Below are positions 1 to 64,000 of a DNA stretch of 64,000 bases, piece after piece; positions within the stretch are counted from its first letter, which is position 1, and each line of letters opens with the position of its first letter. A program made the position numbers and the translations under genes. The stretch comes from the human T2T-CHM13v2.0 reference genome, Homo sapiens. The notes beneath the pieces were generated by a model. That model worked only from the letters and a program-made list of their open reading frames with translations. It was not told where the DNA came from and searched no databases. The DNA is taken from assembly GCF_009914755.1 (NCBI RefSeq), contig NC_060935.1. One strand, 5' to 3'.

Positions 1-745
1 CAAACACACAACAATGATGGTGGCAAAGTACCTGTATATAGCCCTTTCCCATTTTTTGCATTATGTTCTTAACTCCTTAATGTGGAATTTTCCAGCAAAA
101 TGTTTAACTCAGGTGTGATTTTTGAAAATGTCTCTGTAATATTTTATCTTCTTTAAAAAAAAGGGGGGGAAATACCAAAGTGTGAAATACTGTGCTACCT
201 TCCAGAGTTCCCACATGGGCTGGGATTTTTTTTTCTTTTTCTTTTTTTTTTTTTTTTTTGAGACAGTCTTGCTCCAGCCCAGGCTGGAGTGCAGTGGCAT
301 GATCTTGGCTCACTGCATGCTCTGCCACTTGGGTTCAAGCGATTCTCCTACCTCAGCCTCTCAAGTAGCGGGATTACAGGCGCCCACCACCAAAAATTAG
401 CCCAGCTAATTTTTGTATTTTTAGTAGAGATGGGGTTTCACCATGTTGGTCAGGCTGGTCTTGAACTCCTGACCTCCTGATCCACCCACCTCAGCGTCCC
501 GAAGTGCTGGGATTACAGGTGTGAGCCACCGCGCCTGGCCTGGGCTGGGAATCTTTGTTGACTTCTTTGGGAACATTATCTCTAGAGTCTGCTTTTTTGT
601 GGGCCAGTTTGTAGAGATGTAACATGAAGCCATTCCAGAAATGGTAACTTAAAAAAAAAAAGACTACATGTCTAGGAAACTGTTGAGATTCAAAGGAATC
701 TCACTGTTCCTAAATAAATGTGTATAGTGATTATGAAAAGTATCC
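1..745 (+). other. POU2F3: Probable distal 3' UTR and poly(A) site of the upstream gene (POU2F3 by synteny)
   Basis: AATAAA at 713-718 followed by a GT/T-rich downstream element (770-800). Gene identity rests only on the recalled order POU2F3-TLCD5-ARHGEF12; no coding sequence is visible. Confidence 0.4.
226..540 (-). mobile_element. Alu (AluS-like)
   Basis: Poly(T) then reverse Alu dimer ending cgcctggcc; TSD tgggctggga on both sides. Confidence 0.93.
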
Positions 746-1147
746 CACTGTTGATAAGAAGAGGTTTAGATTCTTGTTCTGTGCCTTTTTGTTGTTGTGG
801 GGGGCATGTGAGTGCATATAATGAAATGGGATGACAGAAAATGTTTCAAATTGGGACATTAAGTGTATTACTCCCCAAACTGATGCTAAAGATGACATAT
901 GTTATTACAGGGCCCTGAAGAATTCAGAGTTGTTACTCTCTGTAACATAACTACCTTGAGGGCAGAGTAGGCCAGAGATATTGTAAGTGGGAGGATGGTG
1001 AATGTTTAAGGTGAAGTCATTTGAAACTTAAGAGGTGGGGACTGAGGCTAATGTCTCATGTCTCAGATACCCTGAACGGCAGTTATTCATTACTCACAAC
1101 ATAAAGCAATAAATAGTTAAGGCAGAGGGTAATTTAATAATCACATA

Positions 1148-1298
1148 TTAGCTGGGCTTGGTGGTGTATGCCTGTAGTCCCAGCTACTGAAGAGCCTGAG
1201 ATGGGAGGATCTATTAAGCCCAGGAAGTCAAGGCTGCAGTGAGCAATGATCATGCCGCTGCACTCCAGCCTGAACAACAGAGTGAGACCCTGTCTCAA
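1148..1298 (+). mobile_element. Alu right monomer (FRAM/AluJ-like)
   Basis: ttagctgggc...tgtagtcccagctact...gagaccctgtctcaaa. Confidence 0.85.
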
Positions 1299-1315
1299 AT
1301 ATACATATTTGTCTC

Positions 1316-1318
<3 letters not shown>

Positions 1319-1362
<44 letters not shown>
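1319..1362. repeat. (TA)n microsatellite
   Basis: About 22 uninterrupted TA units. Confidence 0.97.
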
Positions 1363-1366
<4 letters not shown>

Positions 1367-1464
1367 TTCAGAATGCATTGTGACTTTTGGTTAGGAGGTT
1401 GAAAGGCAGCAAACCTATTCTTGTGTTTTTTCTTAGATTAATACAAATTTAAATAGTTACCGTT

Positions 1465-1551
1465 GGAGCCTGCAGTGAGCCAAGATTGTGCCACTGCACT
1501 CCGGCCTGGGCGACAGAGCGAGACTCCGTCTCAAAAAATAAAATAAGTAAT
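1465..1551 (+). mobile_element. Severely 5'-truncated Alu with TSD
   Basis: Last ~70 nt of Alu plus A-rich tail; TSD aaatagttacc(g/a)tt at 1451-1464 and 1552-1565. Confidence 0.88.
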
Positions 1552-2283
1552 AAATAGTTACCATTACTGAGATAAACGCTGACCTGTGGGAAAGAGAGGC
1601 CCTTCAAAAATGTAATGGCTGATGGGGAAAAACTAAAATTAGGATTAAACACTTCTTGCAAATAATAATATCCACACAGGAAACCTAAATATTAATAATG
1701 AAGAGTTAACCGCTCCCTGATGTTTGAATGGGGCTTTAAAAATTCCTATTTCACGTCATGAAGTGGGAGAAGGCCTAATGGTAATGTTTACTTTCTCAAG
1801 AAAATATCTAGTTAAAAGGGGCCAGGTATGTAGCAAAGAGACAGCAAGAGGAGCCTTCCGCAGTACTTTAAGTAACTAAGGGGACTGCTCCACCACCCAT
1901 GAGCCCATCTGTGCATATCCCTGCACACATACACATGCATGCATGCATTCCTCCCTGTATGCCGATGGATGCTAGAGCTGACCCTTTTCTACAGAAGTCC
2001 TGGCTACCTTGACATCCTACTCAGGTGAGTGCTGAAAGCTGATCCTCTGCATTGTCCAAAACTTGGATTTTCATCCATTTGCCCGTGATTTTTTATGAAA
2101 GAAATAAACAGAATTGTAGCCTGTTCAGACTCCAGTAGCTTTCCTTGCCAACTAACTTGGACATTGCTGAACAGAATCAAGCCTGAAAGTGAGCAAGGTC
2201 ACCTTTCATGTCTGCATGATTCTGTAAAATCTGTAATTCCAGGGAAGTTTAACTGAAGCTTGATTCGCCGCCTCAGCATCTAA

Positions 2284-2667
<384 letters not shown>

Positions 2668-3131
2668 GAACTGTATTTCATACTCTGATGTTTAGTTGAC
2701 TCAAAACGGGTGGGCCCAGCTCTGCCCTCCTAAGACAAAGTAAGAACTTTTGGTCTGACTCAGAGACTGAGTTTATTAACCCTAGGACTCAAAGCAGGAA
2801 CCCTGGCCGGAGCTCCCAGGTTGCCAGGGTTCCTCTTGTGCTCTGTGTGGCCCCACCATAGCTCACCTGCTGACTCTTCTGCCTCTTCCTTCTGTGGGGG
2901 GAACTCCTTGCAGTTGAGGCTTTTTTTTTTTTTTTCTGTATCCCTGTGGCTAACATTGTGACTAGCACATAACAGGCAGTTATGTTTTTTAAATATAAAA
3001 TTCCCTTTTTTTCCCTCTAAATTTTTAATGCCCTTCACTGAGATAGGAGTTGTGAATACAGCAGAATACAGTGCAAACCTGCAGGAATTTTTAGGTAAGT
3101 GGAGGCAGCATATCACAGTGGTTAAGGGCAT

Positions 3132-3566
3132 TGTCATGCCAGACCCCTATTGACTTCAGGAGGGATAGCACCAGATTCAAGAGGCCAGAGACCAAGAGCC
3201 AACAAATGCGACATAGGGTTTGTTGAGGGGAACTTACATAAGAGGGATCCGGTGGCAACAGGCTGGACAGGAGAACCACCACTGCCTGCAGAAAGCACGC
3301 AGTTTACATGGCACTCTCATCTAACACCCTCCCGCTAACAACCTCCACCTGGCAACCTTCATTTACCCCAAAACAAAGGGCCTCAGCCCCCTGTATGGCC
3401 CATGTTCCAAGGGCTGGGCCAGGGGCTCAGATGTTCCTCATACATAAGGAATAATCTCTGGGTTGGCCACGCTTGGAACACTAGACACACATTCAGGTGT
3501 GTCTGCCACACAGGGTCATTCTCAGGTTATACTTAAGTTACCGCTGTCAGGTGCATCTGCCATACA
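3132..3566 (-). mobile_element. Solo LTR, LTR47-like (ERVL)
   Basis: TG...CA ends, 5-bp TSD ggcat/ggcgt; reverse strand starts tgtatggcagatgcacctgacagc, as in the recalled LTR47 consensus. Confidence 0.75.
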
Positions 3567-3728
3567 GGCGTGATCTCCAGAGTCATATTGCCTGGGTTTG
3601 TACCCTACTCTGCCTCCTACTAACCGTGTCATCTTGGGAAAGCCTTGACTGCTCCATGACTCAGTTTCTCACCTGTAAAATGGAGATAACAATAGGTCCC
3701 ATCCCATAGAATTGTTTGTGAGGATTGA

Positions 3729-3813
3729 GTGTGTGTATATATATATGTATGTGTATGTGTATGCATATATATGTGTGTGTGTGTATACATATATATGTAT
3801 ATGTGTATATATA

Positions 3814-3844
<31 letters not shown>

Positions 3845-3846
3845 GT
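3729..3846. repeat. Compound (TG)n/(TA)n microsatellite
   Basis: Seen directly in the sequence. Confidence 0.95.
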
Positions 3847-4436
3847 AGTGCTTGGAACAATGCCTGGTACATTAATAAGGGCAGTATAGGTGTTATTTGT
3901 TATTATTGTGATTATTATTCTCATTGCTATTAAATTGGTGGAGAGCTTCCTGTCCCCTGCTCTCCTTAACAGCCCAGAATTTCTGGGGGATGCTACCGGT
4001 GACAAGGATCTGATTTGGTGGAACAGGGATTGTGGCCAAAGATACATATATCAACAAAATTTAATCCTAGGTCATGAAGCTTGAACCTAGAATCCCAGTC
4101 ACCCTAGGATAAAGGCTCAATATTTTAGGAAGAACTGGCTCCTTCCCTTTTACCTTACCCCCTCAGCCTTTAGGCTCCTGAAGGCTTTAGTACCCTACTT
4201 TTGTGGGAAATGATGGCAGCAAGAAGAAAGTCCAGATTCAGATACTAGAAAAAAAATACTGCAACAAAACAAATGGGGGAAAGGGTGAGCTCTGCATACT
4301 CTCCATTCAGTGAAGTGGAGCCTTCCATGTTTTACTTCTCCAGACTATCATTACCTGTTATCCGGTCTATCCTAACACATGTGTAACAGGCCTTCTGCAA
4401 TTCATCTTACACTGATTTTAATTGAGTATTGCTAGA

Positions 4437-5050
4437 GCTGGGGTTCTCAACTTTGGTTGCACATTGGAATCACCCAGGGAGCTTTTAAATTGATTGATAT
4501 CTACACAGAGATTCTGATTTACTTTTTTCGGAGTGTGCCCTGGGTATTAGGATTTTAAATAGCTCCCAAGTGATACTACCATGCTATCAAGATTAAGAAC
4601 TACGACCCAAATGTGTATACGAATCACTGGGGAACTTGTTAAAATGCACATTCTAGTTTGGTAGGTCCAGGGGTAGGTTCTGAGATTCTGAGTCTCTAAT
4701 GAACTCCAAGGTGATGCAGATTTTGCTGGTCCATAGACCACACTTTGAGTAGCAAGGGCTTGGAGAGCATGATAATATGATTCCCTTGTTCAATAACATC
4801 ATGAGCTTCCACATAATAAGCTCTCTCAGCCTGGCATCTTAGGCTGGCATCAGAGGCATTTAAGGACTCTAACAGCAATGGTTATCAAATGTGATCGTCT
4901 GAATGACTCCTGGGCAGGTTTTAAAAAATACAGATCCCTGGACCCCATACCAGACCTAATAAATCATAATATTCAAGGTACAGCCTGCACAGGGTATTTG
5001 AAAACACTTCCCAAGTGGCATAGTTGATCAACACACTTTAGGAACTGTGA
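4437..5050. mobile_element. Cluster of about three MER5-family (hAT-Charlie) MITEs
   Basis: ggttctcaactttggttgcacattggaatcacc; gaatcactggggaacttgttaaaatgca...gaccacactttgagtagc; cagatccctggacccc. Confidence 0.7.
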
Positions 5051-5429
5051 TATGCTTCCAAGATAGTTTCCCAGGCTCATTTCACATTAATTCAACATAC
5101 AAACATTTATTGTACCTGCCTCATGCTAGGTACTAGGGAAACAAAGATGAAACCAGTGCCATCCTTACCTTTGAAGAGTTGGTAAGATAAATGACCAAAA
5201 CTAGAATATTTACTATTCCCCAGGCACGGCCTAAACACTCACACCTCTGCTAACGGTCTTCTCCTTTGAGAATGTCTAGGTTCCTCAGCACCCGGGATTG
5301 CCTGTCCTGATCAATCAAGACAGACACCGTCTTTACCCCATTCGAGCCTCCATTCTTATCGCTCAAACTTACTCTGCTTGGTATTAAAATAGAACCAGAG
5401 AAGAAAAGGATTTACCCAAAGTGAAATAA

Positions 5430-5620
5430 AACAGTTGGTATTTATGTAGTGACTTCCATGTGCCAGTCATTGTTCAAAGCACTTTACACATGTAATATTT
5501 TAAAATTCTCAAAATAACCATATGAGATAGGTGTTATTACTATCCCCATCCTCAGGATCGAGGAAAGGGAGGCAACAGAAAAGTAACTTGCCCAAAGAGG
5601 TACCAAGCAAGGTTCACTTT
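5430..5620 (-). mobile_element. MIR fragment
   Basis: tactatccccatcctcagg...gaggcaacagaaaagtaacttgcccaa. Confidence 0.6.
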
Positions 5621-5899
5621 CAAGCCTTATGCTTTACTGTCAAGTTGGTTACAGGGCTGACTGGAATACTGTAACTTCTAATTCTCAGGCCTGAGCACTT
5701 TCCTGCTCATCAATTCCTGTTTCACGACTTAAATTCAAGCACGAGGGCAAGAACGATGTCTTACATCCCCCACAATGCCTAGTAAGGGTGCAAGTACTTA
5801 GTAGGTACTCGATAAATTGATTGGATGAGCTGTCCCATTGAGGGGAGGGGAGAAGTGGATAATGATTTAAACAAACAACAACAGCTAAACAAGAGCAGC

Positions 5900-6560
5900 G
5901 GCCTCCAGGTCTCACGTCACCGCTAGATCCCTCTTGACCCCCCCGCCAGAGAAGGAGGACCCTCCCGCGCCCTTTCGGAGCGTCGGTGGCCCGGCTCCGG
6001 CTCTGCGCTCCATCCTCCCAGCCAGCAGGTGCCCCCAGACCCCCGGCTCCTCCTCCGCCGCCGTCACAGCCTCGTCCTCCGCCTCTGGCTCCTCCGCTTC
6101 CTGTTGCCGCGATCCGGGCCGGGAGCTGCGGGCGCCCGGGCGCCCGAGGCTTCCCGGTGCGCTCCGCCAGGTAACCGCTCGGCGCGAACTGCCCGGCCGG
6201 GGTGGGCACGGGGCCCGCGCGGCCCATTGGTGGGGAAGGAGGCGGCAGAGGGCCCGGGCTCGCCTCCGAAGGGGAGCGGGCCTCCTCCTGCCTCGGACGC
6301 CCGAGGCCTTCCTGCGCCAGGCTGCGGCGCCAGCGGGATGCGGGGATAACGGTGCCTGGCTCCGGCTCTTGGTCCGGGCGTGGCCGAGCGTCGCAGGCAC
6401 CGCCGCGCGGAGATGCGATCGCCGTCCCTGCGAGGCCCCGGGGCCCGCGCTCGCCGCCAGCCACGCCTGCTCCAAGGCTCCTCCTCGCCAGTCTGGCCCT
6501 GGAACGGGAGAAACCAGGAGAGGAGCCTTGGACCTCTGAGCCGCGATGGCCTTCCAAATG
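5900..6560 (+). promoter_or_regulatory. TLCD5: CpG island / TLCD5 promoter
   Basis: High GC and CpG density upstream of the TLCD5 coding exons; CRE/E-box-like tcacgtca at 5912-5919. Confidence 0.85.
6040..6170 (+). other. TLCD5: TLCD5 non-coding exon 1 (start approximate)
   Basis: Strong donor CAG|GTAACC at 6170/6171 inside the CpG island. Confidence 0.65.
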
Positions 6561-8162
6561 CCCTTCCGTTCTTTGGCAAAAACCAAGAGCAAAAAGCCGA
6601 AACCCACACAGGGAGTTCCCAAGGTCACAGAGTTGTGTCTGCCATTTACGAATGTCTGTTCTTTTATTTAAGTGTTTGTAAATGGGCTACTGTTTTCTCT
6701 GTTCTGCCAAGGAATTAGGATTCAGAGAAGAAGACTCTAAAAATACTAATAGGCATATCCAAATGAGCTGATCCGCATTACTGGCCAGTGACCCTGGCCT
6801 TTAGAAGGAGATAAGGGAGGGCAGTTCTCTTCACCTGGGATACTTTGTATTTCTGGCCCTTACTCTGAGAATTGGCCTTGATGTTTTACAAAGTTTATCT
6901 CAGAACTCCATGTCAGAACTGGACCGGACTGTAGAGTTCTTCAGTCCTAGTCTCTTTCTTTCCTTTCCCTTCCTCCCCTTCCTCTTCCTTCTTTTCTTTT
7001 CTTTAATTTCTTCTTTTTTTTTTTAACTGTGGTTCTAGAGGTTAAAGTGATTTGCCCACACTCTTATGGCTAGTCTCTCTAGGGACAGAGACAGAATTGG
7101 AACCCAGGTCTATTATGGACACCTACGGTTTTCTTGAATGGAAATCTGATTTCAGATGAAAGCTGTACAGAACTTGACCTTCATGAAGCCCTCTCTGGAT
7201 AGCATTCTTGGGAAGTGGCTTGTGTATTGACGTCCACAGATAACTATTTCACTGGTCAGAATAAGGTTAAGCAATAAGCATAGCCATGCAGAAAATGTCT
7301 GCTGAGATGAAGTAGATATCTGATATGTTTTTGACTTTTTATTTGTACGTTTCAATGGAGGAGCTAATGAATACTAACTAATAACAACATCTTGCTCATT
7401 TAGATTTTAGTCCTGTGTGACTAAATTGACTCAGTTATAGTTGTTCTTGTCCTAACGTATTTGTCACCAGTAAAAGTTCCAAGGTACAGCTTTCTGGCTT
7501 CATTTCATTTTTAACTGAATAATTGCCTTAAGGATATTTTTAGATCTCAACAAAAACTCCCCTCCTCTTGAACCTTAGAATCCTTCTGCTTCACTCTTGG
7601 CAAATCTTTGGGTCGGATTTCAGAACTGAATAAAGCCAGGATTTCCCCCCAACCTCCAAGATGTCTGGACTCTTTGTTTAGTTCTGTATTTAAGTTTATC
7701 CCAAGTTTTGTTTTTGACTGATGAACCTGTGACCCAAATCCAAACCTCAGCTGAATTTAGTATCAGCTTAAAACCACATTAAACTGCCATGTGTCATGTG
7801 ACCTCTAGCAGAAACCAACGTGGCAGTGTTCTGTTTTTTCATGAGTGCGTTTCATTGGGGTTTTTGAACTGTGAAGACATTATTTAATACATGTGCTTTA
7901 TTTTCTGTGTATTATTGCCCAAGGTCAGTCATCGCTAGAGGGTTATTATTGACATTTACTCATCATAAAATGTGATGTCAGCCTACCAGCTCGGAGTGCA
8001 GTTCCTGGTTTCCAGTTTACAACATTGACCAGTTGCTAACATGTTATCTCTGAGGAACTTGGAATGATAAATACAGCCATACTTAAATAGAAGATTCTTG
8101 GCCGTGTAGATAAGGAAAATAAGATAAGGCAATATTTTTGAACTATTCTATAATAGAAATGA

Positions 8163-8447
<285 letters not shown>

Positions 8448-8893
8448 TAGGGGATTTTCCCTTAGGGATTTATGATTTGGGGGTAGTCTTAGAAGTATGG
8501 GACTTTTAAACAGAATTTGTACAATACTGAAGACTAATTCCCATTATAATTTTGTATTGGAATCCTTATTCTTCTTCATTGTTAACTCTGATATTGTTTA
8601 TGTCACCTGTTGTTTCTGCTTTTCATAACTCTCTACTTTTAAAACAGATTTTAAATTGCTTGTTACAATTTAATTGGAAGTACAAAAACTATAAAGCCAG
8701 TATCAACATCTTCCACTACCACCCCCGAAAAGACAAAAATAGAACTGTATCATACATATTTTTGGCAACTTGCAACTTTTACTTGACTGTCTATTCAAAA
8801 GACAGCATCTTTCCATGTCTATGTTAAGAGGATGAGATGTTCCTTATCCTTTTTGTTACTAGATGTACAAGTGTTACTTTCAGAAGTATGCAA

Positions 8894-9182
8894 TTTTTTT
8901 TTTTTTGAGATGGAGTCTTGCTCTGTTGCCCAGGCTGGGGTGCAGTGGCTCAATCTCAGCAAGCTCCGCCTCCCAGGATCACGCCATTCTCCTGCCTCAG
9001 CCTCCCGAGTAGCTGGGACTACAGGTGCCCGCCACCATGCCCAGCTAATTTTTTTTGTATTTTTAGTAGAGATGGGGTTTCACTGTGTTAGTCAGGATGG
9101 TCTCGATCTCCTGACCTCGTGATCCACCCGCCTTGGCCTCCCAAAGTGCTGGGATTACAGGTGTGAGCCACCGCACCCGGCC
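8894..9182 (-). mobile_element. AluY-like
   Basis: Reverse Alu; TSD aagtatgcaa. Confidence 0.92.
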
Positions 9183-9206
9183 AAGTATGCAAAAATTTTA
9201 CCCCCT

Positions 9207-9478
9207 TGTATTAATTGGTTGGGGCTGCCATAACACAGTACCACAGAGTGGGTGGCTTAACCAGATGTTCATTTTCTTAAAATTCTAGAGGCTAGAAGTC
9301 GGAGTTCAAGTTGTTAGCAGGTTTGGTTTCTTCTGAGGCCTCTGTCCTTGGCTTGCACATGGCCGCTCTCCCACTGTGTCCTTCCATGGTCTCCCCTCTG
9401 TGTGTGTGTGTGTGTATGTGTGTGTGTTTGTATATGTATGCATATCTGTGTCCTAATCCCTTCTAAGGATAACAGTCA

Positions 9479-9516
<38 letters not shown>

Positions 9517-9564
9517 TTATGTATGCATACCTGTGTCCTAATCCCTTGTAAGGATAACAGTCAT

Positions 9565-9601
<37 letters not shown>

Positions 9602-9658
9602 ATGTGTTTGTATATGTATGCATATCTGTGTCCTAATCCCTTCTAAGGATAACAGTCA

Positions 9659-9698
<40 letters not shown>

Positions 9699-9748
9699 TT
9701 ATGTATGCATATCTGTGTCCTAATCCCTTCTAAGGATAACAGTCATAT

Positions 9749-9781
<33 letters not shown>

Positions 9782-9923
9782 TTGTATATGTATGCGTATC
9801 TGTGTCCTAATCCCTTCTAAGGATAACAGTCATATTGTGTGTGTGTGTGTGTGTGTGTGCGTGTATGTGTTTGTATATGTATGCATATCTGTGTCCTAAT
9901 CCCTTCTAAGGATAACAGTCATA

Positions 9924-9955
<32 letters not shown>

Positions 9956-10003
9956 TTATGTATGCATATCTGTGTCCTAATCCCTTCTAAGGATAACAGT
10001 CAT

Positions 10004-10042
<39 letters not shown>

Positions 10043-10176
10043 TTGTATATGTATGCGTATCTGTGTCCTAATCCCTTCTAAGGATAACAGTCATATTGTG
10101 TGTGTGTGTGTGTATGTGTATGTGTTTGTATATGTATGCATATCTGTGTCCTAATCCCTTCTAAGGATAACAGTCA

Positions 10177-10214
<38 letters not shown>

Positions 10215-10342
10215 TTATGTATGCATACCTGTGTCCTAATCCCTTGTAAGGATAACAGTCATTTTGTGTGTGTGTGTGTGTGCGTGTATGTTTGTATATG
10301 TATGCATATCTGTGTCCTAATCCCTTCTAAGGATAACAGTCA

Positions 10343-10378
<36 letters not shown>

Positions 10379-10427
10379 TTATGTATGCATACCTGTGTCC
10401 TAATCCCTTCTAAGGATAACAGTCATA

Positions 10428-10459
<32 letters not shown>

Positions 10460-10664
10460 TTATGTATGCATACCTGTGTCCTAATCCCTTCTAAGGATAA
10501 CAGTCATATTGTGTGTGTGTGTGTGCGCGTGTATGTTTGTATATGTATGCATATCTGTGTCCTAATCCCTTCTAAGGATAACAGTCATAGTGTGTGTGTG
10601 TGTGTGTGTGTATGTTTATGTATGCATATCTGTGTCCTAATCCCTTCTAAGGATAACAGTCATA

Positions 10665-10695
<31 letters not shown>

Positions 10696-10825
10696 TGTAT
10701 GTTTATGTATGCATATCTGTGTCCTAATCCCTTCTAAGGATAACAGTCATAGTGTGTGTGTGTGTGTATGTGTTTGTATATGTATGCGTATCTGTGTCCT
10801 TATCCCTTCTAAGGATAACAGTCAT

Positions 10826-10862
<37 letters not shown>

Positions 10863-11046
10863 ATGCATATCTGTGTCCTAATCCCTTTTAAGTATAACAG
10901 TCATATTGGATTACTCTAATTACCCCATTTTAACTTGATTACCTCTTTAAAGACCTTATTTTCAAATACACTCACATTCTGAGGTACTACCAGTTAAGGG
11001 CTTTAACGTGAATTTGGGGAGGGAGGACACAATGCAGCCCTTAACT
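9207..11046 (-). mobile_element. MLT1B-like MaLR solo LTR expanded by an internal VNTR
   Basis: gggctgccataacacagtaccacag...tctgaggcctct on the left and cattttaacttgattacctctttaaagacc...gacacaatgcagccc on the right match the recalled MLT1B consensus. Confidence 0.85.
9398..10908. repeat. VNTR, 18 units of ~84 bp: (TG)n plus constant ...atgcatatctgtgtcctaatcccttctaaggataacagtcata
   Basis: 18 copies of the core counted by hand. Confidence 0.97.
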
Positions 11047-11677
11047 CCCCTGGAATATAATTTTTAAAATATTTCTTTAGCTTTTCTTACTGAATTTCTG
11101 AGTTTCCCCCCAAACTGTCAAACTAATGAAACCAACTGTTACGCTTTGTGTTTTATGTGAAGATTCTAAATGGTTTCAAATATGTCAGGTCCTTAAAACC
11201 TATGTTCCTGGACATGAGCACACACTAACTTTTGGGGCCCTCTCCAGAATCTACTTTCAGGATGGGTTAAGACCACTGAGTGTTCAATAACGTAACCCAT
11301 TAAGCTGAGAAAAAAATCTGACATTCAGGAAACAATGATTCAAGAGTCTGGAAATAAACCTTTAGCAGAGTAAAAAAAAAAAATAAAGTTTAGGATTTTA
11401 ATTGAAGGAACAAAATAATTGGATTTTATGCTGTTCCGCGGAGAGGATACTGAGATTATTGCCTGTGTTCATTGAAGGATGCAAACTCATTGAAGTCTGA
11501 TTCATCAGAACAGCATTTCCTGGGGTCTGAACATCGTTTAGTTTGATAAAGACCTAGATTTTATATTTTAGTCTTTCTTTGGTCCTCATTAAAAAGCATG
11601 TGCCTGCTATTGTTTTTGTTTCTTTAGTGTCTAGTAAGGTTTGAAAGACAACAACATAGGATCCCTGTGCAAGGTAA

Positions 11678-12262
<585 letters not shown>

Positions 12263-12363
12263 CCAAGGCTTGCTCCAGATTATGGATTGGGTTAAGTCAG
12301 CCATGGGAACCAGGTTGGAAATATGACTGTTACATAATTACACTTATAACAAACTTAGGTTTC

Positions 12364-12651
12364 AATAAAGGGCTAAATGTATTGATCAATTTGGTCAGTC
12401 TTCAAGCCGAGCATATACCAGTATTAAAACACTAACTTCTACAGTAGCACAGTTGTAGAAAGTGAGAATACTCCATGGTAGTTGGGAATAAGTGAGAACT
12501 GTGAAGTGAGTACAACTGGCATTTGTTTTCATTTGTGGTGACCCTGGGTCCTCCTGTCCCTGGGAGGTTTGATGTTCAGGCAGTTTAGAAAGGAACTCGA
12601 AAAAGATTAGTGCTATTTCTTGTTCCTTTGAGAAGTAACTCTTTCAATAAA
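12364..12651 (+). terminator. TLCD5: Two candidate TLCD5 polyadenylation signals
   Basis: AATAAA at 12364-12369 and 12646-12651. Confidence 0.55.
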
Positions 12652-12853
12652 CACTTATTTCTGCTTTCCATATAGCAATTTATCTAAGTTTACCCCATTT
12701 ACTATAAAGTGAGGGGCTTACAGGAAGAGACACGCCTTTGACATTCTGAACATTAGATCGGGGAATTGGGTCGCTTAAACAGAGGGGCATAGGAGGGTGA
12801 GAGTGAAACTGGCAGTGAGGGGGAGGGCTACTTACTGAACCTCCTATACCAAC

Positions 12854-13408
12854 TGTGCCAGAGGTGCCCAAGACCACTGCCAGGTTCTGTAATTCTCTGG
12901 GAAGACTCAGTGGACTCAGCATATAGTCTTACTTATAGTTTTGATTTATTATAGTGAAAAGATACAAAGAAAAATCGGTAAAAGGAAAAGGCACCTGAGA
13001 CAAAGTCTAGGGTAAAGCAAGCACAAGTTTCCAGAGTCCTCTCCCAATGGAATCACACAGGATGCACTTAATTCCCCTAGCAGTGATTTGTTACGACATG
13101 TGAATGAGTTGTCTACTGGACAAGGTCACTACAGACTCAGTGCCCAAAGTTTTTACTGAGGACAGGTCATCTAGGCAGGCTTTCCCTGGCAGATAGCAAA
13201 ATTCAAGACTCTCAAAAGGAAAGCAGGTGTTCAGCATAAGCCATATTGTTTGCACAAGCAGTTCAGACACAGTAAGCCAGTCTTATCAGTTAATTGTGGG
13301 AGCCCCTCCAAAATCTAAGTTCCCAAATGCCGGCCAGTGGCCAACCCTGTAATCAGGCCTCTCCAAGGATAGCAGTTTAGGCCTGCTATGTTAACTCTTT
13401 TCTGCACA
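12854..13408 (-). mobile_element. Solo LTR, MER68-like (ERVL)
   Basis: Reverse strand begins tgtgcagaaaagagttaacatagcaggcct, matching the recalled MER68 consensus; TG...CA ends. Confidence 0.8.
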
Positions 13409-14244
13409 AAACCTATAGAGTTAGGGCTTTGGATCTGAGATGAATGAAGTGTGGGTAGATTTACTGAGTCCTGTTATATGGGTTCTGCCCTACCAGGAAA
13501 ACTATGCCAGTTCTCAGGGCTTTTGTGCATTAATCTCCTAGGCATTTGAGGCTATGACTAAATTCCATAGGGATTTATCATGTGGATTCCACTGTGCTTG
13601 AGATGGCAGTTTAGATTTCAGCTCTGCTGTACATATTGCAAACTAGAGCCAAAGACTTTAAAGTGTGTACTGGCCTCAGGGGGATGAGGTTAATTTTTTT
13701 TTTTCATTTTAGATACTTTCCCTTTTAGTACTCCTCCTACTTTTCTTATTTTTACTAAAAAGGTACCACTCTATGAACAAACTAATAAAACAAGGCCAGT
13801 CTTGGAAGGAAAAAAATAATAATTCTTAGTGTGACAGTCTCCAAGAGAAGCAAGAATATAAGCTTAGAACAAGGGGTTAAGAATCCAGAATTCCTGGGTT
13901 CTTTTAACTAATTTTGCTACTCACTTGCCACTTTGGAGAGCTACTCACTCACTTTGGATAGGTTACTTGTTTCTTCTTTGCCTGAGTTTAAACCTATTGT
14001 GAATGAATGAAATACCCTGTAGTATATTTCATAAATACATTATGTGGCATTTTATTAATGGAGGTCTTTAATGTAGGGCTTTTATGGAAATATGAAGTAT
14101 TTATGTATTTATTGATTATTTATTTTTACCATGTTATTGAAGTCAATGGTGTTTGATTAGCTCAGTGGGTGAGCAAGCATATGGTGCTACTGGAGTCAAG
14201 GCTGGTCAGTAGGAAGCATCAGTCCATTCCATGGCCACTGGTAA

Positions 14245-14577
<333 letters not shown>

Positions 14578-16508
14578 ATGAGCGGTCTTGAAAATGAAAA
14601 ATGGTCTTGGCCACAGAAACCAGGTATGAGGGAGTGGTTGGAATGGTATAAAGTCATCACTGTTAGGGAAACAGTAACTTTAAATGCATTTTAACAGTGG
14701 GTCTTTAAAAATGAATGTCATTTGGTTAAAGAGTTTTGCTGGGCATTGAGATAATCTGACAGCATCTCCACTTCCTGTTTTTTTTCTTAATCTCCACTTT
14801 TTTTTTTTCTATGATGAGCGCCCCTAAAATGCTGGTAAGCTTCTTTCCAACAAAATTGCGGTCAAAGTAGGATGCTGGGGAATGCTGATTTTAGCAAAAG
14901 CTTGTAGAAAAGAGTGGCCTGGCACATGAGCTTAAAAAAAAGAAAAAAAGCTGGCTCTTGAATTTTGGCACAGTGCAACCTGTTCCATACCAGACAAATG
15001 AACAGGCTTAATCTGGTACCAATTCTTTTTCTCTCTTACTCCTCAGAAGTGAAGGGACTGCAGATCTTGTTGTTTTGGGGACACTTTCATGGAACTGTAT
15101 GTAGGTTTTTTTGAATGGTGAGAAATCTGAATAATTGGTAAGGGGAAGGGAATCCCTCATTTCAGCTTTTCTTGATGTTGTTACTAATAACTATGAAAAA
15201 ACTTCTGAGAGAACAATGTGAACTGAAGATGACTCAGCAGTTAAGACAATGCTAAGTTCTGAAACCACAGGTAAATGAAGGGCTAATTAATGTGTGGTAT
15301 ACTTGGACAAAATGAAGTACTCATTTGCACTGGATTACTGTGTAATGATAACGAACACTGTTCAAGAACGATTTATATTTCCATAAGATTTGTACTAAAT
15401 TTTATAAAAGTAAAACAACTTTTTATAAACCCAGAGTCTGTCTTTATATTTATGTGGTGGTTTTGCCAAGAAGTTAAAAAAAGCCTTTTGACCTGTAGAA
15501 ATGTTGACCTGTATTCATACTTACTAGTGAATATCTCTAATCTGCTGTTCATTATCCATCATTCCCCCTATTTTTTTTTATTTTGGGGGGTAACAGTTGA
15601 CATACACAAAACAGTTTGCCAAAAGAGAGAGGAAGAACCTTAATGTGTTTCTTGTTCTGCCACCTGTTTGGACACTTGTCTTGAAAATGTTGATGTCAAG
15701 TGAGTTGACATCAGAGACATCATCTGAAGACAGCTGGAGGCCCTGTCTTGAGGACTGTACTACCAATGCCTAAAACAGTCTGGGATGCATAGTAGATACT
15801 TAGTAAGCATGTTGAAAGAATGGACAAGAGGATGAGAATGTGGTTTAGAATCATCCCCATTGGAAAACCTCCTCAAAGGTTTTCCCAGTGGATTGGGTCA
15901 TCAATGTCATTTTTCTAAGTAAAGTACTACGGACCCTGAGGAGTGTGTTCTACCCAGACTGGCTTGACTTTCTGAAGGCATCCTATAGTTACAGCCTTTA
16001 GAACAGTTGAGCTATCGGCAGCTTTAAAGAGGCTTTCAGTTTTTTTTTTTTTTAAATCATTAATGCTTTGTAGGTGACTATAGAGATTTTCATCATTTAA
16101 AAAAATTAGTTCTGGAATGAATAACCACTGGCTTAATTCAATCTTTTGCTTACCATCTTCTGAAGCTTTCCCACAGCAAAATGCCTTCTTTGCTCACAGC
16201 TAGAACCGTGGGTCTGTTTAAGTTTGGAAAGATCTTGAAAGCAGCTTGCCAAGAGGTTTTGTATGCAAGGAAGAGAAGGTGAATTAGGAAACTTTCCCAG
16301 TTTGTTTTATTCCTGAAGCTTAAGTATTGAGGCTTCCCTCAAGTATTAAGGGAAGAGAGGAACTCCAAAATGCATGATTTGATGAGTCATTGGGTTCAAT
16401 TAATTTTATACTTACACTGTAACATTATTAGGATAGGGGAAAATAAGATATTTAGTACTTTTAAGAAAGATTTATTAAGTTTGGGGATAAGGTTTGCATT
16501 TTGGTCAG

Positions 16509-16596
16509 TATATATATGTATATATGTGTGTATATATATGTGTATATATATGTATATATATGTGTATATATGTATATATGTGTGTATATGTGTATA

Positions 16597-16648
<52 letters not shown>
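16509..16648. repeat. Compound (TA)n/(TG)n microsatellite
   Basis: Seen directly; ends in about 19 pure TA units. Confidence 0.95.
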
Positions 16649-16652
<4 letters not shown>

Positions 16653-17479
16653 TGGGATTCCTTCCGGTTGCATGTAAACACTCAATTTAAGAGTCTTCAG
16701 GGTAGAATTGTCATGCTAGAATACACCAGCAGGTGGCAATGTGTCCTGGTCTCATCATTAGGGAAGTGCCTTGGCTAATCTGCTTCTATTCTTTCCAAAA
16801 ATAAACATTACAAAATTAGTTGGCTGTGCCTTGAACCTAAAAAATCGAGCAATAAAGAGTCGTCTCTGGTCTCTGTTTATCTTTTCCTTTTTTTCCCCCC
16901 CGTTCTAACTAACGTCAGCGTGAGCTCATGCCTCTATTCGGGGATAATGATCCTTTCATGAACTGTTGCGGAATGACTTTTTGCAACAGCATTGTTAAGA
17001 GGTAATTGTTTCCTCTCTCCACATCCACTGTTTATTAGATTTGATTTGCTACTTGGATTCCACAAAATGGCTGAAATCCCTTGTCACCAACATAGGTTTA
17101 AGCTCAAAAGTCTGAAAATAGTTGGATAAAGGGAATAGCCACTTTGGATGTTTGCAGGCAGAACTGAAGAACTGTATTACATGTGGTACCTAAATTGCCA
17201 AAATACTGAATTATTCAATCATAAAACTAGATGGGTATCTAAAGCTCTCTACCCAGTAGGGGAAAAAACCGAAAAACCGTTTGGGAATCCTTCAGAGAGA
17301 ACCGTAATGCTATTTACTGGATAAATATACTTCATTTTCTTCTCCCAGTTCTTTCCACAACACGCTTGTTAAGTCGCCATGGAAAGCACCATGCTTTATC
17401 AATTTGGCAAATAACACATTTCATTTTGCCAAGGCAGAAACAGCCTAAAAGTAATATTTATACCGAGAAACCCTGGCTG

Positions 17480-19100
17480 CAGTCCCCAGCTGCTCTCCCG
17501 CAGCCCTGCGCCTCCGGCTCATGCAGCGCTCTCCCCCCGGAGCCGGCAGGTGCCCAGGTGAGCGGGGCCTGCGGAGGCAGCGAGGGGCGCCGGCCGGGAA
17601 CCGGCAGAACGCGTGCAGCCAGAAGACAGGAGAGATAATACATTCCCTTAAGTAATAAAAGTTTCCAGGACAAGGGGGGCTGGTAATTTTCAAAGAGCCT
17701 CCCGGCACGATGTCCTCGGGATCTGGGGGGCGCTCTCGGGCGGTCTCTGGTGAAAGTCGACTTAGTACAAACTGGACTCGAAGGGGCATGTCTCGGCACT
17801 CAGGGGCCCAGGCGCCGCGGGAGGTGGGTGGGCCTCCCGGGGCTGCACGGGTCCCACCTCCCTCTGCCCCGTAGGACTACTTTGCCGCTCTCCCAAACCG
17901 GGCTCCGGCGGAGGCGTCCGTTCAAGGGCGAGAGCGCGGCCCTGAGCGGCGGAGGGATCCCGGGTGAGGCGGCTTCCCGAAGTCAGAGGGGAGGGGGCCA
18001 TAAAGTCGGCGGGGGACGGGAAGCGCGAGCTCGCGCCGGACGCGGCCAGGGCCGGGAAACCAGAACCGGAACCGGAACCCGCGCGCGCGCCCGCGGTTGC
18101 GCGGCCCCCACGGCCGCCGGCCTCCTCCGCTGTCTGCGCGCGCGCCCGCGAGGGCCTCCAGAACCCGGCGAGCCGGCCCTGCGCCGGGAGACGCCGCCGC
18201 CTCCGCCTCCCGGACCAGGGCTTCCAGGCCGGGCCGGACGGGCATCTCCCGCCCCTCGCGGGGAGCGTCGGGGAGGAGCCGCCGCCTCTGGCGATTGCGG
18301 AAGAGTCCGGGCCTCAAAGGGATGGGGAGCAGTCCGCGGCGCTGAGAGACCCGGGTCCCTGTCACCTCGGGCCGCGGGACCTCTCCGCCGGCGCCAGCGG
18401 CTCGTCCCAGCACCGGGAGCCTGGTGAGGGCGGCGAGCACAGAAGGAGCCCCGGGCCCGGGACATGGAATCGCGCGAGCCCGGCGCGGGACGGCCGGAGA
18501 CGCGGCCAACGCTGCGGCCACGAGCAGCCGGCAGCCCCAGATAGAGAGCCGGGAGGGAGGGCCCCGGCCCTTGCCGCGGCGGGGAGTTCGAGGCCCCGAG
18601 ACTCCGGAGGAGGAGCCGACACCCGTCCGTGAGCTGATCCCGCCCCAGCCCCGGCGGGAGTCCCGGGTCCCCTTCCCACTGCGCGCGGATTTCCCTCTCT
18701 GAGGAAGTTTATCCTTGTGCCTTCTGGAGGATTTCTCTCTAGCTCGACTCACTCTGGACTGACTCGCTCCCTGGCTTTCTCAGTTCGTTTTGGGAGATAA
18801 CTTGTTTTGCTCCAAGCCGCATCCGTTGACCCCTTACAGTCGGATGGTCTAGATGACTGAATGGAGTTTTGAGTTGGACTTTTGTGTCCCTGACGGAGTT
18901 GGGCCTGATCCCAGAGCACTGGGGGTGGGGAGGAGGTGTTACTGTAAAATGCAAGTTGGATAAAAGGAGGACCTCTCGCCAAGGGCCCCAATGAGTGGCA
19001 CACAGTCTACTATCACCGACAGGTTGGTATGAATTCCTCCTTCGTTCGGCCTCCCGGAATCGGGCCCGACCTAGCAGGGGAGTCGGTGATTGCAGATTGC
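17480..19100 (+). promoter_or_regulatory. ARHGEF12: CpG island / ARHGEF12 promoter and GC-rich 5' UTR
   Basis: Very high CpG density; tandem ETS-type ccggaa sites at ~18067-18078; gcgcgcgcgc tracts. Confidence 0.9.
18991..19022 (+). CDS. ARHGEF12: ARHGEF12 (LARG, Rho GEF 12) coding part of exon 1, MSGTQSTITD(R); intron 1 appears to run past the window end
   Basis: Matches the recalled LARG N-terminus MSGTQSTITDRFPLKK; donor AG|GTTGGT at 19023. Confidence 0.93.
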
Positions 19101-22100
19101 CTTTGGCCAGCGAAGTTGACAGGCAGAGGAAAGAGGGTTGTTTCGGAGCTGTGCAGTTAGCCTGGGGTTGCTGCCGAGTTATCCAGTTGATTGGCTTTTG
19201 GAAATGTAATTTTTCCGGAGAGAAACTTCCCTTCCGATTCTCAGAGAAGGGGGAGGCAAAACCATGATTGTGGTTTTCCGCCTGTAGTGTGCATTAGGAT
19301 TGTGTACTCGTCTGGAAATCAGAGGAGAAGGTCATTTTAGGTGAAGGTCGGTGCCTGAAGTCGGCTCGGTATTGGTGTATTATTTATCAGCTTTAGCCGT
19401 GTCCTGCAGTAGATTCTCAAGACAATTACATTTTAGGAATTTCTACCTGTGAACTTAATGTTGAGCCTACTGCATGGTGATCTGGGAACTTGATCTCTTT
19501 CAGATGTTGACCTGCACGGTGTTTAATTATTATCTAATAACTTTCCAGAATGTTGACATTACCAGTAAATCACAGGTTCTTGCTGGAAGCAATGTCCAGG
19601 AGCTGAAGAAATGAGGGTAAATCATGGGGTTTGCTTTTAATTCTTGTATTTAAATATTTCGTCTTCCAGAAACACTTGGCGTTTAAGAGATATAAGCCGT
19701 AAGCATAGTGTAAGCGCGCAGCTGAATTTGTTGAGTTCTGTGTCTGTCCTTTATAGCACCTACCAGTGTTGCATGGTGGTGGGTGGCGAATTGAGCTAGA
19801 CCATGTGTGGTTGAAGTGCAGTTTGCTTATCCTAAGTTACTCTTGTTTATAGGGTAAGGGATAAAAAGCATATTGATTCCTTGACCACATTTCATTCTCA
19901 ATTTAATTATGACACTGCATGCTAGTCCCAAATTTGTCAGCTTGCTTTATTTTTAAGTCAGTCTTCGAATTATTACACCGTGAAAAAATAGATCAAGTAA
20001 CTGAATTAGAGGGCCAAAGCTCTTTGATGAAAAGTGCAACAATAGTGCTTCTGCACAAAGTAGTCTTAATTTCCTAATAAGAGTTTTACCCAATTGTAAG
20101 ACTCATTTGTTGATTTTAAAAGGGCCAAATTCCATTATCATACCATAACAGCTACTCCAGAAACAGAACTTCCTCTTCCTGTTGATGCTTTCCAGCATCA
20201 CATGAATGTTCACTTAAAAGAGTCTGTTAAATATTTAAAGTATTTATATTTACTCTTTGTGTATTTTTCAAAGTGGGTTTTCATTTTCAATGAAATAATT
20301 TTTAACTTTTCCAAGAATACACTTAAGATAAGTATTGACAATGCTTATCTTACTTTCTTCTGGTTATCCCCATTTTTTTCCTTTCAGGGTGTTTTGCTTC
20401 TGAGAAATCACTTTTACGGGTGTGGGGATAATTGTTTTCCTGCTTCATTCAATTCTCGCTCTTTCTGTTGAGCCTGTAAACAAAAGTCTTGCTAGGAACT
20501 AATGTAATGTTGGTTTTCATTGCGATGCTGAGGTGTTTAATTTATGGAAACAGAACGGACTCATTCCACACACAAGTGAGTGAAAAGCCCTCAAGTAATG
20601 GTTTTTCTTCAGCATTGCTTCTCAGGGATTTTCCTTGTCTTCTCGTTATCTTGGAAATAGAATCTTGGAATTTGTATCCTCTTTATAACGTAGATGGCAT
20701 ATAAACATTCAATAAATATGAAATTACTGAAAGCCTGTTTCTTTTCTTTTTCTTTTTTTTTTTTTTTTTTGGCCAGGCACTGTGCAGGCACAAGAGATTA
20801 CAAAATGAATATTGTAAGATTAATCTGCAAATTGGTTTGGGCATTAATGTTTTTTGAACTGGTTCAGGTGCTGCTGCCTAATTTTACATTTTTTTTTTTT
20901 AAAGAAAAGACCTTGGAAAGCCAATTAATAAGCACTGCTGAGACCTGTTTCGTAGGATTTTTTTTTACTAGGGTCTTTTTTTATTAAGAATTATTCTTAT
21001 TTGACCACATTTAAATATATTTTGTAAATATAAAGCATCCATTTGCTGTTAAGAGAGTAGTTGTTCCTAATATGAATATATGTTGGGGTGAAATCTGGAG
21101 GTACTGGTTTAGTATTATTTCTCTGCCAAGGTGTCTTAACAAAGTTACGAGTATATAATAGTTTCTAGCTTTCTGTCAGCCCTACCTCATCCTTTTTTCG
21201 TAGTGTCTAACTCTTACTGTAGGTATATTTTGCTGACTCTAGAACTGTTGGAAAATTAACAGCACCAGTGTAGCTTTTTAGATAGAGATCCTTTCAAGTT
21301 TGAAGTGCTGTATGTGGTATGGCTTTGTTTCGTAGAGTGTGCAGAACCACCAGGCCAGCTGTGTGAGTTAGAGTTCTTTCATTGTGGTGCTTCTGACTAC
21401 AGAGTCTGTCTGTCCTCAGTTGAAATCAGACTAGCTGGTTTTGGGCGTTGTTCTGTTTTGCAGTTTGTGGCAGGCGACACATGGCTGAACAAGATAAGGG
21501 TTTTATTCTTGTGTTAGGGACGTGCTGGGGCTGGGATGGAATTCAGCTATGTTTAGGCTCTGATTGGTCACTTTGGATACTCAGAACTCTGTTACATCCT
21601 GTTATTATTTTGCAGTTAAATCAACACATTAACTTGCTCTCTTCTCTTTCCCTTCATCTTTTACTCCCCAGTCCGCACCCCTTAAAACCTAAAACTCAAA
21701 CTTTTTAAAAGACTTTAAACTCAAACTATGTTCATGGTAGCTATTACTTCTATGTAGTATATCCAAACAGCTTTAAAAAAAATGGTAAGCAATTTATGAG
21801 CCCTGGAGTCTGTAGTTTTCATCGTTTAGAATGAGCACTTGACAAGTGTAGAAATGTCTGATTGCTGCTTTTTAGTCTGCATTGATTGCTGCATTCAGTC
21901 TTAAAATACATCCTAATCGTTTCCAATCCTCCTACATGTCTTTCTTGTATCCCTGAGAATTTAGGGGTCCTATAGCAATTGGAATTTCTTCTGAGAGGTA
22001 GACAGGAGAGAATGCCCTTTTAGTAGACTCAGTAAATGATTTCAGGCCAGTGTCTATAACATTGAATTTTCAGGGACAGTACAGGTAGGAAAGTTATAGG

Positions 22101-22817
22101 GTTCTTCCTTGAAATAAATGGACTTTTGTTTTGGCTAGGGCTTATGAATTTTGTAGTTTTTGATTTATAGATAAAGACAGGTTTTTGATACAATTTTTTT
22201 AAAGCACTGAATTCAGCTTTGAGCTGTTTAACTTAAGCAGATTTTTAAAGTGAGTGTGGAAACCTGTGACTTTATATGCCTGTACCCAGTAATTAATGAT
22301 ACTTTTCATTAGTGATACTTTTTCTGTCAAAATTGCTGTATAATGGTTTTGATTAAAAAAAAAAGAGCTACTCATGTTTATATGTTATTTTCAACGTTGC
22401 ATGAGTCATCTCTCGGCAAGGTGAAATTATTTGTAACCTTTTCTTGTAAAGTCAGCCAGTCCATAAATACAAAATTGAAATGGGGGCCAAAGATCACAGT
22501 GTTAGTTTTGTATTCAGTTTTATCTTTGCCTTTTTAGTTCAGTATAAAATCTTGAGTCATAAAGGTATGCAATAGTACATTCACTTGTACAGTTTTACAT
22601 GAGTCAACATGCAGAATCTAAAGTAACTTTTTTTGAAAGTACAGTGTTGTAGTCTTCCTGATTAATGGTACATTTATATGATGTTCATATTCAGTAAGGT
22701 GACAAGAGAAGCTTTATTTGAAATCATTACAAAAATATGTTAACCTTGGAATACCACTTAACACATTGGTGGTTTCCGGTTGTTAACATGTATATACCAT
22801 CGAGTTAACATGTAGGT

Positions 22818-23101
22818 TTTTTTCTTTTTTGAGTCTTGCTCTGTCACCCACGGTGGAGTGCAGTGGCGTGATCCCCTCACTGCAACCTCCGCCTCCCAGG
22901 TTCAAGCGGTTCTCCTGCCTCAGCCTCCTGAGTAGCTGGGATTACAGGCACCCACCACCACGCCTGGCTAATTTTTGTATTTTTAGTAGAGACGGGGTTT
23001 CACCATATTGGCCAGGCTGGTCTTGAACTCCTGACCTTAGGTGATCCACCCGTCTCGGCCTCCCAAAGTGCCGGGATTACAGGCTTGAGCCACCGAGCCC
23101 A
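22818..23101 (-). mobile_element. AluS
   Basis: Reverse Alu dimer. Confidence 0.9.
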
Positions 23102-25711
23102 GTGGTTTTTTTTGTTGTTGCTGTTGTTGTTTTTTAACTAAGTTTGAGTTTTCAGTTTAAAAAATGAAATTTGAGGCAAACATTCATGGAATCCATAAAT
23201 GGTGAATTTTACATATGTTTCTGTGGAGCATTGCGATTCCAGGGAAAACAGTTGGAAAATATTTCATTGTACATATGTGGTTGCCTCTTCTAAATGTCAT
23301 CCAGTGGTGGGTATGAATTGCTTCCCAAACTGATACGGGTCACAGAAACAGCAAGATAACATACTGGTTCCCAGAGGTAATTGAAGGGACTCTTTTGCAT
23401 CATGGTTGTCTGACATTATTAGAAATGTTTCTTATATACTTGCTTGTTTCCTAGAAATTGACCATGACACATTTTCAAGAATAGTAGCTTAACTTCTTTT
23501 GGTCTTTTCTGTTAAAACTTGGTTTTGATGATGTTCCTGAGCTTTATTTGAAGACATGCTCCTTTCCCTTATAATAATTACAGGTTTTCAAAATAGTGCC
23601 ATGTGAGTTAAAATTTTTAAATCAACAAAATTATATTTTTGCCTTCTTTTGAGTAAAATACCATCATGTAGGTAATGATATCCTGTGGTAGTATAATTCT
23701 TTAACATTTACAATATTTTCAGTTCAGTACAGGGCAGATCATGCTTCTGTCATTTACACTTTAAGCTAATTCATACAGTTTAAGTCAAGATTTTAAGTCA
23801 AGATTATAAAACTAGAAAGGGCAGACCCAAGATTTTAACCTAGATTTTCTGGCTCTCAAGTCCCCCATTGTTTTTTTTCATTTTAAATTATTGTCTTTCT
23901 TTGTACTGTATTTTTCTGTGCTATTTTCCTTTAGTAACTCTCCAGCTTGATGAAGTCAGTTGGATTTTTCTCTTACAGCATAGTTTCTAGTACCTTACCC
24001 ATTCTAATTTTAAATATCTCTTGAGGATAAAGCTTTTGTCACTTCCTCAGGAGACTGAAGCACAGTCTGATAGATCTTGCTGTCAGGAAGTTTTTCCTGA
24101 TCTTTACGTCTAACTTTTCTTTTAAGTTGTCCTGTTACTTGTATGTACTTGCTGTACCAGGCTAAATAATGCTCTCCTCCCATTTTATGTTTGTATGATT
24201 CTAAATGTTTCAGACGGTTATTCATTATCCTTTCCGGTCCCCTTCCCTTACTCTTTGCTTAGCCAAGCTGTATGCTTTCTGTTGATCCATTGTCTAAAAA
24301 TCAGCTTATCTTAATATTTCATTAGCTTTTTCTCAGTTGCTCTCCTACTGCAAAAATATGGGTAAAGAGATTCTCAAGGTCATTTTGATTCACTTTTATT
24401 TTAGATAGTCTTTAGGATGGATATGAGATATGTCACAGTCAAATGAAACAAATTTATACAAACAGCATGATTACCAAATCAACTAATTAAGCAATTACTC
24501 ATGTTCTAAAAGGCTTTTTTACAAAGCGATTCTTTCAAATATGAGTACCCTCAATGTAACAAATGTTATCAATTCTATGACAAAAGGGTAGGGTATAGAA
24601 ATAATGTTAGCCACCTTTGATGGAAAATCATCTTGTTGCAATATGATGAAATACATCAGGAAGTTGTTTCTTATTTTTTCCAGTGGTTTTTCAGTTCGTT
24701 ATCTTAAATTGTAGGTCAAAACATTCCTCGATGTTTGGTTTATTTTTACCTTATTGTTTTGTCTCCTCTTATTTCCACATGTTAGTGAAATAACAATGCT
24801 TAGCAGTATTTTTTTTTTCAGTAAAATGGATATTGTGAAAATTGAAATATTTTACTTTCTTGCTGTTGTATTTACAAGAATTGTTAATGACAAGACAGTG
24901 TAACAGAAAAAGTGCATATTTAGATTATTATAAAATCTGTAAGACTGTAGACCTTTTGAATACTTTATTAGCATATTTTCTTTAGTACTATTTTAGTTTC
25001 AAATTATTGAGATAGATGTCCTTGTTTTGTATTTTGCTAATATTAATATTTTGTATTTTGGTAATACTAAAATTTGCAAACATGCCAAATTTAGAGCATT
25101 TTACTTTTTCAACTTAGAATATCTGGAATCATCAAGATAGTCATATAGGGAAGACCGCTATAAGACAGCTTCTAACTCCAATAGAAGCCTATGAAGCTAG
25201 TGCCTGGTCAGAGGCTGTGCCTAAATTGCATGAGTATATAGTGTCGACTTTTAGTAAAAGAAAAAATACACTAACTTTACCTCTTGAATTAGCATGCACC
25301 AATGCAGTTTAGATTCATACCGAAACAGGATCTTTTACTAATTCAAATGCTGAGTCCTGGTTTTTGAGATCACAGTCACATGACAGGCCTGGGTGGCTTC
25401 TCAGTGTCTAGAGACAAGCAAATCTACTGGCCAATGAAAAGTAGGTTTCCTGTCTTGGACTGCAAGTAACAATTCATGCAGAAATTGGAACTATATAAGA
25501 GAGCCTGGTTTTAGTTAATGCTTTCAATTAGCTGCTTGTCACACTGCTTTTTCTTTTGGTGTTATATAACACATTAGAGTCATTTAAAGGTACACTCTGA
25601 TACTACAGTTTTTGTCAAATATTACATATAAATGTTGATTTTACATTCATATACTCAAAAGATCAAAGAGGACTTTGTAGATCTTTTATGGATTCAAAAA
25701 AATGTAGATTA

Positions 25712-26043
<332 letters not shown>

Positions 26044-26811
26044 GGAGACTTCATCAGCCTCTGAAGGAATGATACCTGAAATTGATCTTGTAATGCAGAA
26101 AGTGGCTATATGTTATCCAGAAGAGTAACAGATACCCCAAATACACTTGCTAACACAAGAAATCCTGTGAAGGTGCTTAGACATACCCTTCCATAGATTT
26201 TAGATGGGTTATCTGCCTATGTTCCAGACACAAGCCGATATGTTGTGGTTTGCCCAGTACAGTCTCTGTGGTTTACTGAGAGGAAGTGGTTCTTGTGGGT
26301 GAAGGTCTGATCTTTTCAGAGATTGTTGGTGGCATATGCACTGTCAGCCTATTTCCTGTTTTATTGGCTGTTTAGCAAGACCTTCTTAGGGCAAGTGCTG
26401 CTGAAGAGGTATTTAAATATTTTGTATTGGCAGGATAGATGGTTATAATGATGTATTATTATATCACTACTTCTCAGGTGATATGAGAGTTAAATGAATG
26501 TTTGTGAAGTGCTTTGAGATCTTAGGATGAAAAGTACAGACATGTTCTTAGTCATTTGCAGGTTACTGCTATGTTCAGATATTGCTCTCTTGAAGTTAAA
26601 ACTTGTTCATGTAGTAAAGTGTTACTCTATTAAACTTGATTTCTGTAACCATTCAAGTGTTGTTTTATCACCACAAGAGTCATGATTAGAATTTTTCCCC
26701 TTTTTTTCCTTTCTTTCAATGCTCCTTTATGATTTTACCCTAGAAGAGTTTCCTTAATAGATTCCTTGCTCTAGTACTGGTTAAGGCATATTTACCAAAC
26801 TTAACACCTAG

Positions 26812-27009
26812 CAAGCTTGTCCAACCTGCCTTATTTTGCTGTTGTTCTTCTGTTTTGTTTTGTTTTAGGCTTTCAGCAGCCTGAAGCCATGGTTTTTAGT
26901 TTCTGTCTCTAGTGATAAAACGGAAAGAGGGATGAGGAAGGGGCTTTACTGGCCCATCCAGAAACAGAAACTAAGAACCCATGACTGTATTCTCTCCCTT
27001 GAACAACTG
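26812..27009 (-). mobile_element. MER107-like hAT-Charlie MITE
   Basis: caagcttgtccaac...cagcctgaagccatggtttttagtttctgtctctagtgataa...ctcccttgaacaactg matches the recalled MER107 consensus. Confidence 0.75.
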
Positions 27010-27168
27010 TAACTAGAGCAAACCTCTTTGCCAATTTAACTGGCATACTAAAATAATGAAATTGTGAGAATTTCCTTTGAGATTAGTAACTGTACCATCC
27101 ATATACAAAACACTATATTGCTTTGCTGAAACCTGAAAGTGAGCAAACTGATAGAAATGCATATAACA

Positions 27169-27529
<361 letters not shown>

Positions 27530-27940
27530 TTAAAAAAATTAACAATGAATGGGGGAAGGCTTTATTTAAAGCTAAATTGTTAGCTAATACGTGAGTTCTT
27601 CAAGGGTATAAGAATAGTTCTTATTCATTTTTAAGTAATTATCGGTAGCCTTATTATATTTTTATTTTTTAATACTGAAAAGCAGAAGGAAGAAAAATAA
27701 ATGGCCCAAATGATCCAACTACCCAGATGTTGCTGCTCAGGTTAAACGCACACACGCATACACACACAGAAAATTCAAATCATATAAAATGGTATAAAAA
27801 AAAGTATTCCTACACACCTGTTAGTTTTCATACCTTCTCCTCATAGGTAACAATAGTTAATTTTTTTGGTTTATCTTCTGAAACATTTAAAAATATATAC
27901 CAGCCTATAATTTTATTTTTTGCACCTACTCCATAATAAG

Positions 27941-28400
27941 TGTATCTGTCTTCTTTTGCTAGGTTATGCTGCTGTAGCAACACTATCAAATTTCAGTGGC
28001 TTACAACACTGCTTTTCTTCTTGCTTATGCTACACCTTGTCAGCTGTGGATTGACTGCAGCATTGCTTCACGTTTCTTATTTTGGAACCCTGGCTCAAGG
28101 AGCATCCCCTGTCTGGGCTGTGCCATTATTGTGGATGAGGGAGAGAGCAAGAAAACAGATGCAGACATACAATGGCTCTTAAAGCTTTCACTCAGTCATG
28201 TTGTATGTCACATCAGCTCACATGTCAGTGGCCAAAGCAAGTCATATGGTCAGAGCTCACTGTCAGTGGGGTAAGGATGTATAGTCCTTCCACAGGTGGC
28301 ATTGCAAGTTGCATGATAACAGATAAGGCTGTATAATCCTCTTAAGGAAAGTGGAGGTTAAATAATTTGGAACAATAAATAATATAGTCTACATCAACAA
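27941..28400 (-). mobile_element. Old MLT1 (J/K-like) LTR
   Basis: ggttatgctgctgtagcaaac...tttcagtggcttacaac; cagtggccaaagcaagtcatatgg. Confidence 0.6.
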
Positions 28401-28861
28401 GTTCAGTAAATGCTTGTTAAATGGGTTATTTGGAGTCTATGAAAGTTTCTTTTTTTTTAGTGGGAAATTCAAACATAAACAGAAGTACAGAGAATGGTAT
28501 GATGAACCTCCCTTGTTCCCTTTATTACTCCAGCAGTTAATGTACGGACAATCTTGGTTTATCTGTTTTCTTTCCCCCCTTCTCACTAGATTATTTTGAA
28601 GCAGTTTTTGGATATCATAATTTCACTTACAAGTATTTCACTAAGTATTTTTAAGAGATAAAGTCTGAACGTGTGACTTCTCATAGTAAATTATTACTGT
28701 CTGATAGGGTGAGGTAATAGTACTATATAGACTGACAGGTGTCAAGCAGCAGAGCACGTTCATAGAGCGTATCTAGAATTTGACAGCCTGAACTTGTTTT
28801 GATTTCATTTTGAGTATTTCTGGAGGAGGCTTACAACAGAATGCCATCTACTTTTCCAGCC

Positions 28862-28931
28862 TCTCCCTTTCTTTCTTTCTTTCCTTCCTTCCTTCCTTCC
28901 TTCCTTCCTTCCTTCCTTCCTTCCTTCCTTC

Positions 28932-28985
<54 letters not shown>

Positions 28986-29046
28986 CTTTCTTTTTCTTTC
29001 TTTCTTTCTCTCTGTCTCTCTCTGTTTCTCTCTCTCTCTCTCTCTC

Positions 29047-29087
<41 letters not shown>
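28862..29087. repeat. Compound (TTCC)n-(TTTC)n-(TC)n-(TG)n microsatellite
   Basis: Seen directly in the sequence. Confidence 0.97.
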
Positions 29088-29089
<2 letters not shown>

Positions 29090-30167
29090 CAGAAGCAGGT
29101 AATTAACCTCTGGAAAAAATAACATTGCAACAGATTTGATTTGCAGAGGTTTCATTTCTCACTGAGCCTCTGTTGGAATGATGCCAGTTGAAAGGAATCC
29201 CAGCTCTTAATGGCTCCAAGTCTTCTGGGAGCTCTCAGTGATGTTATTTTCTTTGGAGAAGAACATCAGAATCATTTATAAAAATCCTGTGTTCACCCAT
29301 GCCATTTGCTCTGTGGAGAAAGGATCTATCATATCTTTAAGATGATCTCTAAGATGATATAAAAGTAAAGAAATTCATCTATCTAATTTTAGTTTAGAAA
29401 TCATTAATGCCAATTTCAGCTGCTCAGGTTAGTTTGTCTTGAAGGCCTGAAAGCCTCCATTTTGATTCAAGATGTCGTAGATTTTATGAGCATTCAGTAT
29501 AACCAGTAAGTTTGTCATTTCCATGGTTGTAGGGAATATGAGACATTCTGTTATGGATCTAGGATTACCGTTTCACAGGACATTCTTTTTTTGGGGGGAT
29601 TGTTAGGTAATAAACAGTGGGACACAAAATAAACAGATATAATCTCTTCAGTTTGTAGATTTTCAGGTGACAATGAGGTGGCAGAAGAGGATTTGTGCAG
29701 ATTAGGAAATAAATAATTATTGTATATAACATGATGGAAATATTTTAGTATAGTACCACTATCAAATTAATTTTGTTTCCTTAACTAGCTTCTTTCATTG
29801 TGTACAGAGACACTTATATTAAAGTAGTCTTTATAGATATCCAGTTAGCTTTAGTTTTTTCTAATTACATTATATTGCTAGTCTCATTTCAGAGTCCATG
29901 TAGGAACTACAGTAGAAAAGTAGCTATCATTGGCTTGTAAATAAAATTACTTAATTTTGAGTTTTTCTTGGGAAGGAAAAACCAGTTTTACAGAATTAGT
30001 GGAGTTGATTCTGGTTTTGGTTACTTGTGACAATATAGTCTATTTAAAATATAAATAAATAAAAATTTGCCCAAGAAGAATAAGTTTGACTTGCCATGAT
30101 TCATACTGTTTTTCTGTTGTTGTATCACAATTGAGAACATTAGTTTCAGAGGTAATAGTTTGTCAGT

Positions 30168-30820
<653 letters not shown>

Positions 30821-31299
30821 CCTTTGTTAGGATAATATACTTGTACCTTGGTTGTATTTTAGTTGCAATTGTTAGTTGCACAATTTGGGGGAATGTTTGA
30901 GGTCTCTATAGTAGTTACTGTATTTACCAGGAAGCCCTGCATGATTAGAATTCTTGAGACAGTGTATAAAGTTAAATTGGGTGTGTTGCCTGGATGTGAA
31001 CAGTAAAAAAGGAGAAGCTTCTCACCATACAATTATAGCTTAAAAGGAACCAGGTACAATTCTGTTTCCAAAAATAGAAAGTAAGTCAAATATTATATGG
31101 ATATGTAATAGTAATTATATTAATTTTGACTCCCTGGCCGACTTTTTTTTTGAAGCTATCATTTTTTGTCAGAGATAAAAAGTAGCTTTTAAAGGAAAAG
31201 ATATCTCAGCCCTTAATTATGTGTGTGTGTATGTGTGTGTATGTATTTATTTATATATTTTAGCCCTTGTAAGAGAGGAGCAGTGGAAGGGAACTGAAG

Positions 31300-31530
31300 G
31301 AGCATGATATAGAGAAAAGAGCCTGGGTTTTGGTGTGTTGCATTTGTTCTGTTACTAGCTGGGAGACCTTGGGCAAATTTACCTCTCTGATCAGCAGTTT
31401 AATTTTTTCATCTGTAAAAATGGGAAGAATACCTACTTTGCAGAATTGTCGTGACGATTAAATGAGAGTGTGTGTGAGTACCTAGCACATCGTAAGAGAG
31501 AGCTCAGTAAGTTATAGTAGCTGTTATTGT
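31300..31530 (+). mobile_element. MIR
   Basis: gaccttgggcaaatttacctctctg...catctgtaaaaatgggaagaatacc. Confidence 0.7.
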
Positions 31531-32014
31531 TTAAACTTCAGGAATTAGCTAGGTTTTGCTAGAACTTTCATCTGTGCTTGTAAGATCTTTTTGAATCCAT
31601 ATGTATTTTTAGCAGCTGTGGCTAAGATAGTTTTTTTCCCTTGCTGTGATAATATTCCTTATCTTTTATATTTCAGGCTATTGTTAGAATTAAATGCGTT
31701 TGCGAGTGAGGAATAGATTTAAGAGTTATTTCAATTCAGACCGTGGAACATCTCTTCACAAAATGGGTTAGTTTGGATTGGCAGTATACTTTTAAATCTG
31801 CCTTCGATCACTCAGAATTTGTCCAGTTCTGTATTTATTAACATCAGTTTGTTTATTTATTCAGTAAATATTGAATGCCTGTTCTGTGTAGGTCATTGTC
31901 TTGGCAGTTATTTTGAGCTCTTGCTACCTGCTGAATTATATCTTAAAATGAAGAAATTTACATGATAGAGTGATATTTATTCATCTGTGCTGAAGATTAA
32001 AGTGAGAAGTATGT

Positions 32015-32401
<387 letters not shown>

Positions 32402-32847
32402 CTATCACATACTGTCTTTTTATGTTTTCCTTTTTATTTTATTTTTCAGTTTAGTTATATTTCAGTGAACTATTTAGACCAAAATGGAAAAGACATTGGT
32501 GTAAGTTGGAATCTAAGAAGTTTTAGATGTTCATTGCTTTTGAACAGAGGAAGTAACATTTTATGGATTGGGCATTGTTTTAGTCACTACTTGAAGGAGA
32601 ACCTCTTACTCATTATCAGTCTCTTGGAAATAGCAACTGATTAAGCCTATATATACTTTGTGCATCCAGTGAAAATGTGATAAATATGATGATCTTTTGG
32701 TCAGAGAAGGATTCTGGAAACTGCAGTAGTTTGATTAGTAAGACAGTGTTTAAATCATGATTACTTGTTGCTCTAATATTTTAGACTTTGAAAGATGACA
32801 AGATGTGATGTAGGTGACAAAGAGCATTTTTAAAAATGGGTGAAATT

Positions 32848-33143
32848 GGCCGGGTGCGGTGACTCACGCCTATAATCCCAGCACTTTGGGAGGCTGAGGC
32901 GGGCGGATCACAAGGTCAGGAAATCGAGACCATTCTGGCTAACACGGTGAAACCCCGTCTCTACTAAAAATACAAAAAAAATTACCTGGGTGTGGTAGCA
33001 GGCGCCTGTAGTCCCAGCTACTCGGGAGACTGAGGAGAATGGCATGAACCCGGGAGGCGGAGCTTGCAGTGAGCCGAGATCACCCTACTGCAGCCTGGGC
33101 AACAGAGCAAGACTCCGTCTCAAAAAAAAAAAAAAAAAAAAAA
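32848..33143 (+). mobile_element. AluY-like
   Basis: Full dimer with small deletions; TSD ggtgaaatt. Confidence 0.92.
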
Positions 33144-33185
33144 GGTGAAATTTAGGCCTATCAAGATACTTGGGATGTAGGAAAG

Positions 33186-33530
<345 letters not shown>

Positions 33531-34769
33531 GGATGTTACATTTATTGAGTACATATTAAGTACTGCTCACTGTTTTAGGTACTTCCTGTGCATTGTCTTT
33601 TTTAACCTTTCAACTAAGCTAAATACTGTTGTCCCTGTTTTAAAACTGGGAAAAATGAGCCTCTGAGAGGTTCACTAATACCCAAGCTGACATAGTTTCT
33701 AAACAGAAGACTTGGGATTATTACTCCGATGCTCGCTTTTTTGAAACTACTGGTCACAGTCGTTTGTGGTTATTGGCTCATCTAGATCAATCAATTGGAT
33801 GAAACCCAGAAAATAGATTTTGTCTTCAACAATACCATTAAAGAGTTGCCTTCACATTAAAATTTAATAACTACATCTTATCCTTTGTACTCTTAATCAC
33901 CTGTTTTCCCTATTTTCTTTTCCAGATTTCTGACATGAGGGATTTTGTCTCATTTGCTCTAAAGAGTGAACCTAAACATTGTGTTTAGGTTTGTTATTAG
34001 TTGCTTTAAATATATACACATCTGTAAACATTGAACTTTTTTGATGCCTCATCTGTGTTGCTTATAGATCATTTTCCATCATAATTATTTTAAAGTCCTT
34101 TTAAGAAGTTTAAGGCCTATCTCATATATGTAATATATTAATAGTAGATAATCAGGCCTTTGGAAGCATAAATGATGTAAGTAAGTTGGGTTGCAGTTTT
34201 TTCTTATCAAGAATCTGCGTGTGTTTAAGTGGCAGTGGAGATAATATTTTTATTTGCGTTGTTATAGTGTTATCTTTATCATTTAGTTTATATTTTCTGC
34301 CATTTAAAGATAAAAAGGTTTTATCTTTTATAGCTATAGAGTCATCTTCTGAGCCTTAAAACACTTGTGTTTTTTTTCTTTTCGCCGTGTGGGTGGGGAA
34401 AGGGGTGTGTGGCAATGGCCCTGTGCTTTGCCTCTGCCTGAGTTACAGGCGTGCTTTGTTTGCCTGGCTGGGGTTTGTGTCTCCCATGCTCAGGAGGGTG
34501 GAACCAGTTTCCCAGGGCCTGGGCCCTACCTATTGTCATTCTCCCCATAAGGGGATCTGTTACGTGTACTTGTGGGACCACACAGTGCTCTGGGCAGATA
34601 AGCCTCTTCCTGCCTATATCAGAACCAACATAGCCCACACACATCTGGGAAAGCATGCCAGGGTCAGCACCCCAGGCGCCCTGTACTCCCAGCCCATTCC
34701 CCTTCTTCTTCCCACTCACCTGGAATCCCTGACCCAAGGCTCTACCTATTGGTTCTAATATTCTGGTGG

Positions 34770-35260
34770 ACAGAATCTAAGAGTCCAGCAAGCTCAGAAT
34801 CTCAGGACCTCCTCATCCCTTTAGGAACCATCAATTAATCTCATGATTTCAGGTTGAACCACTGGAGTCAATTTCAGAAGTTTTGGTCTATCTCAGAACC
34901 TTCAGATCACACTCAAAAGCTTGGGGACAGCCTCAGAACCTTGGGACACATCTCAGCATACAGGGTCATCAATCTTAGAACTTGAGGTCTGTCTCAGAAC
35001 CTTCATGCGAAACTCAGAATCTTGGGAAGTCCCAGGACCTTGTGCCCGGTATTATACCATTGGATCAATTATCACAGTCGCAGAATCTTGAGGTCCATCT
35101 TGGAATGGTGCAGTCAGCCTGAACCGTGGGATCAAGTTCAGGGACATGAGAACAATCTCAGAAACTTCTGGCCAGTCCTAGGTCTGAAAACCTTCAAAAC
35201 AGCAACAGACTCTTGCGGTCCATCTCAAAACTTGAGATTGTGGTCTAAAAGGGACCCTCA
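34770..35260. repeat. Degenerate ~20-21 bp minisatellite (core ctcagaaccttg)
   Basis: Recurring ctcagaacc/ctcagaatct/ctcaaaa motifs at ~20 bp spacing, clearest at 34890-35040. Confidence 0.65.
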
Positions 35261-35608
35261 AGACTATCCATCCAGTCCCTTCCTGGAATACAAGTCACCT
35301 CCACAGCCTCCCTGATCTCGCTGTCTAGTCTTTGCTATGAGCCCTCCTCGATAGGGATACCTGGCCCCTACCCACTGCCTGCCTTGCTTCTGGATGGCTC
35401 CAGCTACTAAATGATGTCTCCAAAATGTGAGAATCTGAAATCTGTCTCCTTTTTCCCACATCAGCCCTCTGAGACCTCTGCAGAGATTTCAAGGCAAGAC
35501 CCATATGCTCAGGGTAAGCTTTGTCCCAGACTGCCCACACTGGGTTCCTCCCCTGACTTCCAGATCTCCACCCGCCCTTCTGAACACTGTTATCTGCAAC
35601 ACAGTTAC

Positions 35609-35650
35609 CTGTTTATGCATTTCAATTTTGAGCCTATAGGATATCTCATA
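35609..35650 (-). pseudogene. TLE exon 4 homolog, YEISYRLKIEMHKQ
   Basis: Compare TLE YYEMSYGLNIEMHKQ; acceptor ttcctttgcag, donor GTAACT. Confidence 0.9.
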
Positions 35651-36098
35651 CTGCAAAGGAAAAGCCCATTGGGAATGTCTGGGGTGGAGGTGGATGCCCA
35701 ACCCTGTGCTGGGTGATGCTGGGGGAATCACAGCAGGATACAGAGCCCCAGAACCCCATGGGGTCCCAGAGGAGGAGCCCAGAGGAGGAAGCGGGACCAT
35801 ACCTGGAGGGGCTGCCTCTGATCTCCTCAGAGACTAGGGGTGCAGTGGGAGGAGAAGATAGGAGATGCCTAGAGACCCTGGCCCCACAGAGATGCCTGTG
35901 AGAAGAGGGAAGATTCCTGTTTCACTATTCTCAAGAGCTGGGAGAGGCTTCTGAGAGAGAACCTGTAATCCCAGTCGGCCCAATTACAGATAGGAAAGAT
36001 AAGGCTCAAAGAGGGCTCAGTCCTACCCCAGAGTGGTTGGGTGAGTCAGGACTAACAAGTCCTCTTTCCCATTCCCCTGACATCATAACTCTCCCCAC

Positions 36099-36162
36099 CA
36101 TGATGTTATGTTGCTGCATTTCAGTCTTCTCACTGGCCATCTTCTCACATTCCAGCTTGACA
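36099..36162 (-). pseudogene. TLE exon 3 homolog, [21 protein letters not shown] (64 nt)
   Basis: Compare TLE1/2/4 [21 protein letters not shown]; acceptor ctctccttcctagttag, donor GTGGGG. Confidence 0.92.
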
Positions 36163-37327
36163 CTAACTAGGAAGGAGAGAGACCATGGGGGTCCCACACA
36201 CCCCATATGAGCCAAAGTGAAAAACATTGTTACTTTTAATCTCATTTCTTCTTTGTAAATGATTTTTTGTCTCTGAAATTCTGTGACATGAATCAGTTTA
36301 GTCACTTTTTATCTTATTAAATGGAGAGAAAAATTGCTTAAGAGATATTTAGGTGTGTTGTTTTTTAACCCTTTTTGGTTGTAAATTGTTTTCTTTCTTT
36401 GTTTTAGTAACCCCAGAAAATCTAGAAGAAAATCTAGAAGAGAGGTAGGCAGATCATTGGTTTAAAAAAAGAAGCCCACCAACTAAATCTTTTATTGAGT
36501 AAAGTATTGTTTCTAGGTAGAGAAAGATTAGAGAATTGTATTGAGAATTTTACTAGGTTTGGGATTTACAAAGAGGCTAACATGCAAAAGGCAGTGCTCT
36601 TCGAAGGAGTCGTATAGATGTGGAGACTTTATAGCCCTTAGGGAGATCTACAGACATCCGCTATGCTGAGTTCTGGGAAGCTGCTTTTTCCCATGCTTGC
36701 AGCCTCCCCGTGGGGTAAAGGTCTGTTAGTTTTGCATAAATATTTACCATATCTCATTTTAGCTAGCATTGCTTCCTCACACTGTTAGCACTAAGGAGAA
36801 CTTTGCTTATCCAGCTTGAAAAATTTACTGTGATCGATATGACTAATCTGGAGGATGTTCTGTCATCTTTGAGCATTGATGAAGTTAAAAAGTCAGATTG
36901 GCAAAAATAATGAGGGGGAAAGCAACCGGTTCACAGTTGACAAACATTTGCCCATGCTTGTTTTCCCATATTTATTTTTTTAAACGAGAAGGTTATTACA
37001 CAAGCAGCATTTCAGTCTTGTCACACCCAATAAATTATTGTTGCTTTTATATGTTTATTTGTATACTAGTCGTTTACATTTGCATTTACTATACTTTTAC
37101 AACTGTTTCCTTATTTTGTAACCATGAACACCAGCTTCTACATGTAAAGCCTCATTCTAGGTACTTTATATACATCATATTTAATAGATATAATAATTGT
37201 ACAAGGCAAATGTTATTCCCATTTTACAGATGAGAAAAAAACTTAGATTCAAAGACATTGATTGACTAGATCAGTATTTCCCAGCTATAAATTTTTTTGG
37301 AACCAGGTTTTAAATTCAAGTCTTTTA

Positions 37328-37489
37328 GCGGGGCACAGTACCTGTAGTCCTAGTTACTTAGGAGGCTGAGGTGGGAGGATTGCTTGAGCCCAGGAGCTCC
37401 AGGCTGCAGTGAGCTATGATTGTGTCAGTCTACTTCAGCATGGGCTACAGAGTGAGACTCTGTCTCTTTAAAAATAAAAAATAAAAAAA
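37328..37489 (+). mobile_element. Alu monomer (FRAM/FAM-like)
   Basis: cctgtagtcctagttact...gagactctgtctc plus A tail. Confidence 0.8.
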
Positions 37490-37984
37490 CCCAGATCTTT
37501 TTGACTCTTGATTCATTACATTTGCTACTGTACCCAATTTTATGTTACTCCAAATGAAAATATTCAGCCAAAGAAGGTTATTTAATCTATTTTAAGATAA
37601 ATTACAGGAGTAATTTCTAAGTTGTGTTACAGGGAATATCCAGGACACTTTAATAGGAGTGTATTTTTTTGACTCATGAGCCCTACAACATTCAGGCATT
37701 CAAGGCCAAAGGTAGAATGTAAAATGATATTAAAAGGCAACCTTCAGACTTTGAGTTTATTATTTTAAAAAAGATCCAGCTTATTATGGAAAAATGGCCT
37801 AATCCATTTTATTAGTCAAAAACAATCCAACATTTGCAATTTCATGTGATTCAGGCTAGGAGCAATCTATCAGTATGACTGCGTCTTAAATCTTGTCAAT
37901 ATTTGATAGGATTCTACTTTAAAATTTTTGTGTTTTTGTGTCTCTTACCTTCTACTTCTCCTTCACTCCATGTCTTTTTTAAAA

Positions 37985-38278
37985 TTTTTTATGTTTTTGA
38001 GACCGAGTCTTGCTCTGTCTCCCAGGCTGGAGTGCCGTGGCATGATCTTGGCTCACTGCAATCTCTGCCTCCTGGGTTCAAGCGATTCTTGTGGCTGAGC
38101 CACCCAGGTGGCTAGGATTACAGGTGTGCGCCACCACACCTGGCTAATTTTTTTTTAAGTAGAGATGGGGTTTCACCATGTTTGCCCAGCTAGTCTTGAA
38201 CTCTTGGCCTCAAGTGATCTGCCTGCCTCAGCCTCCCAAAAGAGCTAGGATTACAGGCCTGAGCCACTGCGCCCAGCC
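37985..38278 (-). mobile_element. Alu (J/S)
   Basis: Reverse Alu dimer. Confidence 0.88.
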
Positions 38279-38773
38279 TCCCCTTATCTTTTTGCATGTA
38301 CACTTTGTCTTTATTGTCATCACTAAGCTTTTAATCTTTCCTTTGTTACCCCATCTAGGTCCTCTGCTCTCCCTCAACCTTTTACTTATTTCTGGTTGAG
38401 CCCTTTTGTCATTCCCTGCAATTTTCTGACCATGTAGTAGATACCCAGTAGGCTTCCTGGATTACTTGGTTTTTCTGTATTTTGCTAAAAAGTTACTCCA
38501 AAGATGATACCTTCTATTTGGACCTTTCCCACCCTTTATATACCTATCTAGGAGGTAGTAACCCAACCATTAATCTCTCCATGCAAAATACATGTATTGA
38601 CTAAAAATTATGTGCTAGGTACTGTAATGTTTCCTACCCATTATTTTACTTAATTCTCACAATTACTCTGTGAGGTATTCACAGGTGAAGAAAGAGAAAG
38701 TTTAAGTAGCATGCCTAGTGAGTGGTAAAACTTGGATTTTAGTATGAATCTGTCTGACTTCCCAACCTGCACT

Positions 38774-39053
38774 GTTTTTTTTTTTGTTTTGTTTTGTTTT
38801 TTTTGAGACAGTCACCCTCTGTTGCCCAGGCTGGAGTGCAGTGGCGTGATCTCAGCTCACTGCAACCTCAGCCTCCTGAGTAGCTGGGACTGCAGGCATG
38901 TGCCACCGTGCCCTTCTAATTTTTGTATTTTTAGTAGAGACGGGGTTTCACCATGTTGGCCGTGGCTGGTTTTGAATTCCTGACCTCAAGTGATCCGCCT
39001 GCCTCAACCTCCCAAAGTACTGGGATTACAGGTGTGAGCCACCATGCCTGGCC
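38774..39053 (-). mobile_element. Alu with internal deletion
   Basis: Reverse Alu lacking the ggttcaagcgattctcctg segment. Confidence 0.88.
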
Positions 39054-39339
39054 CCAGCCTGCATGCACTCTTAAACACTATCCTATACTGCCAGATATGG
39101 TCAGAGTTGAATCAGATACTGTTTCTGCCTTTTAGGAACTTCGAGTCTAATAGAGGAAGATAGAGAACTAAGTGCACAGGGCACAGTGGAGACTGAAAGG
39201 AGAAAAATCATTACTTTTTGGACAGATCACAGACAGCTTCATAGAGGAGATGAATATATTTGCTGAATCCTGGAATGTGGGATGTAGTTACTGGACAGGT
39301 AAGGGATAGAGGAACAATTCAGGTAAAAGAAACAATCAG

Positions 39340-39627
39340 GTTTTTTTGAGACAGAGTCTCACTCCATCACCCAGGCTGGATTGCAGTGGCATGATCTTGC
39401 CTCATTGCAACCTCCACCTCCTGGGTTCAAGGGATTCTTGTGCCTCGGCCTCCCAAAATACTGGAATTACAAGCACGTGCCACCGCAGCTGGCTAATTTC
39501 TGTATTTTTAGTAGAGACAAGGTTTTGCTGTGTTGGCCAGGCTGTCCTTGAACTCCTGACCTCAAGTGATCCGCCCACCTCAGCCTCCCAAAGTGCTGGG
39601 ATTACAGGCGTAAGCCACCGTGCCACC
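39340..39627 (-). mobile_element. AluS inside L2-like sequence
   Basis: Reverse Alu; flanks such as taaggagtttggatttt and ggagccactgaagg resemble L2. Confidence 0.85.
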
Positions 39628-40329
39628 AAAATAAGGAATATTAATAAGGACATAGAGGTGAAATAGCTCACATTTTCAGGAACTGCATATAGTTCAGCAT
39701 GGCTAGAGCATGGAGGTTGATGATGGATGGGCACAGCAGTTGGTAAAGTTGGAGTGATAGGTGGTACCAGATTATGGAAGGCCTTTTAAGTCATTCTAAG
39801 GAGTTTGGATTTTAACCTCTGGATTGTAGGGAGCCACTGAAGGCCTTCAGTCAGAGAGGCAGTAAGCGTTATGTTATAAAAGATTCTTTCGGTGGTAGCG
39901 TGAAGAAAGGATTAGTCTTGAGCAACAGTTTCAGGGGCAGAGAAACCAATAGTGAGACATTTTTCAGTAATCCATATGAAAAATGATACTAATAAATTCC
40001 TAAACTGAAGTTGTAACATATACTTAAAAGCGAAGAGACAAAGTTATTAAGAAGATACTAAGAATACCAGCAGGGTGAAAGGTGTGTGGTCAAAGTGTGG
40101 GGCTTTCTGGGTTGTGTCCTTGGGTAGGGGTTGGTAATACTTAGCAAGATAGGGAATGTAAAAGGGAGAAGGCAGGGTTTTGTTTTGTTATTTTTGTTTG
40201 GCTGACTGATAAGATGGAAGATGGAGAAGAGAACAGACATAGTAAGGGATAGATTTAGTTTAAGTTACTAAATCTTTAGTTTAAGTATTCACTATCTGTT
40301 GTATGATAGATTATCCCAAAACAATAAAC

Positions 40330-40540
40330 TTGCACTATCCACTATGGTAACCACAAGACAAATGTGGCTATTTACATTTAAATTAATTGAAATTAAATAA
40401 AATTGAAAATTCAGTTCCTCAGTGACACTAGCCACATTTCAAATATTCACTAGCCACATGAAGCCAGTGGCTACAGTACTGTTGGTTGATCATAGAACGT
40501 TTTAAATTATTGCAAAAAGCTCTTTTGGACAGTGCTGCCA
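40330..40540. mobile_element. MER3/MER33-like hAT-Charlie element
   Basis: aaattcagttcctcagtgacactagccacatttcaa...ttggacagtgctg. Confidence 0.7.
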
Positions 40541-40544
40541 AACA

Positions 40545-41335
40545 TTTATCAACGCATAGTTTACTAAGATCAGAAATCGGTGAGCAACTTTGCTGGGTGG
40601 TTCTGCTTCAAGGTTTCTCATGAGGTTGCAGTCCAGGTGTCTGCAACTAGAAGCAAGGGCTTCAGGAATCTGAAGGCTCAACTGCACCTGGTGGGTCCAT
40701 TTCCAAGGTGACTTACTCATGCTGGTCAAGTGAGTGCTGATTGTTGGTAGGAAGCCCTAGCTCCTCTGTTGGTAGGTGGACTTCTCTGTGGGGATGTGTG
40801 AGGCAGCTGGCTTTGCCCTGAGTGAGTGATTTTAGCCAGAGAGGGAGGTAGAAGCCATTATAACTTTTGTGAGCTGACCTCAAAAGTCACACTACATCAT
40901 TTCTATAATCTGTTGGTTACACAGGTCAGCACTATTCACTGTGGGAAGAAACTATACAAGGGCATGAATACCAAGAGTCAATGGGGCCCATTTTGTTTTT
41001 TTGAGATAGGATCTCACTGTGTTGCTCAGGCTGGGGTGCAGTGGTGTGATCATGGCTCACTGCAGCCTGAATCTCCCAGCCTAAAGCAGTCTCTCATCTC
41101 AGCCTCCCAAGTAGCTGGGACTACAGGCATGCCACCATGCTCAGCTAATTGTATTTTATTTTTATTTATTTATTTATTTTTGGTAGAGATAGGGTTTTGC
41201 CATGTTGCCTAGGCTGGCCTCAAATTCCTCGGCACAAGTGATCTGCCCACCTTGGCCTCCCAAAGTGCTGGGATTACAGGCATAAGCCAAAGTGCCCAGC
41301 CTATTGGTGGTCATTTTGGAGGCTTCCCACCACAA
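40545..41335 (-). mobile_element. Old MLT1 LTR interrupted by an AluJ (40992-41301)
   Basis: ggtttctcatgaggttgcagtc...acaagggcatgaatacca...ggtcattttggaggct. Confidence 0.65.
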
Positions 41336-42138
41336 ATACTTACGGAATATCTGGGTACAAATATCTAGTGGACAACTAAATGTATAGGAATGAGTTCTTA
41401 GCTAGTGCTATTATATTTGTGATGGTAGTTGAAGAAACTTGAATAGGTGTAGATCAACAAGGATGAGATTGAACCAGAAAGACAGTTAATATAGTATCTT
41501 GGGTCACATGTTTGGGGAGGACAGAAGTACTTTCAAAGGCTGGAGGAACAGCTACAGGGGAGTAGTAGTAGAACAGGCAGGGGAGTACATTATAAAGGAA
41601 ACTTGAAGGGATGAAAGTTGAAAGTAGAATGTAATTAACATTGTTCAGTAGTTAAATAAGAGTAAAACTTAACAGAGTCATTCTTTCAAAAAATATTTCT
41701 TGAATACCTGTGTGGGGAACCAGAGAAAGATTGGTAGATAAATAAGACCAAGTCTCTAATAACACGTAATACTATCTGAGGAGACAAGTTTGGGAAGGTT
41801 TCTTGGAGGAAGGTAATATTTTAAGGTAGAGACTCTTTAAAGGGTAAGGAGGTGAGTTGGGTATTTTAGGGGTGTGGTGGTAGAGATATGGATACTAAAG
41901 TGGACATTTCAGGCTATGTTAGATGTGGAACACTGCTAGGATATGAAGTTTTGTGATGAGGGAAAGTGGTGAGAAAAGAGGCTGGAAGGCCAATTAGAGT
42001 AGTCTTGAATACATGCATGTTAAGGAACTTGCCTTTATCCTGCTGACTGTTTCCCATACTTAAATTTGGATACTACTTTAGTGATTTGCCATAGGCTTAT
42101 AACCCCTAAACTGTAAGTTACTAAACATTTTTCTTTAA

Positions 42139-42452
<314 letters not shown>

Positions 42453-42927
42453 AGTAATATTACTTTTTAAACTTAGAAACCATTTCCAGAGGGAACTTCA
42501 TTGTATTGTTATAAATAGAAAACCAGTATTGTTTGCTACATATAAAAGAGAATAGAAAAAATATGAATGATTATTACGTTAAAAAAATTAAAAGTGGAAT
42601 GTAGCAATGCATCCTTTGATATAGAAAAATGCCCACTTGGAAATAAGTTCCTCAGTGAGAATACTATTTTTGGTCAGTTAGCAATAAAAGGGCCTTTGCT
42701 TGAATAGTGTTTGGTTTCTACCTAAGATGAGATTTTAAGGTCATTAAGACAATTCCATTTTTAAATTTTGATGTTAATAAGCACCAAGAATCACAACTCT
42801 CAAGTCTGCGTACTTGGAAAGATCATAATACAGTTAATGGTCAACTTTGTCCAACTTTATTGTTAATTCAAGCACTAATAAAAATTAAGCCCTTTTGTTC
42901 CAAGAAGCCATCTAAAGTAGTTTATAG

Positions 42928-43240
42928 CAGGGGTCCCCAACCCCTGGGCCAGGGCTGCACAGCAGGAGGTGAGCTGCCAGGGCGAAAGAGCATTACTGCC
43001 TGAGCTCCACCTCCTGTCAGATTGCTGGGGACGCATTAGATTCTCATAGGAGTGCGAACCCTGTTGTGAACTGCACATGTGAGGGATCTAGGCTGCACAC
43101 TCCTTAAGAGAATCTAATGCCCGATGATCTGAGGTGGAACAGTTTCATACTGAAACCGTACGTACACTCAAATCCCCATCTGTGGAAAAATTGTCTTCCA
43201 CTAAATCCGTCCCTGGTGCCAAAAAGGTTGGGGTCTGCTC
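42928..43240 (+). mobile_element. MER1B hAT-Charlie MITE
   Basis: TIRs caggggtccccaacc and ggttggggtctgctc; 8-bp TSD gtttatag/atctatag. Confidence 0.88.
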
Positions 43241-43296
43241 ATCTATAGAATCTATTCTTCTGAGTGTGTCAAGTTATTTATTGGACATCTGGAAAT

Positions 43297-43720
43297 GGAG
43301 AAGGGATTTTTTTTGTCTACTCTTTGCTGCCATCCAGTTTGGGAAAATTCTCGCAAAAATTTTCAAAAATTTCAAGCATCTTTTACAATTTTCGAAATAT
43401 TTCCAGTGAGTTTTTCAGAGGAATCCTTAACTGGTCCTTTCAGAGAGGAAAAAAGTATCCAGCTCACCTACATATCTCATAGTTCTAGTTTCACATTTAT
43501 CTTGTTCACTTTGTTTTGTACGTGGAATACGTAAACTTGTCAGGATAAATTTAGGTTGTTCACATAAGTAGATATATTTGTCAAGATATGCTTATTTGCA
43601 GAGCCTGTCTCAGGCATGCACATGATCTCACAAACTGAAGATTTCTTCCAGAAATATTTGAAATTTTTCCTGCAGCTCAAAAGGATGCATGAAGAGTTTT
43701 CCACTCTTTTTGCCAAACTC
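43297..43720 (-). mobile_element. Decayed hAT-Charlie (Buster/ZBED5-type) transposase fragment
   Basis: Reverse translation gives FELQEKFQIFLEE, LCK*AYL, VNNLNLS*Q, VFHVQNKVNKINVKLEL* and KNPF. Confidence 0.65.
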
Positions 43721-43789
43721 TATATGTAGCCCCAATTTTGAAGTTACTTTTATAAGGTTTTAAATAAATGGTTTTGAACTGTAATGACT

Positions 43790-44040
43790 AACAAAAGGCA
43801 TGTGAATGATAGTGCTAGAGATGCTGCCACCAAAGTACCAAGAAAGAATATCATGCTTGATGATAAAATAAAAGCTTTGGAGTGTCTCAAATTGGCTGAA
43901 TACATTTAATGAGCTATTAGAGGAAACATGGTAAAGATGGATGGTCATTTAGAAATTCTAAAGTCCTGTAATGTTGAGGAAGCTAAACATTATCAAATCT
44001 TGGAAGAAGTAATCAATATAGGAAGAAGAAGGAGGAGAAG
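43790..44040 (+). mobile_element. Possible ancient Tigger/pogo transposase N-terminal fragment
   Basis: KVPRKNIMLDDKIKALECLKLAE resembles the CENP-B/pogo psq HTH start. Confidence 0.4.
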
Positions 44041-44578
44041 CAATACTTTGGATACTAAGCAATAGTTTCAATACTAAGTTGAAATTACTTAGCTAACCTC
44101 AATTTAATGGACTCACTACATTTCCTCTGCAGAACATGACTTTTACCCAGTGAGTTAAATGCTTGTGTCTCATGGCTATTTTGTAGTGTGTCTGAATGCT
44201 TCTACTTCGTCCAGTTGAATTGTATAATCTCAACCCGTTGTACTTGAATTGGAATTAGATGATTTAGTTAAATATTATGAAAACTGAAAACTGATGAAAT
44301 CTGAGCACCAAAAAGAAAGTTATTTCTATAAACAGTGAGTTGTGTGTGCTTTGGAAATAAGAGTAGAGACTTGTCACTGAAAAAAAATTCTGTCAAATTA
44401 GACGTGTATACAAAACAATTATTATTTGGAAAGTATCTTCTAGATTATTATGAATGTCTTTCGTTTCTTGCTCCACTCTAAGGAAACAGGAAATAAATCA
44501 TAGCTGATATATTTTAGGACAGTTTATACCAGAAAGCTGATGGGACACTCCAATCAACAGACCCCTACTTAAAGAAAC

Positions 44579-44928
<350 letters not shown>

Positions 44929-45602
44929 TTACATAAGTTGAAATAAAGTTTAAGGTTTGTATGAATGGTTTTTAATTATTTCCTGCTTTAACTATTCTTT
45001 TCCATTAAATGACCAACCACTGGTACCAGTGGATTGGATAAGACAGTTGGCACTGCGTGGATAAAGGAGGTTTAAAGAAAAGGAAACATGAAATGCCTTC
45101 TTTTTGAGGCTGCTACAATAACCAAGTTACAAGTGTGCTGATTAATTTATTATTCCTGTTTCCAGAAATGTCTTATTTGTATTTCATTTTTAATATTTTT
45201 AAATTTAATAGTTTACATTTCCCCCACTAGTGTTGCCTTCTATTTGTAGCAAGTTAATACTGGTTTTCTATTTATAATAGTGAGATAAAGTTTCCTTTGG
45301 AAAGGAATGTTACCTTTAAAGAAAAACATTAGGTGACTAATAATTTGGTGCTTATGTGACTGTGGCAAATCATGAAGATAGTATTTTAAGTATGGAAAAC
45401 AATTGCTAACCAGCAAGATAATGTCAAGTTCCTTAATATGAACTCACTTCTTGGCCTTTGTCTACCTTCTCCAGCTTCATGTCTTACCACTTTCCCTTAT
45501 TATGGACTTCATGTTGATCAAGTGGAGGCTCCCTCTCCTCAAGGAGAGTCCCTAGGCCAGATTCAGAAGATGGTTGGTAGAGAGGGGATTTGATAGCTTC
45601 TG

Positions 45603-45676
45603 AGGACAGTGCTTTGGATGGAGAAATATCATGCAACTTAGGACAGTGCTTTGGATGGAGGAATATCATGGAACTT
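45603..45676. repeat. 37-bp tandem duplication
   Basis: aggacagtgctttggatggag(a/g)aatatcatg(c/g)aactt twice. Confidence 0.9.
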
Positions 45677-45732
45677 TAGTTTTCCAGCTTTATTGAGCTT
45701 TGCCTGTGATATTCACTTGTTTGGGGGGCTGT

Positions 45733-45866
45733 TTGGAGACAGGGTCTCACTACATTGTCCAGACACAATCACCATGTACTGCAGCCTTGAAGTCCTGGGC
45801 TTAAGTGATCCTCCCATTTCAGCCTCCCAACTAGCTGGAACTACAGGCTCGAGCCACTGTGCCTGA
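45733..45866 (-). mobile_element. Alu monomer, degenerate
   Basis: gagacagggtctcact...gagccactgtgcctg. Confidence 0.7.
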
Positions 45867-46576
45867 CTCTTACTCACTTTTTTGTTCCCAATACCTGGAA
45901 GAAGATCGTCAGTCTGTAAATATTTGAAATCTAAATAAGGGTTATGGTGCTGTAGTATAAGGCCAAATCTTGGGCACCAAACAAAAAAAAATTTAGAAAA
46001 ATCCCTTAGCCCATCCCATGCTGTGCTGGGAGCTTCATCTTTCTTTTTAATTGCAATTTAAACGATCTACTGCTACAAGAGGGTTGTGGTAAAGCAGAAT
46101 TTCTTATACTGTGCAGGTGGGCATGTAAATTGGTTTAAACTTACAGAAAATAATTTGACAATATAGTTCAAAAGCCTAAGAAATGTTTAAACTTTTTGAA
46201 TTAGTAATGCCAATTTTGGTATATATCTCAAGACATTAAGGATATACAGTTTTAGCTGTCATTTTATACAAAGAGATCACCCACACCATTATTTTAGTAG
46301 GGGCAAAGAGGAACCAATGTAAGTCTGGTGCCTCTGAAGAGGTAGACCTAGAAACTGGGATGACAAGGAACTCCCAGGGGACTGCTGTTAATAAATTACT
46401 TTATGTCATTTGATAAAATATATGTAAGCATTAAAGACATTTTCAAGTAAACCTTAGTGAGGAAATTGTTCATGATCTGTGAAAAGTATGGGATAAAACT
46501 TCAAATATAATGCCAGTTACATTTTTAAAAAACATTCATGTGATGCTTTTAAAAAGACTTCTAGGACATGTACCAA

Positions 46577-46845
<269 letters not shown>

Positions 46846-47735
46846 ATGTACTACTTTTTAAGTGTTTCTGGGTTGTGAGATTATAGATGAATTTTGTTTT
46901 ATTCTTCACACTCATATGTTGTTTTCTAGGCTTTTAACTATGTGTATATATATATATTGCCTTTGTCATGAGAGACACTTTTGTTTTTAAGTGAAACCTC
47001 TGTTTAGTTTTTATTTATTTATTTGATCTTTATTTTAATGGAAAGGTAACTGTGCTGGTAAGCTGATAGATGATTGGAAGGAATAATTCTTGAGACTAGG
47101 AATGCAAATGAAAGACTGCTGGGAGATATGAGAAGCTCCTGAACTAGGGCAGTGGTGATAGGATTGGAGAGGAATATCGTGATCAGTAAGACATAGGAAT
47201 AAAGGAAAAAGAGGGATCCAGGATGACTCCCAAGTTTCTGGGTGTTTAAATGTAATACATTTGAGATGAAAGTTTGGCTCTTAAAAAATATTCTTATTTG
47301 GGGAATGTTTAAATTTAGTGAGGTCATTAACAACTTCAGATTCCTTTTATACTTCAATTCTTTAAATTCTATATGTTGCCAAAGATCCTACTTCTAATTT
47401 GTTAGGGTTAACAAGAAGAAAGATGATATGTCTGTGAAGACATGTTTCTGACATCTGTCACCCTATGGATTGCCAGTTGATAGACCTGGTTGTCTTGATA
47501 AGTATTAGCTGACTCCCCAACCAGTTTATTTGCACCACTTCTGAAGCAATAAGCTTGGTTGAAAAAGGGCACCTCCCAAGTAGGGAAGGATAATTTTTAG
47601 GTCAAATTATAGAAATTGCATGTATCCCTGTTAACACTTCCAACACCAACAAAAAAATAGACAGGAAAATGACCCTACCAGCTAATTCTCCATTATAAGA
47701 CTTTGAAGAAAAGGTTCCATTAAAAACAGAAAAGA

Positions 47736-48025
<290 letters not shown>

Positions 48026-48084
48026 ACCTTGAGGACCCAAATTTGATTTAAATTTAGATGTACTATCTGCTTTGGGAGAGTTAC

Positions 48085-48217
48085 TTTATTATTATTTAGT
48101 AGAGACAGGGTCTCACTATGTTGCCCAGGCTGGTCTCCAACTTCTGGCCCCAAGCAGTCCTCCCACCTTGGGCTCCCAAAGTGCTGGGGTTACAGGCGTG
48201 AGCCACCAACCCTGCCC
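48085..48217 (-). mobile_element. FLAM / Alu left monomer
   Basis: agagacagggtctcactatgttgccc...gagccacc. Confidence 0.82.
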
Positions 48218-48491
48218 TTAAGTTATTTTTTTGATCTTTTCATGACATGCTGTGGGCAATAAAATAATACAGTGGGTGATCTGTTGTTGCAATTCAAATA
48301 TGGAGTTCCTTTTTCTTCCACAAAAGTATTGGCTGATTTCTTTCTTTTTCTGGCTGTGAGCAACAGGTAAATTAACATGACCATGGTCTGTCCCCAGCGT
48401 CTTGACTCAGATTTCTTAATTTGAACTTTTCCATCTTCTCCACTCCAAGATCACATGACAACATCCAACATCAGTGGATAGAAATAATTAG

Positions 48492-48834
<343 letters not shown>

Positions 48835-49101
48835 TTAAGAAGCTTAGTTGCTGTCCAACAGTCTTATTGCATCTGATTCTTTTGGTGCTTGCTTACTCAA
48901 GTAGGGATCACATAGCATGGGAAGGAAAGAGCAGATCTGTGATTCTGTTGTTTACATCTCAGAATTGTGGTTTGTGAATAGTTTTGAAATTTTTCTTATA
49001 GTTTTGGGAGAAATTTGTTAACGGAATTTTTAAGGATTATAGGACAGCACAAAATAATTTCTCTTGTTTAGATGCTTTTAATAATAAAAAAAATCTGTTA
49101 G

Positions 49102-49423
<322 letters not shown>

Positions 49424-49448
49424 TAGAATACTGTTTAAATGATAAAAT

Positions 49449-49829
<381 letters not shown>

Positions 49830-49847
49830 TTATATTTGAGTGGCCTC

Positions 49848-50202
<355 letters not shown>

Positions 50203-50472
50203 TGAGTAGCCTTTTTATTTAAAGGGAATCGGCATTTGTTTATTACCTGGTATGTTCTGAGTATCAGGCTGTGTACTTAACCTCACTTAATCCTGACAGC
50301 ATTCCTATAAAGCAGATACCTAACAATTATTTGTGAGGAAATTAAGGTTCAGTGACTTTCCATAAATTTGCTTATGGTCACACAATCCATTGAGTGCTTG
50401 TGCCAGGTTTTAATCTCAGTCTGACCAATACCAAAACTCATTTTTTCTATGTATGTTTCCCTTTTAGAAAGA

Positions 50473-50685
50473 TTTTATTTTTTTAATTTTAATTTTAATT
50501 TTTTAACTTTTAGGTTCGGGGTACATGTGCAGGTTTGTTATATCAGTAAACTCTTGTCATGGGGGTTTGTTGTACAGATTATTTTGTCACCCAGTTACTA
50601 AGCCTAGTACCCAAAAGTTATTTTTTCTGCCCCCTCCCTCCTTTCACCCTCCACCCTCAAATAGGCCCCAGTGTCTATTGTTCCC
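50473..50685 (-). mobile_element. 5'-truncated L1PA (older primate) 3' end
   Basis: ggggtacatgtgcaggtttgttat...; TSD tagaaagattt on both sides. Confidence 0.85.
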
Positions 50686-50874
50686 TAGAAAGATTTCATA
50701 AGTAAATGTCATCTAGCCTGTAAATTATTTTTGTTTGCCAGCATTTATAATATAGGTGGTCATTCTTTAGGTGCTGAAACAGAATTGGTTTTGTCCTTAG
50801 TGTCTGGCTGTCTCCAATGATAACAACATCGTCTTTTATCATGACTGCTGACTAAAGTACTATATTCTCAAATC

Positions 50875-51216
<342 letters not shown>

Positions 51217-51559
51217 TAATACATTTCAGAGATAAAGGAGAGCTATTTCAGAACTGGTGCTTATTGGTAAGTTTTAAAGAGTTAAAGTCAGTGAACTGGT
51301 GGTATAAGCCATTTAATCATTATGTTTATCATTTTATAGATACTAATCGGAGTAATGCAGTTTCAACAAAAGTAGTTTATTTTGGGGTATACAAGAATTT
51401 TTATTCTTTAAGCTAATTAATTCTAAATTTAAAAGAAGGAAAACACCTGAGAAGCTTGCGCTCTTAGTGTTACTACACAGAAGTCTCAATGTAGCTGCAA
51501 CATCTGATTTTAAAATTTTCTTTTTTCGTCTTATACTTGGAATATTTCACAATAAAGTA

Positions 51560-52500
51560 AAAAGAAAATGATATACATCCATGTACCTGCTACTTAGTGT
51601 TATCTTTTTGGGGGACGAGGCAAGCAAATAAAAATTAGAGATGAAGTCGAGGCTCCCCTGGGTATTTTCCCCCGATCCTGTTCTCTTCTGCCCCTTTCCA
51701 GAAGTAAACATCATAGTAAACTTGGTGTTTGTTGCTCCTATGCATGTTTTTATACTTTGGCTATATGTTATGTATCTTCAAACATTATGGAAATTTTTGC
51801 AGATTTTTAAACTTCCTAACATTTGAATTCATGTTCTATATTCAGCAATGTGTTTATTAACAAAATATCAATAAAAATTACTAATTATAACTGTTACTAT
51901 TAATAATGAATATTAATAAAATATTATGAATATGATATGAGGTAGGGATTGAGTTTTATTCTTTCATGTGGAGAATCAGTCGTCTAGCCCCATTCACTGT
52001 GCAGTCTGTCTTTTCCCTACTGATGGGTAGCACTATCCTTGTCATACATAATGTTTCCATTATTTGTAGGTTTGTTTCTGAGCTTTCTAATCTTTTCCCT
52101 TGGTTTGACTATTTCTGTACCGACACCAAACTGTTCAGATTACTTTAGCTTCATAAGCAAAGTAAATCTCCTTACCTTGTTTTTCTTCTTCAAAATTTTC
52201 ATCGCTATTCTTAGCTTTTTCTTTTTCCATATGAATTTTGGGATCAGCTTGTCAGGTTCCCTTAAAAGTTTTATTTTTTTTTAACATTGTAATTGCATTG
52301 AATATTTAGTTTAGTTTGGAGAAAATAGGCATATTTATGATATTGTCTTCCTATACATGAACGTGGTTTTTCCTTAGAAATTCCAGATATTCCCTTATGG
52401 TCTTCAATAGTAATTTATAATTGTATCCAAAAGTCTTAAAACTTTTTTGGCTAAGCTTATTTCTAGGTACTTTATGATTTTCTCTGCTTTTAGAATGGTT
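51560..52500 (-). mobile_element. Old L1M fragments
   Basis: tatgatatgaggtaggg; tttccatatgaattttgggatcagcttgtc. Confidence 0.65.
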
Positions 52501-52965
52501 GGTCAGTCTCTTTCTTTCCCTCTCCTCCTCCCTCACTTATTCTTTTCCTTCCTGTTTCTTCCTTCCCATCCCCCATTCCAACCTCCTTTCATTTTTTTTT
52601 TCTCTCTCCTTCCCTCCCTTATCACCTTTTAATTTTATATTGTTTTGGCTGACAGTTCTATTTAAGGTAGTGTGTTATAGAGAAAAGTATATGGAACTTA
52701 GAGTCAAAATTGCTGGAAATGAGTCCCCGCTTCGTCCTTCAAGAATTATATGATAATTAAGTCAACTTTTCTGAGCCTAATTCTCTTAATCTGTAAAAGG
52801 AGAATATTTACTTTTATACTGTCTACCTCACAGAATCAAGTGAGATATGTGCATGAGGTTTTTTCCTAATTAAAAATTCAGTGCTAAAAAGAGTTCTTTC
52901 TAGGGGAAAAAAATGCCAATTTCCCCCAACTAAAAGTATAGACATTTATTAAAACTGTATCTTTA

Positions 52966-53316
<351 letters not shown>

Positions 53317-55565
53317 TTATAACCCTTATACCCCACTTCCTAAAAAAGGATGTGAAATGGTTTAAAGGGCACGTAAACATACACTCACCTCAGTTAAAGA
53401 TGTTAAAAATAGAAAATCAAGTTATTACAGTGAGATCAGTGCAAATATGATAATTATGAGGGCTAATACAGCCATTGTAATTAAGCCTCTCTGCTTTCAG
53501 GATTCTGTGGGAATAAGGTAAATATGATTTGGTTCTATTGTTGGATGTATTTCCTCCTTTGAGACAAACCTAATTTTACTCCCATTAAATTAAAAAAATA
53601 CTGTCCACCAAGGTTTCAAGACAATATTGGGAACAATATCTGCTACAACAGTTTCATAAGTGAAAGAGCACTTTTTCAAATGGTTTTTTGAATGACCGTT
53701 ACTAAAAATCTGAGGGGAAAACAGAAAGCAGCACTCACCAAAACTGATTTCTTTGGAAAAACTAAACCAAGGTTATTTAGATAGCTTATGATCTAATTTG
53801 TCAGGCACTGAGCTGGTTTATAACCTAGAGCAGTGATGCTTTCAACATTTTTGTGTTAACACATATGAACTTTTGAATACTAAAATTTTTGGTAATATGT
53901 TGAAACTTCCAAGGGAACATTAGATAAAGTAATAGTAACTATAAGGTAACCACTAGTACAGTAAAAATGCCTTCTAGTTACAAATGAATCCAAAGCAATC
54001 TCTATTTTACTTAACACTATTAAGCACTGCAGTCTGAGTTTGATTAGAACTGTTTACTCTCTGATCTCCTCTGATCTTTTTTTTTTAATTCAGGAACCAA
54101 AATATTTATATGTTCTAATATAGATATACCATCTTTAACATTGGCTTGAAATTATGTAATGCCTCTGGATTGTAGTTATTTGTGCTTCACTATACCCTGT
54201 CATATACTGGCCCAGTACAAAGTTCTTTCTGACAAGCCTTTCTACCAGTGTGTTATTAACTAGTTTGCTTTGTATAATGCAGTTCTGCTCTCAAATACAT
54301 CTAGGCAAGTAACCAAAGGAATCCTAGGTTAACTTTCTGCATTTGAAAGATGTATTTATGGAAGACTGAAGCTTATTTTTTATATGGTAAGGCAGGTGCT
54401 CAGTTTTTATGGGGCTTTTTTTCCCTATAATTTTTCAACTTTTTGTAAAAAGCAGACAGGATTTATGATAAGATAGGCCTGAGTTCAGATCCAGGCTCTA
54501 CCATTTGTTAGCTGAACAACCTTGGAAAAGTTATATAGCTTCTCTACCTTAGCTTTTGTCTCTTTATCCCCAATATCTCTTATCATGTCTACTTCATAGG
54601 ACTTCAGATGTGAAGTTTTTAAAAATTATCAAACTGTAACTTATTGATAATTTTCTGCTTAAGGTCACTCTAACTGAGGAACCTACCCCTAGAATTAAAA
54701 ATAAATGCACAAAATAAGCTATTAATAATAAATGTTGAAAAAAGCTATTCCGTATTACCAGTATAATCTAAACTGAAACAAGATTTTTTCTTAGAAGTAA
54801 TTTTTTCTAAGTATAACAATGCTTTAAAATAACCATTATATAAAATTTCTGACATAGATAAAAATTAGAATAGCTTAATGAACCTTCACTGACCTGTTAC
54901 CAGCTTTAGTAATAAAATACAGTTTAGATTAATCCTTTTCAACCATATAAGATATAAAGTGACAAGGCCCCTCCCCTCTCCCAGTTGTTTAATATGATTT
55001 ACCTGAGGTAGCCACCATTAACTTCCTTTACACAAATGAAATCACCCCATAGGTGCTGTTTTGTAGCTTGACATTTTCATTTAACAATATACTTTTTAAA
55101 ATATGTTTTATTTCCATGTGAGTACCTATGTTCTGTGGCTATACAACATTCTGTTCTCTACAATGTTCTATATAATATTATGGCAGCAAAACACAAAAGA
55201 GTGAAATGAGGGATGTTTGTTTTATCCACTGCTGTGTTCCCAACACCTAGAACAGTGCCTGCACATAATAGATGCTCAATACATATTTGGTGAATGAATT
55301 AACATCTAGTTAGGAAATGTATTTCTAACTTGGAAATGTATTTCTATTATTGGTACGATATTCTATTATATAATTGTATAATGATTTATTTAACTAGTAG
55401 AATAATGATGGATGGTAGGACTTTGGGTTTTTTTCACCTTTCTATGTTTTTTTCCCCCTTCTATGTTTTTTTCCCCCATATTCTCTTCAGGGAGCAACTA
55501 TTATCTTGATAATGGTGGCAATTTAAGAAACTACTTTGAGAAAATAATTAAAATATGAAAAATGG

Positions 55566-55866
<301 letters not shown>

Positions 55867-57329
55867 AAAAAATGTATTTTTATGGACACCCATAGCTAAA
55901 TGTCTTTCCATCTAGTGGCTGGTTAACCAAGCATGGTTCCTCCTGTTTCCTTTCCCTATGATCATTTCAGAGTATAACCATTGTTTAGTGTAGGAGAGAT
56001 GTTATGACTTTTAGATATGCTTTTTTTCATAAAAAGGAATTGCCTAGTTAGAATTTTTTAAAGATATCTCACAGTTCAGCAGTTTTGACATTGCTGGGGA
56101 AATTTTATCCAGGGATACAGAAGAAACGTTCATTCATTTTTATTTAAGCACCTATAAAAAGTAGGGGGGTACTTCTGGCAATACAGTTGGGTTACTGTTT
56201 GTGGCTAAATATGTGTGTGAACATTACGACATTTGATGAAAACAGCTTCATTGAGCTACTGAGCTCTCCAGCTGATTTTTCTTCTTGGCCTTAAAGGTTT
56301 ACAAGGCTAAGAATCAATCTCCTCTGGGGTAGATGGCCTTACGGATTTTAAATATGTGTTGTGATAAAAGTGATTTTACTCTAATACAGCATAGTACAAG
56401 TTAACTTCCAGTATGCAGAATTGACCTCGTGAATTTTAGTTTAATGATCTCAGTTCTCATGAACTTGCAAACATAGAAAAAAAATAAATATTTTTAAAAA
56501 ACTTTTCTTTTTAAATTGTGAAAAACGTATATGATGGTTACAGCAAAGATTATGCTTTTATGACTAATTCATTACATTGAGTCATACATATTAATGATTC
56601 AAATTACTAACATAGCTCTATTAAATTAAATCTACCATACAGTATACAGGTATTCTGTACTTTGAAATTTCATAAATTTTTGGATATCAACTCTCAGAAG
56701 GGTATACTAGTAATTTGCTTTTACCCACAAAATCTTCAGATTTGTCAACAAAATGAACGAGATTGGTATTTTCACTTTAGTTTCTCAGTGAAAATAAAGA
56801 ATGGGTAGATGAATGGTCCAAAGAGCTAAGAGAGAAGACTTAATTTAAACTCAAATAAACATGCCCAGAATGACCCTCTCTTTTTCTGCCCTTCCTCCTG
56901 CCACAGTTAGCCACTGTATGTCTCAGGTTTTAGGCAAAGTGAGTCTTCTTATCATGGAAACTGTGAACATTCATTAACAACTGGTTTTACTTTGAAACTT
57001 AAACAGCAAACACCAAAGAGTGAATTGTTGGTATAATCCATGGGAGTCTTGAGATTGACGTCAGAACACCAGTACAGCTGTATAAGCATTGGGAAGTATT
57101 TTTAACATCCGTGTTAGATCATCTTTTTGACCTTTCCTTTTATGTTTTCTCTTTTTCCATTAAATGGTTAAAAAAAAGAGCTTTACAATATTTTCTACCA
57201 ACACTGTAATGATATTCTTAAAAAAAGCACCCGTACAATTATTTTCTTTGTTCCTTTCCCCTTTGCAACTTTCCTTTACCTGTAGTGTTCCAAGTTCTGA
57301 TGGGGTGGCCTTTTTTTTTTTTTTTAAAT

Positions 57330-57870
57330 AAAAAGTTTGTTTTTGAGAACAGGGCTAGATTTGCCGAAAATGAGAAGCTAGAAAATAACATATACCCCAT
57401 AGGCATGCTCAGAGTCCCCTATTATTAACATATTACATTTGTGTGGTACATTTGTTACTGAACCAGTGTTAACATTAATATTAATTAAAGTCTGTAGTTT
57501 ATTCAGATTTCCTTAGTTTTTACCTATTGTTCTTTTTCTTTCCTCAGAAACCACATTATATTTAGTTTGTCATGTTCCTTAGCCTCCTCTTGGCTGTGAC
57601 AGTTTCTCAGATTTTTCTTGTTCTTGATGGTTTTGACAGTTCAAATGAGTACTGGTCAGGTTTCTTGTAGGATGCCCCTATATTAGAATTTGCTTGATGT
57701 TTTTCTTACGATTTGACTGGAGTATGGGTTGTTGGAAGGAAGATCACAGAGGTAAAGTGACATCTTCATCAACTCATGCCAAGGGTACTTACCGCTAACA
57801 TGATATGTGACTATTGATGATGACCTTGATCACCAAAATAATGTTTATCAGATTTCTCCAGTGTAAAGTA
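57330..57870 (-). mobile_element. L1MC-like 3' UTR fragment
   Basis: ctattattaacatattacatttgtgtggtacatttgttac...ctgtgacagtttctcag. Confidence 0.7.
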
Positions 57871-58219
57871 TTGGAATGTTCTGGTAGGCATATCCTAGTT
57901 AGGTTAATTGCTCTGGTAATTGCTTGGGCTTTAGTTATTAAATAAATCATCATATTGGTATACTGCTCATTGAAATGTTAAATTTTTTTTTTTACAAATA
58001 ATGTGTTCAGAGTTGAGAATTAGATTTTTTAAATGTTCAGATTGTATTTTCAAATTGTATTTTTGAAATAAAGCTTTCCTTTCCTGTCGAATTCTAAAGA
58101 TTTTGTTTATCTAAGGGAACAACTTAGGTTCGTATTTTAAGTAGGAAGTTAGAGAGCCTGGTCAGTTTATCTGCAATTTAAATTCTAGACACTGAGACTT
58201 ATTTCCTTCATTTTATCTT

Positions 58220-61200
58220 TTAAAAAATAGACTGAGATATAATTTACATATAAAATTCACCATTATATTATTGTTAATTTTTATGGGCATAAGTATTTAT
58301 ATTTATGGATTACATGCAATATTTTGAGACAGGGATACAATGCATGATAATCACACTAAGGTAAATGGGGTATCTATTACCTCAAGCATTTATTCTTTCT
58401 TTATGTTACAAACATTCCAATTATACTCTTCTAGTTATTTTTAAATGTACAATAAATTATGGTTGACTGTAATCACTCTGTTATATCAAATACTAGATCT
58501 TATTCTATCGAACTATATTTTTGTATCCTTTAACAATCCCAACTTCCCCAACCCCCCACTACCCTTCCCAGCCTCTGGTAAACATCTTTCTATCTCCGTG
58601 AGTTCAGATGTTTTAATTTTTAGCTCCCACAAATGAATGAGAGCATGTGAAGTTTGTCTTTCGGTGTCTGGCCTATTTCACTTAACATAATGACCTTCAG
58701 TTCTATTTATATTGTGGCAAGTGACGGGATCTCATTGTTTTATATAGCTGAATAATACTCCATTGTGTATATGTACCGCATTTTCTTTATCCATTTGTCT
58801 GTTGATAGACACTTAGGTTGTTTCCAAATCTTGGCTATTGTGAATAGTGCATCAATAAAGATAGGAGTGCAGGCCTCTTTGATATACTGACTTCCTTAAG
58901 TTCACTCATTTTAAGTGTGTACTTCGATGAGCTTTGACAAGTGTGTATACTTTTTAACCACCACAACCAGCATAGTTAAGATATATAACATTTCCATCAC
59001 CCCAAAAAATTGTCTCTGCTTTCTGTCACAATAGTTTTGCCTTTTCTACTTCATGTAAATGAAATCATGTACAGTATGTAATCTTTCTGTGTCTGTCTTC
59101 TCTGTCTCTTTTTTTTTTTAAAGACAGTCTCTGTTTCCCAGGCTGGCTGGAGTACAGTGGCGCAAACACAGTTCACTTCAGGCTTAATATCCTGGGCTCA
59201 AGTGATCCTCCCACCTCATGCTCCCAAGTAGCTGAGACCACACAGGTGCACAGCACCACACCTAGCTAATTTTTTAGTATTTTGTAGAGATGGGGTCTTT
59301 CTGTGTTGCCCAGGCTGGCCTCAAACTCCTGGGCTCAAGTGCCCTGACCCCTGCGAAGTGCTGGGATTACAGGCATGAGCCACTATGCCCAGCCTTTCTT
59401 CTCTTTTTTTAGGCTTAATACTTTTCAGATGCATCCAAATTGTTTCATATAATGGTAGTTTGTTCCTTTTTCTTACCATAATAGTATTACATTGTGTGAA
59501 TAAGTCAGTTTCTTTATCCATTGACCTGTTGGTGGAGGTTTGGATTGTTTCCAGTTTTTGGCTATTTTGAATAAATCTGAACATTTTCCTGTAAGTTTTT
59601 GTGTGGCATATATTTTTCTTTCTCTTTGGTAAACATCTCAGAGTAGAATTGCTGAGTCATATGGTAAATATATATTAACTTTTAAAAAATTCTTTTATTT
59701 ATTTTTTTAGAGATGGGGTCTCACTATGTTGTCCAGGCTGGTCTTGGATCAGCCTTGGTTAGGGATCCTCCCACCTCACCCTCCCAAAGTGCTGGGATTA
59801 CAGGCATGAGCCACCACACCTGGCCTTGATTAACTTTATAAGAAACTGCCAAATTGTTTTCCAAAGTGCCTCTGTCATTTTACATTCCCACTAGAAATGT
59901 CGAAGAGTTTTACTTGTTCTACATCCTCATCAACACTTGGTAGTATCAGTCTTTTTAATTTTAGTCATTGTAGTGGGTGTGAATGGCATCTCACTCTACT
60001 TTTTATTTGCATTTCTCTAATGATGAATGATATTGAGGACTTTTCATTTGCTTATTGACCTTTTGTTCTCTTTTGTGAAGTGTCTGTTCAAGTCTTTTAA
60101 GAAGTTGGCTTGTCTTTGTCTTATTGAGAGGTAAGGTATGGGTCCTTTGTCAGTTACATTTAGAAAATGTTTTTCTTTCTGTTTGTGGCTTGTCCTTTTA
60201 TTTCCTTAACAATGTCTTTCAAAGAGCATAAGTTATTAATTTTGATGAAGTTCAGTCTATCAACTTTTTATTTTGTATTCATGCTTCTTGGTCCCTATCG
60301 TAAATATCTTGACTTAACCCAAGGTTGCAGAAAATGTCCTCTTAATTTTTTCTAGAAGTTGTATAGTTTAGCTCTTATGTTTAGGCCTATGATTCATATC
60401 AAGTTAACATTTGTATATGGTGTGAGGTAAGGATTAAAGTTTGTGCGTGTTTTGGCATGTTTTCCAGCACCATTTGCAGAAAAGACTGTCCTTTTCCCGT
60501 TGAACTGCTTTGGCATCTGTGTTAAAAACTTAATAGACTGTCTGTGCATAGTTGTATTTATGGTTTCTTTATTATGTTCTGTTGATCAATATGCCTGAAC
60601 ATATTGATTGATTTATTACCTTAGCTTTAAGTCTTTAAATAAGGTAATATAAGTCTTCCAATTTTGTTGTTTTCCTAAAAATTGTTTTGGCTCTTCTAGA
60701 TCTTTGCATTTCCATATGAATGTTAGAGTCAGCATGTCAATTTCTATTTACAGAAAACAGGCTGAGATTTTGTGGTTGTGTTGAATCTGGATCAGAATGT
60801 GGAGAATTGACATCTTAAATTAGGTCTCCCAATCCATTGGCATAATCTTTCTCTCCATTAATTTAGTAGTCTTCTTTAATTTCTCTATAAACATTACATA
60901 GTTTTCAGCATACAGGGTTTGCACATGGTTTGTTAAGTTTATGTGTTTTGAGGTTATAAATAGCATTTAAAATTAATTTTTAATTCTTTATTAATAATAT
61001 ATAGAAATACAATTGATTTTTCTATGTTCATCTTACATACTGTTACTAAACTTGCTTTTTGGTGCTTTTTTTATATAGATCTCTGGAGTTTTCCATAATG
61101 TCATGTTATTAAAAAGTTTTACTTTCATTTAAAAGATGTAAGCCTTTTATATATTTATTTTCACTGTCTTACTCATTTGGCTGAAATGTTAAAAGAAGTG

Positions 61201-64000
61201 GTGAAAGCAGACATGTAGACATCTTTTCATTGTTCTCAATCTTATGGAAAGCATTCAGTATTTTACCATTAAGTACGATTTTTTTTTTTTCCATACTCTA
61301 TCAGTTTGGGGAAGTTACCTTCTATTCCTAGCTTGTAAGAAATTTTATAATTAACAGATATTGAATTTAGTCATATGCTGTTTCTGTATCTGTTTAGATG
61401 ATCATATGGCTTTTCTGTTTTCTTTCTTTTTTTTGACTTGCCAGGAGGTATTTTCATCTGAGGCTTTTCTTTCTTAGACTGGTGATACAGTGAATTACAT
61501 TGATTTTTGAGTGTTAAACCTACCTGGCATTCTTAGGATAAACCCCATTTGGTTTATCCTAATGGTCTCTTTATTATGTATTATGTATTATTCTTTTTAT
61601 TTATTGATAGATTTGGTTTACTAATATTTTGATGATTGTTCTTGTTCCTTTGTTCCTAAGGGATATTTGTGTTTAGTTTTCTTGTAATGTCATTGCCTTG
61701 TTTTGATACTGAGACAGTGTTGGCCTCAGAAAATTTTTTGGGAAGTGTCATGTGTTTTCACTTTCATTTGTCAGATGTAGAATTGTTATCTCTTCCTTTA
61801 AATGCTTGTGATAATTCACCAGTGAAGTGAGTTTTCTTTGTGGAAATGTTTTCAACCAGCAATTAAATTCACTGCCCCCTGAGAGTACCCACTATTCTGA
61901 CTTCTAGTACCATAGACTAATCCTTAAACTTTTTTTGGATTAATTTTTTATTTAGAGAAAAGTTGCATAAATAACACAGAAAATTCACGTAGAGTTCCCA
62001 TATACCCTACACCTAGTTTTCCTGATTGCTGACATCTTACATTATTGTGGTATATCTGTGAAAACTAAGAAACCAACCTTAGTACATACTGTTAACTAAA
62101 CTTCATACTTCATTTGGATTTTTCCAGCTTTTTCATTAATGGCCTCTTTCTGTTCTAGGATCAAATTTAGGATACCACATTGCCTGTAGTTTTCATGTTT
62201 CCCCAGTCTCTTGGTTTGTGACAGTTTCTCAGTTTTTCCTTGTTTGTCACGACCTTGCCATCCCCGAGGACTTTGTAGAATGCCCCCCAGTCTGCGTTTG
62301 CTGCTGTTGCTCGGTATTAGACTGGGTTATGCGTTTTTGGAAAGAATCCTCTTTTCCTCTCATCAGGGGTGCATGATGTCCACGTGGCATCACTGGTGAT
62401 GTTAACCATGACCACTTGGTTAAGATAGTGTTTGCTAGGTTTCTTCACTATACTCTGTTTTTTGGGAACACATTACTAAGTCCAACCCACACTTTAGGAA
62501 GGGGGAGATATCTACATACATGGTTTGAAATTCTTCTGTAAGGAAGATTTGGATCTTTCCCCACATTTATCTGTTTATTCAGTCATTTATATCAGTATGG
62601 ACTCATGTATGTTTATTTTATACTTTGAGTTCTAATGCTAGGTTTCTTTTCTTTTGCTTAAATTGTTCCAACTTTGGCTATTGGGAAGGTTTTCCGGTTA
62701 CTGTTTATGTCCCTTTCATATGCCCCTATCCTTTTGTTTTTTGAACATCTCCTGACGTGGTACTAGAAGATGCTCCAGGCTCATCTTGTATTTTCTTTGC
62801 ATCAGCTGTAGAATCAGCCATTTGAAGGAACTAGCATTCCTTTTATTTAGGAACCAAAATGTAGTTACTAGGTGTGCTCATTGCTATTGGAGTATCGTTG
62901 CTTTTAGGCCCTCTCAGGGGACAGAGCTAGGTAATATCTGTGTGAATACTAACCCATGTATACACATACATCTCTAATTGTTTCTATATGTATCAGTTGG
63001 CATATATGTTAAGTTAAACATGAGTTGATATTGATGTCTCTGATTATAATCCATTACCACAAGGTTCACTCTAGTCCTCCTTTTTAATCTGTGACTTCCT
63101 TGTCTGACCATAAGAAACCTGGCTCCAGCCACCCCATTATCCATCCACTTATTTTTTCAACCTATGTACACATGAAAAGCAAATTTAGAATTATTACCCC
63201 ATACCCCATGAGTACAGTATTTATGTACAGTTTCTTTTGTCATTAGCCTTACAATTTCAAGTCAAAACACCGTGTTCCAAAGTTTGTTAGGTAAGCTCCT
63301 TTTTCACCGCCCCTTCAGTGAAGTTATGTCATACATTTGTAATGCAGTTAGTTTCATTTGTCGCAATCCACATTTCATCTTGGGATCCTCTGACGTTTTG
63401 GTTGATGTTAGTGGTTGTTGTTTGGTTAACATTTGTTGAAGTTCACTCTTTGTACTGTGCCATTCTGTGGGTTCAGACAAATGCAACGGGTCATGTATTC
63501 ACCACCCTAATGTACAGCGCAGATCCTGCACCCTAAATGTCCCCCTGTGCATCCCGTTTGTAGTCAAACACTCTCCTCTCCTCTAGTCCCTAGCAACTAC
63601 TAATTTATTTTCTGTGTCTCTACTTTTGCATTTTCCAGAGTGTTGTATAAATGGAATGATACAGTCTTTGGATTTTTCCATGTAGTAAAATACATGAAAA
63701 ATCCAAAGATTGTATCGGGCTTCTTTCATGTAGTAAAATGTATTTAAGATTCATCCATGTTGTGTAAATTAATAGTTCATTTGTTTTAAAAATTGTTGTA
63801 CTATTCCATTGTGTGGATGAATCATAATTTGTTTTTTCATTCCCCCATTAAAGGCCATTGTAGTTACTTTCAGTTTTTGGCATTAGGAGTAAAGCTGCTG
63901 TAAATGTCCATGGCCAGGTTTTTGCATGGATATAAGTTTTCAAGTCCCTTGTGTAAATACCTAAGAGTATGATTGTAGGTCGTATGGTAACTCTGTGTTT
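58220..64000 (-). mobile_element. Nested old L1 (L1MA/MB/MC) fragments with Alus at ~59108-59393 and ~59695-59825
   Basis: Continuous reverse L1 ORF2/3' UTR-like sequence, e.g. gttgatagacacttaggttgtttcc and agaaactgccaaattgttttccaaagtg. Confidence 0.8.

What the first reader, a model, noticed from the sequence alone, without database searches (positions are those of the whole stretch)
9398..10908. VNTR born inside an MLT1B LTR, with constant-repeat/variable-spacer architecture
Seen: 18 near-identical ~55-bp cores separated by (TG)n tracts of different lengths, i.e. a microsatellite nested in a minisatellite nested in an LTR. The first and last units run seamlessly into MLT1B sequence, and the last unit is the most diverged (cccttttaagtataac). 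Inference: a single LTR segment was amplified recently, probably seeded by the TG tract. It now makes up almost half of TLCD5 intron 2 and is likely length-polymorphic and poorly resolved by short reads. The TMEM136/ARHGEF12 region is a recalled association locus for intraocular pressure, glaucoma and exfoliation syndrome, so an untyped VNTR is a candidate functional variant.
Basis: partly seen in the sequence, partly recalled or inferred. Interest (0 to 1): 0.7.

Follow-up and report, generated by a model that had tools for sequence, protein, structure and literature searches.

The report
Tandem repeat inside an ancient LTR
An 80-base piece of a very old retrovirus-like end sequence (a solo LTR) in an intron of TLCD5 has been copied head to tail 18 times, an ordinary kind of transposon-derived minisatellite with no shown effect on disease.

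Summary
Window 9399-10906 is an 18-unit tandem array with a period near 81 bases. Each unit has a 49-base core with 0-4 changes and a spacer of 26-46 bases, mostly (TG)n.

The array lies in one solo LTR, 9207-11046, on the + strand, flanked by a perfect 5-base duplication CCCCT. The LTR is collinear end to end with a copy that print names MLT1B, upstream of PPCS. It is therefore an ERVL-MaLR LTR of the MLT1 group. Sub-family B fits, but A and C were not excluded.

Divergence from other copies gives at least about 60-100 Myr. Print dates MLT1 to early placental mammals.

In 17 of 17 other copies, and in the labelled one, the amplified stretch occurs once. All 18 units share two bases found in 0 of 11 aligned copies. 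The array therefore grew in place, long after insertion. It grew partly by three-unit blocks.

The glaucoma and exfoliation locus context is in print. Length polymorphism, linkage disequilibrium and any expression effect could not be tested, and nine locus-directed searches found no report of this array. Verdict: a new member of a known kind, of modest interest.

The parts
9202..9206 (.). Left copy of the 5-base target-site duplication (CCCCT)
   Evidence: It is identical to 11047-11051. Only 1 of 25 offset pairs within +/-2 bases match.
9207..11046 (+). Solo LTR of the ERVL-MaLR MLT1 group, consistent with MLT1B. It is 1840 bases with the array inside, in the same orientation as TLCD5.
   Evidence: Matches to 17 fetched genome copies start at 9202-9211 and mostly end at 11045. 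Both ends coincide with the ends of the print-labelled MLT1B copy upstream of PPCS. There were 2172 and 2245 first-look candidates genome-wide for the two arms.
9207..9398 (+). 5' arm of the LTR (192 bases), single copy
   Evidence: The top 39 genome matches are 76-83% identical. The match to labelled MLT1B is 72.3% over 202 columns, E 4e-32.
9399..10906 (+). 18-unit minisatellite. Each unit is a (TG)n run, a lead of type A or B, and a 49-base core.
   Evidence: TRF gives period 81, 18.0 copies and score 2192. The core is unique to this locus.
10907..11046 (+). 3' arm of the LTR (140 bases), single copy
   Evidence: The top 39 genome matches are 72-84% identical and mostly end at window 11045-11048. 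The match to labelled MLT1B is 64.8% over 199 columns, E 3e-16.
11047..11051 (.). Right copy of the target-site duplication (CCCCT)

Best explanation
This is a transposon-derived minisatellite that arose in place.

Shown:
- A MaLR element of the MLT1 group inserted in the sense orientation into what is now TLCD5 intron 2.
- It is now a solo LTR with a 5-base target duplication.
- One stretch of about 80 bases of that LTR is present 18 times. It runs from a TG-rich patch to the bases just before the LTR's GGATTA stretch.

Inferred order of events:
1. The short TG-rich patch that the family carries grew by slippage into a (TG)n microsatellite.
2. A first duplication joined the end of the stretch (...CATATTG) to the TG run, through 2-3 bases of microhomology.
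3. Unequal exchange or replication slippage between the now repeated units raised the number to 18. Part of this growth was by copying blocks of three units.
4. The TG run in each unit went on changing length by itself, giving units of 75-95 bases.
5. The outermost units escaped homogenisation and kept private changes.

The most likely present role is none that is selected. It is intronic filler that puts 18 UG runs and repeated splice-like motifs into the TLCD5 pre-mRNA. Any effect on TLCD5 or its neighbours is unproven.
For: Array and units.

Solo LTR: both arms belong to one dispersed family (2172 and 2245 first-look candidates). The flanks carry identical CCCCT.

One stretch amplified:
- In 17 of 17 fetched copies both arms match on one strand, and the unit matches one place only.
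- In 11 of 17 the two arm matches abut or overlap by 15 bases or fewer.
- In the other 6, one match is partial or the two lie 28-340 bases apart.
- In the labelled MLT1B copy they lie 12 bases apart.
- For L011, L012, L013, L016 and L017 the cores of unit 1 and unit 18 map to the same place.

Grown in place after divergence: two bases are present in 18 of 18 units and in 0 of 11 aligned copies. They are the second C of AATCC and the middle A of ATAACAG.

TG seed: the 11 aligned copies have only a 7-11-base TG-rich patch at that point, and none has a long run.

Block growth: mean distance between units is 2.33 at lag 3, with 5 of 15 pairs identical. At lags 1, 2 and 4-7 it is 3.44-4.64, with 0-1 identical pairs. 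Units that are identical outside the TG run differ in TG length.

Edge effect: unit 18 has a T where unit 1 and 10 of 11 other copies have G. Units 17 and 18 carry 1 and 3 private core changes.

An independent small parallel: a related LTR on chr14 has the same region twice, with (TG)n in each copy, bounded by a CATATT direct repeat.

The kind is known. At least 23% of human minisatellites and satellites derive from transposable elements (PMC3389668, abstract and passages).

No function seen:
- RefSeq lists no exon or functional element over the array.
- Rfam gives nothing at gathering score.
- The ORFs are stop-free TG frames.
Against: The order of events is inferred from one genome. No orthologous sequence from another species or person was available.

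The microhomology at the first junction is only 2-3 bases, so the initiating event is not pinned down.

PMC3389668 states that tandem repeats arise more readily from younger elements, whereas this LTR is old.

Neutrality is a default and not a result. The array lies in a known glaucoma and exfoliation locus. An imputed-expression test implicates TMEM136. An intronic VNTR at another glaucoma locus, TMCO1, is reported as associated (passages of PMC11875260).

Four units fold as RNA better than all 200 shuffles.
Confidence: 0.85

Rival explanations
1. The array was already present in the source element and arrived with the LTR at insertion, as is described for the internal repeats of LTR12.
For: PMC3389668 (passages) describes LTR12 repeats that existed in the original LTR and spread by transposition. 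One other copy, on chr14, also has the region twice.
Against: - 17 of 17 fetched copies and the labelled MLT1B copy have the stretch once.
- No other array of 3 or more units with this core exists in the genome at exact 8-mers spaced 55-85 bases. The only non-local hit, on chr21, is unrelated, and the reversed controls gave 12 and 9 hits.
- The chr14 duplication has different boundaries.
- All 18 units share two bases that 0 of 11 other copies have.
- Units differ by 3.8% on average, against 20-30% between LTR copies.
Confidence: 0.03
2. The array is a working regulatory element of the host. Its 18 UG runs would bind UG-repeat RNA-binding proteins such as TDP-43 on the TLCD5 pre-mRNA, or its alternating purine-pyrimidine runs would alter chromatin. 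Array length would then tune TLCD5 or ARHGEF12 output.
For: - The array has 18 pure TG runs of 14-32 bases on the transcribed strand.
- It is in the sense orientation, 957 bases after exon 2 and 818 bases before exon 3 (given exon table).
- TMEM136 is significant in an imputed-expression test for glaucoma.
- There is a precedent in the intronic TMCO1 VNTR.
- That UG runs bind TDP-43 is recalled established knowledge from CFTR intron 8. No call tested it.
Against: - No annotated functional element or alternative exon lies in the array.
- No paper holds both TMEM136 and TDP-43, or TMEM136 with VNTR in this sense, tandem repeat or structural variant.
- No conservation or expression data could be consulted.
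Confidence: 0.1
3. The units encode small-RNA hairpins, making a young intronic microRNA-like cluster akin to the TG-rich mir-297 family.
For: - There are 12 Rfam matches to mir-297 along the array.
- Units 3 and 11, both of the type with a GCG interruption, fold into 16-17-bp hairpins with z -4.6 and -4.4. None of 200 shuffles fold as well.
- A three-unit stretch gives z -4.84.
Against: - All 12 matches score 23.0-28.1 bits against a gathering score of 90, with E 0.05-0.85.
- The stems are short and rich in G-U pairs.
- The four other units folded gave z -1.7, -2.0, -2.7 and +0.2.
- Only 6 of the 18 units were folded singly.
- The likeness is what TG/TA-rich low-complexity sequence would give.
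Confidence: 0.02
4. The array, or its unit count, is an assembly artefact.
For: Nothing was seen here. It is listed because arrays of 75-95-base units with TG runs are hard to assemble.
Against: The units carry an ordered pattern of variants (types A and B, three-unit blocks, private edge changes) that reads as a real history. The source is a telomere-to-telomere reference. It cannot be tested with these tools.
Confidence: 0.02

Closest known systems
Transposon-derived minisatellites (Ahmed and Liang 2012, PMC3389668)
   Same: An internal stretch of a transposable element is repeated head to tail at a single locus and expanded by local duplication of units. The chr14 parallel fits their model of a stretch bounded by short direct repeats.
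   Different: That paper reports such repeats arising more from younger elements, and this LTR is among the old ones. Here a microsatellite is nested in every unit. The first junction shows only 2-3 bases of microhomology. Their locus list is in a supplementary table that I could not see, so this array may or may not be listed there.
MLT1B solo LTRs of the ERVL-MaLR group (for example the copy about 6 kb upstream of PPCS; PMC3836709)
   Same: The LTR is collinear over its full length, both ends coincide, and the length without the extra units is similar: 192 + about 80 + 140 bases here against about 403 there. The target duplication is 5 bases.
   Different: This copy carries 17 extra units of one stretch. 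No promoter use or DUX4 binding was examined here.
Internal tandem repeats of LTR12 (passages of PMC3389668)
   Same: A tandem repeat inside an LTR.
   Different: Those repeats are said to have existed in the source LTR and to occur at many loci. This one is single-locus and post-insertion.
Intronic 28-bp VNTR of TMCO1 associated with glaucoma (seen only as cited in passages of PMC11875260; the original paper was not read)
   Same: An intronic VNTR at a transposon, there an Alu tail, inside a leading glaucoma locus.
   Different: An association with array length is reported there. None is reported or tested for this array.
mir-297 family (Rfam RF04217)
   Same: TG/TA-rich hairpins arranged in tandem.
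   Different: Scores are 23-28 bits against a gathering score of 90, so it is not a member.
Repeat-spacer arrays of the CRISPR type
   Same: Constant repeats separated by stretches of varying length.
   Different: The 'spacers' are (TG)n runs with two lead variants and not unique captured sequences. The host is human. The likeness is in layout alone.

Membership tests
ERVL-MaLR LTR, MLT1 group | Dispersed in many diverged copies in the genome | tested here: met
   There were 2172 and 2245 first-look candidates for the two arms. The 39 scored non-self matches are 76-83% identical for the 5' arm and 72-84% for the 3' arm. Print counts 18,004 MLT1B instances (PMC3836709 Table 1).
ERVL-MaLR LTR, MLT1 group | Homology over the whole LTR to a copy that print names as a member | tested here: met
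   The only LTR-like match within the fetched 30 kb around the PPCS start lies 6.6 kb upstream, as print says. The 5' arm matches at E 4e-32 and the 3' arm at E 3e-16. Both ends coincide with window 9207 and 11045.
ERVL-MaLR LTR, MLT1 group | LTR termini TG...CA and a short target-site duplication (the expected 5 bases are recalled, not from a call) | tested here: met
   The LTR starts with TGT at 9207 and has identical CCCCT on both sides. The 3' end reads ...AACT rather than ...CA, so that terminus is decayed.
ERVL-MaLR LTR, MLT1 group | Solo LTR: no internal region beside it | tested here: met
The target duplication directly flanks the single LTR.
Sub-family MLT1B specifically | Closer to MLT1B than to other MLT1 sub-families | tested here: inconclusive
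   The LTR matches labelled MLT1B end to end. Apart from TG microsatellites, it gives no match at E <= 1e-4 in the stretches where print places an MLT1E1A (NT5C1B) and an MLT1D (DDX10). Other copies of this kind give only weak matches of up to 106 columns there. No labelled MLT1A, A0, A1 or C copy and no family library was available.
Minisatellite / VNTR | Head-to-tail units of 10-100 bases, two or more copies | tested here: met
   18 units of 75-95 bases.
Minisatellite / VNTR | Copy number varies between individuals | not testable with these tools
   Only one human genome is reachable. Nine locus-directed paper searches found no genotyping of it. Supplementary catalogues are closed.
Transposon-derived tandem repeat | The unit is homologous to a transposon and the array is embedded in that transposon | tested here: met
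mir-297 microRNA family (Rfam RF04217) | Score at or above the curated gathering score | tested here: not met
   12 matches of 23.0-28.1 bits against a gathering score of 90.
Causal regulatory VNTR of the 11q23.3 glaucoma/exfoliation locus | Array length associated with trait or expression beyond nearby SNPs | not testable with these tools
   No population data were available. Print gives SNP and gene-level signals only.

The most novel reading that the evidence does not exclude
The array is a common length polymorphism that short reads do not type. Its length sets how many UG runs sit in the TLCD5 pre-mRNA, or how many alternating purine-pyrimidine runs sit in the chromatin. That changes TLCD5 or ARHGEF12 output and is the causal variant behind the exfoliation syndrome and intraocular pressure signals at 11q23.3, in the manner reported for the TMCO1 VNTR.
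Probability: 0.04. Interest if true: 0.8.

Novelty: new member of a known kind. Interest (0 to 1): 0.3.

Why it matters
As it stands, this is a clear worked example of how an old LTR can seed a minisatellite. The steps are a TG-rich patch, a microsatellite, a first duplication, and then block-wise growth.

It is also a reminder that 1.5 kb of a disease-locus intron is probably untyped in array and short-read studies.

It would matter far more if array length proved polymorphic and tracked the glaucoma or exfoliation signal. Nothing here shows that.

Tried and rejected
Inherited array. I looked for the same array elsewhere in the genome.
- The 35-base core at up to 3 mismatches is found once outside the locus.
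- Two cores spaced 55-85 bases apart are found at one other locus, chr14, with two units only.
- Three cores so spaced are found nowhere else that is related.
The idea was rejected.

RNA gene. The Rfam scan at E <= 1 over 8400-11800 gave only sub-threshold mir-297, SCARNA7 and sno_ZL1 matches in the array, plus SRP and mir-1268 matches that belong to the Alu. Folding gave notable z-scores for two of the six units folded. Rejected as a family member and kept as a low-probability rival.

Coding. Five mechanical ORFs of 67-180 aa overlap the LTR, four with GTG starts and one with TTG. They are what stop-free TG frames give. Rejected.

Naming the sub-family. There is no repeat library here. Of the ten searches, one paired TMEM136 with MLT1B and found nothing. 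One on MLT1 names and age led to PMC3836709 and its labelled MLT1B, E1A and D copies, but to no labelled A or C copy. The founding MaLR paper was not held. Sub-family B therefore stays 'consistent'.

Print on this array:
- TMEM136 + VNTR gave one paper, whose VNTR mentions concern another gene.
- TLCD5 + tandem repeat gave one irrelevant maize paper, seen in the listing only.
- TMEM136 + tandem repeat, + structural variant and + TDP-43 each gave 0.
- PMC10776627 and PMC11701250 hold none of TMEM136, TLCD5 or ARHGEF12 in their main text.
- PMC11875260 holds none of TMEM136, ARHGEF12, TLCD5 or chr11.
- Supplementary tables were not opened. Those of PMC3389668, PMC11701250 and the VNTR catalogues might list this locus.

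Rows dropped:
- Alignment A1 used 11 of the 17 copies. L002, L003, L008, L009, L011 and L015 were left out because their matches at the segment were partial or interrupted.
- The K2P group means use L001-L010 and L011-L016. L017 was chosen through the core and is left out of the means.
- Only the best match per arm per locus was counted.

Slip in my notes: note 4 says 13 mir-297 matches. The table has 12.
Full report
1. The observation.

Tandem Repeats Finder reports one array at window 9399-10906. It has period 81, 18.0 copies, 88% matches, 7% indels and score 2192. It is the strongest array in the whole window. The only other array above score 150 is a (CTTT)n run at 28867-29045.

I took the 49-base core of the first unit by coordinate as a yardstick. 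A script then finds 18 cores with 0-4 substitutions, separated by 26-46 bases. Units are 75-95 bases long and sum to 1507. Each spacer holds a pure (TG) run of 14-32 bases.

Seven of the 49 core positions vary. The mean pairwise difference is 1.88 of 49 (3.8%), and 23 of 153 pairs are identical.

A 35-base piece of the core occurs 18 times here. At up to 3 mismatches it occurs once elsewhere in the 3.1-Gb genome, and the reversed control gives none. The description is right and far beyond chance.

Two refinements apply:
- The 'variable spacers' are TG runs followed by one of two main leads. The order of unit types is A B A B A A B A A B A B B A B B A, then a last unit without a lead.
- The last unit is tied for most changed. 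Unit 10 has 4 changes against unit 1, and units 2 and 18 have 3. Unit 18 does carry the most private changes.

2. The remnant is real.

The 210 bases before the array and the 248 bases from the last core onward each recall a dispersed family. There were 2172 and 2245 first-look candidates. The 39 scored non-self matches are 76-83% and 72-84% identical.

I fetched 17 copies and compared the two arms with them, always apart.
- Matches begin at window 9202-9211, mostly 9206 or 9207, and mostly end at 11045.
- The sequence there starts with TGT at 9207.
- The five bases before 9207 and after 11046 are both CCCCT. Only 1 of 25 offset pairs within two bases match.

This is a single LTR with its own target-site duplication, that is, a solo LTR. 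It lies on the + strand, the same strand as TLCD5. It sits in the intron between the exons ending at 8442 and starting at 11724 (given table).

An Alu on the minus strand (8885-9188) lies 18 bases upstream, with its own direct repeat. It is not inside the LTR.

3. Family.

No repeat library is on hand, so I used print. Passages of PMC3836709 name three labelled copies:
- an MLT1B about 6 kb upstream of PPCS, shared by primates, rodents, carnivores and bats;
- an MLT1E1A about 6 kb upstream of NT5C1B;
- an MLT1D at the first exon of DDX10.
The paper files all of them under ERVL-MaLR.

Using the gene table I fetched those neighbourhoods. The only LTR-like match in the fetched 30 kb around the PPCS start lies 6.6 kb upstream, on the minus strand.
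- The window's 5' arm matches it over 9207-9404 (72.3%, E 4e-32).
- The 3' arm matches over 10861-11045 (64.8%, E 3e-16).
- The two ends coincide with the ends found above.
- The two matches lie 12 bases apart in that copy.
- That copy in turn matches all 17 fetched copies, 13 of them in one stretch of 367-425 columns, at 66-79% identity.

In the NT5C1B and DDX10 stretches the window's arms match nothing at E <= 1e-4 except TG microsatellites. Other copies of this kind give only weak matches of up to 106 columns at the expected places.

The LTR therefore belongs to the MLT1 group of ERVL-MaLR, which PMC5753468 lists under ERV3/MaLR (passages). Sub-family B fits. A and C could not be excluded because no labelled copy of them was available. 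Naming did not need inner genes, and none was sought.

4. Age.

The less biased comparisons pair each arm with copies that had been chosen through the other arm.
- Kimura two-parameter distances average 0.259 (n = 10) and 0.305 (n = 6).
- That is 0.13-0.15 per lineage.
- At rates of 2.2e-9 and 1.5e-9 per site per year, the age is 59-69 and 86-102 Myr. The rates are recalled and are an assumption.

These figures are lower bounds. The copies were among the closest of more than 2000, and local alignments trim diverged ends.

Print agrees:
- MLT1 members other than A1 and C2 are widespread in placental mammals and absent from opossum (passages of PMC10735291).
- The labelled MLT1B copy is put at 90 Myr or more by synteny.
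- MLT1B ranks as intermediate in an interruption-based chronology (passage of PMC1914374).

The orthologue of this particular copy in other mammals could not be examined.

5. How the array arose.

In 17 of 17 copies both arms match on one strand and the unit maps to one place.
- In 11 of 17 the arm matches abut or overlap by 15 bases or fewer.
- In the other six, one match is partial or the two lie 28-340 bases apart.

In the alignment of the two window pieces with 11 copies, the other copies carry the stretch once. It runs from a 7-11-base TG-rich patch to ...CATATTG, just before GGATTA.

All 18 units share two bases that 0 of 11 copies have. The amplification therefore happened at this locus, after the copy had diverged.

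None of the 11 copies has a long TG run at the patch, so the microsatellite also grew here.

The junction between units reads ...CATATT-GTG or ...CATA-GTG. This leaves only 2-3 bases of microhomology for the first duplication.

A related LTR on chr14 shows the same region exactly twice, each copy with its own TG run. It is bounded by the direct repeat CATATT. That fits the flanking-direct-repeat model quoted in PMC3389668. It also suggests that this part of the LTR is prone to such events.

Later growth was partly by blocks.
- At a lag of three units the mean distance is 2.33 and 5 of 15 pairs are identical.
- At the other lags from 1 to 7 the mean is 3.44-4.64, with 0-1 identical pairs.
- Units identical outside the TG run differ in TG length, so slippage in the TG runs is faster than point change.

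The 8 CpGs of the array sit in interruptions shared by block-related units.

The 3.8% mean core difference would correspond to roughly 10-20 Myr if units evolved independently. They do not, so this is only a scale for the coalescence of the present units. It is not a date for the first duplication.

6. What it does.

Nothing points to a selected role.
- RefSeq has no exon or functional element over the array.
- Rfam gives nothing at gathering score. There are 12 mir-297 matches of 23-28 bits against 90.
- The ORFs are artefacts of TG frames.

As RNA, two of the six units folded singly form a 16-17-bp G-U-rich hairpin, with z -4.6 and -4.4. The other four gave -1.7, -2.0, -2.7 and +0.2.

The transcribed strand carries 18 UG runs. 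From recalled knowledge, such runs bind TDP-43, but this was not tested, and no paper pairs TMEM136 with TDP-43.

7. The disease context.

The recalled associations are in print:
- TMEM136 rs11827818 for exfoliation syndrome and ARHGEF12 rs58073046 for pressure and glaucoma (passages of PMC7823611).
- rs11827818 is described as within the known ARHGEF12 locus, and TMEM136 is significant in an imputed-expression test (passages of PMC5814451).
- rs11827818 is used in a risk score (passages of PMC12472000).
- An intronic VNTR at TMCO1 is a precedent (passages of PMC11875260).

None of these mentions a repeat at this locus. Nine locus-directed searches found no report of this array.

Polymorphism, linkage disequilibrium and expression effects remain untested. 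Supplementary catalogues that might list the array were closed.

8. Verdict.

The array is a real, well-described structure. The remnant is a real and old LTR of the MLT1 group of ERVL-MaLR, consistent with MLT1B, of the order of 100 Myr. Transposon-derived minisatellites are a known and common kind, at least 23% of minisatellites and satellites (PMC3389668). This is a new member of that kind. Interest is modest unless population data tie array length to the locus's associations.

Noticed in passing
window 8885-9188 (- strand): A full-length Alu lies 18 bases upstream of the LTR, flanked by the direct repeat AAGTATGCAA. It accounts for the sub-threshold Rfam SRP and mir-1268 matches.
   Followed up: partly
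window 28867-29045: A (CTTT)n run of 44.5 copies (91% matches) lies inside ARHGEF12. It is a long tetranucleotide repeat and likely to vary in length.
   Followed up: no
L018 (chr14:84096300-84097700), about 655-775 on the - strand: A related LTR has the same region exactly twice, each copy with its own (TG)n run, bounded by CATATT direct repeats. It is a two-unit parallel of the 18-unit array.
   Followed up: partly
L018 about 880-1100 (- strand reading): A different LTR sits in the 5' part of the chr14 copy. By recall it looks like the THE1/MST kind. It would be one case of a younger MaLR nested in the older one. The name was not tested.
   Followed up: no
window 9207-11046: The RefSeq 'masked_repeat' rows for this chromosome cover the Alu (8885-9188) but neither the LTR nor the array. 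Anyone relying on that masking would treat both as unique sequence.
   Followed up: no
window 9566-9660, 9835-9923, 10264-10344, 10509-10589: These four units carry a GCG or GCGCG interruption of the TG run. The two that were folded form 16-17-bp hairpins as RNA, with z about -4.5 and 0 of 200 shuffles folding as well. The interruptions create CpGs shared by block-related units.
   Followed up: partly
window 10349-10891 (+): A mechanical ORF of 180 aa with a GTG start runs through six to seven units. It is an artefact of stop-free TG frames and not a gene.
   Followed up: yes
window 6046-6335 and 6406-6465: RefSeq lists two 'silencer' elements at the TLCD5 first exon. They are the only annotated functional elements near the finding.
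   Followed up: no
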